From Candidatus Altimarinota bacterium (GTDB lineage: Bacteria > Patescibacteriota > Gracilibacteria > CAIRYL01), in contig OZ252287.1 in assembly GCA_965250085.1 (NCBI GenBank), positions 736,001 to 800,000 on the forward strand: a stretch of DNA of 64,000 nt. Reading direction: 5' to 3'. Below are positions 1 through 64,000 of the stretch, piece after piece (the first letter of the stretch is position 1; each line of letters opens with the position of its first letter). The notes under the pieces are model-generated. The model worked only from the letters and a program-made list of their open reading frames with translations, ran no database searches and was not told the origin of the DNA. The translations under genes were made by a program, and so were the position numbers.

Positions 1-276
1 TTCCATGAGCATACAACGCTTCGATCAGACAAAAATTTTGACTCAGAAATGTTTATAAATGAGTCAATTGCAAGAATACAAAAGCTCACAAATGATATGA
101 AGAAGATTGCATTTCATGTTTCCAAAAATACAGTTATTAATGACATGGAGAAACAACGCGCATCAATCCAAAGTGTACTGGAAGCACATCTTGCACTGAC
201 TTCTGAAGATGAGCTTTCTGACGAAGAAAAAAATGAGATTCGAGACAAGCTTAAAAAGGCTCTTCCCACTTTATAG
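1..276 (+). CDS. hypothetical protein, 3' part (open to window edge)
   Basis: Frame of ORF 49..276 is open back to position 1. Confidence 0.55.
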   Translation, partial: FHEHTTLRSDKNFDSEMFINESIARIQKLTNDMKKIAFHVSKNTVINDMEKQRASIQSVLEAHLALTSEDELSDEEKNEIRDKLKKALPTL

Positions 277-760
277 CAAGTACATCATTTACCTGAATGT
301 CTTTTGCAAATTCTGAATTTGATCGCATTTCCAATACATACCTACTGAGAATTTTTGGCGTACGCGCAATAATAGGAGGTTCATCTTTGCTCGGATGGTG
401 AGGCATGTCACGTTCTATGTGAAGCACGGTGGAGTCTTCGTCCAAGAAAAAAATATCAAGATCAAAGTAGGTATCAGGCATCCAAAAGCTTCTCTCCTGC
501 ATGTCGGGATATGTGAACAGCATTCCTTGATTCTTTACAAAATTATTATCAGGGATACTACTGAGGCCTTGAATTTGTTCTTCTCGTGTTGTCGCCAGAA
601 ATGTCTCTATTGTCTGTCCATCAGAAAGAGTGATTTCCGTGGTCTGCAGTGAGTCAAGGTATTCATTGGTAACATGATGTGCGCACGCAGAAAAGAAAAA
701 CAGAGTACAGGCAAAGAATATAATTTGTTTTTTCATATTTCTTTGTAATCTATAATGCAA
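251..760 (-). CDS. DUF192 family lipoprotein
   Basis: Lipobox-like FFSAC; motifs GMLF.Y, FWMPDTYFDLDIFFLD, RYVLEM. Confidence 0.8.
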   Translation of the reverse strand: MHYRLQRNMKKQIIFFACTLFFFSACAHHVTNEYLDSLQTTEITLSDGQTIETFLATTREEQIQGLSSIPDNNFVKNQGMLFTYPDMQERSFWMPDTYFDLDIFFLDEDSTVLHIERDMPHHPSKDEPPIIARTPKILSRYVLEMRSNSEFAKDIQVNDVLAIKWEEPF

Positions 761-830
761 ATGAAAATACTTTCTCTCAGCCTCTTCCTACAGGAGCAAT
801 AACTCTGAGGAAAGTCTTTTTCAGAAATTC

Positions 831-2402
831 TTATTGTGTTACTTCCGCTTCACCAGAAGATTGTGCTTCTTCGGCAGATTGTTCCCACTGATTTATAGGC
901 CCAGCTTCCTCTTCTTTTTCTTCTTCTGGAAGTTCGGGGAAAGTAATCGTGAGAACATCTGATCCAAGTATTGTATCATCAGCATCAAACGCTTTGACTT
1001 CATAGAGATTTTTTCCTGATTCCATATTGCCATACTCTTGGTTAATAAAATATTGCCAAGTATTACTCCCCTCTGAAAACTTGCTAAGTGCGTATCCATT
1101 GACAGTTACTTTTGCTGCGTTTGAAGGAGCTGTACCAGAAAGAGTCACCGGATCTGTTGTGCCTGCTGCAAACTCACTGTCTTCGGTTGGAGCGGTAATT
1201 TTGAGCACTCCTTTTATTTCAGAGGAAGATTCTATCTCTTGAGGAGAATTATCTGTTTCAGGATCTTCCGAAGATGCATCCTCCGACTCTGATGATTTTT
1301 CAGGAGTATACACCACAGTGATCACCGCTTCGGAAATGAGATCGTCATCAGCATTATATGCCTGTACCGAGTATGTATTTTCGCCTTCATCTAGATTCTC
1401 ATAAGCCTCTGCCGCTGTGTATGCAAAAGTAGTATTTCCGGACTCAAATTTTTGAAGTGTATAATCATCTACTGTCACCTTTACTGTTCCGCCAGGAACA
1501 AGTCCTGATATTTCAATAGGGTCTTTAGAGATTTTTACTCTACTTCCATTCCCCCCTGGCACCAAAATCTGAACTTCACCTGAGACCTCTTTTTCATTTT
1601 CATCGTTCTCAGATGATGAATTCTGATCTGATTCTTCTTCAGAAGTTCCTTCTTTTTCGGATTCTTCATTTGTCTCCACTATTCCTTGTTTGTGAGCAGA
1701 AAACCATGGGTCTTCTGCGAGAATTGCAAGTGAGTTTTGCCCGATGTCTCCCAGAAAAGAAAATTGTTGTCCAACCCCGACATCCGTGTAAAAAACTTCT
1801 TCATTATCTGCAATTTTTGAAACCCGTACTATCCCTCCTGCGACTTTAATCACTTCATCTTCATAGTCTACAGAAAACTCGCCATTATTACTTTTCGCAA
1901 ATTCATTTTCTCCCAGTTGGACCACAAATTCTGAGCGAGGGTTAAGGCTGGGCGCTACATCTACCCATATCTTTCCGTCTTTTATTGCGACTTCTATCTC
2001 TCGAGTTTCTCCTTTGTGCATTCTACTTTTTTCAAGAACCACCTCTGTCTTTTTGTCCAAAAGGACTTCAGAGTCATCAAAAAACTGAAGGGCGCTCCCA
2101 GTAGTATTTCGACTTTTAATAGATTCCTTCTCTAAAAATGGAATCGAACTCGCAGAGACTGGTTTGTATCCATTTTCTTCGTCATCAGCAAATTGCACAT
2201 ATACTGTGTTTTCTGGCGGAACAGACAATGATACTTCTGCAAAATCTCCTCCTCCTCCAAAGAAAAACATCTTTATCAGATAAAAGAGAGCAAGGCCTCC
2301 AGCAATAATAAGCGCGCTTACAAAAAATGGATATCGTGAACTATTGGTTCTGTGTCGGTATTGAGATGCATTCATAGGAAAAAATTTACGGACAACTCGC
2401 AT
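831..2402 (-). CDS. membrane-anchored FecR-like/Ig-like domain protein
   Basis: N-terminal TM helix, FecR-like segment (ALQFFDDSEVLLD..GKIWV), two repeated beta domains separated by acidic linkers. Confidence 0.55.
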   Translation of the reverse strand: MRVVRKFFPMNASQYRHRTNSSRYPFFVSALIIAGGLALFYLIKMFFFGGGGDFAEVSLSVPPENTVYVQFADDEENGYKPVSASSIPFLEKESIKSRNTTGSALQFFDDSEVLLDKKTEVVLEKSRMHKGETREIEVAIKDGKIWVDVAPSLNPRSEFVVQLGENEFAKSNNGEFSVDYEDEVIKVAGGIVRVSKIADNEEVFYTDVGVGQQFSFLGDIGQNSLAILAEDPWFSAHKQGIVETNEESEKEGTSEEESDQNSSSENDENEKEVSGEVQILVPGGNGSRVKISKDPIEISGLVPGGTVKVTVDDYTLQKFESGNTTFAYTAAEAYENLDEGENTYSVQAYNADDDLISEAVITVVYTPEKSSESEDASSEDPETDNSPQEIESSSEIKGVLKITAPTEDSEFAAGTTDPVTLSGTAPSNAAKVTVNGYALSKFSEGSNTWQYFINQEYGNMESGKNLYEVKAFDADDTILGSDVLTITFPELPEEEKEEEAGPINQWEQSAEEAQSSGEAEVTQ

Positions 2403-2440
2403 TCTCCCAGAAAAATATGCTTTCTGTCAATTTCTCCGAT

Positions 2441-2478
2441 CTGCAATTCATAATTTGTAATTCGCAATTTGTAATTGT
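2441..2478. repeat. heptamer tandem repeat (T/CAATT..)
   Basis: gcaattca taatttg taattcg caatttg taattg. Confidence 0.7.
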
Positions 2479-2534
2479 ACATTGTATGTATATTATTCTC
2501 TCCACAAGTGAGCACAAAAAAGAAGAAGCAAAAT

Positions 2535-4790
2535 ATGAGCTGGCCACGCAAAATACAAAAAGCGTTGATCAATCTCCCTCATTTGCCTGGAGTATACGAA
2601 ATGTTGAATGAAGACGGAGAAACTCTGTACGCCGGTAAAGCAAAAAATCTCAAAAAAAGGGTGCAAACATATTTTCGTCCTTCAGCTCATCTTGGGCCAC
2701 GTCTCAAAAAAATGAGAGAAAAAACTAAGGACATTACTTGGACAGAGGTATCATCAGAAGGAGAGGCTCTGATACTCGAATCAAATATCATTAAGGAAAA
2801 ACGACCAAAGTTTAATATTCTTCTCAGGGATGATAAAAACTTTGCATACTTTTGCATTACTCTGGCAGAAGATTTTCCTCGTATTCTCTTTACCAGACGA
2901 ATCGTCAAAGACGGAAGTTTGTATTTTGGACCTAAAACTTCCGCTGCATCAGTGCGAAAAACGATTGATCTCCTAAGGGATATATTCCTTTTTCGTTCAA
3001 CTCACTTAGAAATTACAGAAATAAAACCAGGGAAAGTAGAAGTAAGGAATCCGGGGAATATCAAGTATCCATGCCTCAATTTTCATATCGGCAAATGTGC
3101 AGCGCCTTGCATTGGTAATATCTCAAAGATTGAGTACCGCGAGCGAATTGACAAAGCAATTCGATTCCTCAGAGGACATGTACAAGAAACTCTCAAAGAA
3201 TTGGAAGAAAACATGAAAAGCGCTGCAGAAAAAAAACAATTTGAAAAAGCAGCTCGTATTCGCGATTTATACACAGCAGTGCAGAGTATTTCTCAGCGCC
3301 AAATAGTTTCTGCTCCAGATGAGCTTTCTGCAGATGTTCTCGGGGGTATACAAAAATTTGGACGCTCATTTTTTCATCTATTTCAAATTCGTGATGGAAA
3401 AGTGATTAGTTCTGAAACATTTTCTTTGCCAAATAGTAGTGATGAGGATGCTACTGAGGGGCTCTGTGCTTTTTTGAGAGAACACGCTGATCGCAGTGCA
3501 GATACTCCCAAAAACATTGTTGTGTCAGAAAAAGTTTTTCCGAGTGCAGAAAGGAATGTCTGGGAAGAGTTTTTTACGAGCAAATGGAATCAGAATGTAA
3601 AGATTTCGCTCCCTCAAAAAGGAAAGCGGAAAAAACTTCTGGATTTAGCTGAGCAGAATGCTATGAGTTATGCCATGCGTAATGCTGCCAGCTTTATTAA
3701 ACATGAAGAAGATATTGAAAAAACTCTCGACACATTACAAAAAAAACTGGGAATGAAACAGTTTCCAAAGAGAATTGAGTGCTATGATATTTCACACTTG
3801 GGAGGAACAGAAACCGTAGGATCTATGGTGGTGTTTCAAGATGGAGAAGCAAAAAACTCTGAATATAGACGTTTTAAACTCAGGTCAGTTGAGCAGGGGG
3901 AAATTGACGATTATAAAAGTATGGAAGAAGTACTTTTTAGAAGACTCAGTCATTTTCCCGAAGAGCTTCCTGAGGAATATAAAATACAAAAGCTTAGGAG
4001 TAAAAAGGATCAGGAAATGGTGCGAGTGATTTTGAAAAAACAAAAGCAAAAAACTGGAAAGAAGATACATATTGATGAATTTTTAATTCTCAAAAAAGAA
4101 AAAGAGATTGCGGGTGTTCTTCAGAGTCAAAAAGAGAAGAAAAAAGACACAGAAGAAATAAAATTTGTTTGGGCAGAAAAAGGATTGGCGTGTTTTTTAC
4201 TCAAAAAATTTATAGAAACTTCTGAGAGTAAAAAGTTGTTTCTTGACAAGAACTTATCGTTACGCATTCCTATGGAAAAACTCGAGCAATTTGGATTTGC
4301 AGATGAAGCGGGAAAATTGGTGTACAAAAATATTGGAAAAAAGAAAAAAGCAAAAGACAGCCTGGAAAAAAAACCAGATCTTATAGTGATTGATGGCGGC
4401 AAGGGACAGCTCAGCAGTGCATATAAAATTTTGAAAAAATTTCCAGAAGTGAGACGTGTCGCTCTGTGCTCCTTGGCAAAGAAGAATGAAGAAGTGTATG
4501 TGCCAGGCAGATCAAAGCCAATTGCTATTACGAAAAGTTCTTCTGAGGGAAAACTGCTTCAGCGCATTCGTGATGAAGCTCATCGTTTTGCTGTGACGTA
4601 TCACAAATCATTGCATCAAAAATCTCAACAAAAATCTGTGCTTGATGACATCGCTGGCGTTGGTCCAAAGACAAAAAAGAAGCTTCTGAATACTTTTGGA
4701 TCTGTTCATGGAATAAGAGAAGCAAGTGATAAAGACCTTCTGCGCGTAGTAAGTCATAAAATACTTACTATTTTAAGAAGGGCTCTTTAA
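2535..4790 (+). CDS. uvrC: excinuclease ABC subunit C with ~140-aa insertion
   Basis: GIY-YIG (PGVYEM..YAGKAKNLKKRV), UVR domain, RIECYDISH, PDLIVIDGGKGQ, RDEAHRFA, C-terminal HhH; start inferred at ATG 2535. Confidence 0.95.
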   Translation: MSWPRKIQKALINLPHLPGVYEMLNEDGETLYAGKAKNLKKRVQTYFRPSAHLGPRLKKMREKTKDITWTEVSSEGEALILESNIIKEKRPKFNILLRDDKNFAYFCITLAEDFPRILFTRRIVKDGSLYFGPKTSAASVRKTIDLLRDIFLFRSTHLEITEIKPGKVEVRNPGNIKYPCLNFHIGKCAAPCIGNISKIEYRERIDKAIRFLRGHVQETLKELEENMKSAAEKKQFEKAARIRDLYTAVQSISQRQIVSAPDELSADVLGGIQKFGRSFFHLFQIRDGKVISSETFSLPNSSDEDATEGLCAFLREHADRSADTPKNIVVSEKVFPSAERNVWEEFFTSKWNQNVKISLPQKGKRKKLLDLAEQNAMSYAMRNAASFIKHEEDIEKTLDTLQKKLGMKQFPKRIECYDISHLGGTETVGSMVVFQDGEAKNSEYRRFKLRSVEQGEIDDYKSMEEVLFRRLSHFPEELPEEYKIQKLRSKKDQEMVRVILKKQKQKTGKKIHIDEFLILKKEKEIAGVLQSQKEKKKDTEEIKFVWAEKGLACFLLKKFIETSESKKLFLDKNLSLRIPMEKLEQFGFADEAGKLVYKNIGKKKKAKDSLEKKPDLIVIDGGKGQLSSAYKILKKFPEVRRVALCSLAKKNEEVYVPGRSKPIAITKSSSEGKLLQRIRDEAHRFAVTYHKSLHQKSQQKSVLDDIAGVGPKTKKKLLNTFGSVHGIREASDKDLLRVVSHKILTILRRAL

Positions 4791-5326
4791 GCTTTTTCCA
4801 AGACACACACAAACGGTGTCGCCCCGACTGTTTTGTCCCGTATGCTTATTGCAAGAGTTGTTTTTTCACTCTCCGTAAGAGGCTCTATTCCATGTGTTTC
4901 TGAATTTCTTGTTCCTTTCACTTCATATCCAACACTTTGAAGAAATCTTATGTTCGAATAGAGATTTTCATGTTCTCTCTGAAATATCCCAAAGAGTTTT
5001 TCTCTAATGTTATACAAAGTTTTCATAAGGCCCTGTCCCTGAAATTGAGGAAGTGTTTCCTTTGCCAAGTGATCATGAAAACGATCTGCTCCAATGAGAA
5101 AGGGTCTCTGAAAAAGTAGCGCTACCGGGGCACATCGTGCCCCTTCAATTTCTTTTCGCATGGAAAACTCTTCAAGCGCAAATTTTTGTCCTGATGCAAT
5201 ATGAGATTCATTCATCCATATCCCGAGTCGAACTGGAGGATCATATGAAAAATTTTCATCTTCTTCTGATATTACAAGCGCTTCAAGTTCTTTGAAACGT
5301 AAGGATCGCAGGATTCCATACTTCAT
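4787..5326 (-). CDS. hypothetical protein, possible GNAT fold
   Basis: QFQGQGL resembles the acetyl-CoA-binding Q/RxxGxG motif. Confidence 0.4.
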   Translation of the reverse strand: MKYGILRSLRFKELEALVISEEDENFSYDPPVRLGIWMNESHIASGQKFALEEFSMRKEIEGARCAPVALLFQRPFLIGADRFHDHLAKETLPQFQGQGLMKTLYNIREKLFGIFQREHENLYSNIRFLQSVGYEVKGTRNSETHGIEPLTESEKTTLAISIRDKTVGATPFVCVLEKA

Positions 5327-5346
5327 ATATTCAGATCTTTAAAATT

Positions 5347-6528
5347 CTATAGAGCAAGATTTTGGTGCACTTCATTTATAATCTGCAAAACAGCATCCCT
5401 CTCTTCTGGCATTAGAATTGCTGGAGCAAAACGTATTTCACCAACCCCAACATGCTTGTGCCCTTCGGGGTATGTATTTCTGGCATCTCCTATCTGTACA
5501 CCTCTTGTTTGTAACGCTTTCATAAATTTGTCATGATCCTGAATTCCCGGAAATCGTGGCTGTATAAAATATCCAGAGCTCAGATCAGAATTGTATATCG
5601 CAGTGGGAGTGTGTTCTTCTAAGGTATTAAGAAAACCTGTTATGCGTTGGCTAAATAACTCTTTTAAAGATTGAATATGCTCCGGGTAACGACTTGTCTC
5701 CAGAAAACGATGATACAGAGCATGAACAGGGTGTATGGCATTTAATCTAGCGCTGCTTACAACCTCCTTCATTTGCTCAACAAGTACTTTGGGGAGAACT
5801 AAATAGCCACACTTGAGTCCAGGTGAAATCTCTTTAGTAAAATTTAATTGGGCAACAACGTGATCCTTTGGATTGGTGAATTCTTCTGCATCCCATCCGT
5901 ATGTAAGGTTTTGATAAGCAAGATCCCAGAGCACAAAAACGTCATATTTGGCACATATTTCTTCAACGGCCTCTCTTTGTTCTGGAGAATAATTATACGA
6001 ACTTGGATTTTGTCCAATAGGAATACCATAAAAACCATCAATTGATCCAGATCGAGCAAGATCCTCTAGGCATTCTAAATCGAGACCTTCTGGTGTCATA
6101 AGAATGCCCACAGCCTCCATATTATTGTGGTAAATGTTTTGAAGCATACGGTCATAAGTAGGAGCCTCTACGGCGACCGAAACTCGTCTGCTCAACACTG
6201 CCTCCTTTTTCTGGTGTGCATCTGCTCTTTGTTTGTTCAGGAATGTAAGCCAGTGTGACGTTACATCCATTCCTCCATGTCCCATAATGATCTGATCTGA
6301 CTCCACTCCATGCTTTTGGGCTAAAAACTCTCGGAGAGGTCCGTAGCCCATAAAATCTGGTCCTCTATAGCCAAGTAAATCCTTATCATTACTTATCAGT
6401 GAAGCGAATGTTTCTCCAATTTCCTGACCATTTTGAAATTCACTGGGAAACGTTTCCGGCAAAGGTGCTCCTCTGAGAAGGGTATATTGTTTTTGTGATT
6501 CTGAAGGCATGAAAATAGCAAAATGCAA
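5347..6528 (-). CDS. PLP-dependent aminotransferase class I/II
   Basis: EAPTY, QNPS, DLAY and FTKEISPGLKCG (PLP lysine) motifs. Confidence 0.85.
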   Translation of the reverse strand: MHFAIFMPSESQKQYTLLRGAPLPETFPSEFQNGQEIGETFASLISNDKDLLGYRGPDFMGYGPLREFLAQKHGVESDQIIMGHGGMDVTSHWLTFLNKQRADAHQKKEAVLSRRVSVAVEAPTYDRMLQNIYHNNMEAVGILMTPEGLDLECLEDLARSGSIDGFYGIPIGQNPSSYNYSPEQREAVEEICAKYDVFVLWDLAYQNLTYGWDAEEFTNPKDHVVAQLNFTKEISPGLKCGYLVLPKVLVEQMKEVVSSARLNAIHPVHALYHRFLETSRYPEHIQSLKELFSQRITGFLNTLEEHTPTAIYNSDLSSGYFIQPRFPGIQDHDKFMKALQTRGVQIGDARNTYPEGHKHVGVGEIRFAPAILMPEERDAVLQIINEVHQNLAL

Positions 6529-6618
6529 AAATTATATTAGCAACTTTTATTTTTTTGTCAAAAGACTGGCCGTTTTTTTATTGACGCACAAAAAAATAAT
6601 GCTGAGCAAAAAACTGCC

Positions 6619-8172
6619 TTAGTTTTGTAAATAATTTTTGATGATTTCAGCGGCTTTTTTCGTGTTTTCAAAACTGAGATTAGGGAGAGATACTCGCACC
6701 ACAGATGTTCTGTTTTTCTCATCTCTGTCGCTCTGAGAAAAAAATAAATTTGCTGGCATGAGAACTACTCCTCTCTCAGCAATCTCACCAAACTTTTGTT
6801 CAACAGGGAGTTTGTTCTTCTCATCATTTTCGAGTTCTGTCATATCAAACATGCCATAGTAACTGTTTCCTTTAAATTTGAGCCCCAGAGTTTCATAAAA
6901 AATCTGCACTTTTTTTTGTACATCTTGCACATATTGCATGCGCTCTTCTTTCCCAAGAATGAGATGGCAAAGTCCGAGAATTTGAGAAGGTCCTGGTATT
7001 CCTGTGATATGTTGGAATACACCAATATTTTTTCCTCCGGGAGATTTGGCGAGATAGAGGAGCCACACAATATCTCCTCTATAATTCTGAAGATGATTTT
7101 TGAGAATTTTTTGAGAAATATATTCTCGTCCCTCTGGCAAAATGCAAAACGCACCAAATCTCACCCCGGTGGCGCGTTCTATTTTAGAAAGAGATGAAAT
7201 ATGTATCGTGCGCTTTTGCGCCTCGGGAATAGAAAAAATACTCTGTGCATCATCAAAAAACTGCAAATATACCTCATCTGAAATAATAAGAGCGTTGTGT
7301 TTTTCCGCGAGGTCAGTAATTACTTGTAGCAAATCTCTTCCATATGGGAATCCTGTTGGATTATTAGGGTTAATGAGAACCATTGCCTTAATTCGACCTG
7401 AAAAACTTTGCAGCGTCTCGAGGCTCTTTTGAAAGACTGCACCGGTCATAGGATCAACAGAGAGTGAGAGTATATTGATGCCTCTCTCTTCGAGCAAATT
7501 GTTATATGGTGCATACACTGGAGATGTCATTACAACCGTATCTCCCGATTGTAAGTATCCGATACCTTCTTCTCCAAGTCCTTTAAAGACGCTTCCGATA
7601 CCATGTGACGCACCACTCAGAAGCATGAGATCTTCAGAATTGACTGGAAGTTTGAGCATATCAACATATTCTTCTGCCACAGCAGCTCTTACAACTGGCT
7701 CTCCCCAAGGATTGGGGTATCTGCCGCCCGAAGGAATAGAAAATTTGAAAATGTCATAAAGAATCTCAAATCTTCCGAATCCTAAATTCTGATTCTGAGA
7801 AATTTTTTCAAGTTCATCAAGAAAGATATCAAAAGAACGAAGTATCCCTTTTGCTTTTTTTGAAGTGTAATTTTCTTGAGCAACACGCTGAATAGAGCTC
7901 AGAATATGAGGAAGGCTCTCTCTTGAATATTCGGCAAAATGAATATTGGTCACATTGTTGTTAAACTCTGTATCCAAAAGGAGTAAAAAGGCATAGAGCT
8001 CTCGTGAACGCACTGTTGGGGCAAATCCATACCCCGGCTCTCCTTGAGAAAGATCTAGAACATTAGCCTCTCCTACATTTTCAACGGCAATTTCCCTCAG
8101 TGCTCGGAATGCCAAAAAAGGGACTGTGGTATGCACATCAAATCCCCATTGGTTATCTGCGTATTTTTGCAT
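6619..8172 (-). CDS. PLP enzyme, aspartate 4-decarboxylase-like / aminotransferase class I
   Basis: SPVYAPY, INPNNPTG, ISDEVY, SLSK...G.RFG motifs; 517-aa length and long N-terminus like aspartate beta-decarboxylases. Confidence 0.7.
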   Translation of the reverse strand: MQKYADNQWGFDVHTTVPFLAFRALREIAVENVGEANVLDLSQGEPGYGFAPTVRSRELYAFLLLLDTEFNNNVTNIHFAEYSRESLPHILSSIQRVAQENYTSKKAKGILRSFDIFLDELEKISQNQNLGFGRFEILYDIFKFSIPSGGRYPNPWGEPVVRAAVAEEYVDMLKLPVNSEDLMLLSGASHGIGSVFKGLGEEGIGYLQSGDTVVMTSPVYAPYNNLLEERGINILSLSVDPMTGAVFQKSLETLQSFSGRIKAMVLINPNNPTGFPYGRDLLQVITDLAEKHNALIISDEVYLQFFDDAQSIFSIPEAQKRTIHISSLSKIERATGVRFGAFCILPEGREYISQKILKNHLQNYRGDIVWLLYLAKSPGGKNIGVFQHITGIPGPSQILGLCHLILGKEERMQYVQDVQKKVQIFYETLGLKFKGNSYYGMFDMTELENDEKNKLPVEQKFGEIAERGVVLMPANLFFSQSDRDEKNRTSVVRVSLPNLSFENTKKAAEIIKNYLQN

Positions 8173-8348
8173 ATAAAATTTTTTTTAATTGTAATTTAGT
8201 GGAATAAAAAATTAAAGTGAAATAGGTTTGTTCTCTTGAGAAAACATCATTAAAAATTGAGCTTCTTTGAGAAATAAAAAATTGGACAAATATTTTTTCT
8301 TTCCTTCAAAAATCTTGTACATTGTGCTCAGAGAATTATTCAAAAACT

Positions 8349-9267
8349 ATGATCCAGATCTATCATAAAACCAACAAGCAAAAAAAGTTACAAGCAATTC
8401 AAACATTGCAAAAAAACTCATGGGTGTATGCCGAAAAACCAACAGAAGAAGACCTCCTCTATTTGCAGAAAAAATGCAAACTCGATGAAGATCTTCTGAA
8501 TGATGCCTTGGATCCATATGAAGTTCCTCGACTTGAAACAGAAAAAGGAGTGCTGTAATTTCTTTACCAGACTTCCCTATCAATCAGGTGAGAAGGTGTC
8601 CACAGTGCCATTACTGGTAGCAGTGGGGAAAGAATTTATTACCACTGTCTCCAACGCTCCTCTGCCTTTTTTGAAGAAGTGGGCAGAAAAAAAGTGTGCA
8701 TTTCCTTCAACACAAGTTTCTGAACTGTTTATTACGCTTCTGGAAGAAATTGATGTCGCATTTATGATTTTTCTTTCTCGCATCGCTCGAAATATTCGGA
8801 GTATCAGTGCAGAGATAGAGGACATTGAGAACGAAGATATTATCCGATTTGTTCGTTTTGAAGGGATTCTCAATGACCTGCTCGCGGCACTGGTCCCCAT
8901 GAATGCCATTTTGCAAAAACTTTCTCTGCACCCCATGATGGAACTGAGTGCAGAGCAAAAAGATATGGTAGAAGATTTCTATTTGAACAATCATGAGTTG
9001 CAGGAATTGAGCAAGAATAATTTCAAATCCATCGTGAATGTTCGAGAAGGATACTCCACCATTATGTCGAACAATTTGAATAAATTTATCAAAATCCTAA
9101 CGGCCCTTACCGTCTCACTCACCATTCCCACAATTATCAGCAGTATGTATGGCATGAATATTCGCCTTCCTTTTGCTGACTCTCCATTTGCATTCTGGTA
9201 TGTAATAGGAATTACAGGCGTGTTTGCTCTTTTGGTGTTAGTGATACTTCTGAAGAAGAAGTGGTAA
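8349..9267 (+). pseudogene. corA: CorA family Mg2+ transporter, split by a 1-nt insertion
   Basis: ORF ending ..ALDPYEVPRLETEKGVL* and an ORF with GMN motif plus two TMs join if one A at 8557-8558 is removed (GTG CTG TAT TTC TTT ACC). Confidence 0.8.
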
Positions 9268-9297
9268 AAACCGAAGAGACATGCTCAAGAACAATTT

Positions 9298-9326
9298 TTG
9301 ACAAAAGTATTGCATAATAGTACAGT
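9298..9326 (+). promoter_or_regulatory. sigma70-type promoter
   Basis: TTGACA-N17-TACAGT about 40 nt upstream of ATG 9367. Confidence 0.5.
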
Positions 9327-9366
9327 GCGATTCCTTATTAATATTTGCGTAATTTTTATCCTATTT

Positions 9367-11616
9367 ATGGTCGAAATCGCATCTCCAGCAGTGCCTGTTC
9401 TCGTCCCTAGTCAACATTCTAGCTTGGATCCAGGACCTAAAAAAGCTTCTTTGAGGAATCTCATTCAATTACAGAGAATTGTTGATTTACAAGCGAGGGA
9501 AGAGCGATGCTTTAGGCTTACGTATATTGAGGGGGATTCTTTACAGAATATCGCTAAAATTATTGATGAGAATGTGACTCAAGTAAGAATGTGTCTAATG
9601 AGTAGTCAAAACAAAATAAAAAATAAGATAGAGGACGTGCAAAAAGATGAAGAGTTGTCTACTTGGCTAAGCTCTCTTTTTCCTGATTTAGGCATTATCA
9701 TTAGAACAGAGCCTCAAAGCGGAATAGAACAAATCAGAAACACTTCTACAAGTGTTCCTCCAGATAGTTCAGTGGGTGTTTCTTCTATTGGAGGAACTAA
9801 TGACAGATTTTCGCAGCATGTTCATTTGTTACAAAAAGTCTTGGGACTAAGTTCTTTGATCTCTCAATGTTTATATCTTGCTTATGATGAAGGTCGGTCT
9901 CTTGAACAAATTGCCAACACCCTTTCTATCACAAAGAGAGATATAGAAATACTGATAGACAACGGTCTGGAGGTGATCAAAAGTGCTTCAGAAGATCTGG
10001 AGCAGCATCATAAAAAGCTGTATAACTGGGTAATAAAAAATATTCTAAAGCCAGAAAAAAAGAAGCGAAGTGGAAACGCTCCAGCATCTTGTTCGATAAT
10101 TCCTGAAATTTCCCTAAGCGTTGATAATACTATTGATCAAAAAAATATTGATATCCTTTCCAAAGCTGTAAAATTGACCCTTCCGAGAAAAAAGGTATTG
10201 TCTCTTCTGGTACAAGGGCACTCCACTGGAAAAATTGCGACTATATTAGATAGTACCGAATCTAGCGTATCACAACTCATTTTTCACTCTCGAAGAAAAA
10301 TAAAGGTCTACCTTGAAGACAACCTTCTTCTAGATTCAGAGTTTCACACTTGGATTGAGGAAAAAATTCTTGCTAGAAGAAAGAGAGGGAAGAAAGACCT
10401 CAAAAAGCCAGCTGCCGTAATGCCACGAATAGAATTGAAGGAAGCACTAGATGCGACAACAAATCCCACTTTGAAAATCATATTCACTCAACTCGCAAGG
10501 CTGAATCTTAAGAATGTAGATCTGGAAAATACGCTGATCACTCATGCTAGAAATACTTTAATTGATAGTCGTATCGAAGGAAGACTCATAGATAAAACAT
10601 TTGATATTAAAAAACATATAAACGATGTATGCACTCAACATGACATTCCTTTTGGGGTCTTTATCGACATAGTACTTAAAAATCCTGCCCTGCTTTTTTG
10701 TCCAACAAATACTGTTACCAATTATTCTGACTTTCGAATCTTAGTACATAATTATCGTTCCCCTCATTCCAATGCAACAAACTCTTCTCCTGTCTCTCTA
10801 AGGTCAAAGGAGGCTTCTGAGATACATACTTTTGAAGCAGGTGGAGAAGAATATGTATATATAAATGAGCAAATGCATACGGCTGTACTCTTAGCAAAAA
10901 GACTGGCGAGTGAAAAAATGCCCGTGCTTATTCTCGGTGAAACCGGAGTGGGAAAAGAAGGTATTGCTCGTCTTTTACATGAAAGTTCTGATAGAGCCCG
11001 GTTTCCATTTTCTGCCATTAATTGTTCAGCCATCCCCGCTGATCTTCTTGAGAGTGAACTCTTTGGACATAAGCGAGGATCGTTCACAGGGGCGACCTCG
11101 AACAGAAAAGGCTTATTCGAAACTGTAGAGCGCGGAACTCTCTTTCTTGATGAAATTGGAGAAATGGATCCACGAGTACAATCAAAGCTCTTGCGAGTCT
11201 TGCAAGAGAAAGAATTTCGTCCAGTTGGAAGCAATGAGGATACTAAATTTAGAGGAAGGGTTATTGCCGCTACTAATAGAGACCTTACTCAGGAGATACA
11301 ATCTCACACTTTCCGTTCCGACTTGCTCTACCGCATTGCACAATCTCATATTATTATTCCCAAACTAAAAGATAGAATTGAAGATATTGATCCCCTTCTT
11401 CGCATTTTTTTAAAACAGCTCCATCCTCAGCTCCACATCAAGGATGCAGCACGAAACAAACTCAAAGACCATTCATTCCCTGGAAATATTAGAGAATTGC
11501 AGGCTATTTTAAGACAAGCATATGTCCTTGCAACCCTTCACTCTCCTAAAAATCTAGTTATTGATGCAGAACATATAAGATTCTTCTTTGCAGAGAGCTT
11601 GGGTGAGATCTCTTAG
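9367..11616 (+). CDS. sigma54-interaction (bEBP) AAA+ protein with three N-terminal sigma70 region-4-like HTH repeats
   Basis: GETGVGKE, ESELFGHKRGSFTGA, LFLDEIGEM, FRSDLLYR, FPGNIRELQ; start chosen by similarity with paralog N-terminus. Confidence 0.85.
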   Translation: MVEIASPAVPVLVPSQHSSLDPGPKKASLRNLIQLQRIVDLQAREERCFRLTYIEGDSLQNIAKIIDENVTQVRMCLMSSQNKIKNKIEDVQKDEELSTWLSSLFPDLGIIIRTEPQSGIEQIRNTSTSVPPDSSVGVSSIGGTNDRFSQHVHLLQKVLGLSSLISQCLYLAYDEGRSLEQIANTLSITKRDIEILIDNGLEVIKSASEDLEQHHKKLYNWVIKNILKPEKKKRSGNAPASCSIIPEISLSVDNTIDQKNIDILSKAVKLTLPRKKVLSLLVQGHSTGKIATILDSTESSVSQLIFHSRRKIKVYLEDNLLLDSEFHTWIEEKILARRKRGKKDLKKPAAVMPRIELKEALDATTNPTLKIIFTQLARLNLKNVDLENTLITHARNTLIDSRIEGRLIDKTFDIKKHINDVCTQHDIPFGVFIDIVLKNPALLFCPTNTVTNYSDFRILVHNYRSPHSNATNSSPVSLRSKEASEIHTFEAGGEEYVYINEQMHTAVLLAKRLASEKMPVLILGETGVGKEGIARLLHESSDRARFPFSAINCSAIPADLLESELFGHKRGSFTGATSNRKGLFETVERGTLFLDEIGEMDPRVQSKLLRVLQEKEFRPVGSNEDTKFRGRVIAATNRDLTQEIQSHTFRSDLLYRIAQSHIIIPKLKDRIEDIDPLLRIFLKQLHPQLHIKDAARNKLKDHSFPGNIRELQAILRQAYVLATLHSPKNLVIDAEHIRFFFAESLGEIS

Positions 11617-11659
11617 TGTTTTGCAAGTACGATATGTTTATATAATTTTTTATTCTTTC

Positions 11660-12367
11660 ATGGATGAAATAGTTCCTCCAGTAGTGCCTCTTTCTTCTCC
11701 TGATCAACTATCTGATAATAAAGATTCGTCAGGTATTACGCGCACTCAGAGCCTGTGGCTTCTGGCTAGGTTACAAACAGCGCTTCGTTTAAGTGATATG
11801 AGTACTAAGTGTTTGGATCTTACGTATAATGATCTTCAGTCTCCTGATCAGATTGCTTCTACTCTTGGCATAACCGTATCCCAAGTGAGGACACGGCTAA
11901 AAGACTCCCTATACACAATAGAGTTTCGGTTGGATATATTGCAGAGAGATAATAAAGATTTGTATGACTGGGTGGTGTCCGATATTCTGAATTTAGAGGA
12001 ATCTGAAGATCGAATTGGAGGTGCTGAGAGTGATATTTCCACAACTTCACTTATGAATAAGAAATCTGATTCAGATGCTGACAAAGATCCCGACAAAATT
12101 CATATCTATCAGCTTGCTCAAACTGTAGGTTTGACTTCTCTGCAACAAAATACATTGTTCTTTTTTGTGAAGGGTCTTTCCTATCAGGAAATAGCGAGCG
12201 AACTAAATACAGCATGTGGTAATATCTCACAACGCATGGTTTATATTCGAAAAAAAATAAAACGCCATATTAGGGCGAGGCGTCCATTGGATGTGGACCT
12301 CCGAATCTGGACACAAGAAAGAATCCTTGCCGCGAGAAAGAAAAAAGGTTCAGTCGTTATAAAATAG
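11660..12367 (+). CDS. paralog of the N-terminal region of the upstream gene (two sigma4-like HTH repeats)
   Basis: MDEIVPPVVP vs MVEIASPAVP; GLSYQEIASELN; WTQERILAARKK vs WIEEKILARRKR. Confidence 0.75.
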   Translation: MDEIVPPVVPLSSPDQLSDNKDSSGITRTQSLWLLARLQTALRLSDMSTKCLDLTYNDLQSPDQIASTLGITVSQVRTRLKDSLYTIEFRLDILQRDNKDLYDWVVSDILNLEESEDRIGGAESDISTTSLMNKKSDSDADKDPDKIHIYQLAQTVGLTSLQQNTLFFFVKGLSYQEIASELNTACGNISQRMVYIRKKIKRHIRARRPLDVDLRIWTQERILAARKKKGSVVIK

Positions 12368-12511
12368 TCCTAATTTTTTATAATCCCGATATGATTCTAT
12401 TTTTGGCATCCATTGGTATTTTTTATAAAAACATAAAAAATCACCTATTCTTAGAATCAATGAAGAACGTGATACAATACAAGCATCCTTCTCCTTTTAT
12501 CCCCTTTTTTT

Positions 12512-12898
12512 ATGGAATCTGGTCATTATCTCGCGTCCATTATCGGACCTGTCTACGTTGTCATAGGACTCAGCGCTCTCATGTATCCCAAAGTTTGGGT
12601 AAAACTTCTCAAATACTACACCGAAAACCACTTTCGACTTTTTGAACTTGCGCTCCTGGAACTTGTTCTGGGACTTCTCATCATCAGCAAATATAATGTG
12701 TGGGAACCAAACATATATCTAATCATCACCCTCACTGGTTGGGGCATGATTCTCGAGAGCGTGATGTATATGATTTTTTCAGGAAAAACACTCAAGGGCA
12801 TGATGAAAAAGTTTTCGACATCTGGATCAATGAGCTTCTGGGGACTCGTGGCACTTATTGTTGGGGGGGTGCTTTGCTACAATGTGTATATGGTGTAG
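12512..12898 (+). CDS. small 4-TM membrane protein
   Basis: Four hydrophobic segments. Confidence 0.7.
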   Translation: MESGHYLASIIGPVYVVIGLSALMYPKVWVKLLKYYTENHFRLFELALLELVLGLLIISKYNVWEPNIYLIITLTGWGMILESVMYMIFSGKTLKGMMKKFSTSGSMSFWGLVALIVGGVLCYNVYMV

Positions 12899-13106
12899 CT
12901 TCTTAAAATGGTTATGTCAAAAAAAACATTTGCAGGCGTGCTTGTTGCTGTTGCCCTGTCCATCGGCATTTTTATGTTGAACGGTTCAAAAGACCTTATT
13001 GTGTCAATGCGCATGAGTGGATCAGGCTTACAGATCTATTCGAACGGCACTGTCATTGCTTTTTTTCCAGAATATTATCGTTATGCTGGCATTTTTTTAT
13101 AAAACT

Positions 13107-13658
13107 GTGAATGATCTTAGCTTATTAAGTCGGAAGGAACTCGAAATAGAATTAGAAGTGCTGTTCGAGCAAAACGCGAAGCTCTCCAAGGAGAATAAGA
13201 GCCTCAGAGTTCTAGCGTATGCAATTGAAGAAGTTAGAAGAAACATTGATTTCGATTACGCCCCTGAGGAGAACCAGCGTCGAGGCGGGGTCTCAAGTGC
13301 TCTTAGGACTAATGCTGAACAGCGGAGTAGGAACGCAAAAATGGCAGCCCTCTCACGGTCTCCTGAGAAGCGCAAGGCGCTTGCTCGGCAGGCTGCTCGA
13401 GTTCGATGGGGGGATGCTATTGACGCGAAAGCTGTCGGCGAACAAATTCGCAATCTTCGCCAGTTCATAAACGTCACCCAGAGCGAGTTCGCGACCGAAC
13501 TAGAGACATACTTGGGCGTTGGCAAAGCTCCATCCCAATCAACGGTAGCAAGTTGGGAAAGCGGAAAGGCGGCGCCGAGTAACGATTTCAGGCCTGCGAT
13601 TCTGGCTTTAGCCGCCGCACTCGATTATCCATTTGAAATTCAGCCTCTCATCGAGTGA
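13107..13658 (+). CDS. XRE-family HTH protein with basic N-terminal motif
   Basis: IRNLRQFINVTQSEFA..SQSTVASWESG; SPEKRKALARQAARVRW; GTG start inferred; elevated GC. Confidence 0.7.
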   Translation: MNDLSLLSRKELEIELEVLFEQNAKLSKENKSLRVLAYAIEEVRRNIDFDYAPEENQRRGGVSSALRTNAEQRSRNAKMAALSRSPEKRKALARQAARVRWGDAIDAKAVGEQIRNLRQFINVTQSEFATELETYLGVGKAPSQSTVASWESGKAAPSNDFRPAILALAAALDYPFEIQPLIE

Positions 13659-13700
13659 GTTCAGCGATGCGAAAGAGAACTTGCCATGAGCGAAGTCGAA

Positions 13701-13775
13701 TGGTGCCCCCGACAGGAATCGAACCTGTATCTAAGTCTTAGGAGGACCTTGTTCTATCCATTGAACTACGGGAGC
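13701..13775 (-). tRNA. tRNA-Arg (CCT)
   Basis: Reverse complement GCTCCCG..TAGTTCAATGGATAGAAC..anticodon loop CTCCTAA..GTTCGATTC..CGGGGGCACCA. Confidence 0.95.
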
Positions 13776-13782
13776 AAGACAG

Positions 13783-13856
13783 TCGGAAGTATAAAGTCAA
13801 AAGTATAAAGTAAGAAGTGTAACTTTCAGACTTTATAACTTGTAACTTTCAACTTG
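13783..13856. repeat. inverted pair of heptamer tandem arrays
   Basis: (..AAGT)n followed by (ACTT...)n with about 7-nt period. Confidence 0.65.
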
Positions 13857-13857
13857 C

Positions 13858-14385
13858 TTACGCAGTAAGCTTTGGAAATATTGTTTTATCAGAAGGAAGA
13901 GAAGAAGTCGTGCAAACAAATTCTTTTATTGCCTCCTCTGAACCGGCGCCCATTTCTGCCAAGAATTTTTCTTGTGCTGTTCCTACTACAATCACTGCTT
14001 TGGGGTCTATTTCTTCCACCATTTTTTTGAGAGCAGGTTTCACTTCATTCACCTCCAAAACCAGAACATCTACATTTCCGAGTATTTCCATATCATTTTC
14101 TGTGAGTTCTTTGTCTAAGGCAGGGAGAAAAACTACTCGCACATCTTCTGTAAGGAGTTTTACTCCAAGAGATTTATTATGCAGTTCAAAAAGCTGTGCA
14201 GCGGTCCCTCCAAATTCATACTCGCCTGGCCAACTGAGGAAATTGCCATCAAAATTCATATCTCTGTCTTGACCAGTAAAGACAGAAAACAAAAGTGTTT
14301 CATTCTTTTTAGATGGATTGATCGTAAACATTCCATTTTTTGTTTCACCGCTAAAAGCAAAGTTTCCGTAGTATTTGAGTTTCAT
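13858..14385 (-). CDS. MBL-fold (Lactamase_B_3-like) protein, degenerate
   Basis: MKLKYYG, PGEYEFGG, LGNVDVLVL, EEIDPKAVI pattern. Confidence 0.6.
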   Translation of the reverse strand: MKLKYYGNFAFSGETKNGMFTINPSKKNETLLFSVFTGQDRDMNFDGNFLSWPGEYEFGGTAAQLFELHNKSLGVKLLTEDVRVVFLPALDKELTENDMEILGNVDVLVLEVNEVKPALKKMVEEIDPKAVIVVGTAQEKFLAEMGAGSEEAIKEFVCTTSSLPSDKTIFPKLTA

Positions 14386-14510
14386 AAATTTTAAAAAAAC
14401 AGCAGAGAGAGTGTACTCAAAATCATGTAAAAACAGAAGAGATTTGCTTTTTTTCTTTATACATTATGGCACCTTTGCTATGCTCCTTTTTGATTTTTTT
14501 AAAGACAAGA

Positions 14511-15575
14511 ATGGAAATATTAAAAAAAGAGGCGCCTTTTCTTCTTTTCTTCGTCGCACTCACCGCTGGAATTGGATATATATTTCAAAGGCCAGACATT
14601 GCCATGTGGACAGGGTTCATTTTGGCTGCATATAGTGCCATTGGCAATGACAGTATTCAAACCCTTGGGACATTTTTGACATCTAATGAAAAAATAAAAT
14701 GGTGGGTGCTCTGGATGTTTATTGGAGGTATTTTTATAGTGGTCATGACGTATGGATGGCATGCAAACCAAGGCGATGTAGCATTTGGGAGGCTGAATAA
14801 GATCCAGTACACCAATACATTTTCATTCTTCCAAATTTTTGCACCTGCTGTCCTCTTGCTTCTGACAAGGTATCGTATTCCTGTGAGCACCACTTTTCTG
14901 TTGCTTTCTGTTTTTTCTACTGCCAAGACCGTAGAAAAAATGATCGTCAAAAGTCTCTTTGGATATGCACTCGCATTTATATGTGCTTTCCTTTTTTGGG
15001 GAGCACTATCTAAATTTTTTGGTGCATATTTTGCAAAACCTCTTTCTCAATCGCAACAAAAGCGCTGGAGAATTTTACAATGGGCGTCTACTGCCTTTCT
15101 CTGGTCCTCGTGGCTGATGCAAGATACCTCCAATATTGCTGTGTTTTTTCCACGCATTATTTCATGGGAAAATTTTTTGATAATGACGTCGATTGGATTT
15201 TTACTAATTGGATTCTTACTTTTTATAAAAGGAGGACGTATCCAATCCATTGTTCGAGAAAAAAAAGACGTCGTAGAAGTACGGGCAGCAACACTTATCG
15301 ATATTATGCTGGCATTTATTCTGCTGTATTTTAAAAAGATCAACGATATTCCCATGAGTACTACCTGGGTCTTTTTGGGACTTTTGGCGGGAAGAGAAAT
15401 CATCCTCTCTCACTTTGCTGGTTCAAAAGGTCCCTTTAAAGAGAGTGTCTATTTGGTCGCAAAAGACATTATGCTCGCGGCATTAGGGCTTGTTATTTCT
15501 GTGATACTCGTTATTTGCACCAGACCTGACGTGTTTCTTCCATGGGTAAAGGGAATATTTTTGATAGGAAACTAG
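14511..15575 (+). CDS. PiT/PHO4-like inorganic phosphate transporter
   Basis: GNDSIQTLGT plus two P(V/M)STT motifs, about 10 TM helices. Confidence 0.65.
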   Translation: MEILKKEAPFLLFFVALTAGIGYIFQRPDIAMWTGFILAAYSAIGNDSIQTLGTFLTSNEKIKWWVLWMFIGGIFIVVMTYGWHANQGDVAFGRLNKIQYTNTFSFFQIFAPAVLLLLTRYRIPVSTTFLLLSVFSTAKTVEKMIVKSLFGYALAFICAFLFWGALSKFFGAYFAKPLSQSQQKRWRILQWASTAFLWSSWLMQDTSNIAVFFPRIISWENFLIMTSIGFLLIGFLLFIKGGRIQSIVREKKDVVEVRAATLIDIMLAFILLYFKKINDIPMSTTWVFLGLLAGREIILSHFAGSKGPFKESVYLVAKDIMLAALGLVISVILVICTRPDVFLPWVKGIFLIGN

Positions 15576-15603
15576 TATCTTCTTTCTGAATTACAGAGTT
15601 TCA

Positions 15604-16875
15604 TCATATTGCACCTTGATATCTTGCCTTGTTTCCAAGCTGTTTTTCTATCCTCAGGAGCTGATTGTATTTGGCAATACGATCGGTACGAGAGAGTGAT
15701 CCGGCTTTGATCTGTCCGGTCTCAAGTCCTACTGCCAAATCGGAAATAGTAGTGTCTTCAGATTCTCCACTACGATGACTCATGACAGCTGTCCATTTTC
15801 CTGTTTTTACCGCCATTTGCACGGTTTCGATCGTTTCGGAGAGAGTTCCAATCTGGTTAAATTTGACGAGGAGTGAATTGACGCATTTGCGAGCAATACA
15901 CATCTGCACCCTTCGAGGATTTGTCACACACAGATCATCTCCTACAAGTTGCACTTTGTCTCCAATATGAGCGGTGAGAGATGTGAATGCATCCCAATCA
16001 TCTTCAGAAAAGGCATCTTCAATAGAAATAATCGGGTATCTGTCACAAAGATCAATATAATATTGCCCAAGTTCTTCAGAGTTTTTCCATTCTCCGTCTA
16101 CTCGGTATCCTTTTTCATCCTCATAAAACTCCGATGCAGCGGCATCAAGAGCGATCTGTATTTTTCCATCATGACCGGCAGCTTCTACTGCCTCGAGAAT
16201 AACCTCAATGGCATCTGCATTCTTTTTTAAATGCGGGGCAAATCCTCCTTCATCTCCTACCGCCGTCACCATTTTTCGAGACTGTAGAATTTTTTTGAGA
16301 TGATGAAATGTCTCTGATCCCATTTGGAGTGCCTCTGAAAATGAATTGGCTCCCGTGGGCATAATCATAAATTCCTGAATCTCCAATCCAGAGTCTGCGT
16401 GTTCTCCTCCGTTTATTACATTCATCATGGGAGTCGGGAGCAGTACTGGATCTGAATTTTCCGCAAGAGATCCAAAATATTGAAAGAGTGGAATATTTAA
16501 CTCTTGAGCATGCGCCTTTGCCACGGCGAGTGAAATACCAAGGATGGCATTCGCTCCCAAACGTCCTTTGTTCATGGTGCCATCCAGATCTATCATCTTG
16601 TGATCGAGTTCTTTTTGCTCTCCACTTTCCATTTCCACGATTGCCTTCTTGAGCTCAGTATTTACATTCTTTACAGCGTTCAAAACACCTTTCCCCAGAT
16701 ATCGTTTTTTGTCTCCATCACGAAGCTCCAGAGCTTCATGGGTTCCCGTAGACGCCCCAGAAGGAACAATAGCTCTGGCTGAAACACCACTTTTGAGCTC
16801 TGCAAGAACCTCTACCGTTGGACTCCCTCGAGAATCGAGGACTTCTAAGGCCTCAATATTTATGATTTTGGACAT
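15604..16875 (-). CDS. eno: enolase
   Basis: VLDSRG, VPSGASTG, GDEGGFAP, SHRSGE, GQIKAG. Confidence 0.98.
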   Translation of the reverse strand: MSKIINIEALEVLDSRGSPTVEVLAELKSGVSARAIVPSGASTGTHEALELRDGDKKRYLGKGVLNAVKNVNTELKKAIVEMESGEQKELDHKMIDLDGTMNKGRLGANAILGISLAVAKAHAQELNIPLFQYFGSLAENSDPVLLPTPMMNVINGGEHADSGLEIQEFMIMPTGANSFSEALQMGSETFHHLKKILQSRKMVTAVGDEGGFAPHLKKNADAIEVILEAVEAAGHDGKIQIALDAAASEFYEDEKGYRVDGEWKNSEELGQYYIDLCDRYPIISIEDAFSEDDWDAFTSLTAHIGDKVQLVGDDLCVTNPRRVQMCIARKCVNSLLVKFNQIGTLSETIETVQMAVKTGKWTAVMSHRSGESEDTTISDLAVGLETGQIKAGSLSRTDRIAKYNQLLRIEKQLGNKARYQGAI

Positions 16876-16940
16876 ATGAAAAGAATTACGGCTCCAGTAT
16901 GACACAGAACAATTTGGCTTCAAAAATAAACTTATGATTT

Positions 16941-17843
16941 TTAGACTTTCATGGAGAAATCAAGCGACTGAGCATGCTTGGTCAGAAAACCAGCAGAAAG
17001 GATATTCACTCCAGTGTCAGCAAATCCCAAAAAGTTTTTAGGAGAAATTCCTCCTGAGGCCTCAAAGAAAATATTTTTTCCATTCCATTCTTGGATATCA
17101 ATTTTGTTGAGAACATGAGAAATATCCTCTGGAATGAAATTGTCCAACATGATCACTCCAGGTGTTTCGGACGGGAATTGTTCTAAAGTATCAAGTACCG
17201 TAAAAAATTCATCTTCTGTTTCCACCTCTATCTCCCAAAAATCTGCTGTGTTTTGTTGGGAAACTTTTTCCACGACATTTTTAATTCCATCGGAAAGACT
17301 GAGGTGATTTTCTTTGACAAGCACAGCGTCAAAAAGTCCAAGTCGATGTGTGAGTCCGCCACCAAGGGTAACTGCTTTTTTGTCCAACATCCCCCAGAGT
17401 GTTTTTCGTGTTGCGGCAAAATATATACTTTTCGGTAATTGGGAAGAAAATCGATTTGTGTGAGTGGCAATACCAGACATCCGCGAGAGAGTGTTGAGAA
17501 GTGTTCGTTCGATTCTCAGTATTTCTTTTCCATCTCCAGAGAGAGTAAGGATCTCATCTGCGCCCTTAAATTCTTCTCCATCTTGAAAATGCCATGTGTC
17601 CTTGATGTTCAGACCTTGAAGAAGATACAAAATTTCTTCCTGTCCCGCCAGTATTCCATTTTCTCGAGAGATAATTTTTGCAGAGATTTTTGTCTCTTGT
17701 TGTATGAAGAGATCACTTGTGAGATCTTCCCCGTCTCCAGAAAATTGAAAGTCAAAGAACTTATCTACTGCCTTTCTGTACTTCGGATGTTCCAAAGTAA
17801 GAAGATGCGATCGGTCGTGTGGAGGTTTTGGAGGAATGTGCAT
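16941..17843 (-). CDS. nadC: nicotinate-nucleotide pyrophosphorylase
   Basis: TRKT, HRLGLFDAVLVKENH, IEVET, IMLDNF, EASGGI. Confidence 0.93.
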   Translation of the reverse strand: MHIPPKPPHDRSHLLTLEHPKYRKAVDKFFDFQFSGDGEDLTSDLFIQQETKISAKIISRENGILAGQEEILYLLQGLNIKDTWHFQDGEEFKGADEILTLSGDGKEILRIERTLLNTLSRMSGIATHTNRFSSQLPKSIYFAATRKTLWGMLDKKAVTLGGGLTHRLGLFDAVLVKENHLSLSDGIKNVVEKVSQQNTADFWEIEVETEDEFFTVLDTLEQFPSETPGVIMLDNFIPEDISHVLNKIDIQEWNGKNIFFEASGGISPKNFLGFADTGVNILSAGFLTKHAQSLDFSMKV

Positions 17844-17870
17844 AGTACATGAAGTATGAATCTTTTTTGT

Positions 17871-17982
17871 CCCCCTTGAAAAGGGGGATTTAGGGGGTTT
17901 GTATTATAAACCCACCCAGCCTCCCTTGTTAAGGGAGGAGTAAAAAAAAACCTCTCTTTGGTAAGGGAGATGCAGGGGGTTT
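17871..17982. repeat. cluster of REP-like CCCCTT..AAGGGG palindromes
   Basis: cccccttgaaaaggggg, ctcccttgttaagggag and ctctctttggtaagggag; same family at 60747-60834. Confidence 0.7.
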
Positions 17983-18000
17983 AAAAACAGAAAAATAAAT

Positions 18001-18069
18001 GTCATTCTGATTCGCCGTAGGCGGAGAAGAATCTCGAGATCCTTCAGTCGTACCTCCTTCAGGATGACA
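18001..18069. repeat. palindromic repeat element GTCATTCTGA...TCAGGATGAC
   Basis: Terminal inverted repeat with internal GAAGAATCT/AGATCCTTC stem. Confidence 0.7.
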
Positions 18070-18134
18070 GAACTCTTGCTTTCTACTGGCTTTTTACCTA
18101 CCATACGCGAGAATTATTTTGACTCCTGAACAAA

Positions 18135-19037
18135 ATGAAATTTCCCATTATTCCCTCTTCAAAAACATGGTTCTCTCTCTCTGCACTTCTAGTGGCAGCA
18201 AGTTTGTTTTTTCTCTTGTCTCCAGGTTTTGGACTCAAAGCGGGAATTGATTTTACTGGAGGAAGTAAGATGTATCTTCCTTTTTCTGAGCCCATCGCTC
18301 GTCAGGAATTTACAGATATTTTTCGTGAAACATTGGGAGATGACAAAGGAGAAATAGTGGTAGAATCTGGGGAGAATGCCATTTTGGTGCGCTCGAGAAC
18401 ACTGGAAAATAGTGAAATAGAATCCCTGAAATCTGCATTTGCAGAAAAAGGAAACCGCATCACTGAAGATGCAATCCGAGTAGAAACAGTAGGTCCGACT
18501 CAAGGCGCAGTACAGACTCGTAATGGATTTATCGCCGTAGGAATTACTCTTCTCGCAATTGTGCTCTTTATTAGTCTCGCCTTTCGGAAAGTGCCACATG
18601 GTCTTTCCAGTTGGAAACTTGGCCTCGCGGCTATTGTTGCCCTCCTTCATGACGTCACCATCATTGCTGGTATTTTTGCACTTTTGGGGAAATTTTATGG
18701 AGTAGAAGTCGATACTCTCTTTATTACTGCGCTCCTCACCGTTATGGGATTCTCAGTACATGACACTATTGTGGTGTTTGATCGCCTGAGAGAAAATCTG
18801 CGTGGCGTTGCCGTGTCTGAGCTTCCCCAAGTCGCCGAAAAGTCTGTCTGGGAAACAATGGCTCGCTCACTGCATACTTCTATCTCCACCGTCATTGTCC
18901 TTGTTGCCATTTTACTCGCAAAAATCGAAGGGATTCATTTTTTTGTCCTCGCCCTTACTGCTGGTATTGTTATCGGAACATATTCTTCTATCTTTCTCGC
19001 CACACCACTTCTGGTGGCATGGTCGAAACAGAAATAA
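18135..19037 (+). CDS. secF: protein translocase subunit SecF
   Basis: GIDFTGG, VGP, GFSVHDTIVVFDRLREN, GTYSSIFLA. Confidence 0.96.
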   Translation: MKFPIIPSSKTWFSLSALLVAASLFFLLSPGFGLKAGIDFTGGSKMYLPFSEPIARQEFTDIFRETLGDDKGEIVVESGENAILVRSRTLENSEIESLKSAFAEKGNRITEDAIRVETVGPTQGAVQTRNGFIAVGITLLAIVLFISLAFRKVPHGLSSWKLGLAAIVALLHDVTIIAGIFALLGKFYGVEVDTLFITALLTVMGFSVHDTIVVFDRLRENLRGVAVSELPQVAEKSVWETMARSLHTSISTVIVLVAILLAKIEGIHFFVLALTAGIVIGTYSSIFLATPLLVAWSKQK

Positions 19038-19137
19038 ATCGCTTATTCCTCATTTCTTCGCTCTGAAGTACACACAATGAATATTGTGGTCTTCAACGCA
19101 TTGGATTACCAATAAGATCTGCTACTTAATCCATACC

Positions 19138-21024
19138 TTACCTTACAATTTTTACAATTTCAGGCGTTACATTTTCTGGTATAACCCAACAAAGTTTGTA
19201 GCGTTTTGAGCCTTTTTCTTCATTACATCGCTCATAGGTGCAATTTGCTTCTAATGCATCCAATGGAACCGTCATTTCATTTATAGTGCCGTCATACACA
19301 CGAAAATATAAAAGCCCCTCCTCTATCTTTAATACAAAAACAGTGTGGAATCCTGGATAGACAATAGAGTCCCTTATTTGCAACCCTGTATCTTGTGCTT
19401 CACGAATTATTTGCTCTTTGATTCCCACCTGTGCTCTCTTTTTTTCTTCAAACCGTGAAAGTACTTTTATAATGGTGCCTTCACTGGCTTCTGGAATAGC
19501 GCTTGGTTGATTTTTAGAATCAGCAGCTTCCTTTTGAGGAGCACTTCTTTCAAGCTTAGCAAATAGATCTTCTACAGCCGCGATTTCATCTGCAGAAACA
19601 CTTGAAATGTCCGGCTCAATGCGTACCTCTCTATCATCTTGACTCGTAAAAACCTCTCCTGCTCGCTCCGGATAAAGTCCAAATTTTCTTCTCAGAATTT
19701 TTTCTAAAAAAATAATGTACTTTTTCATAAGCCATTTGGTTACATCAAGTGTCGTTTGTTGACTGAAGAAGTCAAATTCTTCATCCATCAGTTCCTCAAA
19801 AAAATCTGCTGGAGCCTCTACCTTTGTTGCTCCCATTTGCCGTGCACATAAATACGCTCTCGAAAAAACTGTAGCTCTATCATCTCGCTTGAGCCATTTG
19901 CGCACAAGTATGAGCCAATATTTCCCCATTCCAATCGCATCAAAATTATATCTTGGCGCAACAAAATGAGTATTTTTGCCTTCAGCCACCATTTTAACAA
20001 ATCGATATAAGGTGTTGGCAGCGAAATACTCTCTTTTTTGCACAAAAAAACTTTCTCTTCCAAATAACCCAGGAATATTGGTTACAACAGATTTGGCTTC
20101 CCCTGAATTTTTTCTCATTTGCTCCTTGGCACTACTGGTATAGTACAGTCGATTTCTTGTCAGAAGTGCCTGATTGGAAGCAAGATCACGCCGCCCAAGA
20201 TGGTCTATTAGGGCTGCTTTTTCAAAATCTGCAATTTCTTCCACATCTACGGGGTGTACTCCCATCTTTTCTGCAAATGCCAAAATATCTGGCTCTTTTT
20301 TTGTCAAAACCAAATCTAAATCAGAGAGAGGGAGTTCTGCCCTTAATGATTCCAACAGTGTTTCTCCTTCTGGACTAGTAAGGTCCATATCTTGAAGCAC
20401 ATGAAGCTTCAACGCCACTCTCGCAGCACCACCCTTGGCCCCACTGTGCTCAGTGAGCATCTCAAGCTGTGGCAACAAATCAGTAAGATATGGAATCTCA
20501 CTTACAGGAATATCCTCCACTTGAATCTGATCTAAAACTTCATCATCATTGAGAGGTACCCATGAGATTTGTTTGATATCAGTCATCACTCTACGCGAGA
20601 CAGAAACAGGTCCCTCGTCTTCAGGAAGTTCTTGGTTTTTATATATTTCTCGAATATCCTGCGTAACAGCCTCTATAAGCTTTTTGATGAGGCCTCGAAC
20701 TTCCTCAGGTATCTCTTCATTTTTGAGTATTTTTGGCACTTGCTTCATTAGTTGTGAGTAGAAGTGTGAAGGGTTTTCAATGCTATCTACAAGATTGCGT
20801 AATTGCTCAGAAATATCGTTGAGGACAGCAAAAACACCATGTGGATCATCCACTCGAGATCGACCCGCATTAACTTCATCGTATGGGGATTCATGCCCGC
20901 TCAAAAATGAATCAGCAAAGCTGGATGTTATAAACTCCCAAGTCCTATTTCCTTTTGGTAGACCCATATTACGGAAATTAATAAAATAAGGTCGCATTAT
21001 AGTTGACCGTATTTCAAAAAACAA
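19138..21024 (-). CDS. divergent nucleotidyltransferase (CCA-adding/poly(A) polymerase head-like)
   Basis: KGGAAR..SDLDL and RRDLASNQ resemble GGxVRD/DxD and RRDFTINA; start uncertain. Confidence 0.5.
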   Translation of the reverse strand: MFFEIRSTIMRPYFINFRNMGLPKGNRTWEFITSSFADSFLSGHESPYDEVNAGRSRVDDPHGVFAVLNDISEQLRNLVDSIENPSHFYSQLMKQVPKILKNEEIPEEVRGLIKKLIEAVTQDIREIYKNQELPEDEGPVSVSRRVMTDIKQISWVPLNDDEVLDQIQVEDIPVSEIPYLTDLLPQLEMLTEHSGAKGGAARVALKLHVLQDMDLTSPEGETLLESLRAELPLSDLDLVLTKKEPDILAFAEKMGVHPVDVEEIADFEKAALIDHLGRRDLASNQALLTRNRLYYTSSAKEQMRKNSGEAKSVVTNIPGLFGRESFFVQKREYFAANTLYRFVKMVAEGKNTHFVAPRYNFDAIGMGKYWLILVRKWLKRDDRATVFSRAYLCARQMGATKVEAPADFFEELMDEEFDFFSQQTTLDVTKWLMKKYIIFLEKILRRKFGLYPERAGEVFTSQDDREVRIEPDISSVSADEIAAVEDLFAKLERSAPQKEAADSKNQPSAIPEASEGTIIKVLSRFEEKKRAQVGIKEQIIREAQDTGLQIRDSIVYPGFHTVFVLKIEEGLLYFRVYDGTINEMTVPLDALEANCTYERCNEEKGSKRYKLCWVIPENVTPEIVKIVR

Positions 21025-21109
21025 GGGTGATATTATTTTCGGTGGAACCGCTTCTGAATTGACCTAAGTCCAATTTTTTTCTTTTTAGAAATATAGGAAA
21101 GGAATATTT

Positions 21110-22180
21110 TCAAAACCGAAACTCATGTGAAAGATCCACATCTACATTTTGGAATATAAAATTTTTTCGTCGCGCACTGGAAGCGTGTTGCCACATGTAA
21201 TATCCAGCGCAGGCAATCATAGCGGCATTATCGGTGCAGTATTCTCTTTTTTCCGGGATTCGAGTTTTGAGATTCCGTTTTTTTGCCTCTTCTCCAAATC
21301 GCTCCCTGAGTCTTTCATTTGCGGAGACTCCTCCTGCCAGATGAACTTCTTTCGCTCCATATTCATCGACCGCCGTAAAGAGCTTCATGACAAGTGTGTC
21401 TACAATCGCCTCTTGATACGAAGCCGCAAAATCTGCAAGCTGAGAACTGGGAACTGGGAACTGGGAACTTTTCATATCTTTGCTCTCCTCACTCCCCACT
21501 CCCAGCTCCTTTACTTTATAGTAGAGCGCTGTTTTAAGCCCTGAAAATGAAAAATTGAAGTCTCCGCTTTTTTCCATTGGTCTGGGAAATGCAACTGCTT
21601 TTCTCTTTCCCTTGTCTGCTAATTTGGACAATGCAGGTCCTCCTGGATACGGCAATCCTAGCATACGCGCTCCCTTGTCGAACGCTTCTCCAGCCGCATC
21701 ATCCACAGTTTCTCCCAGATGTCTGAATTCCCAGTTTTTATTCCACAAATAAATATCGTTGTGCCCACCGGCCACAGTAAGAGATACAACGGGAAAGTGA
21801 GGATCCTCTTCTCGTTCTAGAAGATTAGAGAGAATGTGTCCCGCAATATGAAACACAGGGACCAGCGGTTTGTCATGGATCATGGCAAGAGTTTTTGCAG
21901 ATTCAATGCCAACTAATAATGATCCGAGCAGTCCGGGTCCATTGGTCACGGCGATCGCATCAATATCATTCCAGATGCATTTTGCTTCGATGAGTGCGGA
22001 GGAAATCACTGGCGCAATCTTGAGCGCTCCTTCTCTGGCGGCAATCTCTGGAACTATTCCTTTCGTTTTTTTGTGAAGTTCAGCAGATGATTCTATCACA
22101 GTAGAAAGCACACCGTATCCATCTTCTACAATTGCTCCTGCTATTTCGTCGCATGATGATTCAATTCCTAGAATTTTCAT
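21110..22180 (-). CDS. tsaD: tRNA t6A threonylcarbamoyltransferase TsaD
   Basis: ILGIESSCDE, GPGL, HIAGH, DDAAGEAFDK, FSFSGLKT, CTDNAAMI. Confidence 0.97.
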   Translation of the reverse strand: MKILGIESSCDEIAGAIVEDGYGVLSTVIESSAELHKKTKGIVPEIAAREGALKIAPVISSALIEAKCIWNDIDAIAVTNGPGLLGSLLVGIESAKTLAMIHDKPLVPVFHIAGHILSNLLEREEDPHFPVVSLTVAGGHNDIYLWNKNWEFRHLGETVDDAAGEAFDKGARMLGLPYPGGPALSKLADKGKRKAVAFPRPMEKSGDFNFSFSGLKTALYYKVKELGVGSEESKDMKSSQFPVPSSQLADFAASYQEAIVDTLVMKLFTAVDEYGAKEVHLAGGVSANERLRERFGEEAKKRNLKTRIPEKREYCTDNAAMIACAGYYMWQHASSARRKNFIFQNVDVDLSHEFRF

Positions 22181-22464
22181 AATCTCTGAAGAAAAACTTT
22201 TTGAATATCTTTCCATATCGCCTGCATATCTTCTTCAGAAATATCACACTTCAAAGCATGTTTCCAGAGTCCTTTCTTTTTTGGATCAAAAAGCTGAGCA
22301 ATCATACGTTCGTCTTTCTGAACATACATTCCTCTGCCAAGCATGTTTCCTGATACATCCAGAAGAATGTTGTTATCAGGAGTACAAACAATACGCAAAA
22401 GATTTTCCTGCGGAAGAATCTTTCGCGTGAGAATACACATCCGAGGGGGTTTTCTATGACCCAT
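22177..22464 (-). CDS. ylxR: YlxR/DUF448 RNA-binding protein
   Basis: PRMCILTR..LLRIV..GRGMY. Confidence 0.8.
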   Translation of the reverse strand: MGHRKPPRMCILTRKILPQENLLRIVCTPDNNILLDVSGNMLGRGMYVQKDERMIAQLFDPKKKGLWKHALKCDISEEDMQAIWKDIQKVFLQRL

Positions 22465-22487
22465 ACTGTGTAAAACGAGAGACAAGT

Positions 22488-23957
22488 TTACTTTTTCTTC
22501 TTTTTTTCGGATTTTTTCGGAGCTGCTTTCTTTTTCGTATCAGCAGTTTTTTTTGTTGTTTTCTTCGTTGTTTTTTTTTCGGTTTTCTTTTTTGTCTCTG
22601 AGTCTGCCTTCTTTGGTTTCTTTTTTACTGCTGTTTTTTTTGTGGCGACCTTCGTCTTTGATTTTTTCTCTTTTGGTGAGTCTTCCTTTGCTTCTGTTTT
22701 TTTTGAAATTTCCTCTTCAGAAGATTCTTCTTTCTTATCCTGAGCTTTATCAACAGACTCTTCTGCTTTTTCTTTCTTTGATACTGGTTTTTTCTTTTTA
22801 TCTGCCGACTTGTCCGCAGAAGTTTTAACGGAGACGGAGGCGGAAGTTTTTTCGGAGGAGGACTCTTTTTCTGTCGTTCCCTTGAGGCTCAGTCTCAGTG
22901 AATGATCATCCATAAGAATTTCCAAAACTTTTACTTCTACCTCTTGTCCTTCCTTATACTCTTTTTCAGGATCAATGCTTTCATTTTCAAATTCTGAAGT
23001 GTGGACCAGTCCATTGACTCCATCCTCGAGGGTGACAAAAATACCATAATTGGTGACTTTATTAATGCTCCCTTTATGAGAGGATCCTATCTCATAGGAT
23101 TCAATCTTATCCAGCCATGGATCAGGTTCAAGCTGTTTGATGGAAAGAGAAATCTTATGCCCCTCTACCCCAATAACTTTTACTTTGACTTTGTCTCCTA
23201 GCTTGAAGAGTTCTGTAGGCGTTTTGACATGACTCCATGTCATTTCAGAAATGTGTACCAGTCCTTCCAGATTTCCAAAAAGAACGAATGCGCCAAATTT
23301 TACAATCCCATTAACTTCACCTTCTACCTCATCATTCAGTTTTAGTTTTGACATTTCGTTTTCTCTCAGTTCAGCAGTTGCAGCTCTCTCGGAAACAACG
23401 AGTTTACGAATTTCGAGATCGAGAAGAATTATTTTCGTCGTAAACTTACGCCCCACCAATGCTTCTAGTTTTGCAAGTATCGCCTCTGCATTGGCTCCGT
23501 CTACACGCGGGTAATTTTGGGGCGAAAGCTGAGAAACTGGCAAGAATGCCGTGACTCCGTTCACTTCTACCATCAATCCTCCTTTGTTCGCCATTTTGGC
23601 TACGACTTCTATCGTTCCTCCTTCGTCCTGTATCTTTTCAAAATATTCCCATGATTTTTCTTGAGCTGCTTTTCGGAGAGAGAGAATAATCATTCCTTCA
23701 TCTGTTTCGTCCTCTAAGACAAAAGCCCCTACTTCATCCCCTATCTGTAAATTTTTTGCAGTCCCAAAGGTGTCATTGAGTTCTCTTCCAGAAATAATTC
23801 CGGTTGCAACTCCACCAATATCTATGAGGAGTTTTCCTGATCCAGTGCTAATAACTCGACCAGAAATAACAGTACCTGGAGTAATATCAACAAACTCCGG
23901 AGAGCTCTCCATAATATCCTCCATGGATATATGAGAGGGTGTTTCTTTTGTTGCCAT
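22488..23957 (-). CDS. rpsA: 30S ribosomal protein S1 (4 S1 domains) with Lys-rich tail
   Basis: Repeated S1 motifs (AFLPVSQL, EGLVHISEM, GLVHTSEF). Confidence 0.9.
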   Translation of the reverse strand: MATKETPSHISMEDIMESSPEFVDITPGTVISGRVISTGSGKLLIDIGGVATGIISGRELNDTFGTAKNLQIGDEVGAFVLEDETDEGMIILSLRKAAQEKSWEYFEKIQDEGGTIEVVAKMANKGGLMVEVNGVTAFLPVSQLSPQNYPRVDGANAEAILAKLEALVGRKFTTKIILLDLEIRKLVVSERAATAELRENEMSKLKLNDEVEGEVNGIVKFGAFVLFGNLEGLVHISEMTWSHVKTPTELFKLGDKVKVKVIGVEGHKISLSIKQLEPDPWLDKIESYEIGSSHKGSINKVTNYGIFVTLEDGVNGLVHTSEFENESIDPEKEYKEGQEVEVKVLEILMDDHSLRLSLKGTTEKESSSEKTSASVSVKTSADKSADKKKKPVSKKEKAEESVDKAQDKKEESSEEEISKKTEAKEDSPKEKKSKTKVATKKTAVKKKPKKADSETKKKTEKKTTKKTTKKTADTKKKAAPKKSEKKKKK

Positions 23958-24099
23958 AATAATAGTGTTTGCTGTGATAAAGAGAGACAAATGGCTTTTT
24001 TAGCACTGTCAGCCCCTAACAGCTCAGGCATGACAAACTAAAAAAAGCTGAGCGAGTCTAGGAAAAAAGAAGCAGAAATGCAAGAAAAAATAGTATTCC

Positions 24100-24840
24100 T
24101 TACTTTTTTGGAAAAAGTTCTTCGAAAACTTCTCGTGAAGAAAATGGTTTCTGCGCCAATACTTCAATAGAGCCAAGGAGGAGATTAAAAAGTTTTTGAA
24201 TATCTTGTTCTGGAAGTATGAGTCTGGAGAAACTTTCTGATGAAACGGTTTGGAAGAAAAAGAGACTTTTGATCTCATCGAATGTGAGTTTTGCTGCATC
24301 AGTGAGATGTTTGCAGCAAAAAAGACCTTGCTTTGGATGCCAAAATACAGTGCTTTGTTTAGAAAATTTTTTCCCGCATTTTGTGCAATTCTGAAAATAA
24401 GGAAATATTCCCAGCAAAGTACCAAGTTGCAGTATAAAACCACATATTTCTTCACGAGGCTTTGCAAAGGAGATTTGAAGAAATTTTTGCCAGAGAGAAA
24501 ACACGCCTGAAATGACTTGCCTCTCCGCAAGGAGCTTTAGAGAAGCTTCTGCCAAGAGAGAAAGTTCTGCCAAAAGTATCGGATCTGAAACATCAGGAGC
24601 AAAGAGAAATTCTGTTGAGAGGAGTCTGGCAAGGGCTTGCTCATTTTTAGGAATTGATCGAGCAAGTTTCATTTCTGAAAAAATTTGTATTGTTCCTTGC
24701 CGTTTGCTGCGTGCGCTTCGTATTCCTTTGGCAATCAGTTTTCTCTTTCCCTCTTTTTCCATTAAGAAGGTAAGCAAGGCATCACTCTCTTGATATGGCT
24801 GAACATGGAGCAGAATACCGCGATCAGTTATTTCTCGCAT
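24100..24840 (-). CDS. recO: DNA repair protein RecO
   Basis: GILL...YQESD..L...GK...AKG and CTKCG zinc finger. Confidence 0.9.
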   Translation of the reverse strand: MREITDRGILLHVQPYQESDALLTFLMEKEGKRKLIAKGIRSARSKRQGTIQIFSEMKLARSIPKNEQALARLLSTEFLFAPDVSDPILLAELSLLAEASLKLLAERQVISGVFSLWQKFLQISFAKPREEICGFILQLGTLLGIFPYFQNCTKCGKKFSKQSTVFWHPKQGLFCCKHLTDAAKLTFDEIKSLFFFQTVSSESFSRLILPEQDIQKLFNLLLGSIEVLAQKPFSSREVFEELFPKK

Positions 24841-24870
24841 GTGCAGAAAAAATGAAAGAAAACATAGTTT

Positions 24871-25833
24871 TTATTCTTCTGAGAATAAATGGTGCTTCCG
24901 AATAAACTTTTCTACAGTGAAAAATGAAATGATGAACGCACCTAAAATAAGAAATCCTATTGCCTTCCAAAAGGATGTGAGGAACGTGTATTGTAACTCT
25001 GAAAGCACTTGCAACAGAAAGACTTGATCTGATTGAGAGGTAAAGAAATTCACAGCACGAGGAGCAATGGTTTTGAGGAAAAGAAAGAAAAGAACAAAGC
25101 TTCCCAAAAATGAACAAAGTGCCAAAAAAACTCCATTGATTACAAATGGAAAACGGATGAACGAATGCTCCGCTCCTACCAGACGCATGATAAATATTTC
25201 TTTCTTCCGTTGATGCAAGATGGAAGACACAAAAAATGCTATAAGAAATGCAGAAATAGCAAGGAATACTGTTACCAAGAAAAATCCACTCTGACGGAAA
25301 AAAGAAAGAAGTTGAAGAATTCTGTTTACTTGTGATTTCTTTTCTTCATATCTATTAAAAAAACTTCGATCGATAACGTCATCAAACTGAGGATCTTCCA
25401 AAAAAACAAATATTTCATTTGGCGACCATGTACCCGGCACTATTTCTACTGATGCCTGTAATGGATTTCCGAGTTGATATCGTTCCAAAAATCGAACTTT
25501 GTCTGGAAATTTTTCTTTCATTTCGTTAAGCGCCTCATCTTTGGAAAAAGGTTGATAGCTCTGTATTTTTTTGTCTTTTTGCAGCGTCTCAAGTTCTAAT
25601 AAAAGTGCGTCAATTTGAAACTGACGTGTGTCAGGTTCAAAAAAAACTCCTACATCCACCTTCTCTTCTACTCGGTCTATAAGAGTTTGAGATGAGCTAT
25701 TAACTGAAAATATCATCCAGGTCAGGAAAAAAACCATGGCCATTGCCAAGATCGTCCACAAACTCATCCATTTATTTCTCCAAAAAAGATGAATAAATTC
25801 TGTGACGCCGCGCTTGAGAGAAAGAGTGTTCAT
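24871..25833 (-). CDS. ftsX: cell division permease FtsX
   Basis: RKKEIFIMRLVGA...IRFPF, NPL motif, four TMs. Confidence 0.88.
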   Translation of the reverse strand: MNTLSLKRGVTEFIHLFWRNKWMSLWTILAMAMVFFLTWMIFSVNSSSQTLIDRVEEKVDVGVFFEPDTRQFQIDALLLELETLQKDKKIQSYQPFSKDEALNEMKEKFPDKVRFLERYQLGNPLQASVEIVPGTWSPNEIFVFLEDPQFDDVIDRSFFNRYEEKKSQVNRILQLLSFFRQSGFFLVTVFLAISAFLIAFFVSSILHQRKKEIFIMRLVGAEHSFIRFPFVINGVFLALCSFLGSFVLFFLFLKTIAPRAVNFFTSQSDQVFLLQVLSELQYTFLTSFWKAIGFLILGAFIISFFTVEKFIRKHHLFSEE

Positions 25834-26270
25834 AAATGAGAGTTCCCAGGGAATATGTTTCTCAGTTTTGACGATTTAAATTCTTCGGGAAAATGGGGTA
25901 AAAGTCGAGTGATTATTGCCTCAGAAAAATTCTCATCTAGAAGCTTCATAGGGGCTTTCTGATCATATCCCAAGGCGATAATATCTGGGTCTATCATCTT
26001 TGGGATCAGAAGATAGTCTTCTTTTTCCCCAAGATAGACCCCATCAGCGATACCAAGTTCCTCAATATTTTGCACACGAATAGTTTCTGAAAAATGAGTA
26101 TTCCTTCCTTTTCTTTTTTTCACAGTACTGTCTTTTGCAATCACCACAAACAGTTCATCTCCCAGTTTTTTTGCACTTTTGAGAAAATCGATGTGCCCAG
26201 GGTGAATAATATCAAACGCGCCAAAAGCGAGCACTCGCATTTTGCCATTTTGTTTGGAAGGAATGTTCAA
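25830..26270 (-). CDS. cytidylyltransferase-family protein (archaeal-type FAD synthase RibL-like)
   Basis: FGAFDIIHPGH, PDIIALGYDQ, KSS. Confidence 0.8.
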   Translation of the reverse strand: MNIPSKQNGKMRVLAFGAFDIIHPGHIDFLKSAKKLGDELFVVIAKDSTVKKRKGRNTHFSETIRVQNIEELGIADGVYLGEKEDYLLIPKMIDPDIIALGYDQKAPMKLLDENFSEAIITRLLPHFPEEFKSSKLRNIFPGNSHL

Positions 26271-26276
26271 AATATT

Positions 26277-28022
26277 TTATTGCAAGGCTTTCAAAAAATT
26301 TTCAAGCTTCATTTTCTCTTCTTTCTCTAAACCATATTTCCGGACAGTTACCGACCCTTCACTTTCTTCTTTTTCTCCTACCACAAGAGTAAAGGGAATT
26401 TTTTGCATTTGAGAATTTCGAATTCTTTTGCCAAGGGTCTCATCTGCATCAAACATCTCTGCTCTGCCTCCCGACTCTCGAATCTTCTCAAAAACTTCCT
26501 GAGCATATTGTCCATATTTTTCAGAAACCGGAAGCACCGCACATTGCACAGGTGCGAGCCATGCGGGAAATGCTCCAGCATAATGCTCGATAAGAAATCC
26601 GATAAATCGTTCGTGAGTACTCAGTGGAGCGCGGTGGATACAAATAGGTGTCTGTTCACTTCCGTCGGCGGCAACATAGGTCAGATCAAATCGCTTTGGT
26701 ACTGCAAAATCTAGTTGATTGGTGGCCAGGGTAAATTCACGACCAATAGCCGACCAAATTTGCACATCAATTTTTGGTCCATAAAACGCCGCTTCATCTT
26801 CTGCCTCTACAAATGGTACTCCTGATTTTTCCAGAGCACTTCTTACAAGATTTTCGGTTTTGATCCAAAGATCTGGTTCATCCACATATTTTTTTCCCAA
26901 GCCTTTTTTGGAATGTTTGGAAAGACGCATTTCATATTTTTCAATGCCAAAGAGTTTGAAGTAATAGAGATACATATCAATAACACTTCGAAACTCTTCT
27001 TCAAATTGCTCTTCAGTGCAGTAGATATGTGCATCATTCATACACAGTGATCTCACTCTCATAAGGCCAAACAGTGCCCCAGAATCTTCATATCGATAGC
27101 AGTGTCCATATTCCGCAAGCCTGAGGGGAAGGTCACGATAGCTCTTTGGAGTAGCAGCATAAATCTTATGATGATGAGGACAGTTCATTGCCTTCAGATA
27201 ATACTTTTCATTGTCCATCTCCATCGGAGGAAACATGGACTCTGCATAATAGGGCAGATGTCCGGATCGTATGTACAGTGCCTCCTTTGCAATATGAGGG
27301 GAACGCACTCTTTGGTATCCATATTTTCCCTCAGTTTTCTTGGCGAGTTTTTCTAAAAGCTCTACAACCGCTGCACCTTTAGGAAGCCAAAGGGGAAGCC
27401 CTGGTCCCACTTCTTCATCAAAGGTAAAAAGTTCAAGTTCTTTTCCCAACTTTCGATGGTCACGTTTCTTTGCTTCTTCAATCATCTCTTCATACTCTTG
27501 AAGATTTTTTTTATCTTGAAAAGCAACTCCATAGATACGCGTCAGCATATTGTTTTTTTCACTTCCTCTCCAATATGCCCCGGCCAAAGTTGTAAGCTTG
27601 AATACCCCTATCTCACCAGTTGATTGTACATGTGGCCCCGCGCAGAGATCACGATAAAACGGCTTTTCTGAGGTTCCAAAGTCATATAGAGAAAATGTGG
27701 TTTCTCCTTCTTTTTTGAGATCTTCAATAAGCTCAATCTTGTATGGATCATCTCTAAATTCTTTTTTTGCAGTTTTATAATCAATTTCATGGCGTACAAC
27801 AGGGAAGTCCTTATTGATAATCCATCTCATTTTTTTCTCAATGCGCTTAAAATCCTCTTCTGAGATTTTTTGCTCACCAAAATCAAAATCCTGATAATAT
27901 CCCTCGTCTGTCCATGGTCCCACTCCACGTTTGGCATCAGGCCAGAGCATTTTGACTGCAGCAGACATAACGTGAGATGTCGTATGGCGCCGTCGCAATT
28001 CATCTTCTGTTAGATGGGGCAT
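26277..28022 (-). CDS. thrS: threonine--tRNA ligase (no N-terminal TGS domain)
   Basis: DLCAGPH, RDHRKLG, KAMNCP, AAFYGPK, IHRA. Confidence 0.98.
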   Translation of the reverse strand: MPHLTEDELRRRHTTSHVMSAAVKMLWPDAKRGVGPWTDEGYYQDFDFGEQKISEEDFKRIEKKMRWIINKDFPVVRHEIDYKTAKKEFRDDPYKIELIEDLKKEGETTFSLYDFGTSEKPFYRDLCAGPHVQSTGEIGVFKLTTLAGAYWRGSEKNNMLTRIYGVAFQDKKNLQEYEEMIEEAKKRDHRKLGKELELFTFDEEVGPGLPLWLPKGAAVVELLEKLAKKTEGKYGYQRVRSPHIAKEALYIRSGHLPYYAESMFPPMEMDNEKYYLKAMNCPHHHKIYAATPKSYRDLPLRLAEYGHCYRYEDSGALFGLMRVRSLCMNDAHIYCTEEQFEEEFRSVIDMYLYYFKLFGIEKYEMRLSKHSKKGLGKKYVDEPDLWIKTENLVRSALEKSGVPFVEAEDEAAFYGPKIDVQIWSAIGREFTLATNQLDFAVPKRFDLTYVAADGSEQTPICIHRAPLSTHERFIGFLIEHYAGAFPAWLAPVQCAVLPVSEKYGQYAQEVFEKIRESGGRAEMFDADETLGKRIRNSQMQKIPFTLVVGEKEESEGSVTVRKYGLEKEEKMKLENFLKALQ

Positions 28023-28468
28023 AATGAAACAAAAGGAAATATAAAATATGTGAGTTTCCGCCTCAATTATACGTGCGGAGTGAAAAAGAAAAACCCAAAA
28101 GATGTTGCCTGCTTCTTTCTACACAAAATACGTGGTACAGGGACGGTTTCCAAAGAAAGGAAAGAGTAGTACGTTCAAAAATATACAAAAAATCAGAAGA
28201 ATTGTGAAGAAACCTGCTCTGTTTATACAGACATTTTAACTCGTGAATACAAAATTGGAGCAAAAAATAAAAAGATACTTGACATGATTTAGTTTTTTTA
28301 TTAAAGTTCAATCCTTTGAGGGATTTTACGAAATGGACAAAAACATTTAAAGATGTATTAAAAAGAAAAAAGAAAGCCTTGACAAAACTTCAAATCACAT
28401 CGTACATTGACTGTTGTTCCTCCTCATATACTTTTTCCCCGACTTCCTTTTCATCTATTTAGAGCATT

Positions 28469-29581
28469 ATGACTTCTGCTACCAAAAGCGGTTCCTTGAA
28501 CCTCCAAAACATACTTGAAGATTTCTTCCTCATTCTGACAGAAAAAGAGCAGACGGTTATTACCAAACGCTTCGCTTTGGATGGAAAGCCAAAGAGGACT
28601 CTCGAAAGAATAGGGAAGCATTTTTCAGTGACCCGTGAAAGGATTCGCCAGATTGAAAGTATTGCACTGCAAAAACTTCGAAGAAACATTGGGAACACAG
28701 AACTTCAACAAATTAATGCACTTGCGAGAGAGATTTTGGAGTCAAATGGGGGTGTTCTGTTTGAAGGGTCATTGCTGGCAGAGATCCTCAATGTCTCACA
28801 TGTTTCTGACACTCCTGTTACAGGAAGTATTATTAAGCTAAGTCTTACTATTGATTCTCAACTTGAGAAGCTTGATACCTCAAAAGTGTTTCGTCCATTT
28901 TGGAGAATTAAAGAAGTATCGTTTGCGGAAATAGAAAAAACAGCTGGAGTAAGTTATAAAATTCTCAAAAAAGTAGGTTCTTTAACTCCAGAAAAAACAC
29001 TTTTAGAAAAAGCTCATAAGACGTTAAAGGGTGATATTCCTACTCCTCGCGTTGTTTCCATCTTATCACTCGATCGCCGCTTTAGAAAAATGGATGATGG
29101 TACTTGGGGGCTTATGGAATGGAGGCATGTAAATCCGAAAAGTATTCGGGACAAAGCCAATATCATCCTTAAAAAAACTGGAAACCCTTTGCATTTTATT
29201 GATATTGCGAATCAAATTTCACAAACCGGGTTTGATAAAAAGGTTGTTACAGTGCAAGCGGTGCACAATGATTTGATTCGTTATCCAGAGTTTGTACTCG
29301 TTGGAAGAGGGATGTATGCGCTTTCTGAATGGGGATATGAGCCTGGGACAGTAGCGGATGTGATTGCAAAAATATTGAAGAAAGATGGACCTATGAAAAA
29401 ACGTGATATTGTCACAAATGTTTTGAAACAGCGAGATGTAAAGCTGGGCACTATTTCTCTGAACTTACAAAAAAATCCTGCGTTTATACGAGTTGGGCGT
29501 GCCGTGTATGACTTTGAGCAAAGCAAGTGGAAAGTCCCGAAGCGTGGGCGAGGACGTGCAAAGATGAAAAACTTTGTCTAG
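28469..29581 (+). CDS. sigma70 region 4 plus winged-helix (HARE-HTH-like) protein
   Basis: [20 protein letters not shown]; [15 protein letters not shown]. Confidence 0.8.
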
Positions 29582-29605
29582 GTCCTAAAAACTAATTGAT
29601 TTCTA

Positions 29606-29636
29606 AAAAGCCCTGATTTTTACGTCAGGGTTTTTT
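29606..29636 (+). terminator. intrinsic terminator, possibly bidirectional
   Basis: aaaagccctga...tcagggtttttt between convergent genes. Confidence 0.7.
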
Positions 29637-29662
29637 GTTTCTAAATACTACTGACAACTTTA

Positions 29663-30067
29663 CTACTTATTACTATCGCCCTGTACCTGAAAAATACGAG
29701 CTACTGCAAGTGCCGCGTTCCCCGGATCAAGCACGGTCATTACGGGAACATTGGAGGGCATCTGGAGTGATGAGTGTACATTGACCAGCATATCAGTCTC
29801 ATCCTTAAAAGGGGGACAAGCAATGACCGGATGCCCAGTGCTTCCGGCACAAAACCCTGAAAGTGCATTCGATTTGCCAGCAATTGTTATATACACCACA
29901 TTATTTTTTTCATTTTTTTTGAGAATCTCCATTACTTTTTCTGGAGTTTTGTGTGCTGATGCTACATGGGTTTCAAAATCCAGAAAAAGTTCTGCCAGCT
30001 TTCCTTCTATTTTCGCAGCAAAGTCTTTATCAGTTTCCGAGCCAAGAATCAAAATAGCTTTTTTCAT
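29663..30067 (-). CDS. purE: N5-CAIR mutase / AIR carboxylase family
   Basis: ILGSETD, VASAHKTP, IAGKS, PVIACP, SSLQMPS.VPV. Confidence 0.9.
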   Translation of the reverse strand: MKKAILILGSETDKDFAAKIEGKLAELFLDFETHVASAHKTPEKVMEILKKNEKNNVVYITIAGKSNALSGFCAGSTGHPVIACPPFKDETDMLVNVHSSLQMPSNVPVMTVLDPGNAALAVARIFQVQGDSNK

Positions 30068-30448
30068 ATGAAAGAGAGTCTAAAAAAATTAAGAATTCTT
30101 TGTGTGTATTGTGCCGAAAAAACAGAAAAAGAGAAAGGGGTGAGAAAGTGGCTTTACAAGGTTTTTTTTTCATTTACAGTACAATTTTTTTGTAAGAAAG
30201 ATCTTCATTTTCGGCTTTTTTCCTACTCTTTCTCCATTCTAGAATACATTTATTGTACAACAATGCTTGACAAAAGTCTATTTTTTTATTATGTTTCGAC
30301 ACTCTAAATTTAATTTTTTTTCTTTCTGGTAAGAAAGATCACCAAAGTTGTTCTGAGATAAAAAATTAAGCAAAAATTAAGCTTAAGCCCTCAGAGACAC
30401 TCTTATTTTCCTCTTCGAAAATATTTTTAATTTTTATCCCTCACTATC

Positions 30449-33400
30449 ATGAAGTCTTTATTTCAGAAAATTCTCAGCACTTTTGCCTCGTGCGCCGTGC
30501 TCGCCAATACATTTTTGTTTGCACTTTTACTTCCTGCGGCTCCGGTTGCATATGCGGCGGCTCCTCCGAGTGTACCAGAATGTAATGGTCTCACTGCTAC
30601 AATTTATGTGGACAGTGGAACAATAATTGGTGGACCCGATAATGGAGATTCATATGCTGGTACTTTGAACGGTACCGCTGATGATGATGTCATGGTGGGA
30701 TCAAACGGTGAGGACGCCATTAATGGTCTTGGCGGAAATGACACCATCTGTGGAGGAATTCAGGATGATATTATTCATGGTGGAGAAGGAGATGACTGGA
30801 TTGAAGGTGGTAATGGGAAAGACGATCTTTTTGGAGACGAGGGAAATGACACCATGTTTGGAGCAAATGGTGGTGACGATATGACCGGTGGACCGGGTAT
30901 TGACTTTTGTGATCAGGGAAATGGTCCGGGAGTTGATTGTGAAGCGGATATCACAGAAGGCGTAATCGTAATCGTAAAAGACGCTTCGCCAGACGATGCA
31001 CAGGATTTTGGCTTTACCGGTACCAATGGTATTGGCGGCTTTTCTCTGGATGATGATGCCGATGGAACACTTTCCAATACAGAGACCCTCAATTTGGCTC
31101 CCGGGGTGTATGCTGTCTCAGAAGATTCTCCTCTGCCTGCCGGATGGGTGGTTACGAGTTTGAACTGTACAGCAAGTCCTGACACCGGTCAGGTCAGCAC
31201 GACTTCAGATACCGTTACGGTGAATTCTCTCTCTGCAGGAGATGCTATTACCTGTACCTTTACCAATACGTTGAGCCTGAATGAATGTGAAGACGGAGTG
31301 GATAATGATAATGATAACCTTATTGACTTCCCGGCTGATCCGGGATGTAGCTCTCCAACTGATGATGATGAATCCGACGGAACATCCGAATGTCAGGATG
31401 GAATAGATAATGCCGATCAGGATGGTCTAGCGGATGCTGCTGATCCGGGATGCTGGACTGATCCGAATGATTCTCAAACATACGATCCAACTGATAATGA
31501 TGAGTCCGATGGCACTACTCAGTGTCAGGATACATTTGATAATGACCAGGATAGCGTTTCTGATGCTGCCGATCCGGGATGCTGGACTGATCCGAATGAT
31601 TCTCAAACATATGATCCAACTGATAATGATGAGTCTGACGGGACGACTGAATGTCAGGACACCATTGATAACTCAGACCAAGATGGCGTAGCTGATGCGA
31701 ATGACCCTGGATGTTATGATAATCAAAATGTCTATCAGCCTACTGATAATGATGAATCTGATGCTACTACTGAGTGTCAGGATGGAATAGATAATGCAGA
31801 TCAAGATGGCGTAGCAGATGCTGCTGATCCGGGATGTTGGACAGATCCAGACGATTCACAAACATATGATCCTACCGATGATGACGAATCCGATGGCACT
31901 ACTCAGTGTCAGGATACGAATGATAATGACCAGGATGGTGTCAGTGACTACCCAGCTGATCCAGGGTGTTCTTCTGCTCAAGATAATGATGAGTCCGATG
32001 GCACTACTCAGTGTCAGGATGGTTTAGATAATGATCAAGATAGTGTCTCTGATGCTGCTGATCCGGGATGCTGGACTGATCCGAATGATTCTCAAACATA
32101 CGATCCAACTGATAATGATGAGTCCGATGGCACTACTCAGTGTCAGGATGGTTTAGATAATGATCAAGATAGTGTCTCTGATGCTGCTGATCCGGGATGC
32201 TGGACTGACCCGAATGATTCTCAAACATATGACCCAACTGATAACAATGAATCTGACGGGACGACTGAATGTCAGGATGGAATAGATAATGCAGATCAGG
32301 ACGGAGTAGCGGATGCTGCTGATCCGGGGTGCTATGATAACCAAAATGTCTATCAGCCAACCGACAATGATGAATCTGATGGGACGACCGAATGTCAGGA
32401 CACGAATGATAATGATCAGGATGGCGTCAGTGACTATCCGGCTGATCCGGGATGTTCTTCTCCGCAGGATGATGATGAATCCGACGGAACTACTGAATGT
32501 CAGGACGGTATCGATAATGCAGATCAGGACGGAGTAGCAGATGCTGCTGATCCGGGGTGCTATGATAACCAAAATGTCTATCAGCCAACCGACAATGATG
32601 AATCTGATGGGACGACACAGTGTCAGGATGGTGGTGATAATGACCAAGATAATCTCACTGATTATCCAGCCGATCCAGGATGTTCTTCACCTCAAGATGA
32701 CAATGAATCTGATGGGACTACTGAATGTCAGGACGGTATTGATAACAGTGATCAAGATGGTGTAGCAGACGATGCTGACCCCGGATGCTGGACTGATCCA
32801 CAAGATCCTCAAACATATGATCCTACTGATGATGATGAGTCTGATGGAACTACTCAGTGTCAGGATACTGGTGATAATGATCAAGATGGCGTCAGTGACT
32901 ATCCGGCAGATCCAGGATGTTCCTCTCCGCAAGACAATGATGAGTCTGATGGGACTACTCAGTGCCAGGATGGGGATGATAATGATCAGGATAACCTTAC
33001 TGACTATCCAGATGATCCAGGATGTGACTCTCCGCAAGACAATGATGAGTCTGATGGGACTTCTCAGTGCCAAGACGGACTTGATAATGATCAAGACAGT
33101 GTCTCTGATGCCGATGATCCCGGTTGTTGGACTGATCCACAAGACCCTCAAACATATGACCCTACCGATGATGATGAGTCTGATGGAACCACTCAGTGTC
33201 AGGATACCTTTGATAATGATCAAGACAGTGTTTCAGATGCCGATGATCCCGGTTGTTGGACTGATCCACAAGACTCTCAAACATATGACCCTCTTGATAA
33301 TGATGAATCTGATGGAACTACTCAGTGTCAGGACACACAAGACAATGACAATGATCAGGTAGCAGATGCCGATGATCCCGGTTGTTGGACTGATCCACAA

Positions 33401-35392
33401 GACTCTCAAACATATGACCCTCTTGATAATGATGAATCTGATGGAACTACTCAGTGTCAGGATGGTGAAGACAATGATGATGATGGACTGACCGACTATC
33501 CAGATGATCCAGGATGTGATTCTCCAGGCGACGATGATGAACAAAGTGGAGACATGGATTTTGGTGATGCTCCAGATGATGCCTACAGAACCCTTATGAG
33601 TAGCAATGGTGCAAAACACAGAATCGTTCCTGGATTTTACTTAGGAGCCAGTGTTGACCCCGAAGCCGATGGACAGCCAAGTGTAGGTGCAACAGGAGAT
33701 GATGCAGCGCACACCGATGATGAAGACGGAGTTGTGTTTAATGATCCTCTTATTCCCGGAGCAACTGTTTCTGTAGATGTGACGGCTTCCTCAAGTGGAT
33801 ATCTGGATGCATGGATGGACTTTAACTCTGATGGAGATTGGAATGATGAAGGGGAAAAAATATTCTCAAGCGAGGCTCTTGCGGGAGGAGTGAATAATCT
33901 GGAATTTACTATTCCTTTTTACGCATCTCTTGGTGACACGTATTCTCGTTTCCGATTCAGCTCATCAGGAGGACTGGCTTCATACAATCCAGTATTCACT
34001 GCTGCTATACAAATCGTAATACCAATAGACGAAGCTCCTGCTCCAGACGGAGAAGTGGAAGACTATATGGTGACCATTGTAGAAGACGATGGAGCACTTA
34101 TTATTACCAAAAGCGCTGATCCGAGTAGTCTTGTCACCGGACAGATAACCACCTACAAAGTCGTGGTTCAAAACACCCTTGCTACAAAAGAAAGCTTCGT
34201 TCTTTCTGATGTGCTCGAAGCCGGAACGAACGGAGGAACACTCACTCCTGATGGAGGAAGTGTCTCTACTACGTTCATCCCAGGCGGCTCTGGATCACTT
34301 TCCGGAAGCTATCCGACATTCTTTGTGGGTCTGGATCCGGAAGGAAGTGTCGAAATCACCTACGAGGCAACTGCCAGTAATGTGAATATTCCCTTCAATC
34401 AGAGTTCCAACTTTAAAAACACCGTAACTCTCTTTCCAGGAAAAGGAGGAGATGGCGACACTGCATATATTTCTGGTGATGGTGATGGAGACTATCCGAT
34501 GGCAATGACCACCGTAGTCGTCAGGGGTCCTGTCAAAAGCACTGGTGGTGGAGGTGGTGGAGGTGGCTCTACTGTATGCCGAGATGACAAAAGACCTGTC
34601 TTCTCAGACATCTCTCCAGCAAAACAAGCAGTTCTCAACGATTTAAACCAGGTTTCATTTGTGGCTAGTTCCAATACCGACGTTGGCAGTGCGTATATCA
34701 AAGTAAATACCGTACTGGTGGCGCACAATGTAGAAACGCTCGGTGACGGAAGTTATAGAATAACCGCTGATGTTTCTGGCATGAATCTCTCAGGGCAAGT
34801 ATTTATTGAGCTCTATGCTCTGTCTGAACCAAGATGCCAAAGAAATGCTGTGTACTATATGACAGTTGACCCAGATGCAGAAGAAGATAGCGAAGGTGTT
34901 CCTTTTCAAGAAGGACCAGGTGGGCTTCTCTTTTCAGATGATGAGGAGAACTGCTGGAGTGCAAACTTTGATTTAACAAGAGGCTGCGTCGCGGAAATGA
35001 TACTGGATAAATTTGGGGCGGACTATAGTGACCAAAGGGTTAAAAATTGCTATCCCGATGTCTCGACAGACCACCCTCGCAATCAGCCTATCTGTATGGC
35101 GAAAGAGTTGGATATTATGTGGGGATATGGAGATGGACTCTTCCGACCAGATAGAATTGTAACCAAGGCAGAAGCTGTAAAATCTCTCTACAAAGCCACT
35201 GATAGACGCTATGTTGCCGGATTACCTCTGGTGTGTGGAGACCTCATGACAGGTGCGTGGTATATTCCTTCGCAAAAGACTGGTATCTTTGACGGAGTCG
35301 TGATTCCTTCTGACCGAGAGATGTGCTACCCTGGTAAGATTCTTAGTCGTGGAGAATTCCTTGATCTGATAAATCTTTTCTTCGGAAGCTAA
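30449..35392 (+). CDS. giant secreted surface protein: RTX-like repeats, 19 Cys/Asp repeats, GEVED, DUF11-like and SLH domains
   Basis: Signal peptide; GGxGxD repeats; DFGDAP..GEVEDY; GYGDGLFRPD..VTKAE. Confidence 0.85.
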   Translation: MKSLFQKILSTFASCAVLANTFLFALLLPAAPVAYAAAPPSVPECNGLTATIYVDSGTIIGGPDNGDSYAGTLNGTADDDVMVGSNGEDAINGLGGNDTICGGIQDDIIHGGEGDDWIEGGNGKDDLFGDEGNDTMFGANGGDDMTGGPGIDFCDQGNGPGVDCEADITEGVIVIVKDASPDDAQDFGFTGTNGIGGFSLDDDADGTLSNTETLNLAPGVYAVSEDSPLPAGWVVTSLNCTASPDTGQVSTTSDTVTVNSLSAGDAITCTFTNTLSLNECEDGVDNDNDNLIDFPADPGCSSPTDDDESDGTSECQDGIDNADQDGLADAADPGCWTDPNDSQTYDPTDNDESDGTTQCQDTFDNDQDSVSDAADPGCWTDPNDSQTYDPTDNDESDGTTECQDTIDNSDQDGVADANDPGCYDNQNVYQPTDNDESDATTECQDGIDNADQDGVADAADPGCWTDPDDSQTYDPTDDDESDGTTQCQDTNDNDQDGVSDYPADPGCSSAQDNDESDGTTQCQDGLDNDQDSVSDAADPGCWTDPNDSQTYDPTDNDESDGTTQCQDGLDNDQDSVSDAADPGCWTDPNDSQTYDPTDNNESDGTTECQDGIDNADQDGVADAADPGCYDNQNVYQPTDNDESDGTTECQDTNDNDQDGVSDYPADPGCSSPQDDDESDGTTECQDGIDNADQDGVADAADPGCYDNQNVYQPTDNDESDGTTQCQDGGDNDQDNLTDYPADPGCSSPQDDNESDGTTECQDGIDNSDQDGVADDADPGCWTDPQDPQTYDPTDDDESDGTTQCQDTGDNDQDGVSDYPADPGCSSPQDNDESDGTTQCQDGDDNDQDNLTDYPDDPGCDSPQDNDESDGTSQCQDGLDNDQDSVSDADDPGCWTDPQDPQTYDPTDDDESDGTTQCQDTFDNDQDSVSDADDPGCWTDPQDSQTYDPLDNDESDGTTQCQDTQDNDNDQVADADDPGCWTDPQDSQTYDPLDNDESDGTTQCQDGEDNDDDGLTDYPDDPGCDSPGDDDEQSGDMDFGDAPDDAYRTLMSSNGAKHRIVPGFYLGASVDPEADGQPSVGATGDDAAHTDDEDGVVFNDPLIPGATVSVDVTASSSGYLDAWMDFNSDGDWNDEGEKIFSSEALAGGVNNLEFTIPFYASLGDTYSRFRFSSSGGLASYNPVFTAAIQIVIPIDEAPAPDGEVEDYMVTIVEDDGALIITKSADPSSLVTGQITTYKVVVQNTLATKESFVLSDVLEAGTNGGTLTPDGGSVSTTFIPGGSGSLSGSYPTFFVGLDPEGSVEITYEATASNVNIPFNQSSNFKNTVTLFPGKGGDGDTAYISGDGDGDYPMAMTTVVVRGPVKSTGGGGGGGGSTVCRDDKRPVFSDISPAKQAVLNDLNQVSFVASSNTDVGSAYIKVNTVLVAHNVETLGDGSYRITADVSGMNLSGQVFIELYALSEPRCQRNAVYYMTVDPDAEEDSEGVPFQEGPGGLLFSDDEENCWSANFDLTRGCVAEMILDKFGADYSDQRVKNCYPDVSTDHPRNQPICMAKELDIMWGYGDGLFRPDRIVTKAEAVKSLYKATDRRYVAGLPLVCGDLMTGAWYIPSQKTGIFDGVVIPSDREMCYPGKILSRGEFLDLINLFFGS
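31280..33545 (+). repeat. 19 intragenic tandem repeats CQDxxDN(x)DQDxxxDxxDPGC-loop-D(N/D)DESDGTT
   Basis: Counted in the translation; some neighbouring units nearly identical in DNA. Confidence 0.9.
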
Positions 35393-35412
35393 GGAAAAAT
35401 AAACATCGGAAG

Positions 35413-35449
35413 CAAGAAGTCCTCTTGGAGATCCCAAGGGGGCTTTTTT
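35413..35449 (+). terminator. intrinsic terminator
   Basis: aagtcctcttgg agat cccaagggggctttttt. Confidence 0.7.
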
Positions 35450-35503
35450 GAATTGTTTTACCGCTTAAAAAAGAGTATAATGGACTGATATAATCATCTT
35501 GAA

Positions 35504-37255
35504 ATGAATACAAATACAAAATACACCCTTTGGGGAATCTGTGGTATATTCGCCACTTTTTTACTTCTGTTGGCACTTCCTGCATCCTTTGAGTGGAGCT
35601 CAGAAGAGCAAGAGGTCTTCTCTGCAGAAGACCGGAGTGCTCTTGAAGAATTAAATGAGCAGTTCGAAGTTACGAAAATCATCTCTCTCTCTCAAAACAG
35701 ACTTATTGGGGCCTCAAAAGAACTCCCCCTATATGCAAATGTTTTAACAGGGCTCAAAAAAGATGATGCTATTTCTCAAACAGAAATCCTTCTGCAGGCT
35801 ACAAATGGAGAGATTATGCTTTTGGAAAGTACCGCAAAAAATAAACAGGAGCAGATGATTGCTGCTTATTCAAATCTCCCCAGCATTACTGTTGCAGAAG
35901 AAAATATGAATGGATCTCTTTTTGCTTTTGACCAGCGAAAAGATGCCTCTAGTGAAAGCTTGCATTCTCCAGTGAGTTCGCCAACTTCTGAATCTCCAAT
36001 AGTTATTGCCGTCATTGATAGTGGAATTGATACAACGCATCCTGCCTTTTCTTCAGCCATGTGGAAAAACTCTCATGAATATAGTGGTTCTAGCAGTACA
36101 GATGATGACAGAAATAGTTTTGTAGATGATCGTCATGGTTGGAATTTTGCCGGAAATAATACCAATATCAGTGACGAAATAGGTCATGGAACCCACATTG
36201 CCGGTATTATTGCCGGTCAAAAAACACATCTGTCGCATGCACAAGGTGTGGCGTCTGATAGTGCAGATCTTATGATTCTCAAAATTACAGATAGGACAGG
36301 AATCCTCAAGCTTTCAAGTGTGATTAGCGCATTGAGTTACGCGCATGGGAAAAATGCAGACATCGTCAACATGAGTCTCGGATTCCCTCAGGAATCCGCG
36401 ATTTTAAAAGGAGTTCTTCAAAAAATGAACTCCGATGGCATTGTGCTCATAGCGGCTGCTGGAAATAGTACCAGTAGCACCAAGCAGTATCCTGCAGGAT
36501 ATCCCGAAACATTAGCAGTAGGAGCGTCAAATGTGTCTGGAGGAGGCTTGTGGAAAACATCAAATTTTGGAGACTGGGTAGACGTCTTTGCTCCTGCAAA
36601 ACTTGAAAGTGCTTTGCCAGGAGGAAAATATGGAAGCAAGAGTGGCACATCCCAAGCTGCCGCTTTTGTAACAGGATTTTATGCATATTATAAAAATCAG
36701 TTTCCTGAAAAAACACCTGAAGAAACAAGGAGAGCTCTTACCAAATATATGAATCAATTTTATAAAGGGTATGCAAGTTCTGACCTCCCTTCTCTTGCAC
36801 AGAACTCATGGATACATGAGTCCATAAATATGCTCAAAAATAATTCACTTCCAACGCTGGCAGACACCCTTCGTCTGAATCTTTCGAAACGAGTTACTTT
36901 TGAAGAAACTCAGGCTTTTCTTATCGAATTTTTTGGAAAACAAGCCCCTCTCCAAAAAATACTAGAAACGAAAGAGATCGTCTCTGCTCCTGACAGCATT
37001 GCTCCTCATGAGCTCTTGAGTAAAAAATACACAGCATCGCTCTTTGGTGAAAAAGAGAGCAGTTCCTCATCATCAAGTCTTACTCCCACTCGACTTGTAA
37101 AATCATATGAAGCTATTGCTCTGATGAGACGAGTCCAAACAGACGTTGGAGGATATGAGTCTCTTAAGTCATTCCCCCTTCGCACTGGCGTAGATCATCT
37201 GAAGTATATTTCGAGACAAGAGTTCCTGGAGCTTGCATTCCAAATCTTGGAATAG
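35504..37255 (+). CDS. S8 family (subtilisin-like) serine peptidase, exported
   Basis: AVIDSG, HGTHIAG, AAAGN, SGTSQAA. Confidence 0.93.
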   Translation: MNTNTKYTLWGICGIFATFLLLLALPASFEWSSEEQEVFSAEDRSALEELNEQFEVTKIISLSQNRLIGASKELPLYANVLTGLKKDDAISQTEILLQATNGEIMLLESTAKNKQEQMIAAYSNLPSITVAEENMNGSLFAFDQRKDASSESLHSPVSSPTSESPIVIAVIDSGIDTTHPAFSSAMWKNSHEYSGSSSTDDDRNSFVDDRHGWNFAGNNTNISDEIGHGTHIAGIIAGQKTHLSHAQGVASDSADLMILKITDRTGILKLSSVISALSYAHGKNADIVNMSLGFPQESAILKGVLQKMNSDGIVLIAAAGNSTSSTKQYPAGYPETLAVGASNVSGGGLWKTSNFGDWVDVFAPAKLESALPGGKYGSKSGTSQAAAFVTGFYAYYKNQFPEKTPEETRRALTKYMNQFYKGYASSDLPSLAQNSWIHESINMLKNNSLPTLADTLRLNLSKRVTFEETQAFLIEFFGKQAPLQKILETKEIVSAPDSIAPHELLSKKYTASLFGEKESSSSSSSLTPTRLVKSYEAIALMRRVQTDVGGYESLKSFPLRTGVDHLKYISRQEFLELAFQILE

Positions 37256-37326
37256 CATTTCTAATAATATTCAGGATATCCCGTTTGTTCGCGTGATTGA
37301 CCTTGTCTGTAGTGCACTGAGTACGG

Positions 37327-38010
37327 CTAGCAGCTACTACATTTTATGATAGGTCGGTGTGGCTTGTGTATAAACATGGCGAGAAGAAATCCACTGATAA
37401 GAAAAATAATTCCTTCTGTAGAAACAGGAATATATTCCGTGAGATGTTCTCCAGCAAAAAATGCCAACATCCACACGAAAGCGATGATTCCTATGCTTAT
37501 TCCTTTGGCTCTGGTCGTTGTGAAGTAGTTTGAAAGAATAATGGTAATCAGAATATCCACAAGAAAATGAGCTGCAAAAGCAATGAATCCCAGAATATTA
37601 ATTACTTCCCCAGAAAAAGCATTTTGAAAGAGTATGTTCCTCACTCCTGCTTCTGGAAAAAAATGAAGGCAAAAAGCAGCACTTGCTAAAATATGCGGAG
37701 TGCTCAGTTCTGTGTGACAATGCTCATGTGTACATGGAACCCATTTTTTGAGTATAGGAAGACTCCAGAGCCAAGCAAAGAGCAGCAGAAAAGCTATTCC
37801 ACTTAAAAATTCAATGCTCAAAACAAATTCTAAGATGTCAGAAACGCTCCAACTCAATTCTGTCAAACTTTCTTGGTGATCTTGATGACCATGTCCTGTT
37901 TTCCAAAGCACCATAAATCCATGTCCCGTGAGATGAATAACCAAAAAAACGAAAGCTGGAAGTGCGATTATTTCCAAATAGTACCGAAGAGTGGGAAGTG
38001 ATGTACGCAT
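37327..38010 (-). CDS. His-rich membrane protein, possibly ZIP-like metal transporter
   Basis: GHGHQDH, CTHEHCH, LHFFPE (HxxPE) and multiple TMs. Confidence 0.45.
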   Translation of the reverse strand: MRTSLPTLRYYLEIIALPAFVFLVIHLTGHGFMVLWKTGHGHQDHQESLTELSWSVSDILEFVLSIEFLSGIAFLLLFAWLWSLPILKKWVPCTHEHCHTELSTPHILASAAFCLHFFPEAGVRNILFQNAFSGEVINILGFIAFAAHFLVDILITIILSNYFTTTRAKGISIGIIAFVWMLAFFAGEHLTEYIPVSTEGIIFLISGFLLAMFIHKPHRPIIKCSSC

Positions 38011-38086
38011 AGTATGTGAGAAGAAAAAAACTTTCTTCAGTATGGATTTTACTATGATTTGCAACGAACGAGTAAAGCAAATTAAC

Positions 38087-38161
38087 TGGAGCCACCTTCG
38101 AGATTTGAACTCGAGACCCCTCCCTTACCATGGGAGTGCTCTACCACTGAGCTAAGGTGGC
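38087..38161 (-). tRNA. tRNA-Thr (GGT)
   Basis: Reverse complement GCCACCTTAGCTCAGTGGTAGAGC..CTCCC ATGGTAA GGGAG..GTTCAAATC..AGGTGGCTCCA. Confidence 0.95.
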
Positions 38162-38358
38162 GCGGATAGTTTGTAGAGTCCAAAGCTATACAGTTAAACC
38201 TCCGAACATTTTGCCGAGCAATTGTAAGTTTTTCACTATAAATTGTAAATTTATTTTCTAACTTTATCCTTGCTCTTGAGATAAGATTTACATATAATTC
38301 CTGCCGCTTTCTAGTCACTTTTGACTTTCTACTTTATACACTTTACAAACTCAGTTCC

Positions 38359-38538
38359 ATGGCTGTTCCAAAGAAAAAAACGGCACGATCGCGATCAAAG
38401 GTGCGATACCAAGCATATGTTCAAAAACAACAAAAAAAAATGTTCGACTTTATTGAAAAAGCAAAGAGAAACGAACGCGGCGCCAAAAAAGCGAAAACTG
38501 TATCTTCTTCTCAAGAGGTAACAAAAATTGAGGCTTAG
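38359..38538 (+). CDS. rpmF: 50S ribosomal protein L32 (59 aa, no Zn-binding Cys; missing from ORF track)
   Basis: Hand translation MAVPKKKTARSRSKVRYQAY...TKIEA*; rpmF-nusB-rnc order. Confidence 0.9.
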   Translation: MAVPKKKTARSRSKVRYQAYVQKQQKKMFDFIEKAKRNERGAKKAKTVSSSQEVTKIEA

Positions 38539-38611
38539 TTGTCGTGGAGGTCTCTATAGAGACGATGATATACTTGCGCGCGCTGAGAGCAAGATCTTTA
38601 CCATAGGAACA

Positions 38612-39049
38612 ATGGCAAAATACAGACGTATTTCCCGGAAAACAGCCCTTCAAACACTTACGGCTCTTTTATTAAGAGGCGAAGAAGACTCACAAACAAC
38701 ACAAGAGGTATTTGAATACATAAAGCAAGAGTTTTCCCCAGAACTCGGAGATCAATATGAGTTTGCTCTCTCTTTGGTTATGGGCGTTGTCCAACACAGA
38801 CTTGAGCTGGATGATCTTATTACTGAGAGAGCTCCAGAATGGCCCTTAGAAAAACTTTCTCCTGTTGAAAGAGTTATTCTTGAACTTGGATCATATGAAC
38901 TCCTCTTTGAAAAAGAGACTCCCCTTGCTGTTATTATTAACGAATGGGTAGACTTAGCAAAAGAATTTGGAGATGAAACAGCGGGGAAATTTACAAATGG
39001 GGTGCTGTCAGCCATTGGGAATGACGCCAGGCCTCAGGAAAAAAAATAA
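38612..39049 (+). CDS. nusB: transcription antitermination factor NusB
   Basis: RRISRKTALQ, WPLEKL..VERVIL, INEWVDLAKEFG..FTNGVL. Confidence 0.95.
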   Translation: MAKYRRISRKTALQTLTALLLRGEEDSQTTQEVFEYIKQEFSPELGDQYEFALSLVMGVVQHRLELDDLITERAPEWPLEKLSPVERVILELGSYELLFEKETPLAVIINEWVDLAKEFGDETAGKFTNGVLSAIGNDARPQEKK

Positions 39050-39057
39050 TTGTACTT

Positions 39058-39774
39058 ATGAAACAAAAGCTCGAATCATTGCTTGGCCTCTCTCTTCAAA
39101 ATATATCTCTGTATGAACAGGCTTTTACTCATAAATCATTTTTGAATGAAAACGCCAATGCGCGCTCCAATGAACGCCTTGAGTTTTTGGGCGATGCAGT
39201 ACTAGAACTGGCAATCACTAAGTTTTTGTACCAAGAATACCCAGAAAAACCTGAGGGAGAACTTACGAGCTATCGGAGCGCATTGGTGCAGGGAAAGCAT
39301 CTTGCTGAGGTTGCAAAGGATCTGCAACTCGGAGAATTTCTTACACTTTCACGAGGAGAAGAAAAATCAGGAGGAAGAGAAAAAAACTATATTCTCGCCA
39401 ATACATTTGAAGCTGTCTTGGGAGCTATCTATCTTGACCTTGGTTTTCAAATTGCCGAAAATTTTATTCTTTCATACGTTGCTCCACGCCTTACAGACTT
39501 GGTAGAGCAGGGGCTTCATAAAGATGCAAAATCTCAATTCCAAGAATATACTCAAGAAACAATGGGGATAACTCCTCACTATGACCTTATCACAGCAAAA
39601 GGGCCAGACCACGAAAAAGAATTCATCATGGCCGCATTTTTAGAAGAGAAGCAAGTGGCTCAAGGTTCCGGATCAAGCAAGCAGAAGGCGGAGCTTGAAG
39701 CTGCAAAAAATGCTCTTAAAAAATATGAAAACGAGATTTCATCATGTGAAAATCAAAACAAGCCGAAATGTTAA
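39058..39774 (+). CDS. rnc: ribonuclease III
   Basis: NERLEFLGDAVL and dsRBD. Confidence 0.97.
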   Translation: MKQKLESLLGLSLQNISLYEQAFTHKSFLNENANARSNERLEFLGDAVLELAITKFLYQEYPEKPEGELTSYRSALVQGKHLAEVAKDLQLGEFLTLSRGEEKSGGREKNYILANTFEAVLGAIYLDLGFQIAENFILSYVAPRLTDLVEQGLHKDAKSQFQEYTQETMGITPHYDLITAKGPDHEKEFIMAAFLEEKQVAQGSGSSKQKAELEAAKNALKKYENEISSCENQNKPKC

Positions 39775-40686
39775 AATAATTGTAAGAACGATCGCAATGA
39801 TAAAGAGAAAGAAAAATATTTCTTTCAAAAGAGAAAATGTTGGCAGAGATCCCTCTTTGAGTTGATATCGTTCTCTTACAGTACAGAGGAAAAAACGTAT
39901 GGTCGCATTAAATATCCGACCTGCTCGTACAGGATTCCGAAGAAGCCGATATACCCATTCCAGACCCGATGTTTGCATCCATTGAGGTGCTCTTTTCTGT
40001 CTTCCAGTAAGAAAATCAAAGGCCCCTCCTACTCCCATTGCAAACCGAATGTTTGGCATTGCGCTAATATTACGCGCAATCCAAAGTTCTTGCTTTGGTG
40101 ATCCAAGTGCAACAAAAAGAGCTACTGCTCCAGAGTCATTTACTTTCTGTACAAGATTGCTATCAAATTCTTGTTCCACAAAATTGTCATAAAAACCAAC
40201 AACATTTGAAAATTGATTCGCAATTTCTTCAGCGGCTCCCTCTTTGCCTCCTAGGAGAAATACCTTTGATTGTGAAGTCGCAAGAAATTGTCCAAAAATA
40301 TCAACTCCAGTAACACGACGTTTTATTTCCCTCGTATAGTTTTTACGATCAAATGCAAATCGAAAGAGAGAGAGAATTCCGAGAATAAAATTTTCAAATG
40401 TGAGTTTCTTTTTCAGAGAGGTTTCAATACCTACTTTGTCTAAAGAAAGAAATCCAGACGCCCATAAAATGCCTGTGCCATCTGCCAAAGAGAGATTAGA
40501 TTTTCTTAGAATGGATAAAAATTTGGCATTATGAAGTGATTGAACTATCATTTCAGGATTTGGGGTAGTACAAATATACTGCTCTCCTTGTGGCAGCTGT
40601 GAATAATAATGAAGTTTGAGCAATGCTTGGGAAGGGCTCACCGTGTCAAATGGAACGCCGAGTACAAAAATACGTCTGGTTTCCAA
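39742..40686 (-). CDS. WecB/TagA/CpsF glycosyltransferase
   Basis: TPNPE, ADGTG, RVTGVD, LGSPKQE, GVGGAFD, GLEW. Confidence 0.93.
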   Translation of the reverse strand: METRRIFVLGVPFDTVSPSQALLKLHYYSQLPQGEQYICTTPNPEMIVQSLHNAKFLSILRKSNLSLADGTGILWASGFLSLDKVGIETSLKKKLTFENFILGILSLFRFAFDRKNYTREIKRRVTGVDIFGQFLATSQSKVFLLGGKEGAAEEIANQFSNVVGFYDNFVEQEFDSNLVQKVNDSGAVALFVALGSPKQELWIARNISAMPNIRFAMGVGGAFDFLTGRQKRAPQWMQTSGLEWVYRLLRNPVRAGRIFNATIRFFLCTVRERYQLKEGSLPTFSLLKEIFFFLFIIAIVLTIILTFRLVLIFT

Positions 40687-40774
40687 TGGAATTCAGAAAA
40701 ACAGGAATAGTATACGAAATTTTCTTATTCTTTTCTCTGGAAAAAGCTTGAAAATATTTTTAAATCTTAATCTT

Positions 40775-41485
40775 TTAAGAAGATTTTTGTGCTCGCAGGC
40801 AAATATTTTTACATCCAGAGATGTTTCCTTTGAACCCATTATGAGACCCCCAGTACTCGAGAATTTCAAAATGAGTGCTGCAAAGTAGCTTTTGGAGATG
40901 TTGAATATCAAATGAGTGATAATATCTCATTTTCTTATTTTTTCCCCAAGGAATAAGAAAATCTCTTTTTTTCCACCATGGGAGAAAACATGATCTCCAG
41001 AAAGCTTTTTTCTTTTGAATGACGTATTTTTTTTGATCCCACAGGTTCCAAACGGTGAGAACAAATTTTCCTCCTGGTTTTAAAATACGATGTATTTGCT
41101 GGAGTGTTTTTTTTCGTGCTGAAGCATTTGGTGCGTGATGAAATGCCGCGATGCACCAAACCTCGTCAAAACTTTGATCAGGAAAAGGCAGATCTAAAAA
41201 ATCAGCTTTGTAAAAAATGGTCTTTGGATGTTTTTTCTGAGCCAAATAAAGCAATCTTTCTGAAATATCTACTCCATGTATTTCACAATTTTTTTGCTTA
41301 AACATCTGCACAAGTCGACCATTTCCACATCCCAAATCGAGTATTTTAGATGCAGTAGGGGTGTCTTTGAACAGGAGTGAGAGCTCCCCCCAAGGATATT
41401 GACGCGTCGTATCAAACTCGTCGGCAATTTCATCATAGATTGATTCGAGTGCTTGGGCTGCCTGTCGTGGAGTCCAAAAAAACAT
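40775..41485 (-). CDS. class I SAM-dependent methyltransferase
   Basis: ILDLGCGNGR, FD, LKPGG. Confidence 0.9.
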   Translation of the reverse strand: MFFWTPRQAAQALESIYDEIADEFDTTRQYPWGELSLLFKDTPTASKILDLGCGNGRLVQMFKQKNCEIHGVDISERLLYLAQKKHPKTIFYKADFLDLPFPDQSFDEVWCIAAFHHAPNASARKKTLQQIHRILKPGGKFVLTVWNLWDQKKYVIQKKKAFWRSCFLPWWKKRDFLIPWGKNKKMRYYHSFDIQHLQKLLCSTHFEILEYWGSHNGFKGNISGCKNICLRAQKSS

Positions 41486-41550
41486 ACAAAAACTGAGATA
41501 TTTTTAAATAACAACATGTTCTTCTGGTTCTTCATTTTTTAATTGTTGCC

Positions 41551-42876
41551 CTATTCTCCCAGTTCATACAGATCTATATTATCCTTCCCCACAAGTTTTA
41601 CTACTTTTTCTACTACTTTTGCCATTGGTATTACTTCTTGTGTTCCTTTGACCATATTACGAAGGATAGCAGTCCCTTCGCGAACTTCCACTTCCCCCAG
41701 AAGTATCGCCCAAGGTGCTCCAAATTTGTTTGCAATAGAGAGTTGATAGCTCATAGATGCTTTTCCCATGGCTCCTCGCGCATGTATTCCTTTGTCGTGA
41801 AGTTCGGCAAGTATTTTCATCGCTTTCTTTTTTGCCTCCCCCCCCAACTGAGCAACATATACATATATTTTGTCTTTTTCTGGAGGAGTTATGTGCTCTT
41901 CTTTCAAATGAGCCACAATACGCTCAAGGCCAAATGCGGCACCTACTGCCGGAGTAGGTCGTCCACCAAGAAGCTCGACAAGCCCGTCATAGCGTCCTCC
42001 TCCTCCAACAGCGTTCTGAGCTCCTTCATGCTTATCCCAAAATTCAAATACTGTATCTGTATAATAATCTAATCCGCGAACAAGAGTTTTATTTTCTACA
42101 TAGGAAACTTCTAGTTCATCCAAAAATTCTTTCACTTCTTGATAGTATTTCTCAGAGACATCATCTAGGAAATCTTCAAGCTTGGGTGCCAAAGAAACAA
42201 GTATTTGGACATCCTCATTCTTGGAATCAAGGATTCTCATTGGATTTGACTCAAGCCTACTGAGTTCTTCTTCTGGTAAATGTCTTTTTTTATCATAGAA
42301 ATAATTTTTAAGCGCTTCATTATAGGCTTTTCTCACTTCCAATGTTCCAATCGTATTGATCTGAAGTGTAAAATGATGACCAATTTTAAGATCATTTAAT
42401 ATGACCTGACACAGGTGTATAACCTGTGCATCTATAGATGAATCACGGGATCCAATAACTTCAAAATCAAGTTGATGAAATTGACGATACCTCCCTTTTT
42501 GGGGTCTGTCATACCGGAAATGTGGCTCAATAGCATAGAGTTGTACCGGCTGAGGCAGATTGACCATACCGTGTTCAATATAGGCTCTCACAATTCCAGC
42601 TGTTGATTCGGGCTTGAGTGTCATAGATTTTCCAGATCTGCTTTCCATAGAAAACATTTCTTTTTGCACAATGTCTGTGGCATGTCCAATTCCTCTGGTA
42701 AATACATTTGTATCCTCCATAACAGGAGTTGTGATACGGCGAAAGCCCGCTTGTCTCAATCGATGTCTCGCTACTTTTTTTATGAGAGTAGAATAGTCAT
42801 ATTCATCAGGAAGAATATCCTGAAATCCTCGAAGTGTCTGAAATTGCTGCTTCTTTGAAGCCGTGTCTTCTTTCAT
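41551..42876 (-). CDS. hisS: histidine--tRNA ligase
   Basis: FRYDRPQKGRYRQF, LVRGLDYY, GGGRYDGL. Confidence 0.98.
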   Translation of the reverse strand: MKEDTASKKQQFQTLRGFQDILPDEYDYSTLIKKVARHRLRQAGFRRITTPVMEDTNVFTRGIGHATDIVQKEMFSMESRSGKSMTLKPESTAGIVRAYIEHGMVNLPQPVQLYAIEPHFRYDRPQKGRYRQFHQLDFEVIGSRDSSIDAQVIHLCQVILNDLKIGHHFTLQINTIGTLEVRKAYNEALKNYFYDKKRHLPEEELSRLESNPMRILDSKNEDVQILVSLAPKLEDFLDDVSEKYYQEVKEFLDELEVSYVENKTLVRGLDYYTDTVFEFWDKHEGAQNAVGGGGRYDGLVELLGGRPTPAVGAAFGLERIVAHLKEEHITPPEKDKIYVYVAQLGGEAKKKAMKILAELHDKGIHARGAMGKASMSYQLSIANKFGAPWAILLGEVEVREGTAILRNMVKGTQEVIPMAKVVEKVVKLVGKDNIDLYELGE

Positions 42877-42906
42877 GAGAAAAAACGAAATAAAAAGTTC
42901 CAAAAC

Positions 42907-43542
42907 ATTGTCTCAAAAAGATCTTCTGGAGACAATAAGAAGAAGAACCAAAAAAAGAGGGGAACAGCACATGTTTCTCAAACAGAGATAACAGAGGTGT
43001 TGATTCCCCTCTTTGTGTATACTCGAAAGGCGCTTATAAGAAGCAAAAGGACTTTCGAGCAAAAAGGATCTCACACATAGAAAAATCTATGAATGAGGAA
43101 GCTCCCTACCCCTTGGTACTCATTTTTTTCTAAGACCGAAGCACCATCGGTCTTCTATTTGAAGGCAATTCTATAGAAGAATCTACCGCGTATTTTGTTT
43201 TTGTTTTATATGTTCGAAGGCAGGCCATCCACCCCGCAAGTGCGGAGGGAGGCTACTCTTCGGTGGTTCCGGCTCTCACAGTCGAGAAGCCATCGGAGAG
43301 TAGGGAGGAAGGAACCCGCTAAACACATTCAAATGCGAACGAGCTCCTTCCTCCCCCCAAAGATATGAGGAAGCAAAAGAGAAAAATATGAAATGTAAAA
43401 GATCTTTTTTATTTGGACGAATCCCCTCATTATATCAAAAAAAAAGAGCCTTGAGAAGACCCTTTCTTTTTTCATCACAAAAAGGAGTGGGAAGCCATCA
43501 AGGGGTTTGGTATCATGACTGCACCCTTGTCTTCCCACTTCA
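42907..43542. ncRNA. candidate large structured non-coding region between hisS and gmk
   Basis: Eight hairpins in ~640 nt with no credible ORF. Confidence 0.4.
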
Positions 43543-43574
43543 CTCGCTAGTAATTATATACTAAAATTATAAAA

Positions 43575-44162
43575 ATGTCAAACAACTTGGGTGTTCTTAT
43601 CCTTATTCTCGGCCCATCTGGAACTGGCAAAGGGACCACTATTGATCTCCTGCAAAAGCGTCATCCAGAATGGGTGTTCCCTCCCTCTGTCACTACTCGG
43701 CTTCCTCGTCCTGGGGAAAACGAAGGTGCAGTATATAATTTTGTATCCCTTGAAGAATTTGAAAAGAAAAAATCTATAGGTGAATTCTTGGAATGGGCAT
43801 GTGTTCACGAGTCTGACTATTATGGAACATTAAGATCAGAAATTTTGCCACCACTTGAAGAAGGAAAAATTGTCATTCGAGAGGTAGATGCACAAGGGTT
43901 TCTTTCTATTATAGAAAATTCAGAGATTCCCAGAAAAAATGTAATTGGAATTTTTTTATTCCCGTCTTCATCAGAAGAGCTTATTAATCGCATTACCAAA
44001 AGAGCACCCATTTCTCCGTTAGAACTTTCTCGAAGAATGGAAAGTCTGCAAAGAGAAATTGAAATCGCGAGCGCATGTGATTTTCAAATTCAAACTGAAG
44101 AAGGTGAATTAGCGCTTCCTGCAAATGAAATAGAACAAATTATAAAGCTCAAAACGCGTTGA
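43575..44162 (+). CDS. gmk: guanylate kinase
   Basis: GPSGTGKGT, TTRLPRPGE, FLEWA, YYGT. Confidence 0.96.
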   Translation: MSNNLGVLILILGPSGTGKGTTIDLLQKRHPEWVFPPSVTTRLPRPGENEGAVYNFVSLEEFEKKKSIGEFLEWACVHESDYYGTLRSEILPPLEEGKIVIREVDAQGFLSIIENSEIPRKNVIGIFLFPSSSEELINRITKRAPISPLELSRRMESLQREIEIASACDFQIQTEEGELALPANEIEQIIKLKTR

Positions 44163-44197
44163 AAAATCTGTCCAAACTCGGCAAAATGATAAGGTGT

Positions 44198-44272
44198 TCG
44201 GGAGTCGCCAAGTGGTAAGGCAACGGGTTCTGGTCCCGTCATTCGGGGGTTCGAATCCCTCCTCCCGAGCCA
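44198..44272 (+). tRNA. tRNA-Gln (CTG), island integration site
   Basis: TCGGGAG acceptor, ACGGG TTCTGGT CCCGT anticodon arm, GTTCGAATC, CTCCCGAGCCA. Confidence 0.96.
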
Positions 44273-45804
44273 TTCAAGATTTTTGCTAAAAATAGAGAGT
44301 TGAAAGGTTCGTTAAGCTCTATTTCAAGCACCTTTCCGCCATGTGCAAAAATGTTTAGAACTGCCATTTCTGCGATTTCAAGTTTTTTATCACCGGAGAA
44401 GGTTTTATAGCTTGTAGACAGGCTTTTTAGCATGTTTAGAAATTTTTTAAAATCAGGTATAAATTTTGTTTCTTCTTTCTCCATTTTGCTTAGATCTTTG
44501 TTATAGTTTTTGATCTCATTTGTAAGTTCGGTTTTCTTTCGTCTGTATATTTTTCGCTGACTGGTATCATATTCTTTTCGATATAGCAGATGGTTTTCTT
44601 CAAGGTTGGTGAGATCGTTTTTTGCTTTTGTTCTTGAGCCTCTGATTCTTTTCTTTTCCTGTTCTCGTCTCTCAAACTCATCTTCAGAGTGTTTTCGAGC
44701 TGCTTTTATGTATTCGCGATACTTCTCTTCAGTGAACTTGGGACTAATATGCTTGAACTTACGATCAAGAGCCTCAACTATGTCTTTTGCTTGTATAGCC
44801 TTCAATTGAGACTTTGTGGGCACAGCAACTTTTTTCTTGTGGGCATTGTCTACAACATATCGGAGATATTTTACCTTTCCGTTGTTAATAATCTGTGGCT
44901 TATATTCTATGTTTGGAACGATCGCGTCGAAAATTTTTCCTCTCAAGGGTTTATCTACTTTTATATACTGACCACCGCTTCTTTCCATGCGCTGAGCTTC
45001 CCAATACTCTTCTTCCGTAATCATAGCTGGGAAATTATACTTTTCCCGAAGATCAACTTCCGAGTCTCCCTTCAGGTTCAAAATTCCACAATAAATCTTG
45101 TCTTTGAACATCTTGTTTATTTTTTGAGAAGTCATGTACTGTTTTTTTCTCGCTTTTTTTCCTGAGATCAGTTCTCGATAAAAACCTCTTTTATTAAGCC
45201 AATCGGCAATTCTTGGTTCTTTTTCTCCTGCTAACCTTTTTTGCCATGCTTGTTGTATGAGACGCCAAAATTTTCCTTTCGCGTATCTCTCTTTTTTAAT
45301 ATCATATCCAAATTTTGTTCTCCCCAGCGGGTGCCCTTCCTCATGTTTCCTTATATTTGCTTTCTTTACATGCGTACTGAGGTTGTCAGAATAATGTTTT
45401 GAAAAAACAAAGGATATTCCAAGGAGCATTTTACCGGTATCGTCTTTACTAAACTGTTGAGTACAGAACCTTAAATCAACAAGTTGCCCACTGTCTAAAA
45501 GGTCTATAATTTCACCTCCTTCAAACATGTTTCTTGCAAGACGATCTGGATGCCATGCGATAATGCCATCTATTTTTCCTGCTTTTATATCCTTGATCAT
45601 CTTTAGAAACTTAGGTCTTTGCCCGGACATTTTGGCAGACTTGCTTTCTTCTATTACGTTTACAACGGTAAGTCCATCTTTCTCTTCTAGTTTTTTGCAA
45701 AAATAAATTTGATCTGGGATTGAAGCAGCTTGCCGCTCCTTTTCTTCACTCGATTTTCGAGCGTAAATTACATACCGATCAGCTTTTTCTTGTAAAAAAT
45801 CCAT
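44239..45804 (-). CDS. large serine recombinase (integrase) overlapping tRNA-Gln
   Basis: YARKS catalytic Ser, SAK..RP.F, DRLARN, recombinase domain, coiled coil; last codons antisense to the tRNA. Confidence 0.92.
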   Translation of the reverse strand: MDFLQEKADRYVIYARKSSEEKERQAASIPDQIYFCKKLEEKDGLTVVNVIEESKSAKMSGQRPKFLKMIKDIKAGKIDGIIAWHPDRLARNMFEGGEIIDLLDSGQLVDLRFCTQQFSKDDTGKMLLGISFVFSKHYSDNLSTHVKKANIRKHEEGHPLGRTKFGYDIKKERYAKGKFWRLIQQAWQKRLAGEKEPRIADWLNKRGFYRELISGKKARKKQYMTSQKINKMFKDKIYCGILNLKGDSEVDLREKYNFPAMITEEEYWEAQRMERSGGQYIKVDKPLRGKIFDAIVPNIEYKPQIINNGKVKYLRYVVDNAHKKKVAVPTKSQLKAIQAKDIVEALDRKFKHISPKFTEEKYREYIKAARKHSEDEFERREQEKKRIRGSRTKAKNDLTNLEENHLLYRKEYDTSQRKIYRRKKTELTNEIKNYNKDLSKMEKEETKFIPDFKKFLNMLKSLSTSYKTFSGDKKLEIAEMAVLNIFAHGGKVLEIELNEPFNSLFLAKILNGSGGGIRTPE

Positions 45805-45848
45805 AGGTAAATTTTAAATTATTTTGAATTTTAAGGTAAGCTATAGCT

Positions 45849-46202
45849 ATGAAACACTACGAAGACCTCACCGATAAAGAAGGAAAAGAGGAATACCATC
45901 AGCAGGTTAGCAAAGACATGAAGCTCTTGGAAGAGAAGGGGATTGTAACCAAGAAAAAGGAAAATTTTGAGGGAAGACCGCTTTGGGAAACCTGCGTTCG
46001 TCCGGATTTTATTGTGAAGGCGATAGAACTCGCAAAGAAAGAAAAGGGAGATCCCAACAAGGTAATTATCAATGGGCAAGAGGTGTTACTCAGTTTTTTG
46101 CCATTCTTATTCTTTCTCAATGTAACCGACGAAGAGCAACATCGGAAAGCAGAAGAGTATTTGAAACAGCTCATGGCTAATGCAAAACTCGCAAGTCAAT
46201 AA
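45849..46202 (+). CDS. hypothetical protein divergent from the integrase
   Basis: 117-aa ORF with protein-like composition. Confidence 0.6.
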   Translation: MKHYEDLTDKEGKEEYHQQVSKDMKLLEEKGIVTKKKENFEGRPLWETCVRPDFIVKAIELAKKEKGDPNKVIINGQEVLLSFLPFLFFLNVTDEEQHRKAEEYLKQLMANAKLASQ

Positions 46203-46346
46203 GCAAGGGTAGCCTTTCGCCACGTGTTCGCTTGTGTGCCGACAACTCCTCTTTTTCGGAGATGATTGCCACCTTTGGCAAAAACGCGACATAGCGAAAA
46301 CGTGTGACACGTGTGCAAATTGAAGAAAATGCTGAAACTTACTTGT

Positions 46347-46760
46347 TCACTTGTTCATTCCTGAATTAAGAGGTTTGCTTCCATCAAAGTCTTGCATGAT
46401 TTTTTCCAAATTCTCTGGATCTCCCTGCATGGAAAATACTACATTCCCGCGCGTTTGGAGATTGATTTGGAATATGTCTTCGAAGTCCTCCTGCACGCCC
46501 TTAAGGGCAGTAAGACCATTTTTGAACTTCGCGGTGCTATCGAATCCCTTGATCACGAGTCTGCCATATTTAGTCTGCATCTCATAGTCTATAGACTCTT
46601 TTAAATCGATTAGAGTTGGTTCATCTGACTGGTCTTGAAGCTCTGTCACCTGTGAATCTTCGAGTCTGCTGATAATTTCTTGGATATCTGGAACGGACGA
46701 CGGTGAACATCCCGTCAGGATTGCAGCCATGATGACGACTACTGCTATAAATGGGAACAT
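46347..46760 (-). CDS. hypothetical lipoprotein
   Basis: Hydrophobic signal ending ILTGC. Confidence 0.65.
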   Translation of the reverse strand: MFPFIAVVVIMAAILTGCSPSSVPDIQEIISRLEDSQVTELQDQSDEPTLIDLKESIDYEMQTKYGRLVIKGFDSTAKFKNGLTALKGVQEDFEDIFQINLQTRGNVVFSMQGDPENLEKIMQDFDGSKPLNSGMNK

Positions 46761-46799
46761 GAGGAAAATATAAAATATACACAAAATGGGACGACCCTT

Positions 46800-46917
46800 T
46801 GAGCAGTCTCCCATCAGCTCTTGCGAACATCCGAAAGGCTAGAGCCGCCCCTCTTTATGCCCTTTTAGGCAAGAGGAAGCTGCTCGCAAAAAGCCAATGA
46901 TGATAGGAAACTGCTCA
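46800..46917 (-). ncRNA. candidate structured RNA leader
   Basis: ~30-bp closing stem TGAGCAGT...ACTGCTCA whose G-U pairs work only on the minus strand. Confidence 0.5.
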
Positions 46918-47022
46918 GCTACATACTACGAAAAAATCTTACTGGAGAGCAAGCAGTTGTTTTTAGAGCTCGCCGAGATTGACATATTTTAGAAAAAGTG
47001 TATTATGAGATACTGTCTTACA

Positions 47023-48448
47023 GGGAGCGTACCAATTTGGGGACCTGTTCTGTCATTTTTTGCGGTTGAGATTGATACAAAAAGGAATCCAATCATGAGA
47101 ATGGAAGTCGAAGCCAAATAGGTTTTTTGGATGAGCAGCTTGAAGAGGAGATTGACCATTCAAGTGCTTGAATTTTGTTTTACAGTCGGTGAATTTCCAG
47201 AATCTTCTCCTGAGAATAAGAGCATTTATATAATTGGCAGCAGTTTCTTCATGCTCAAACCCACGAATACCACTGAGCCTAATCTCCACAGAGGTGCTGT
47301 GATAGCCTTCAATGAGATTTGTAGTTCTTGGAATATCAAGCTCAGGATGGTTGATAGAGGCAATAATCAAATCTCTTTTCTTGTAGTAGTTATCATAAGC
47401 ATCTCGTATTTTTTGAGCATGTGGATATTTCTTTAAATCCATTCCAGCAATAGCGATATTGAGCTCGTCTTCTAATTTATTGAGGTCTTCTGTCGTCATT
47501 GCCGACCAAAATATTTTCTGTAAAATATGCTGAACAGTAATCAGGTAGTGGTATTCATGTTCAATATCTGCTAATTGATTGCTCAATTCCACAGCCTTAT
47601 TCTTATTATACTTGTGAGAAGATATGAGAATGCTCTTACCGAGATGAGCTAGTTTTTTCTCCAAGGAAGATATTTTTCTTTTGGCACTGTTCACCTTCAT
47701 ATTCCTATCTAATGCAGCACTATAGTGAGTAAGGCAGAGCTGAACAATAACATCGGGAAAGATTCTCTTCGCCACACTCATCGTCTCTCCCATGCTCTCA
47801 TCACAAACAACCACCTTCAGCGGATAGCCAATCTCCCTGAGCATTAAAAATCCTTGCTCAATATCATGCATATTCTCTGAAGCTGCCAAAATATGAACAG
47901 GAATATCGTGAGATTCATAATCCATGAAGGATATGTCTACAAGCCCCTTCTTTGTCTTCGCTTTTCTTCCGGTGACAGTCTGCTTGGAATCCTTTACTCC
48001 AATACACTTACCATCAACCAAAACAATCCCACAATAATTCTGAGGACACATCAAACGAGTCAGCTCATTGGAATCAATTAGTTTTGGCGTTGTCTTGTTT
48101 ATGATTTTGCAAATCGTCTTTTTATCCATCTCATTTTCTACGGCGAGAATACGGCATGAGTTTCTGTTGAGATGAGCCTTCAGGATTTCTTCTGCTTTTT
48201 TGTTTTTGTCGTTGAGAGTTATTTTCTTGCCGCAATCATGGCAGTAAATACGAAGATGGTTCCGGTGACGCCCTTTTCTTATAGTGTTGAGTCCTTCACA
48301 TACAGGACATCGAAGTTTTTTTTGTATTTGTCATAAATAAATTAAAGAAAAAAAGAAGAAATATTCTACTTTATCTCGATAACTTTCTCCAGAGCTTTAC
48401 CTCAAGCCGTTATTCTTAAATCACAGGCCCCCAAATTGGTACGCTCCC
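47023..48448 (-). mobile_element. IS256-like insertion sequence (1426 bp)
   Basis: 26-bp terminal IR GGGAGCGTACCAATTTGGGG(A/G)CCTGT; 9-bp target duplication TGTCTTACA at 47014-47022 and 48449-48457. Confidence 0.9.
47053..48334 (-). CDS. DDE transposase (IS256/Mutator-like) with N-terminal Zn ribbon; frameshift in A8 run near start
   Basis: LVDGK, VVCDE, QLCLTH, TTNLIEGYH; in-frame CPVC..CHDC upstream of 48129; ATG 48334 is 1 nt out of frame. Confidence 0.8.
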
Positions 48449-48611
48449 TGTCTTACAAGACTTTTGTTTTGTTCTTTAAAAACATCACTTTTGCCTACTG
48501 GTTGGCTTTTCTGCATTGAATAACTTCAGGAAATTCAACTGGTAGGCAAAAACGGCAGGCAGGAATAATTGATTTCTGTCCAACGATCCACACAAACGAA
48601 AGAGGCTAGAA

Positions 48612-49409
48612 ATGAAAGCGACGAACCGCTCCTCCCTCCTCACCACCCTTCTCGTACTGCTCGTTCTCGGTCTGGGCGCTTGCGCCACGACCGACCAACA
48701 GCAGCCGAGCGCCATTCAGAAGCTCGTCTTCCAATTCACCCCCAGACTGGTCGCCGAGCACGTCACCCCCGGAGTCTACGAAGTCCTGGCAAAGAATCTC
48801 GTCATGCAGTACGACTGGCGAGATCCGGAGAGCCCGGATCCGATGAGTTCGCGCTTCCAGATCGCGAATTGGAACATCCGAGGCGCCTATTACCGCGCCC
48901 ACGATGTCAACTGGGATTACGAGACCAGGACTGACCCGCGAAAAACCAAGCTCCCCGAGATGATCAACCTCGTCGTCGACAACGCCCGCTTCTTGCCCGA
49001 CGACTTGGTGGTCGGGCAGGCGGAGATCCTCAAGGAAGAGATCTCCGTTCTTGCTGCGGGAAACGACAGCTTCGATGCTGAAGAGGTGCTGGGCTCCTAC
49101 GCCGACAACGCGGAGCACTGGGCGGGGCTGATCGAGCTGTATCTCTCGGACAGGTACGGACTCATGGCGCTCGCTCGCACCATGGATCCGATCTACGAAA
49201 GCTACGATCGGCATCGCATCCGCACCGCGGAGGAGGAGCTCTACGATAACGAGGTCTACGGTCACCTGTTCAAGGAACAGCGTAGCAGGGACTTCGTCTA
49301 TCTGCTCCTCTGGTGCGAGCGCCGCGCCGTCAAGAGCTCGGGTGTGGACAATCTGCGCGCAATCGCCAACGCCCTGAAGCTCGGGGCGGAGACATTTCGC
49401 AGCAGCTAG
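48612..49409 (+). CDS. high-GC hypothetical lipoprotein
   Basis: Lipobox LGLGAC; strongly G/C-ending codons. Confidence 0.75.
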   Translation: MKATNRSSLLTTLLVLLVLGLGACATTDQQQPSAIQKLVFQFTPRLVAEHVTPGVYEVLAKNLVMQYDWRDPESPDPMSSRFQIANWNIRGAYYRAHDVNWDYETRTDPRKTKLPEMINLVVDNARFLPDDLVVGQAEILKEEISVLAAGNDSFDAEEVLGSYADNAEHWAGLIELYLSDRYGLMALARTMDPIYESYDRHRIRTAEEELYDNEVYGHLFKEQRSRDFVYLLLWCERRAVKSSGVDNLRAIANALKLGAETFRSS

Positions 49410-49603
49410 TGGAACGCGACCAACCTGCCTGCCAACGGTTGCTACCCACACTTCTCCGGTGCTAGGACTCGCTTCGCACATCCCGTGCAACAGCTGAGAC
49501 GGCGCACTGGCAAAAGTGTGTCATCTCAGCTATTCCTTGACCTCTGCAAAGAGTGTTGAGGGATGCGATTCCTAGCCCGGAGTGTCCTCACTCTGGGCTT
49601 TTT

Positions 49604-50227
49604 TCAATCTATTTTTTTATTCCTCTTCCAAAACGCCATCACCCCACCTGTACTCCGATATCCCAACTTCTCCGCAATCTCCCGCCATTTCTTCCTTCCC
49701 TTCCGCATCGCCCGGATACTTGTAATCTTCTCTCCGGAAAGAGTACTGCGCTTCTTTGGTCTACCGAGAATAACACCTTTTCTTCGGGCTGTTTCCAATC
49801 CCGCTTTGGTACGCTCGGAGATGATATTTGCCTCAAACTCTGCAAATATGCCCATCATCTGGAGAAACATCTTGCCCTGAGCGGTAGTCGTATCGATCTT
49901 GTTTTCAATAAAAATTATTTCTTTGCCATTCTCCTGAATCCGATTCACCACATTCTGCAAATCGATGTTATTCCGGGCAAGCCGGTCAATCTTCGTACAG
50001 ATCAGGATATCAAAACAATTCGTCTGTAACGTCTCACGTAACTTCGGGCGTTTCTTCAAATCCTTGGCACTGGCTTTCTCAATCACCACTCTCTTGAGCT
50101 TTATATGTTCATACTCACAGTATTTCCGAATCTGCTCTTTCTGGTGGTCGATCGAGTGCTTCTGTTTGTTCTCATTCGTACTGATCCGCACGTACCCTAT
50201 AGCCTGAGTTGGAGTCGATTGCCTCAT
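49604..50227 (-). CDS. small serine resolvase/invertase
   Basis: GYVRIST, KIDRLARN, IDTTTAQGK, FAEFE, LGRP, C-terminal HTH. Confidence 0.92.
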   Translation of the reverse strand: MRQSTPTQAIGYVRISTNENKQKHSIDHQKEQIRKYCEYEHIKLKRVVIEKASAKDLKKRPKLRETLQTNCFDILICTKIDRLARNNIDLQNVVNRIQENGKEIIFIENKIDTTTAQGKMFLQMMGIFAEFEANIISERTKAGLETARRKGVILGRPKKRSTLSGEKITSIRAMRKGRKKWREIAEKLGYRSTGGVMAFWKRNKKID

Positions 50228-50339
50228 TATAAAGCGAAAAATCGATCACGTGTTACCTCTGTAGCGACTGCAAGTCAACTCATAAACGGTCGTTTATGAG
50301 ATAAGGAAATGAGGGTTTATGCCTAAAAATAGGCAGATA

Positions 50340-51244
50340 TAGCTAACTCAAAATAAATTGATCTAAAATAATGCATGAGAAAAGAGATCAGAAACGGAAC
50401 ATCGTTTCTGTTTTCTGACAGCTTTTGCTTGACCCCATTTATGTTCAATAGGATTGAGGTCGGGAGAATAGGGAGGGAGATAAAGAAGGGTGTGCTCTGC
50501 ATCCTCAAGAGCTTGTTTCATGTCTAAACGTTTGTGGAACATGGCGTTGTCCATGACGACCACAGAGTTAGGAGGAAGCTGTGGTATGAGATCTTCAGTA
50601 AGCCAGGCATAAAAGACATCTGAGTCAATGTTACAGTCAAAAAGGCAAACAGTGAGCAAATGGTTGTTTATGATAGCTCCAATAACATTGACTCTCCCTC
50701 TGGCATGCCAATCTTGGACTCCGTAGCACCTTTCTCCTCTTGTGCTGTATCCATGAGTTCTCGGCATATCATGGGCGAAACCACTTTCATCAAGATACAC
50801 AATAACTCTTCCTTCTCTTGTATATTTTTCTATCTTCCTGAGAAATGCTCCCCTGAGTACTTCATCTGCTTTGGGATGATACAGAGTTTTTTTTATGACT
50901 GACTGCAAGCCTGCGTAAAGCATACAGAATGCCATTCGGACTCACTCCAAATTTTTTCGCTCTTTCCCATTGGTAATCATCTGGATATTGTTTCACATCC
51001 TTCTTTAATTTCTTCATATCTATTTTTGTTGCTGGCTTATTTCTTTTTAAACACGGTTCTATCCGCCTTGCCCATCGGAATAGCGATGCTATTCCCACTC
51101 CAAATCTTTTACTGGTTTCTAAGAATGTAAGTCCTTCCTTTCCTTTGATCTTCATTACTTGCTGACGAAATTTAAGTGGATATGACATATCGAATGGGTG
51201 AAAGAATATCACCCACAGTATATCATATTATCCTGAGTTAGCTA
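50340..51244 (-). mobile_element. IS630 family element (~905 bp)
   Basis: IR TAGCTAACTCA(AA/GG)ATAA flanked by TA on both sides. Confidence 0.88.
50363..51188 (-). CDS. IS630 transposase, two ORFs joined by -1 frameshift at A8 (50887-50894)
   Basis: HTH ORF MSYPLKFR plus DDE ORF (YLDESGF, VMDNA, LPPYSPDLNPIE); junction KKTL. Confidence 0.9.
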
Positions 51245-51287
51245 TAGATACGATCGAGATGCCAGAAATGAAGTGAACTTCTGAACA

Positions 51288-51482
51288 TCATTCCTGCTCT
51301 TCGTACGCTTTGTTCATATTCACCAGCAGGATGTTCAACATGTTTACCAAATCCTGATCATCATTTTTTTCATACTCCATTATCGTCCGGATTACTTCGT
51401 CGCGAAGTCTTAGCAGTAACTCTGTTCGTTCCTCAGATACAAGTTTTTTGAGTTCGGCGAGAGTGAACAGCTGATTTTTCAT
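51288..51482 (-). CDS. small hypothetical protein
   Basis: 64-aa helical ORF. Confidence 0.5.
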   Translation of the reverse strand: MKNQLFTLAELKKLVSEERTELLLRLRDEVIRTIMEYEKNDDQDLVNMLNILLVNMNKAYEEQE

Positions 51483-51540
51483 AATCTCGTGGAATACATC
51501 AAAACACTACGTATTTGGTTTTATACAGTCAATAAAACAA

Positions 51541-51824
51541 ATTTGAGCTTTATTCTAAAACCCCGAAAAGTGTCACTTTTTGTAACATTCAATCGAGAAA
51601 AGTAGCTGAAACAAGCCATTTTCATATTTTCTCTGAACAGCTATTTCTTAGAAAGAAACAACAGAATGCTATAAAGAAGTTTCAAAATTGCGAATTTTTG
51701 GCTTTTTGAAGTCAGAAAAACAGATTTGTGCTTTATCTAGAAACCCTGATAATTGTTCATTTTTGTACACCTGAATCAAAGAAAGTAGCTTAAATAAGCC
51801 ATTTTATATTTTCTCAAAAGAGCA
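51541..51824. repeat. two imperfect ~100-bp direct repeats
   Basis: ..GCTTTAT..AAACCC..TTTTTGTA..AAAGTAGCT.AAA.AAGCCATTTT.ATATTTTCTC at ~51541 and ~51724. Confidence 0.7.
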
Positions 51825-51967
51825 GATTTTTCTATTGTTTTACGAAAGAAAGCCAAAAAAACGGTGAAAAAGTGTGAAAACGGTGAAAAAATGTGTGATT
51901 TTTTGTGACGGGATTTTTCTAAAAAACCTATATTGATTGACTGATTTCCATCTTCACCTTTAAGGAA

Positions 51968-52354
51968 TCAGAAAGGCAGATCACCCTTCAAGTATTCTTT
52001 TGCACGATTGTAGTTCATGTCTGTATTGTCTTTCTTTTTGTAATAAATTTCGAGAAATTTAACTTTCATTTCTTTAGGATAGAATGCGTAGATTACTCTG
52101 ATCCCGCTTCTATTTCCTTTCCCTTTCAGAGATTTGCAGGCAAATTTTTTAATTTTGCAGATCTCAATTGTTTCGTAACAATACCCGGAGACTCTCTGAA
52201 CGCTGTGATTATCAATACCTTGAACATGGAAAAGTTCTATGGCATTTCTTTTCACAGTTTCTAAATCTTCTCCCAGAGTGGAGTATTTTTTGAGCAGCCG
52301 TTTCAGGTCTCGTTCAAACTCATGAGTCTGATTATACTGTATTTTCTTCTTCAT
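51968..52354 (-). CDS. RelE/ParE-like toxin
   Basis: EFERDLKRLLKKY..KGNRSGIRVIYA..LEIYYK; overlaps the antitoxin stop. Confidence 0.75.
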   Translation of the reverse strand: MKKKIQYNQTHEFERDLKRLLKKYSTLGEDLETVKRNAIELFHVQGIDNHSVQRVSGYCYETIEICKIKKFACKSLKGKGNRSGIRVIYAFYPKEMKVKFLEIYYKKKDNTDMNYNRAKEYLKGDLPF

Positions 52355-53108
52355 ATTGCCGTACTGAGGTTTGTGGAGTGCGATAGAAAACAGCCTCATA
52401 ATCAATAGGCTTTCCGTCTTCAGCTGTAATCCATGGCACGTCCTCGTGAGAAAGGTCACTCAACTCCTTTGCACTTTTTCCAGAGAGTCGACCTAAAACG
52501 TTATCTATATGTTTGATTTCTCTTGCTGAAAGAAAATCGATATTTGGTTTTTTGATTGGCAAGTATTTTGTTTGATCATATTTAAAATACTTTGTTTTTA
52601 CTTCTTCTATTTCTTCATCTGTAATCATTTCATCGACAATTTTACGAAACGCTATCGGAGTAGGACCGAGGCGATTTTTAATGTAAACAGCCCCAACCAG
52701 TTGCTCCTCAAACTTTTCGTAATAATCAAAGTCACAAAAATACAGCAATTTATAGAGAACAGTTTGTCCTATGTTCGGCAATGCTCCTACTTTCTGTGTT
52801 ATGTAGAGCAATACTTGCTTGAATTTTTCTACGTTTTCCTGGGGAACGCTAATTCGGATAGCTGCTTCTAGAGACTTTTTGTCCTTAGTCTTTTCTAAGT
52901 CAACTTCGTATTTCTCTTCTTTTTCGTTTAACAACGTTCCCAATGAGATATCAAAAATTGTAGCAAATTTCTTTGCTTCGGAAAGAGTCAACTCTCTTTC
53001 TCCAGAAAAAATCTTTCCAACAGTTGGTCGCGAAACCCCCAACTCTTGAGAAAGAAACTCCTGAGAGAAACCTTTCTTCTTGCGAAGTTTTTCTAAAAAT
53101 GTATCCAT
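52332..53108 (-). CDS. XRE-HTH plus DUF4065 (Panacea/SocA-like) antitoxin
   Basis: LRKKKGFSQEFLS; LYKLLYFCDF, GP, LSDLSHEDVPW. Confidence 0.85.
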   Translation of the reverse strand: MDTFLEKLRKKKGFSQEFLSQELGVSRPTVGKIFSGERELTLSEAKKFATIFDISLGTLLNEKEEKYEVDLEKTKDKKSLEAAIRISVPQENVEKFKQVLLYITQKVGALPNIGQTVLYKLLYFCDFDYYEKFEEQLVGAVYIKNRLGPTPIAFRKIVDEMITDEEIEEVKTKYFKYDQTKYLPIKKPNIDFLSAREIKHIDNVLGRLSGKSAKELSDLSHEDVPWITAEDGKPIDYEAVFYRTPQTSVRQYEEENTV

Positions 53109-53123
53109 TTGGCAAGGGTAAAT

Positions 53124-53360
53124 TTAGCCGCGAGGCGGGAATTTATCTCTACTACGAGGATAGGTATTCTTTTCATGGATTACGCCATCTCGACGCTGTA
53201 CCACCATCTCCAAACCTTGATTTTTTGCTACCTCACGAGCAACTTCTCTTGCGTCTTGCTTGTCCTCAATAACGCGAATTGCCCGCTCAGCTCCAGGTTT
53301 GTGAACTTTCCAGTCGCCATGACCGGCGGGTGAAACCCAAATTTGATTATTATTAGTCAT
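53124..53360 (-). CDS. DUF2188 family protein
   Basis: WKVHKPGAERA..A...AR..AKN..E.VVQRRDG.I...NTY..D.FPPRG. Confidence 0.85.
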   Translation of the reverse strand: MTNNNQIWVSPAGHGDWKVHKPGAERAIRVIEDKQDAREVAREVAKNQGLEMVVQRRDGVIHEKNTYPRSRDKFPPRG

Positions 53361-53382
53361 AAAAAATGTTAATTACATCCTC

Positions 53383-53435
53383 AGTTTATCGTTTGTAATT
53401 TTTTTTGTCAATAGCTTTGTAAAACTTTTTTACAA
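53383..53435 (-). promoter_or_regulatory. sigma70 promoter with adjacent palindromic operator
   Basis: TTGACA-N17-TAAACT (53411 to 53383); palindrome TTGTAAAA-nn(n)-TTTTACAA at ~53417-53434. Confidence 0.65.
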
Positions 53436-53735
53436 GAGACTTAAAAGACCCTACCAGAGATAGTGTTTAGAATCCAGAACGGCTAATCATTTAATAATCG
53501 GATTTTATAGCTTCACACCTGCAAAATCCCGCTTCACTGAATACGCTTTTTTTGAGAACTCTGAGAACCTCTGTACCAAAAGACCTGCACTTTTGCGGTT
53601 TTCCTGCATATACTGCATCAAGTGTTTAGCAACTGCATCCACTCCCGAGCCAATGCTATTTTATGGCTTTAAAGTAGACTAGACGAAAAATTAGCAGCAA
53701 CTGTGCTAAGTATTTTTGGGAGAAGTAATAATTTT

Positions 53736-54935
53736 TTATGTTATTTTCGTTAGTGGTATTTTTATACTTCCAGTACGTTTAAATAAGTGCTTTGATGTTT
53801 TTGGCGGAAAAAGATTTTTGCTCATCCCCATGACTACTACTTCACCTTTTGTTACATTCTCATTCTCTCTCCAAGAGGATACCTGTACTCCTTTGCTCTG
53901 ATAATCTACAAAATGAACAGGTATAGTGGAAAACGCCATTGCCTTCAAGATAGCATATCTATGATGCCCATCAAGAATAATAAGAGTTTTTTGATCAACA
54001 ACAATAGGTTCAACATACCCATTTATTTGAATATCTTTAGAAAGCTTATTGCAATATATTTTATCTATTTGTTCATGCTGTTTAAGTTTTTTTATAGGGA
54101 CTAATTCAACTTTTTTTTTAGATATATAGTGTATTTTTTTTTCTTGCTTTGAGAATAGTAATGAAGCATTTTTTAAATCAGTATCATTATCGATCTCATA
54201 CCATTGTATATCTTCAACCAAGTGCGCATAGATTCCTGTTGAAGATACTAAAGACTCAAAAGCTACTTCGTAATAATCATTTTTCCCATGATTGCTCATA
54301 TAACTTTCTAAAGTAGGTATAAAATATTTTTCAAAAAACTGCTTTTTAAACAAATATATATTAATAGTTTTATATTTATCTATAAAATAGTTTTTTGTTT
54401 TTTCTTGATTCTTTGAACCAATAAAACTTTTTATTTTGCTAGTTTTTTCATCCATTGTAATTACAGTTCCAGAAATAGCTTTGTCATATTTCGCTACCAA
54501 AACTAAATTCTGATGATTGGCATCCAAAAGAGGTGTTAACATTTCTTTTTCAAACACAAGATCTCCTTCAAGGCAGATAACATCATTTTTTATATAATCT
54601 TTTGTAAGCCACAAAGAATACATATTATTGGTTGAAGCGTGATCCTTATTGAGCACATACATTATTTTCATTCCTTTATAAAATTTTCCAATATGCTCCT
54701 TTATTTTTTCAGCTTTATGCCCCACCACAATTATTACTTCTTCAATTTTTTTTAATTCAGCAAGATGATTTAAAGCTCTTTTTATAATGGTTTCACCGCT
54801 AACCTCAACCATGACCTTGGGAATGTTCTCTGTCAGTGGCAGCAATCTGCTTCCACTTCCGGCTGCCAAAATTATAGCCTGCATTTTATTTGTTTTTTCT
54901 GTTGGCTTTCCTTTCTTTAAGTTGTGATTTGACAT
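53736..54935 (-). CDS. LicC-like cytidylyltransferase fused to ParB/Srx (SerK/SbnI-like) domain
   Basis: ILAAGSGSRL..PK, TNNMYSL, EGDL, WYEIDN; C-terminal LKQHEQ..ILDGHHR..VDY..W..FPPKTSKH. Confidence 0.8.
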   Translation of the reverse strand: MSNHNLKKGKPTEKTNKMQAIILAAGSGSRLLPLTENIPKVMVEVSGETIIKRALNHLAELKKIEEVIIVVGHKAEKIKEHIGKFYKGMKIMYVLNKDHASTNNMYSLWLTKDYIKNDVICLEGDLVFEKEMLTPLLDANHQNLVLVAKYDKAISGTVITMDEKTSKIKSFIGSKNQEKTKNYFIDKYKTINIYLFKKQFFEKYFIPTLESYMSNHGKNDYYEVAFESLVSSTGIYAHLVEDIQWYEIDNDTDLKNASLLFSKQEKKIHYISKKKVELVPIKKLKQHEQIDKIYCNKLSKDIQINGYVEPIVVDQKTLIILDGHHRYAILKAMAFSTIPVHFVDYQSKGVQVSSWRENENVTKGEVVVMGMSKNLFPPKTSKHLFKRTGSIKIPLTKIT

Positions 54936-54938
54936 AGG

Positions 54939-55526
54939 TTATATTAGTAAAGTAGTAACTAAAATAAGATTAATTATCATAATAAATATTATAAAATAAG
55001 TACTATATTCCTTCTTTATAAGAATGCTCGAAATCATCATAATGCCAAAGAATATGTATAAGATTGATAAATAAACCGGAACTATATTAAGGAGAATGGC
55101 CGTATAAATCAGATGCGAAGGAGGAGAAATACTGACTCCCTTTCTATAGCCTGAAGCTGTTTTTTCAGCATTGAACCTGGCAAGCCTATATATACCGCAA
55201 CCCGCCATGAACACTGATGATATTAGTAAAATATTATTATCAAAAACTATAGCAATAATGAATGGGGGCGCAATAAAAGCCATCACATCAACAAGGGAAT
55301 CTAAGTCTGTCCCAAGAGGAGAAAACATTTTAAATTTTCGTGCTACGTATCCATCTGCAATATCAAATACGTCTGTAATCGTTAAAAATATAATTGCTAT
55401 GATAATTTGATCATTCAAAATCAAATAAATTCCAATTAATGCGAATAGAAGCCCTCCAAAAGTTATCACATTTGGGATTGTTGCGTTGGGAAATCTTTTG
55501 TTGATTGGAAACAATAAACTTTTCAT
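54939..55526 (-). CDS. CDP-alcohol phosphatidyltransferase family
   Basis: PNVIT, DIADGYVAR..GTDLDSLVD, RLARFN. Confidence 0.9.
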   Translation of the reverse strand: MKSLLFPINKRFPNATIPNVITFGGLLFALIGIYLILNDQIIIAIIFLTITDVFDIADGYVARKFKMFSPLGTDLDSLVDVMAFIAPPFIIAIVFDNNILLISSVFMAGCGIYRLARFNAEKTASGYRKGVSISPPSHLIYTAILLNIVPVYLSILYIFFGIMMISSILIKKEYSTYFIIFIMIINLILVTTLLI

Positions 55527-55816
55527 ATTTCTTAAAAAATAGCCCTCCCTTATTAAAAAAATAAGGGCGCCAGCCATAGTAACACAATTGATGCCAAAAT
55601 GGGATGGTGATTCCCTACGGCAATAAAAAATTGAGGGTTGTGATGGAGCTTCGGCTTGAACCTGAAAACCACATTGTGAAGGCAATGCTGAAGAAGCATG
55701 TCTTTAATAATCCAAAAAAACTAGATCTCAGAAGGGAAATGCCTTGAATCTCTGGAAATGGGAGATCTTCTCATTCCATCTTTCTAAGCATTTAAGATGA
55801 CAAAGGCTCCGTTGTC

Positions 55817-56536
55817 CTACAATGAAAGAGAGCTCGCTATTTTTCCTATGAGGTATCCAACCACTGCTGCAGCACCCGCAAAGAGTGCCATCTCTATACC
55901 GGATTTCCACCATATGCGGCCGGTAAATTTTGTGATAAATGCTCCCAGAAGAAAAAGTCCGATCAGGGCACTTAAAAGTGACAATACGAGCGCATCCTCA
56001 AGGGAAGCAAGAAAAAGATAGGGAAGAAGGGGGATGGATCCTCCAAGGATATAAGAAATCCCCATGTATAAGCCATTTTTCCATGGGATTTCAAATTCAT
56101 CAGGAATGATTTTTAGCTCTCGAAATGCCATCTCTTTCAAAAAGAGATCTTGATTTTTGGAAGCTTCTTCCGCCATAGAGCCTGCGAGATCTTGAGGCCA
56201 GCCATCATGAACATACATGTCTCGAAGTTCTCGTATCTCTCCTAATAGATTTTTTTCGATTTCAATTTTTTCTTCTGCCATTTTTTTCTCCAATATTTCT
56301 TTTTCTGATTTGCTCGAAAGAAAAGACCCCACTCCCATAGAAATTGACTCAACAGCAATAATGACCAGTCCAGCGAGAATAACCGTAAAGTGATCCTGTG
56401 TTCCAGCAGCAATGCCAGTGATCACTCCTACAGTTGACACCATGCCATCTTCTACTCCAAAAACCACTTCTCGTATAAGAGAAGAGAGGTTTTTTCTCTC
56501 AGAATGATTATATTCTGACTGATATTCAGATGTCAT
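55817..56536 (-). CDS. VIT1/CCC1 family transporter
   Basis: REVVFGVEDG, SMGVG.FLS.KSE, GG.IPLLPY. Confidence 0.9.
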   Translation of the reverse strand: MTSEYQSEYNHSERKNLSSLIREVVFGVEDGMVSTVGVITGIAAGTQDHFTVILAGLVIIAVESISMGVGSFLSSKSEKEILEKKMAEEKIEIEKNLLGEIRELRDMYVHDGWPQDLAGSMAEEASKNQDLFLKEMAFRELKIIPDEFEIPWKNGLYMGISYILGGSIPLLPYLFLASLEDALVLSLLSALIGLFLLGAFITKFTGRIWWKSGIEMALFAGAAAVVGYLIGKIASSLSL

Positions 56537-56660
56537 AAAAATGGAAAGTTGCGCCAGCAAAGAGTACGACATTTCTCTTTTTTGGGAAAACAATATTTTG
56601 GGGACATATCTTACGACTTATTATTGCATGTGATATCATCTTTATGATTTTTAAAGACAC

Positions 56661-57635
56661 ATGTCTCTGCAATCTATTCATGAAAAAAACATTGTATTTT
56701 TGGAAGTAGAACCAGAGGATATGCAGATTCTACAAAAAGAATTTCCTGAAGCACAAATTGAGTCTGAACCGCTCTCAGAAGACAAAATCATACAAAAGTA
56801 TGCTGATGCTGAAATTATGTGTGTATTTATCTACTCTCAACTTACTTCAAATGTTATTGAGAACCTCCCGAACCTCAAATTGATTGTTACCAGATCCGTA
56901 GGATATGATCACATTGATCTTGAAGCAGCAGAAAAAAAGAATGTCGTTGTATGTAATGTTCCCAACTATGGAGCACATGTCATTGCCGAACATGTTTTTG
57001 CACTTCTTCTCTCGAGCGTACGATGTATCAAAGAGGGGGATGAACGGGTAGAAAAATGTTTTTTTGATTTTCATGGACTCAGAGGAGTCTCTCTCAAAGG
57101 AAAAACCCTGGGAATTATTGGAGCTGGAAAAATTGGGCAAAATGTTGCTCGTATTGCCTCTTTAGGATTTCTTATGGACGTCATCGTTTCTGATGCACAT
57201 CCAGATGAAGACATTGCTCGTGAATATCATTTCCAATATGTGTCTTTGGAGCAAGTATGGGAAAGAAGTGATTTTATTACCCTGCACGTCCCACTTATCC
57301 CCAGCACAAAACATATGATTAACTCTGAAACCATTGCCAAGATGAAAAATGGAGTCGTTATTATTAATACTGCCAGGGGTGGTATTATCGATACCAAGGC
57401 TCTCATTGCCGGTATTACCTCTGAAAAAATATCTCATGTGGCATTAGATGTTTTGGAGCACGAACAAAATATACAAGAAGATAAGGAGCTCATTTCATTG
57501 CCACAAGTAATCACCACTCCTCATATTGCTTTTTATGCTGATGATTCTATGAAAAAAATGTATGAAGAAGCATTTGTTTCTCTTCATCAATTTTTGGAAG
57601 GTCAGGATTTGAAATACCAGGTACAAGGGGTGTAG
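56661..57635 (+). CDS. D-2-hydroxyacid (D-lactate-like) dehydrogenase
   Basis: TRSVGYDHID, GIIGAGKIG, INTARG, ALDV, TPHIAF. Confidence 0.92.
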   Translation: MSLQSIHEKNIVFLEVEPEDMQILQKEFPEAQIESEPLSEDKIIQKYADAEIMCVFIYSQLTSNVIENLPNLKLIVTRSVGYDHIDLEAAEKKNVVVCNVPNYGAHVIAEHVFALLLSSVRCIKEGDERVEKCFFDFHGLRGVSLKGKTLGIIGAGKIGQNVARIASLGFLMDVIVSDAHPDEDIAREYHFQYVSLEQVWERSDFITLHVPLIPSTKHMINSETIAKMKNGVVIINTARGGIIDTKALIAGITSEKISHVALDVLEHEQNIQEDKELISLPQVITTPHIAFYADDSMKKMYEEAFVSLHQFLEGQDLKYQVQGV

Positions 57636-57892
57636 ATGCATACCACAATTGTCACTTGCAAAAAGTGTCACACTTTTTTCTTGTGTACGTATATTACAAA
57701 TGAGCACTCATGTGTTTTTTTTGTATATTACCTGCAGTCCATGGGATTTATTGCGTAAAAATATCAATGGGAATGTTCTTTAAAAAATAAAGAAGGAAAA
57801 AGATAATGGAGAGGGTTCTTTTCGCATGAAGGAGGAGAGAGCGGCAGGGGCTTTCTCTCCTTCAGTTGTAAAAAATGATATACTGCCCGCTG

Positions 57893-58438
57893 ATGAAATC
57901 CCAGCACTCTGAATTTATTGACCATTATCAGGAGTGGAAACACAAAGTGTTCAGCTTCTTTCTATACCGTCTTGGTGGAAAGAGGGAAGTGGCAGAAGAT
58001 CTCACCAGTGAGACATTTATAAAGGCATACGAACATTTTGAGGGATATGATCCTGCATACGCTTTCAGTACTTGGGTCTTCACCATCGCCAGAAACACAC
58101 TTATAGATCATTTTCGAAAAGAAAAACAAGTCTTGCCTCTGGAATTGATGCCAGATGAAAGTGATGAATCATTTGCAGAAGAGCAAATGCAGCGCGACGC
58201 AGACGGATCTTTCCAGAAAGAAAAATTATTAGTTGCTCTCAGTTCACTTCCAGATGTACAGCAAGAATGTATTACCCTCAAATATCTCAACCAGATGAGC
58301 ACAAAAGAAATTTCAAAAATAGTACATACTTCAGAAGCAAATGTTCGACAAACTCTCAGCAGAGGGATAAAAAAACTCAAAATATATTTTCAGGCATGTA
58401 TCGTTCTTTTTCTTTTCTTTTTCCATATTCTTTCTTGA
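57893..58438 (+). CDS. ECF RNA polymerase sigma factor
   Basis: AEDLTSETF, FSTWVFTIARN..IDHFRK, region 4 HTH. Confidence 0.92.
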   Translation: MKSQHSEFIDHYQEWKHKVFSFFLYRLGGKREVAEDLTSETFIKAYEHFEGYDPAYAFSTWVFTIARNTLIDHFRKEKQVLPLELMPDESDESFAEEQMQRDADGSFQKEKLLVALSSLPDVQQECITLKYLNQMSTKEISKIVHTSEANVRQTLSRGIKKLKIYFQACIVLFLFFFHILS

Positions 58439-59820
58439 TGAAAGATCCAAAAAATAATTTTCGGCTTCCAGTACAAAGACTCTCGTTTGTAGCAGATATG
58501 AAGATACGCTGGAAACTCTTTGTTCTTTCTTTTATCAAATCATTCTCCACATTTGGAAGATGGAAAGTGCTTATTCCTGTACTGCTTCTCACGGTCCTGC
58601 TTCCGCTGGGAAATATGGGGGTGGCGTCATATGTGTATAACAACGAACAGATTATCAGAGGAGATTTTTTATATGGATATAAGAGAAATCTTGAAAAGAA
58701 AAAACTTTACAAAAGAGAAATCCCTTCTGAAAAAGCTGAATACTACCTTGCCCTTTCTGAACGTCGTATACGAGAGGCAGAAGTTGCTCTTCAGAGGAAT
58801 GGGAGAAGCATAGCTGGTTTCCCAGGAATGACCGCTTCTAAAGTTCTTGTAAAAAACAGAGAATTCCCTGTTGTTGTATCCGATGATATTACGGCAGGCC
58901 TCGTGACCGAAAGCTCTCACTTTCTCTCTCTTTCCGTTGAAGAAGGAGGAAGGATTGTAGAAAATATTGAGAAAAGAGTGTTTTTGCAGCACCTCACAAG
59001 TCACTCCGAAAAAACAGAACAGTCTCTCAAAAAACTCAAGCATACGACATCCAAGCAAACAACAAGAGAAATTGCTGTATTAGCACAAAAAATTAACACC
59101 ATCTATCATCAGAACGCGCGAAACAATCTCGCATACGATTCTGATGATCTTCGACGTCTTCAGCCTATTTGGCTTAATGCTGAGGAAGGCGTCGTAGGAG
59201 ATAATCAAGAAATTGTGGAAGAATGGAAAAATCTCTCTGAGTCAAAAAGACAAAACGTTCATAAAAGACGAATCGCACTTTCAGACACAGATGATTCTTC
59301 CCTTTCTCAAGCCGACTCGACCACTCCTTCAGCAGCGCCAAGTTCCACTGCTCTCTTGAAAACGAGAGAAAATGAAGATCTCTCTGATGGCCGTGAAATT
59401 GGAGAATTTTCAAACAAAATAACAGGAGAACCAATTCTTTCTGAAACATTAGAGCCTGCAAGTGAAAGCCAAGGAAGGACAGAGGATGCTGAGCCAATGC
59501 TGATAGTAGAATTTGCAGAAGCAGAAGTAACAGATGATATATCTCCAGGATCCTTTGAATGGGCAGATGAATGGGAAGAACGATTTGCTGATCAGGATAA
59601 TTGGCAAGAGTTTTTGGAAGAAGACTTCGATAAAGAGGGAGAAACCCTGTGCTCTCAAGGAGAGCAATGGGCTATAAATGCTCAAGGTGAATGTAAAATA
59701 TTTCCAACTCCCTGCGATATTCCAGAAGATGAAGGTTGGGAGCTTGTAGAAACATGTGAAGGAGAAAAGAAAGATTCTCAAGATGAAGGTGGATTTTCTC
59801 ACGATGGCAGAGGGGAATAA
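58438..59820 (+). CDS. putative anti-sigma membrane protein (DUF5667-like)
   Basis: TGATG overlap with the sigma gene; one TM; GDFLYGYKRNLE..LSERRIRE. Confidence 0.6.
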   Translation: MKDPKNNFRLPVQRLSFVADMKIRWKLFVLSFIKSFSTFGRWKVLIPVLLLTVLLPLGNMGVASYVYNNEQIIRGDFLYGYKRNLEKKKLYKREIPSEKAEYYLALSERRIREAEVALQRNGRSIAGFPGMTASKVLVKNREFPVVVSDDITAGLVTESSHFLSLSVEEGGRIVENIEKRVFLQHLTSHSEKTEQSLKKLKHTTSKQTTREIAVLAQKINTIYHQNARNNLAYDSDDLRRLQPIWLNAEEGVVGDNQEIVEEWKNLSESKRQNVHKRRIALSDTDDSSLSQADSTTPSAAPSSTALLKTRENEDLSDGREIGEFSNKITGEPILSETLEPASESQGRTEDAEPMLIVEFAEAEVTDDISPGSFEWADEWEERFADQDNWQEFLEEDFDKEGETLCSQGEQWAINAQGECKIFPTPCDIPEDEGWELVETCEGEKKDSQDEGGFSHDGRGE

Positions 59821-59860
59821 AAAATTGAAATTCCCTTAAGTTCTGGTATAGTGCACTCGT

Positions 59861-60706
59861 ATGAATGTACGAATGGTACTTGCAATGGGAGAAAATCGAG
59901 AAATCGGTACAAGCGGTTCTCTCCTATGGGATCTTCCTGATGATTTGAAACACTTTAAAGAAAAAACCTTGGGAAAACCGGTGATTATGGGACGCAAAAC
60001 ATTTCAAAGTATTGGAAAACCGTTGCCGGGCAGAACAAATATCATTGTAACCAGAAATGAATATTTTGAAGAAGCAACGTCTCGTGTTGTCCACTCTCTT
60101 GAAGAAGCATTTCAAGAAGCTCTTCAGGAAAACCCTGAAGAAATTTGTGTTATTGGAGGTGGTGAAATCTGTACATTAGCACTCCCCTATACTTCCCACC
60201 TTTCTCTTACCTTTGTAGATGGATCTTTTGCAGAAGCGGATGTGTTTTTTCCGGTTATCGATGAATCTGACTGGAAAGAAGCTTCTCGTGAACATCATGT
60301 TCCAGATCAAAAACATAAATATTCTTTTACGTTTATAGGATTTGAGCGAATGACTCCAGTCCAACCATTGCCGATATTGGGAACGGCAAACACTGAGTAC
60401 GTCCCTCAAAGTGAAGAATCTCAAGAAGAATCCATTCCAGAGAAAGTGGAAAGCACGGAAACAGAGGTGGCCGAAGATATCCCTGAGAAGGAAAACTCTC
60501 CTTCTTCCCCTCTTGCAGAAGAATCTGAAGAAAATACTTCTCAAAATGAAGAACCTCCCGTTTCTGAAGAAGTTATCTTGGAAGAGATCGTACCAGAAGA
60601 AAATACTGAGAGTCCTCCTTCAGAAAAAATAGAAACAGAATCTGAAAAAAAGGTTCCTGCCAATTCTGAAGAAATCGGTGCCGATGATCTGTCCTCATTG
60701 TTTTAA
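59861..60706 (+). CDS. folA: dihydrofolate reductase with acidic disordered C-terminal tail
   Basis: LLWDLPDDLKHFK, VIMGRKTF, PLPGR, IGGG, ADVFFP. Confidence 0.95.
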   Translation: MNVRMVLAMGENREIGTSGSLLWDLPDDLKHFKEKTLGKPVIMGRKTFQSIGKPLPGRTNIIVTRNEYFEEATSRVVHSLEEAFQEALQENPEEICVIGGGEICTLALPYTSHLSLTFVDGSFAEADVFFPVIDESDWKEASREHHVPDQKHKYSFTFIGFERMTPVQPLPILGTANTEYVPQSEESQEESIPEKVESTETEVAEDIPEKENSPSSPLAEESEENTSQNEEPPVSEEVILEEIVPEENTESPPSEKIETESEKKVPANSEEIGADDLSSLF

Positions 60707-60746
60707 ACAATTACCATTGTTTCTTCATTGGAACAAATTTTTCTGT

Positions 60747-60834
60747 CCCGCTTAAAAAGGGGGATCTTCGAGGGGGATTATTTGGAGAATATTTTACAAT
60801 AAACCCCTCTCAATCTCCCCTTGGGAAGGGGAGA
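60747..60834. repeat. REP-like CCCCTT..AAGGGG palindrome cluster
   Basis: Same family as 17871-17982, e.g. ctccccttgggaaggggag. Confidence 0.65.
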
Positions 60835-60943
60835 AGATTTTTAATTTTTCCACCGAAACCCCGCAGTGCGGATTTGGTTCTTTTTGGCTTCAAAAAGAAC
60901 ATTGTTCAATGAGGTGATCATCACTCGCTATCGAGCGACCTCT

Positions 60944-61007
60944 GCTTATTTCTTGTTTCTTATTTCTTAATTCTTGATTCTTAATTCTAAATTCTAAATT
61001 TTGCATT
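60944..61007. repeat. heptamer tandem repeat (CTTAATT-like)
   Basis: cttattt cttgttt cttattt cttaatt cttgatt cttaatt ctaaatt ctaaatt. Confidence 0.75.
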
Positions 61008-61015
61008 CTTCCTTC

Positions 61016-61807
61016 CTAAATTCCCAGGAAGCCTCCATACCATCTCCATATCCCTTCTCCCCAAAAATACGCGACAAAGGTGCCCAATACGAGAAAAGGG
61101 CCAAAGGGAATCATTGATTTTCCTTTTTTTCTTTGCAGTACAATCAAAATAATTCCCACAGCCGCCCCCAGGAAATAAGCAAGAAAAAGTGCTACCAATG
61201 TGTTTTGCCATCCCAGAAGAAATCCCATAATTGCTCCCAGGCGCAGATCGCCCAAGCCAATCCAAGCTCCTTTGGAGATGAGAAACAAAAGACCAAAAAA
61301 TCCTACTGGAATCATTGCTCCCCACACCGCACTTTGCCAAGAAGGCGTAAAGGAGAGGGGAAGAGAAAAAATAAGAAATATGAGCAGAGGAAGTGAAATC
61401 TCATCTGGAATCTCCATATATTTCAGATCATAGACAGTAACAATCAACAGCGTGGAGAAAACGATCAAGGAAAAGAAAAATTGCATCCACTCAGCAGATG
61501 GAGAGGGAAATGAAACGCTTTGGATCCATGTCAAAAATCCCCAAAGAACACCCATGCTCAGTTCCACGAGTGGATATTGAATTGATATCTTTTTATGACA
61601 ATATCGGCATTTGCCTCTAAGAAAAAGCCAAGAAAACACAGGTACAAGATCTGAGACACCAAGTACATGCTTACATTTGGGACACTCCGATCGACCAGTG
61701 CAAATCCCTTTTTGACCACTCCAAAGCCTGAGGATCACAACGTTTGCAAATGATCCAACAAAAAGGCCACATATGCTTGCAAGAAATGGAAAATACAAGA
61801 AATTCAT
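61016..61807 (-). CDS. pilD: prepilin peptidase
   Basis: GSFANVVI.R, RSECPKC, GKCRYC, YPLVE, GLGD, IPFGPFL. Confidence 0.93.
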   Translation of the reverse strand: MNFLYFPFLASICGLFVGSFANVVILRLWSGQKGICTGRSECPKCKHVLGVSDLVPVFSWLFLRGKCRYCHKKISIQYPLVELSMGVLWGFLTWIQSVSFPSPSAEWMQFFFSLIVFSTLLIVTVYDLKYMEIPDEISLPLLIFLIFSLPLSFTPSWQSAVWGAMIPVGFFGLLFLISKGAWIGLGDLRLGAIMGFLLGWQNTLVALFLAYFLGAAVGIILIVLQRKKGKSMIPFGPFLVLGTFVAYFWGEGIWRWYGGFLGI

Positions 61808-61909
61808 ACGTGCACAAGTATACGTGGTTTTGTCTGAGAAAAGGAGAGGAGAAAACTTGTAAAAAACATAAGAATATGATAAGATGATAGGATTATAAAA
61901 AATAAAAAT

Positions 61910-64000
61910 ATGAGGAGTTTTTTATTTCTCCGGTCCTCTTTTGATTCCCCTTTTGGGGAAAAAAGGAGAATATTTCAAAATGTTTCACCTGCGGAAGGGC
62001 TAAATTTGGAAAATAGGGAGGACGATGAAGAAGATGAGAAAAAGGGAGTGCAAAAGGAATCTTCCGAAAAAAGAGCAGGGCTCAGGGAAGACGTTAAAAA
62101 GAAAGAAGATAGTATCTTTAAAGATATAGAGTTTCTTTCAACAAAAGGAATAGACCAAAAAGATCATACTCATGAAATACAATCTATTTATGAGGAAATA
62201 AAAAAGAATCGAAAAGCACGGAAAATATATGAACCGCTTCAAGAAAGTGAAAAAGAGGGGGTGATAGCCCTGATAACAGCGCGGCTTCAGTCAGATGGAT
62301 ATGACCTGAAGGGACTGGATATAGGTGTAGGAGACTATGCTCTATTACAAGATAACACTAGGAGCATCAAAAAACTTGCAGAGGAAATCGTTTCGATCTG
62401 TGCAGAAGAAGAGGTCCGCATGAACCCTGATTGGCTAAATAAGTTATTTGAAAATCAAAAAAATATTCCTTTTGACTGGGGTGAATATAAGAATGGGGTT
62501 CCTGAAGAAGAAAACAAAAGGGTGCTGAATCATGTAAGAGCATGGGCAAAAAGTATACAAGAGCAGTTGCAAGATAGAAGGAGTGAATACGATAGGGAGA
62601 ATGAGCCACTGAATAAGGAAAAATTTAATCTTGAGTTTGAGCAAATGAAGCCGCTCGGACAATGGAGATATGAGCGCCCATTGAATATTCTTCCTATGGT
62701 TACTATATGGTCTGATATAGAAAGTTGGACCTTGGATACTCATGGTGACAATGTAGAAATATTTTATGACCCAGAATCAAGGGAGGTCAGGACAGAAAAT
62801 ATCAATATCGAAAAAATTGCAATTATTGATGAGAAATTACGAGTATTCTCCGCGATACTTTTAGATCCGGAAAATGGTAAGAAGTCACCATCATCCACAT
62901 TTTTTTTAAATACTTTTCCGGAAAGACTGGAAGAAACTCGAGTGCTTACAGACGATTTTATGGGAATTAGCGAAGATCCCGATAAGCAAACAGCAGAAAT
63001 ACTGCCCCTCATCTCTTCTCGCGCAAATATGCGTGTTGAAAGATACATGCTTCCTGTTATTTTGGGATGGAAGGGATCAGAGAAATTTTTGGCAGAAAAT
63101 GCGGAGCAGTATTGGGAACGCGGCAAAAAAGAATTTGCGAACAGATTTACCACCATCGAACAAAAGGAACTTCTTGTAAAAAATCTTGATCATGCGCTTG
63201 AGAGTACAGAAAGGGAGAGGGTCGATTTTGAAGCGGTGCTTATGCCAGATAACTTGCGAAAAAAAGCAAATAAACTCAGTCTTGAATATTGGCGTGGAGA
63301 AAATATTTCTGAAGAGCGAAAAAGGGAAATTGAGCAGTGGTTTGAGGGTGGCATGAGCTGGTTCAACGAAAGTATGCAAAGGAGTGAGGTTCGAAGTATT
63401 CGTCGTGGCGAATTTATGAGTGAAGAATATGAAAATACATGGAATACAATCCAAAAATTTTGCTATAGGCGAGAGCAACAAATACCTGGATTTACAGCTT
63501 GGCTGAGGGAAAAAATGAAAGAATATAAAGAGGAGATTGGGGAAGATATTGAGAAGCTCAAGGCTCACAACAAGGCTATGGATCAAATCAGAGAAGACCT
63601 TATTGAAGAAAAAACATCTCTTATAAAATACCTCAGAAATAGTAGCATAACCCCTCAAGACCTTGAGATTGATTTAGAAAAAATACATGAATACGCTCCT
63701 TGGTATACACTGGAAGATCATGCTTTTAATTTAGAAGACTTGGGCAGAATCGCACTCTCTCCAGAAGATGCTTCAAAATATCGAAAAGCAGAGGGTGAGA
63801 TTCTCAAGGCTATGAAAAAGAAAAAAGAGCAAAGTGAAACGCAATATAAAGAGCTTTCTGAAGCCATGTCTCAGATGAGAGAGGACCTGTTGCCACAAAA
63901 AACGATCTTGGTGGAATATCTTAAAAAGCATGGCGTAACCCCTCAGGACCTTGAGATTGATTTAGAAAAAATACATGAATACGCTCCTTGGTATACTCTG
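61910..64000 (+). CDS. large charged hypothetical protein, runs off window (missing from ORF track)
   Basis: Hand translation MRSFLFLRSSFDSPFGEKRRIFQ...; same frame at 63650 (TPQDLEIDLEKIHEYAPWYTL); 288-nt repeat near the end. Confidence 0.75.
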   Translation, partial: MRSFLFLRSSFDSPFGEKRRIFQNVSPAEGLNLENREDDEEDEKKGVQKESSEKRAGLREDVKKKEDSIFKDIEFLSTKGIDQKDHTHEIQSIYEEIKKNRKARKIYEPLQESEKEGVIALITARLQSDGYDLKGLDIGVGDYALLQDNTRSIKKLAEEIVSICAEEEVRMNPDWLNKLFENQKNIPFDWGEYKNGVPEEENKRVLNHVRAWAKSIQEQLQDRRSEYDRENEPLNKEKFNLEFEQMKPLGQWRYERPLNILPMVTIWSDIESWTLDTHGDNVEIFYDPESREVRTENINIEKIAIIDEKLRVFSAILLDPENGKKSPSSTFFLNTFPERLEETRVLTDDFMGISEDPDKQTAEILPLISSRANMRVERYMLPVILGWKGSEKFLAENAEQYWERGKKEFANRFTTIEQKELLVKNLDHALESTERERVDFEAVLMPDNLRKKANKLSLEYWRGENISEERKREIEQWFEGGMSWFNESMQRSEVRSIRRGEFMSEEYENTWNTIQKFCYRREQQIPGFTAWLREKMKEYKEEIGEDIEKLKAHNKAMDQIREDLIEEKTSLIKYLRNSSITPQDLEIDLEKIHEYAPWYTLEDHAFNLEDLGRIALSPEDASKYRKAEGEILKAMKKKKEQSETQYKELSEAMSQMREDLLPQKTILVEYLKKHGVTPQDLEIDLEKIHEYAPWYTL

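Follow-up and report, generated by a model that had tools for sequence, protein, structure and literature searches.

As far as the available text of a review describes it (PMC6070905), the closest precedent for the integrase analyzed here is IntP/IntX of Myxococcus phage Mx8, where attP is part of the integrase coding sequence and the gene acquires a new 3' end on integration. The properties of the integrated Mx8 form are, in that text, changed rather than inactivated, and the arrangement is called a switch. Both Mx8 and SSV integrases extend across attP according to the Islander paper (PMC4383910). The archaeal tyrosine integrases of the SSV type have their recombination site within the ORF, and the gene is altered on integration (PMC7253208, available text). 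Integration-dependent immunity of mycobacteriophages also involves an attP inside an ORF, which loses its C-terminal segment on integration; in the accessible part of the source (PMC3694055) these switches are described as having no directionality factor and an Int with a C-terminal degradation tag.

How large serine integrases choose the direction of recombination is a central question in phage biology and genome engineering. To our knowledge, the known systems need a separate directionality factor, as is the case for the canonical Listeria A118/LI, phiC31 and Bxb1 integrases. Targeting of tRNA genes was, according to the Islander paper of November 2014, not known for serine integrases.

Here we describe a locus in a 64-kb stretch of DNA (the window, meaning the whole stretch analyzed) that encodes a large serine integrase whose gene itself contains attP, 45 codons ahead of its stop. 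It works like the Mx8 type but is not homologous to it: in both, the attP core lies in the integrase ORF and integration creates a new 3' end instead of two fragments, whereas Mx8 Int is a tyrosine recombinase and the window enzyme belongs to a class that differs in its chemistry and has short att sites and control by a coiled coil. Moreover, Mx8 is a single phage lineage, whereas the exchange of tails by the serine integrase is a family trait over 161 loci. No serine-integrase case of a C-terminus changed by integration was found in our literature searches. The original prediction for this locus had pointed to SSV-type integrases and mycobacteriophage repressors as precedents for genes split by att sites, but missed Mx8 IntP/IntX.

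A suicidal integrase of the SSV type was rejected. The SSV gene is split into two inactive pseudogenes, whereas here the last 42-52 codons are exchanged and the integrated ORF of the window remains a single ORF that keeps residues 1-514 with all recognised domains; the former is an archaeal tyrosine recombinase and the latter a bacterial serine recombinase. The mycobacteriophage system, as far as the same partial source goes, is alike in that the DNA state sets the properties of a protein, but there a repressor gene is split and the integrase is of the tyrosine type. Integration-dependent immunity was rejected as well, as attP is in the integrase gene and the XRE-type gene at 52332-53108 is not crossed.

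Results and Discussion

Anatomy of the element

The integrative element of 9.4 kb occupies positions 44262-53652 of the window, at the 3' end of a tRNA-Gln(CTG) gene. Its features and flanks are as follows.

43575-44162, plus strand: putative host guanylate kinase-like gene (ORF, named from sequence), left flank of the island
44198-44272, plus strand: tRNA-Gln(CTG) (ARAGORN), integration target, whose 3' end forms the attB/attL core
44239-45804, minus strand: large serine integrase, integrated short form, 521 aa (ORF; Pfam PF00239 and PF07508)
44262-44272: attL copy of the 11-bp core CTCCCGAGCCA (exact repeat)
44273-44290: attP arm on the integrase side, part of the integrase coding sequence; distal repeat TTGCTAAA at 44283-44290
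45849-46202, plus strand: cargo ORF, 117 aa, no Pfam family
46347-46814, minus strand: cargo ORF, 155 aa, no Pfam family
47023-48448, minus strand: multi-copy insertion sequence of 1426 bp inside the island, with a 358-aa ORF at 47053-48129, no Pfam family
48485-49490: high-GC insert with overlapping ORFs on both strands, no Pfam family
49604-50227, minus strand: small serine recombinase of resolvase/invertase type, 207 aa (Pfam PF00239, E 1e-39)
50363-51212, minus strand: IS630-family transposase in two overlapping ORFs (Pfam DDE_3, E 9e-36; HTH_Tnp_IS630, E 2.5e-23)
within 51968-53360, minus strand: 163-aa ORF, no Pfam family
52332-53108, minus strand: XRE-HTH and SocA/Panacea antitoxin-like protein (Pfam)
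53124-53360, minus strand: DUF2188 protein (Pfam)
53505-53642, minus strand: tail segment, comprising the final 45 codons of the integrase in its circle form, in frame across the core
53625-53641: attP far arm; distal repeat TTTAGCAA at 53625-53632
53642-53652: attR copy of the 11-bp core (exact repeat)
from 53653: host right flank, the sequence directly 3' of tRNA-Gln in relative G015 (empty-site match)
53736-54935, minus strand: nucleotidyl-transferase gene reading toward the orphan tail (Pfam NTP_transferase)

The core CTCCCGAGCCA occurs exactly twice in the window, and when up to one mismatch was allowed three matches were seen against a shuffle mean of 0.42 (three or more in 0/100 shuffles). 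Support for the island ends comes from an empty site in a relative of the same order (G015, L169), where a tRNA-Gln(CTG) ends in the identical 11-mer and is directly followed by ATCTTATTTTATGGCTT..., matching the window from 53653 onward (ATGCTATTTTATGGCTT...). Homologues of the guanylate kinase-like gene, at 38-55% identity, were present in 20 of the 21 genomes searched (including G000), and at three of the 11 relatives' loci examined the gene is followed by tRNA-Gln(CTG). Within the island, Logan contigs break at both ends of the insertion sequence at 47023-48448, whose 1426-bp contig is covered about twice as deeply as adjacent ones, and the insert at 48485-49490 has a GC content of 56-61% compared with 31-47% around it.

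Exchange of the integrase C-terminus

In the integrated state the 521-aa integrase ends in ...ILNGSGGGIRTPE; its last seven residues and the stop codon are antisense to the tRNA, of which the ORF overlaps the last 34 nt on the opposite strand. Joining the two repeats computationally, as in the excised circle, adds a 45-aa tail in the integrase frame and gives a protein of 559 aa (514-aa body plus tail). On the minus strand a codon starts at 44262, the equivalent of 53642, and the 45-aa ORF begins exactly there; the three frames directly past the far core are open for 7, 4 and 44 codons, and that of the integrase is the 44-codon one. In the chromosome the tail segment is left as an orphan ORF at attR.

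The rebuilt attP, and none of the other sites, carries a perfect 8-bp inverted repeat formed by TTTAGCAA and TTGCTAAA, placed symmetrically about the G|A step in the core at a distance of 16-23 bp. Symmetric runs of at least this length were found at 18/5000 junctions with shuffled flanks and at 38/5000 junctions of random window flanks, and the symmetric run is only 3, 4 and 5 bp in attB, attL and attR, respectively. Thus each structural element of the original prediction was confirmed: an integrase ORF that runs through attL into tRNA-Gln, an attP within this ORF where integration swaps a 45-aa tail for seven residues, joined repeats that keep the frame (559 vs 521 aa, tail at 53505-53642), and the inverted repeat of the rebuilt attP.

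The N-terminal catalytic domain (Pfam Resolvase PF00239, E 3e-24, residues 12-157), with Y14, R16 and S18 invariant across 25 aligned homologues, is followed by a Recombinase domain (PF07508, E 3.4e-7, residues 182-273). Among 8000 scored candidates 918 homologues were found at E<=0.001. The window integrase also aligns through the coiled-coil region seen with high confidence in the AlphaFold model of L159 (helices 353-399 and 407-438). In the stretch of the zinc ribbon Cys is absent from the window integrase and from the 16 homologues aligning most closely with it (P0002-P0018 without P0010); in the same alignment P0019-P0026 have CxxC...C...C in this stretch, and PF13408 is recorded for many more distant homologues. 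Judging from this alignment, the zinc-ribbon domain is probably kept without zinc in the window subgroup. Resolvase and Recombinase domains, a coiled coil in the C-terminal domain and short shared cores are features in common with the canonical large serine integrases, whose distal symmetric attP motifs the inverted repeat of the rebuilt attP resembles; the differences are the attP inside the gene and the tRNA-gene targets of this family and, in the window subgroup, the lack of the four zinc-binding cysteines.

A family of related elements

We examined 161 related loci (the window included, not de-duplicated, mostly labelled Patescibacteria). At 120 of these the stretch from the conserved C-terminal anchor to the integrase stop includes the 3' end of an antisense tRNA, the targets being tRNA-Pro (63), Leu (15), Met (14), Val (6), Ile (6), Ala (5), Gln (4), Asn (2), Ser (2), Asp (1), Arg (1) and Tyr (1). 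The elements are about 2.9 to 9.5 kb in size with shared cores of 4-15 bp, and the segment coding for the tail is found at the far end, on the same strand as the integrase. A tail HMM gave 45 matches at E<0.2 (35 non-seed). Every match shares the strand of the integrase and is either contiguous with it or located 2.8-9.4 kb upstream of it. When the 24 unique non-seed elements were joined at the common core adjoining the tRNA end, the junction was in frame in 22 (binomial p 4e-9 against an expectation of 1/3), giving tails of 42-52 aa, and out of frame in two. Uninterrupted long ORFs also exist without any joining, in L044, L068, L100, L148 and L159, with L044 and L100 being tandem arrays that keep one long form. 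In addition, a 3988-bp contig (L038) with a 55-bp terminal overlap closes into a circle of 3933 bp, where the integrase ORF crosses the junction uninterrupted into a 46-aa tail. Tail exchange by integration is hence a family trait, not a single case.

Neither an attP nor an attB junction was observed for the element in the window itself, as would also be the case if the 11-bp repeat and the open frame were coincidental and no discrete element existed. We regard this as extremely improbable in view of the repeat statistics, the inverted repeat exclusive to the rebuilt attP, the empty site in G015, the recurrence across the family and the circular relative.

The tRNA-Pro group allowed a comparison of sites. 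In its 22 elements TTGAA follows GTCG at 17 nt in the attP far arm (20/22) and at 12 nt in the attB tRNA arm (15/22). The motif is thus 5 bp further out in attP than in attB, which is the large-serine-integrase pattern given in the available text of PMC3783163, where the zinc-ribbon-domain motif is shifted 5 bp inward in attB. In the attB of the window no clear shifted distal motif was visible by eye. From the sequences, the antisense tRNA T-loop (TTGAAC) appears to be the distal DNA motif of attB. The first tail codons are also the attP far arm: three elements with integrases of 51-69% identity have GCTAAACACTT in common without any difference, and TTGAAC supplies the near-invariant Glu codon of the tail. 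Conservation of the tail start may therefore be partly at the DNA level.

Constraint on the tail

Beyond the first 10 codons, pN was lower than pS in 31/31 tail pairs. The closest relatives of the window element, L087 and L088 (integrases 51-52% identical, tRNA-Val targets), join in frame at TGGTGG into 45-aa tails that have K6, H7, S18, A33 and R38 in common with the window tail, and a profile of these three tails matches residues 516-543 of P0014, a natural 558-aa form (E 1.7e-4, with a profile-match probability of 49.5%). At the C-terminal residue the 27 rebuilt circle tails and those of the window, L087 and L088 are aromatic or hydrophobic, with one exception (L064, Cys). Two results from related elements came out in favor of the original prediction: a circular form exists in a relative (the assembled L038 contig), and the extension in homologous elements is conserved, open and under purifying selection (22/24 in frame; pN<pS in 31/31), the latter being a check that the prediction had proposed. 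We are highly confident of the gene architecture together with selection on the tail.

The tail evolves faster than the body. Between the window and L088 or L087 the bodies are 51-52% identical and the tails 30% and 18%, and between L087 and L088 the values are 69% and 40%. Comparison of window-type tails with those of the larger subgroup gave no significant similarity (hhalign, match probability 3.6%), so the tails need not all be of common descent. In the AlphaFold model of the L159 long form the prediction is confident up to the junction (mean pLDDT 87.2), with the last confident helix (496-506) ending just before it, and low in the tail (pLDDT 31-57). This suggests a body that is complete even if the tail is missing. 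Nothing usable on tail function came from structure or complex predictions.

A small ORF with the motif LNxT(S/T)ISDNNGGRIEL is conserved at 87 of the 161 loci (90 matches, all on the integrase strand, many abutting the integrase start) and was not found in the window. It could be an ordinary directionality factor, and its frequency counts against the switch being necessarily built-in. It also fits an explanation in which attP merely overlaps the 3' end of the gene, the tail being a loosely constrained extension (folding, solubility or a degron) whose loss is without regulatory meaning, while a separate factor such as this one sets direction. Rapid evolution, low model confidence and a tail start whose conservation is explicable at the DNA level agree with that idea, yet the window tail is intact and conserved with no small ORF detected there, and length, the aromatic/hydrophobic ending and dN<dS are kept across very divergent elements. 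The gene-spanning layout is further kept through switches among at least 12 tRNA identities, which makes an accident hard to credit, and we consider this explanation quite unlikely.

Two forms of one integrase

Taken together, we think it probable that this is an element with an integrase gene spanning attP, where the DNA state sets the isoform of the enzyme, as in Mx8 IntP/IntX. Crossover at the core leaves the body at attL with seven antisense-tRNA residues and strands the tail codons at attR. Selection would see the tail only in the whole gene (circle or tandem arrays), and from this we infer that the full-length protein is the form that does the job of the circle, integration. The tail-less integrated protein would keep all catalytic and DNA-binding domains and may have altered activity, stability or partner binding. 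Whether the isoforms differ in recombination activity or stability could go either way in our estimation; that such a difference specifically sets the direction of recombination is possible but doubtful.

Possibly, the tail is instead needed for any efficient recombination, so that the short form is crippled in a milder kind of suicidal integration and the element is nearly fixed unless a circle or a tandem neighbour supplies a full-length copy. Selection on the tail only via the whole gene is in line with this, as are the dominance of short forms in public data (120/161 loci integrated), the just four long non-tRNA tails counted by eye among the C-termini listed, and the single long form retained in the tandem arrays L044 and L100. 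Suicidal tyrosine integrases of archaea offer a precedent (available text of PMC7253208), and with its two insertion sequences and foreign high-GC piece the window element resembles a long-resident island. However, the short form retains the catalytic, recombinase, zinc-ribbon-like and coiled-coil parts, and the prophage form of the Mx8 integrase is not inactivated according to the accessible part of the review (PMC6070905). Tail ORFs at attR are furthermore intact and in frame in 22/24 elements, which argues for frequent return to the circle. Near-fixation of this kind seems unlikely to us.

Returning to isoforms set by the DNA state, the most specific version, to which we give little credence, is a two-state toggle with the tail as a built-in excision blocker: the circle form would only integrate, and the tail-less form would excise. 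The tail might block by covering the surface, on the coiled coil or zinc ribbon, that is used by a directionality factor, and the chromosomal form would then be free to excise, alone or with the product of the small ORF. If true, such a toggle would be self-contained and need no regulated expression of a directionality factor, which would suit elements of 3 kb, and genome engineering would gain ready-made enzyme pairs, with one member integrate-only and the other excise-capable.

Each integrase form is tied to one DNA state, and the question of direction becomes testable in a new way, since the two natural forms differ only in the 45-aa tail. For annotation, hundreds of public 'integrase' entries are truncated chromosomal forms, and dozens of 'hypothetical proteins' of 41-170 aa are stranded integrase tails. 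With this family, tRNA-gene targeting extends to a large set of serine integrases. Little is known of mobile elements in Patescibacteria, and the integrative elements described here are very small, starting at about 2.9 kb.

Integrase gene and rebuilt attachment site

The integrating element occupies 44262-53652 of the window and is bounded by two exact copies of CTCCCGAGCCA, the final 11 nt of tRNA-Gln(CTG), at 44262-44272 (attL) and 53642-53652 (attR).

Features at the left boundary of the element
44198-44272, plus strand: tRNA-Gln(CTG), called by ARAGORN
44239-45804, minus strand: integrase ORF of 521 aa with Pfam Resolvase and Recombinase domains and the C-terminus ...ILNGSGGGIRTPE

An integrase codon starts on the minus strand at 44262, the equivalent of 53642, and a 45-aa ORF (53505-53642) starts there exactly. 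Joining the repeats therefore keeps the frame for 45 codons, so that residues 1-514 (the body) plus a 45-aa tail give an enzyme of 559 aa. When the three frames after the far core were read, the two non-integrase frames closed after 7 and 4 codons. Translation table 11 is appropriate, since TGA is used as the stop in 8 of the 41 window ORFs of at least 200 aa. The original prediction of an integrase ORF running through attL into tRNA-Gln, with an in-frame tail in the circle (559 vs 521 aa), was confirmed in the sequence. So was its perfect 8-bp inverted repeat in the rebuilt attP, the joint of the excised circle, where TTTAGCAA (53625-53632) and TTGCTAAA (44283-44290) lie symmetrically around the GA step of the core. 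A run of that length was matched in 18 of 5000 shuffled-flank and 38 of 5000 random-flank junctions, and it is not present in attB (the empty tRNA site), attL or attR, where the longest symmetric runs are 3, 4 and 5 bp, respectively. A naive dyad scan of rebuilt attP sites in relatives was mostly not significant.

The window junction was joined by hand; the constrained junction finder described below gave no core here because the window tail lacks the first 8 positions of the tail profile. An automatic search for exact repeats of at least 9 nt near tRNA ends was discarded, as its top match in the window was a chance 12-mer and its output was mostly chance overall.

The island ends were confirmed from outside by an empty-site arrangement in the genome of a relative from the same order (G015), where tRNA-Gln(CTG), lying after a guanylate-kinase homologue and sharing the 3' end seen in the window, runs straight into sequence that matches the window from 53653 onward. 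Just past this tRNA-Gln the relative (locus L169) has a hairpin-like sequence, ATTTTATGGCTT...AAGCCATAAAAT, a probable terminator of the tRNA, of which only the first half follows the attR core in the window (53653-53690). Both attL and attR were bridged by Logan contigs of four runs that contain the window (one sample of one study, possibly its source). No attP or attB joint was found in the contigs of these runs, which drop rare variants and hence are uninformative on excision.

Contents of the island

The host genome is a single 1.37-Mb contig, and besides the integrase its 9.4-kb island holds ORFs of no known family together with the following features.

Features inside the island
47023-48448: multi-copy repeat of 1426 bp, its 358-aa ORF without a Pfam family; contigs break at both ends in 4 of 4 runs, depth about 2x that of the neighbours
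48485-49490: piece of about 1 kb with high GC (56-61% vs 31-47% in the surround), no Pfam family
49604-50227: small serine recombinase
50363-51212: IS630-family transposase, divided between two overlapping ORFs (one HTH, one DDE)
51968-53108: XRE-HTH/Panacea antitoxin-like gene and an overlapping 163-aa ORF of no family
Within the island: DUF2188 gene (Pfam)

The 1426-bp repeat has the appearance of an insertion sequence from an undescribed family, and the two-ORF IS630 transposase could be a frameshifted or broken copy. Both strands of the high-GC piece contain long ORFs, one of which opens with a lipoprotein-like signal, and the piece adjoins the small serine recombinase gene. In one of the four runs (X1) 48638-50839 had no contig cover. 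By eye, we take the C-terminal half of the 163-aa ORF to resemble a RelE/Gp49-type toxin.

The same layout in related integrases

Related loci (L-numbers) were taken as the best 80 of 383 species-genome matches and the best 80 of at least 470 metagenome matches, which with the window gave 161. Alignment of the 25 best homologues stopped abruptly, for nearly all, at the G-rich position of the window's NGSG, and most of the listed homologue C-termini look by eye like antisense tRNA (e.g. ...GRGDRT and ...SGFEPD...). In 120 loci out of 161 the stretch from the conserved C-terminal anchor to the integrase stop contained a tRNA 3' end in antisense, a count that includes the window and keeps duplicates (at least L035/L115 and L106/L150 give identical rebuilt junction peptides). 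The remaining loci had no tRNA call (27, several of them less than 100 bp from a contig end), ran off the contig (7) or lacked coverage of the C-terminus (7). Twelve tRNA identities were targeted, Pro being the commonest with 63 loci.

Homologues in named records belong to Peribacteria, Peregrinibacteria, Gracilibacteria, Saccharibacteria and other Patescibacteria, and some come from bins labelled Gammaproteobacteria. Records with this element beside tRNA genes that are labelled Gammaproteobacteria, Pseudomonadales, Burkholderiales, Salinisphaerales or Pseudomonadota are L023, L026, L028, L030-L033, L045, L050, L052, L055, L063, L066, L067, L070 and L078; such labels on Patescibacteria-type elements could reflect mis-binning, wrong labels or real spread. 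A scan of the viral contigs in IMG/VR gave no relatives. Minimal elements carry little cargo: L027 has one 237-aa ORF, by eye a methyltransferase, and in L048 there are an ORF of 209 aa and a protein of 141 aa, the latter with a weak resemblance to small terminase subunits that does not reach the Pfam cut-off. In alignment A1 the four zinc-ribbon cysteines are missing from the window integrase (residues ~290-340) and its 16 closest aligned homologues, and are kept in more distant members.

The tail is a conserved coding sequence

In four loci (the window, L035, L048 and L064) a long exact repeat at the tRNA end led to an in-frame tail of 42-46 aa, and on five contigs (L044, L068, L100, L148 and L159) the long ORF is uninterrupted. 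Candidates from the repeat search were dropped where the 'repeat' was a second tRNA-Pro gene (L059) or came without a convincing tail (L013 and L034). The in-frame and uninterrupted tails, together with those of the homologous proteins P0020 and P0074, seeded a tail HMM, which gave 45 matches at E<0.2, all on the integrase strand, some running on from the gene and the rest 2.8-9.4 kb upstream of it. For each integrated locus with a match, the junction was then set, ignoring frame, at the longest string shared by the region of the tRNA 3' end from offset -8 to +4 and the 36-nt stretch in front of the HMM match. By this rule the junction was in frame in 22 of 24 unique non-seed elements (p 4e-9), the shortest cores being GTCG; it replaced an earlier longest-common-substring finder that mis-picked cores (21/30 in frame). 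With the first ten codons set aside, pN was lower than pS in all 31 of 31 comparable tail pairs, which are not independent of each other. Thus, with homologous tRNA-overlapping integrases collected and their attP rebuilt, the extension proved to be conserved, open and under purifying selection, a check that the original prediction had proposed.

Within the subgroup to which the window belongs, L087 and L088 have an in-frame joint at TGGTGG to 45-aa tails that can be aligned with the window tail, and a profile of these three matched the tail of a natural 558-aa protein (P0014, E 1.7e-4). The ends of the 3988-bp contig L038 overlap by 55 bp, and when it is read as a 3933-bp circle its integrase ORF crosses the junction into a 46-aa tail. 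Tandem arrays with two elements per tRNA site were seen at L044:10001-14978 and L100:759-8729, with the upstream integrase copy long and a second integrase gene downstream, so that the long ORF presumably reads into the tail of the next element; the inner junction thus resembles a resident attP. Another element (L055:5974-6100) has at its far end two tandem core copies with a repeated 50-60-nt unit, which may be the scar of serial integrations.

Searched against 1.84 billion representative proteins, the tail profile gave 84 matches at E<=0.001, nearly all C-terminal in ORFs of 41-170 aa, and no other family or function for the tail emerged. Dozens of public 'proteins' of 41-170 aa (P0121-P0204) are stranded tails with arbitrary N-terminal extensions called from host flank.

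Coding sequence and attachment site overlap

Aligned on GTCG, 22 tRNA-Pro elements have TTGAA 17 nt after GTCG in the attP far arm (20/22), and in the tRNA arm of attB it lies 12 nt after GTCG in 15/22, the others being TCGAA-type variants by eye; this attB TTGAA is the antisense T-loop. Rutherford et al. (PMC3783163) found that the zinc-ribbon-domain motif of the Listeria integrase lies closer to the centre in attB, by 5 bp relative to attP, and this inward shift holds in the tRNA-Pro elements. Since TTGAA appears to serve as a site motif, a near-invariant Glu of the tail (GAA in TTGAAC) may be fixed by DNA recognition. In the window's subgroup GCTAAACACTT, which encodes AKH(F/L), is 22 nt from the tRNA end in the window and L087 and 23 nt in L088, where its version is CTAAACACTT. 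The tail start and body end thus double as coding sequence and predicted integrase-binding site.

Tail structure and a candidate partner

An AlphaFold model of the L159 long form, made from alignment A4 (104 sequences), had a mean pLDDT of 87.2 and showed the catalytic, recombinase and zinc-ribbon-like domains and the coiled coil as expected, whereas residues past the junction scored 31-57. The confident domains end before the low-scoring tail, and the modelled body therefore looks complete without it; the tail may need a partner in order to fold. Complex predictions of the L159 body with the tail scored 0.08 and 0.02, under the 0.32 mark needed for a verdict, and an ESM Atlas search with one tail gave no usable match. 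The tail changes faster in sequence than the body, and no similarity was detectable between window-type and Saccharibacteria-type tails.

Of the 161 loci, 87 (L048:7645-7983, L027:8748-8954, L038 and 84 further loci) carry a conserved small ORF of ~58-112 aa marked by the motif LNxT(S/T)ISDNNGGRIEL. All 90 of 90 matches are on the integrase strand, and the ORF either abuts the integrase start or lies just past the tail. This candidate for a directionality factor or regulator was not found in the window.

Relation to known systems and proposed mechanism

The nearest precedent is phage Mx8, in which attP lies inside int and integration creates a new int 3' end without inactivating the enzyme (PMC6070905), while archaeal SSV-type integrases split their own gene into pseudogenes (PMC7253208) and some mycobacteriophages split a repressor gene, thereby removing a degradation tag (PMC3694055). 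All three use tyrosine recombinases, whereas the window element has a serine integrase. Full-text searches, covering main texts and few subscription journals, found neither a serine integrase with attP inside its own gene nor a description of this family. An integrase 3' end altered by integration is thus already known from Mx8, and the variant here would be its occurrence in a serine-integrase family. A joint can also regulate the enzyme in another way: when Tn4451 excises, a promoter that drives its serine recombinase is formed at the joint of the circle.

As the gene is whole only in the circle or a tandem array, selection on the tail would act there. The full-length enzyme would be the integrating form, and integration would leave a complete but tail-less enzyme with changed activity, stability or partner response. 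The originally proposed built-in directionality or stability switch is partly supported: attP lies within the integrase gene and integration exchanges a conserved tail, whose switching role is hypothetical. The tail-swapping layout, which 120 of the 161 loci show, can be tested directly at the bench.
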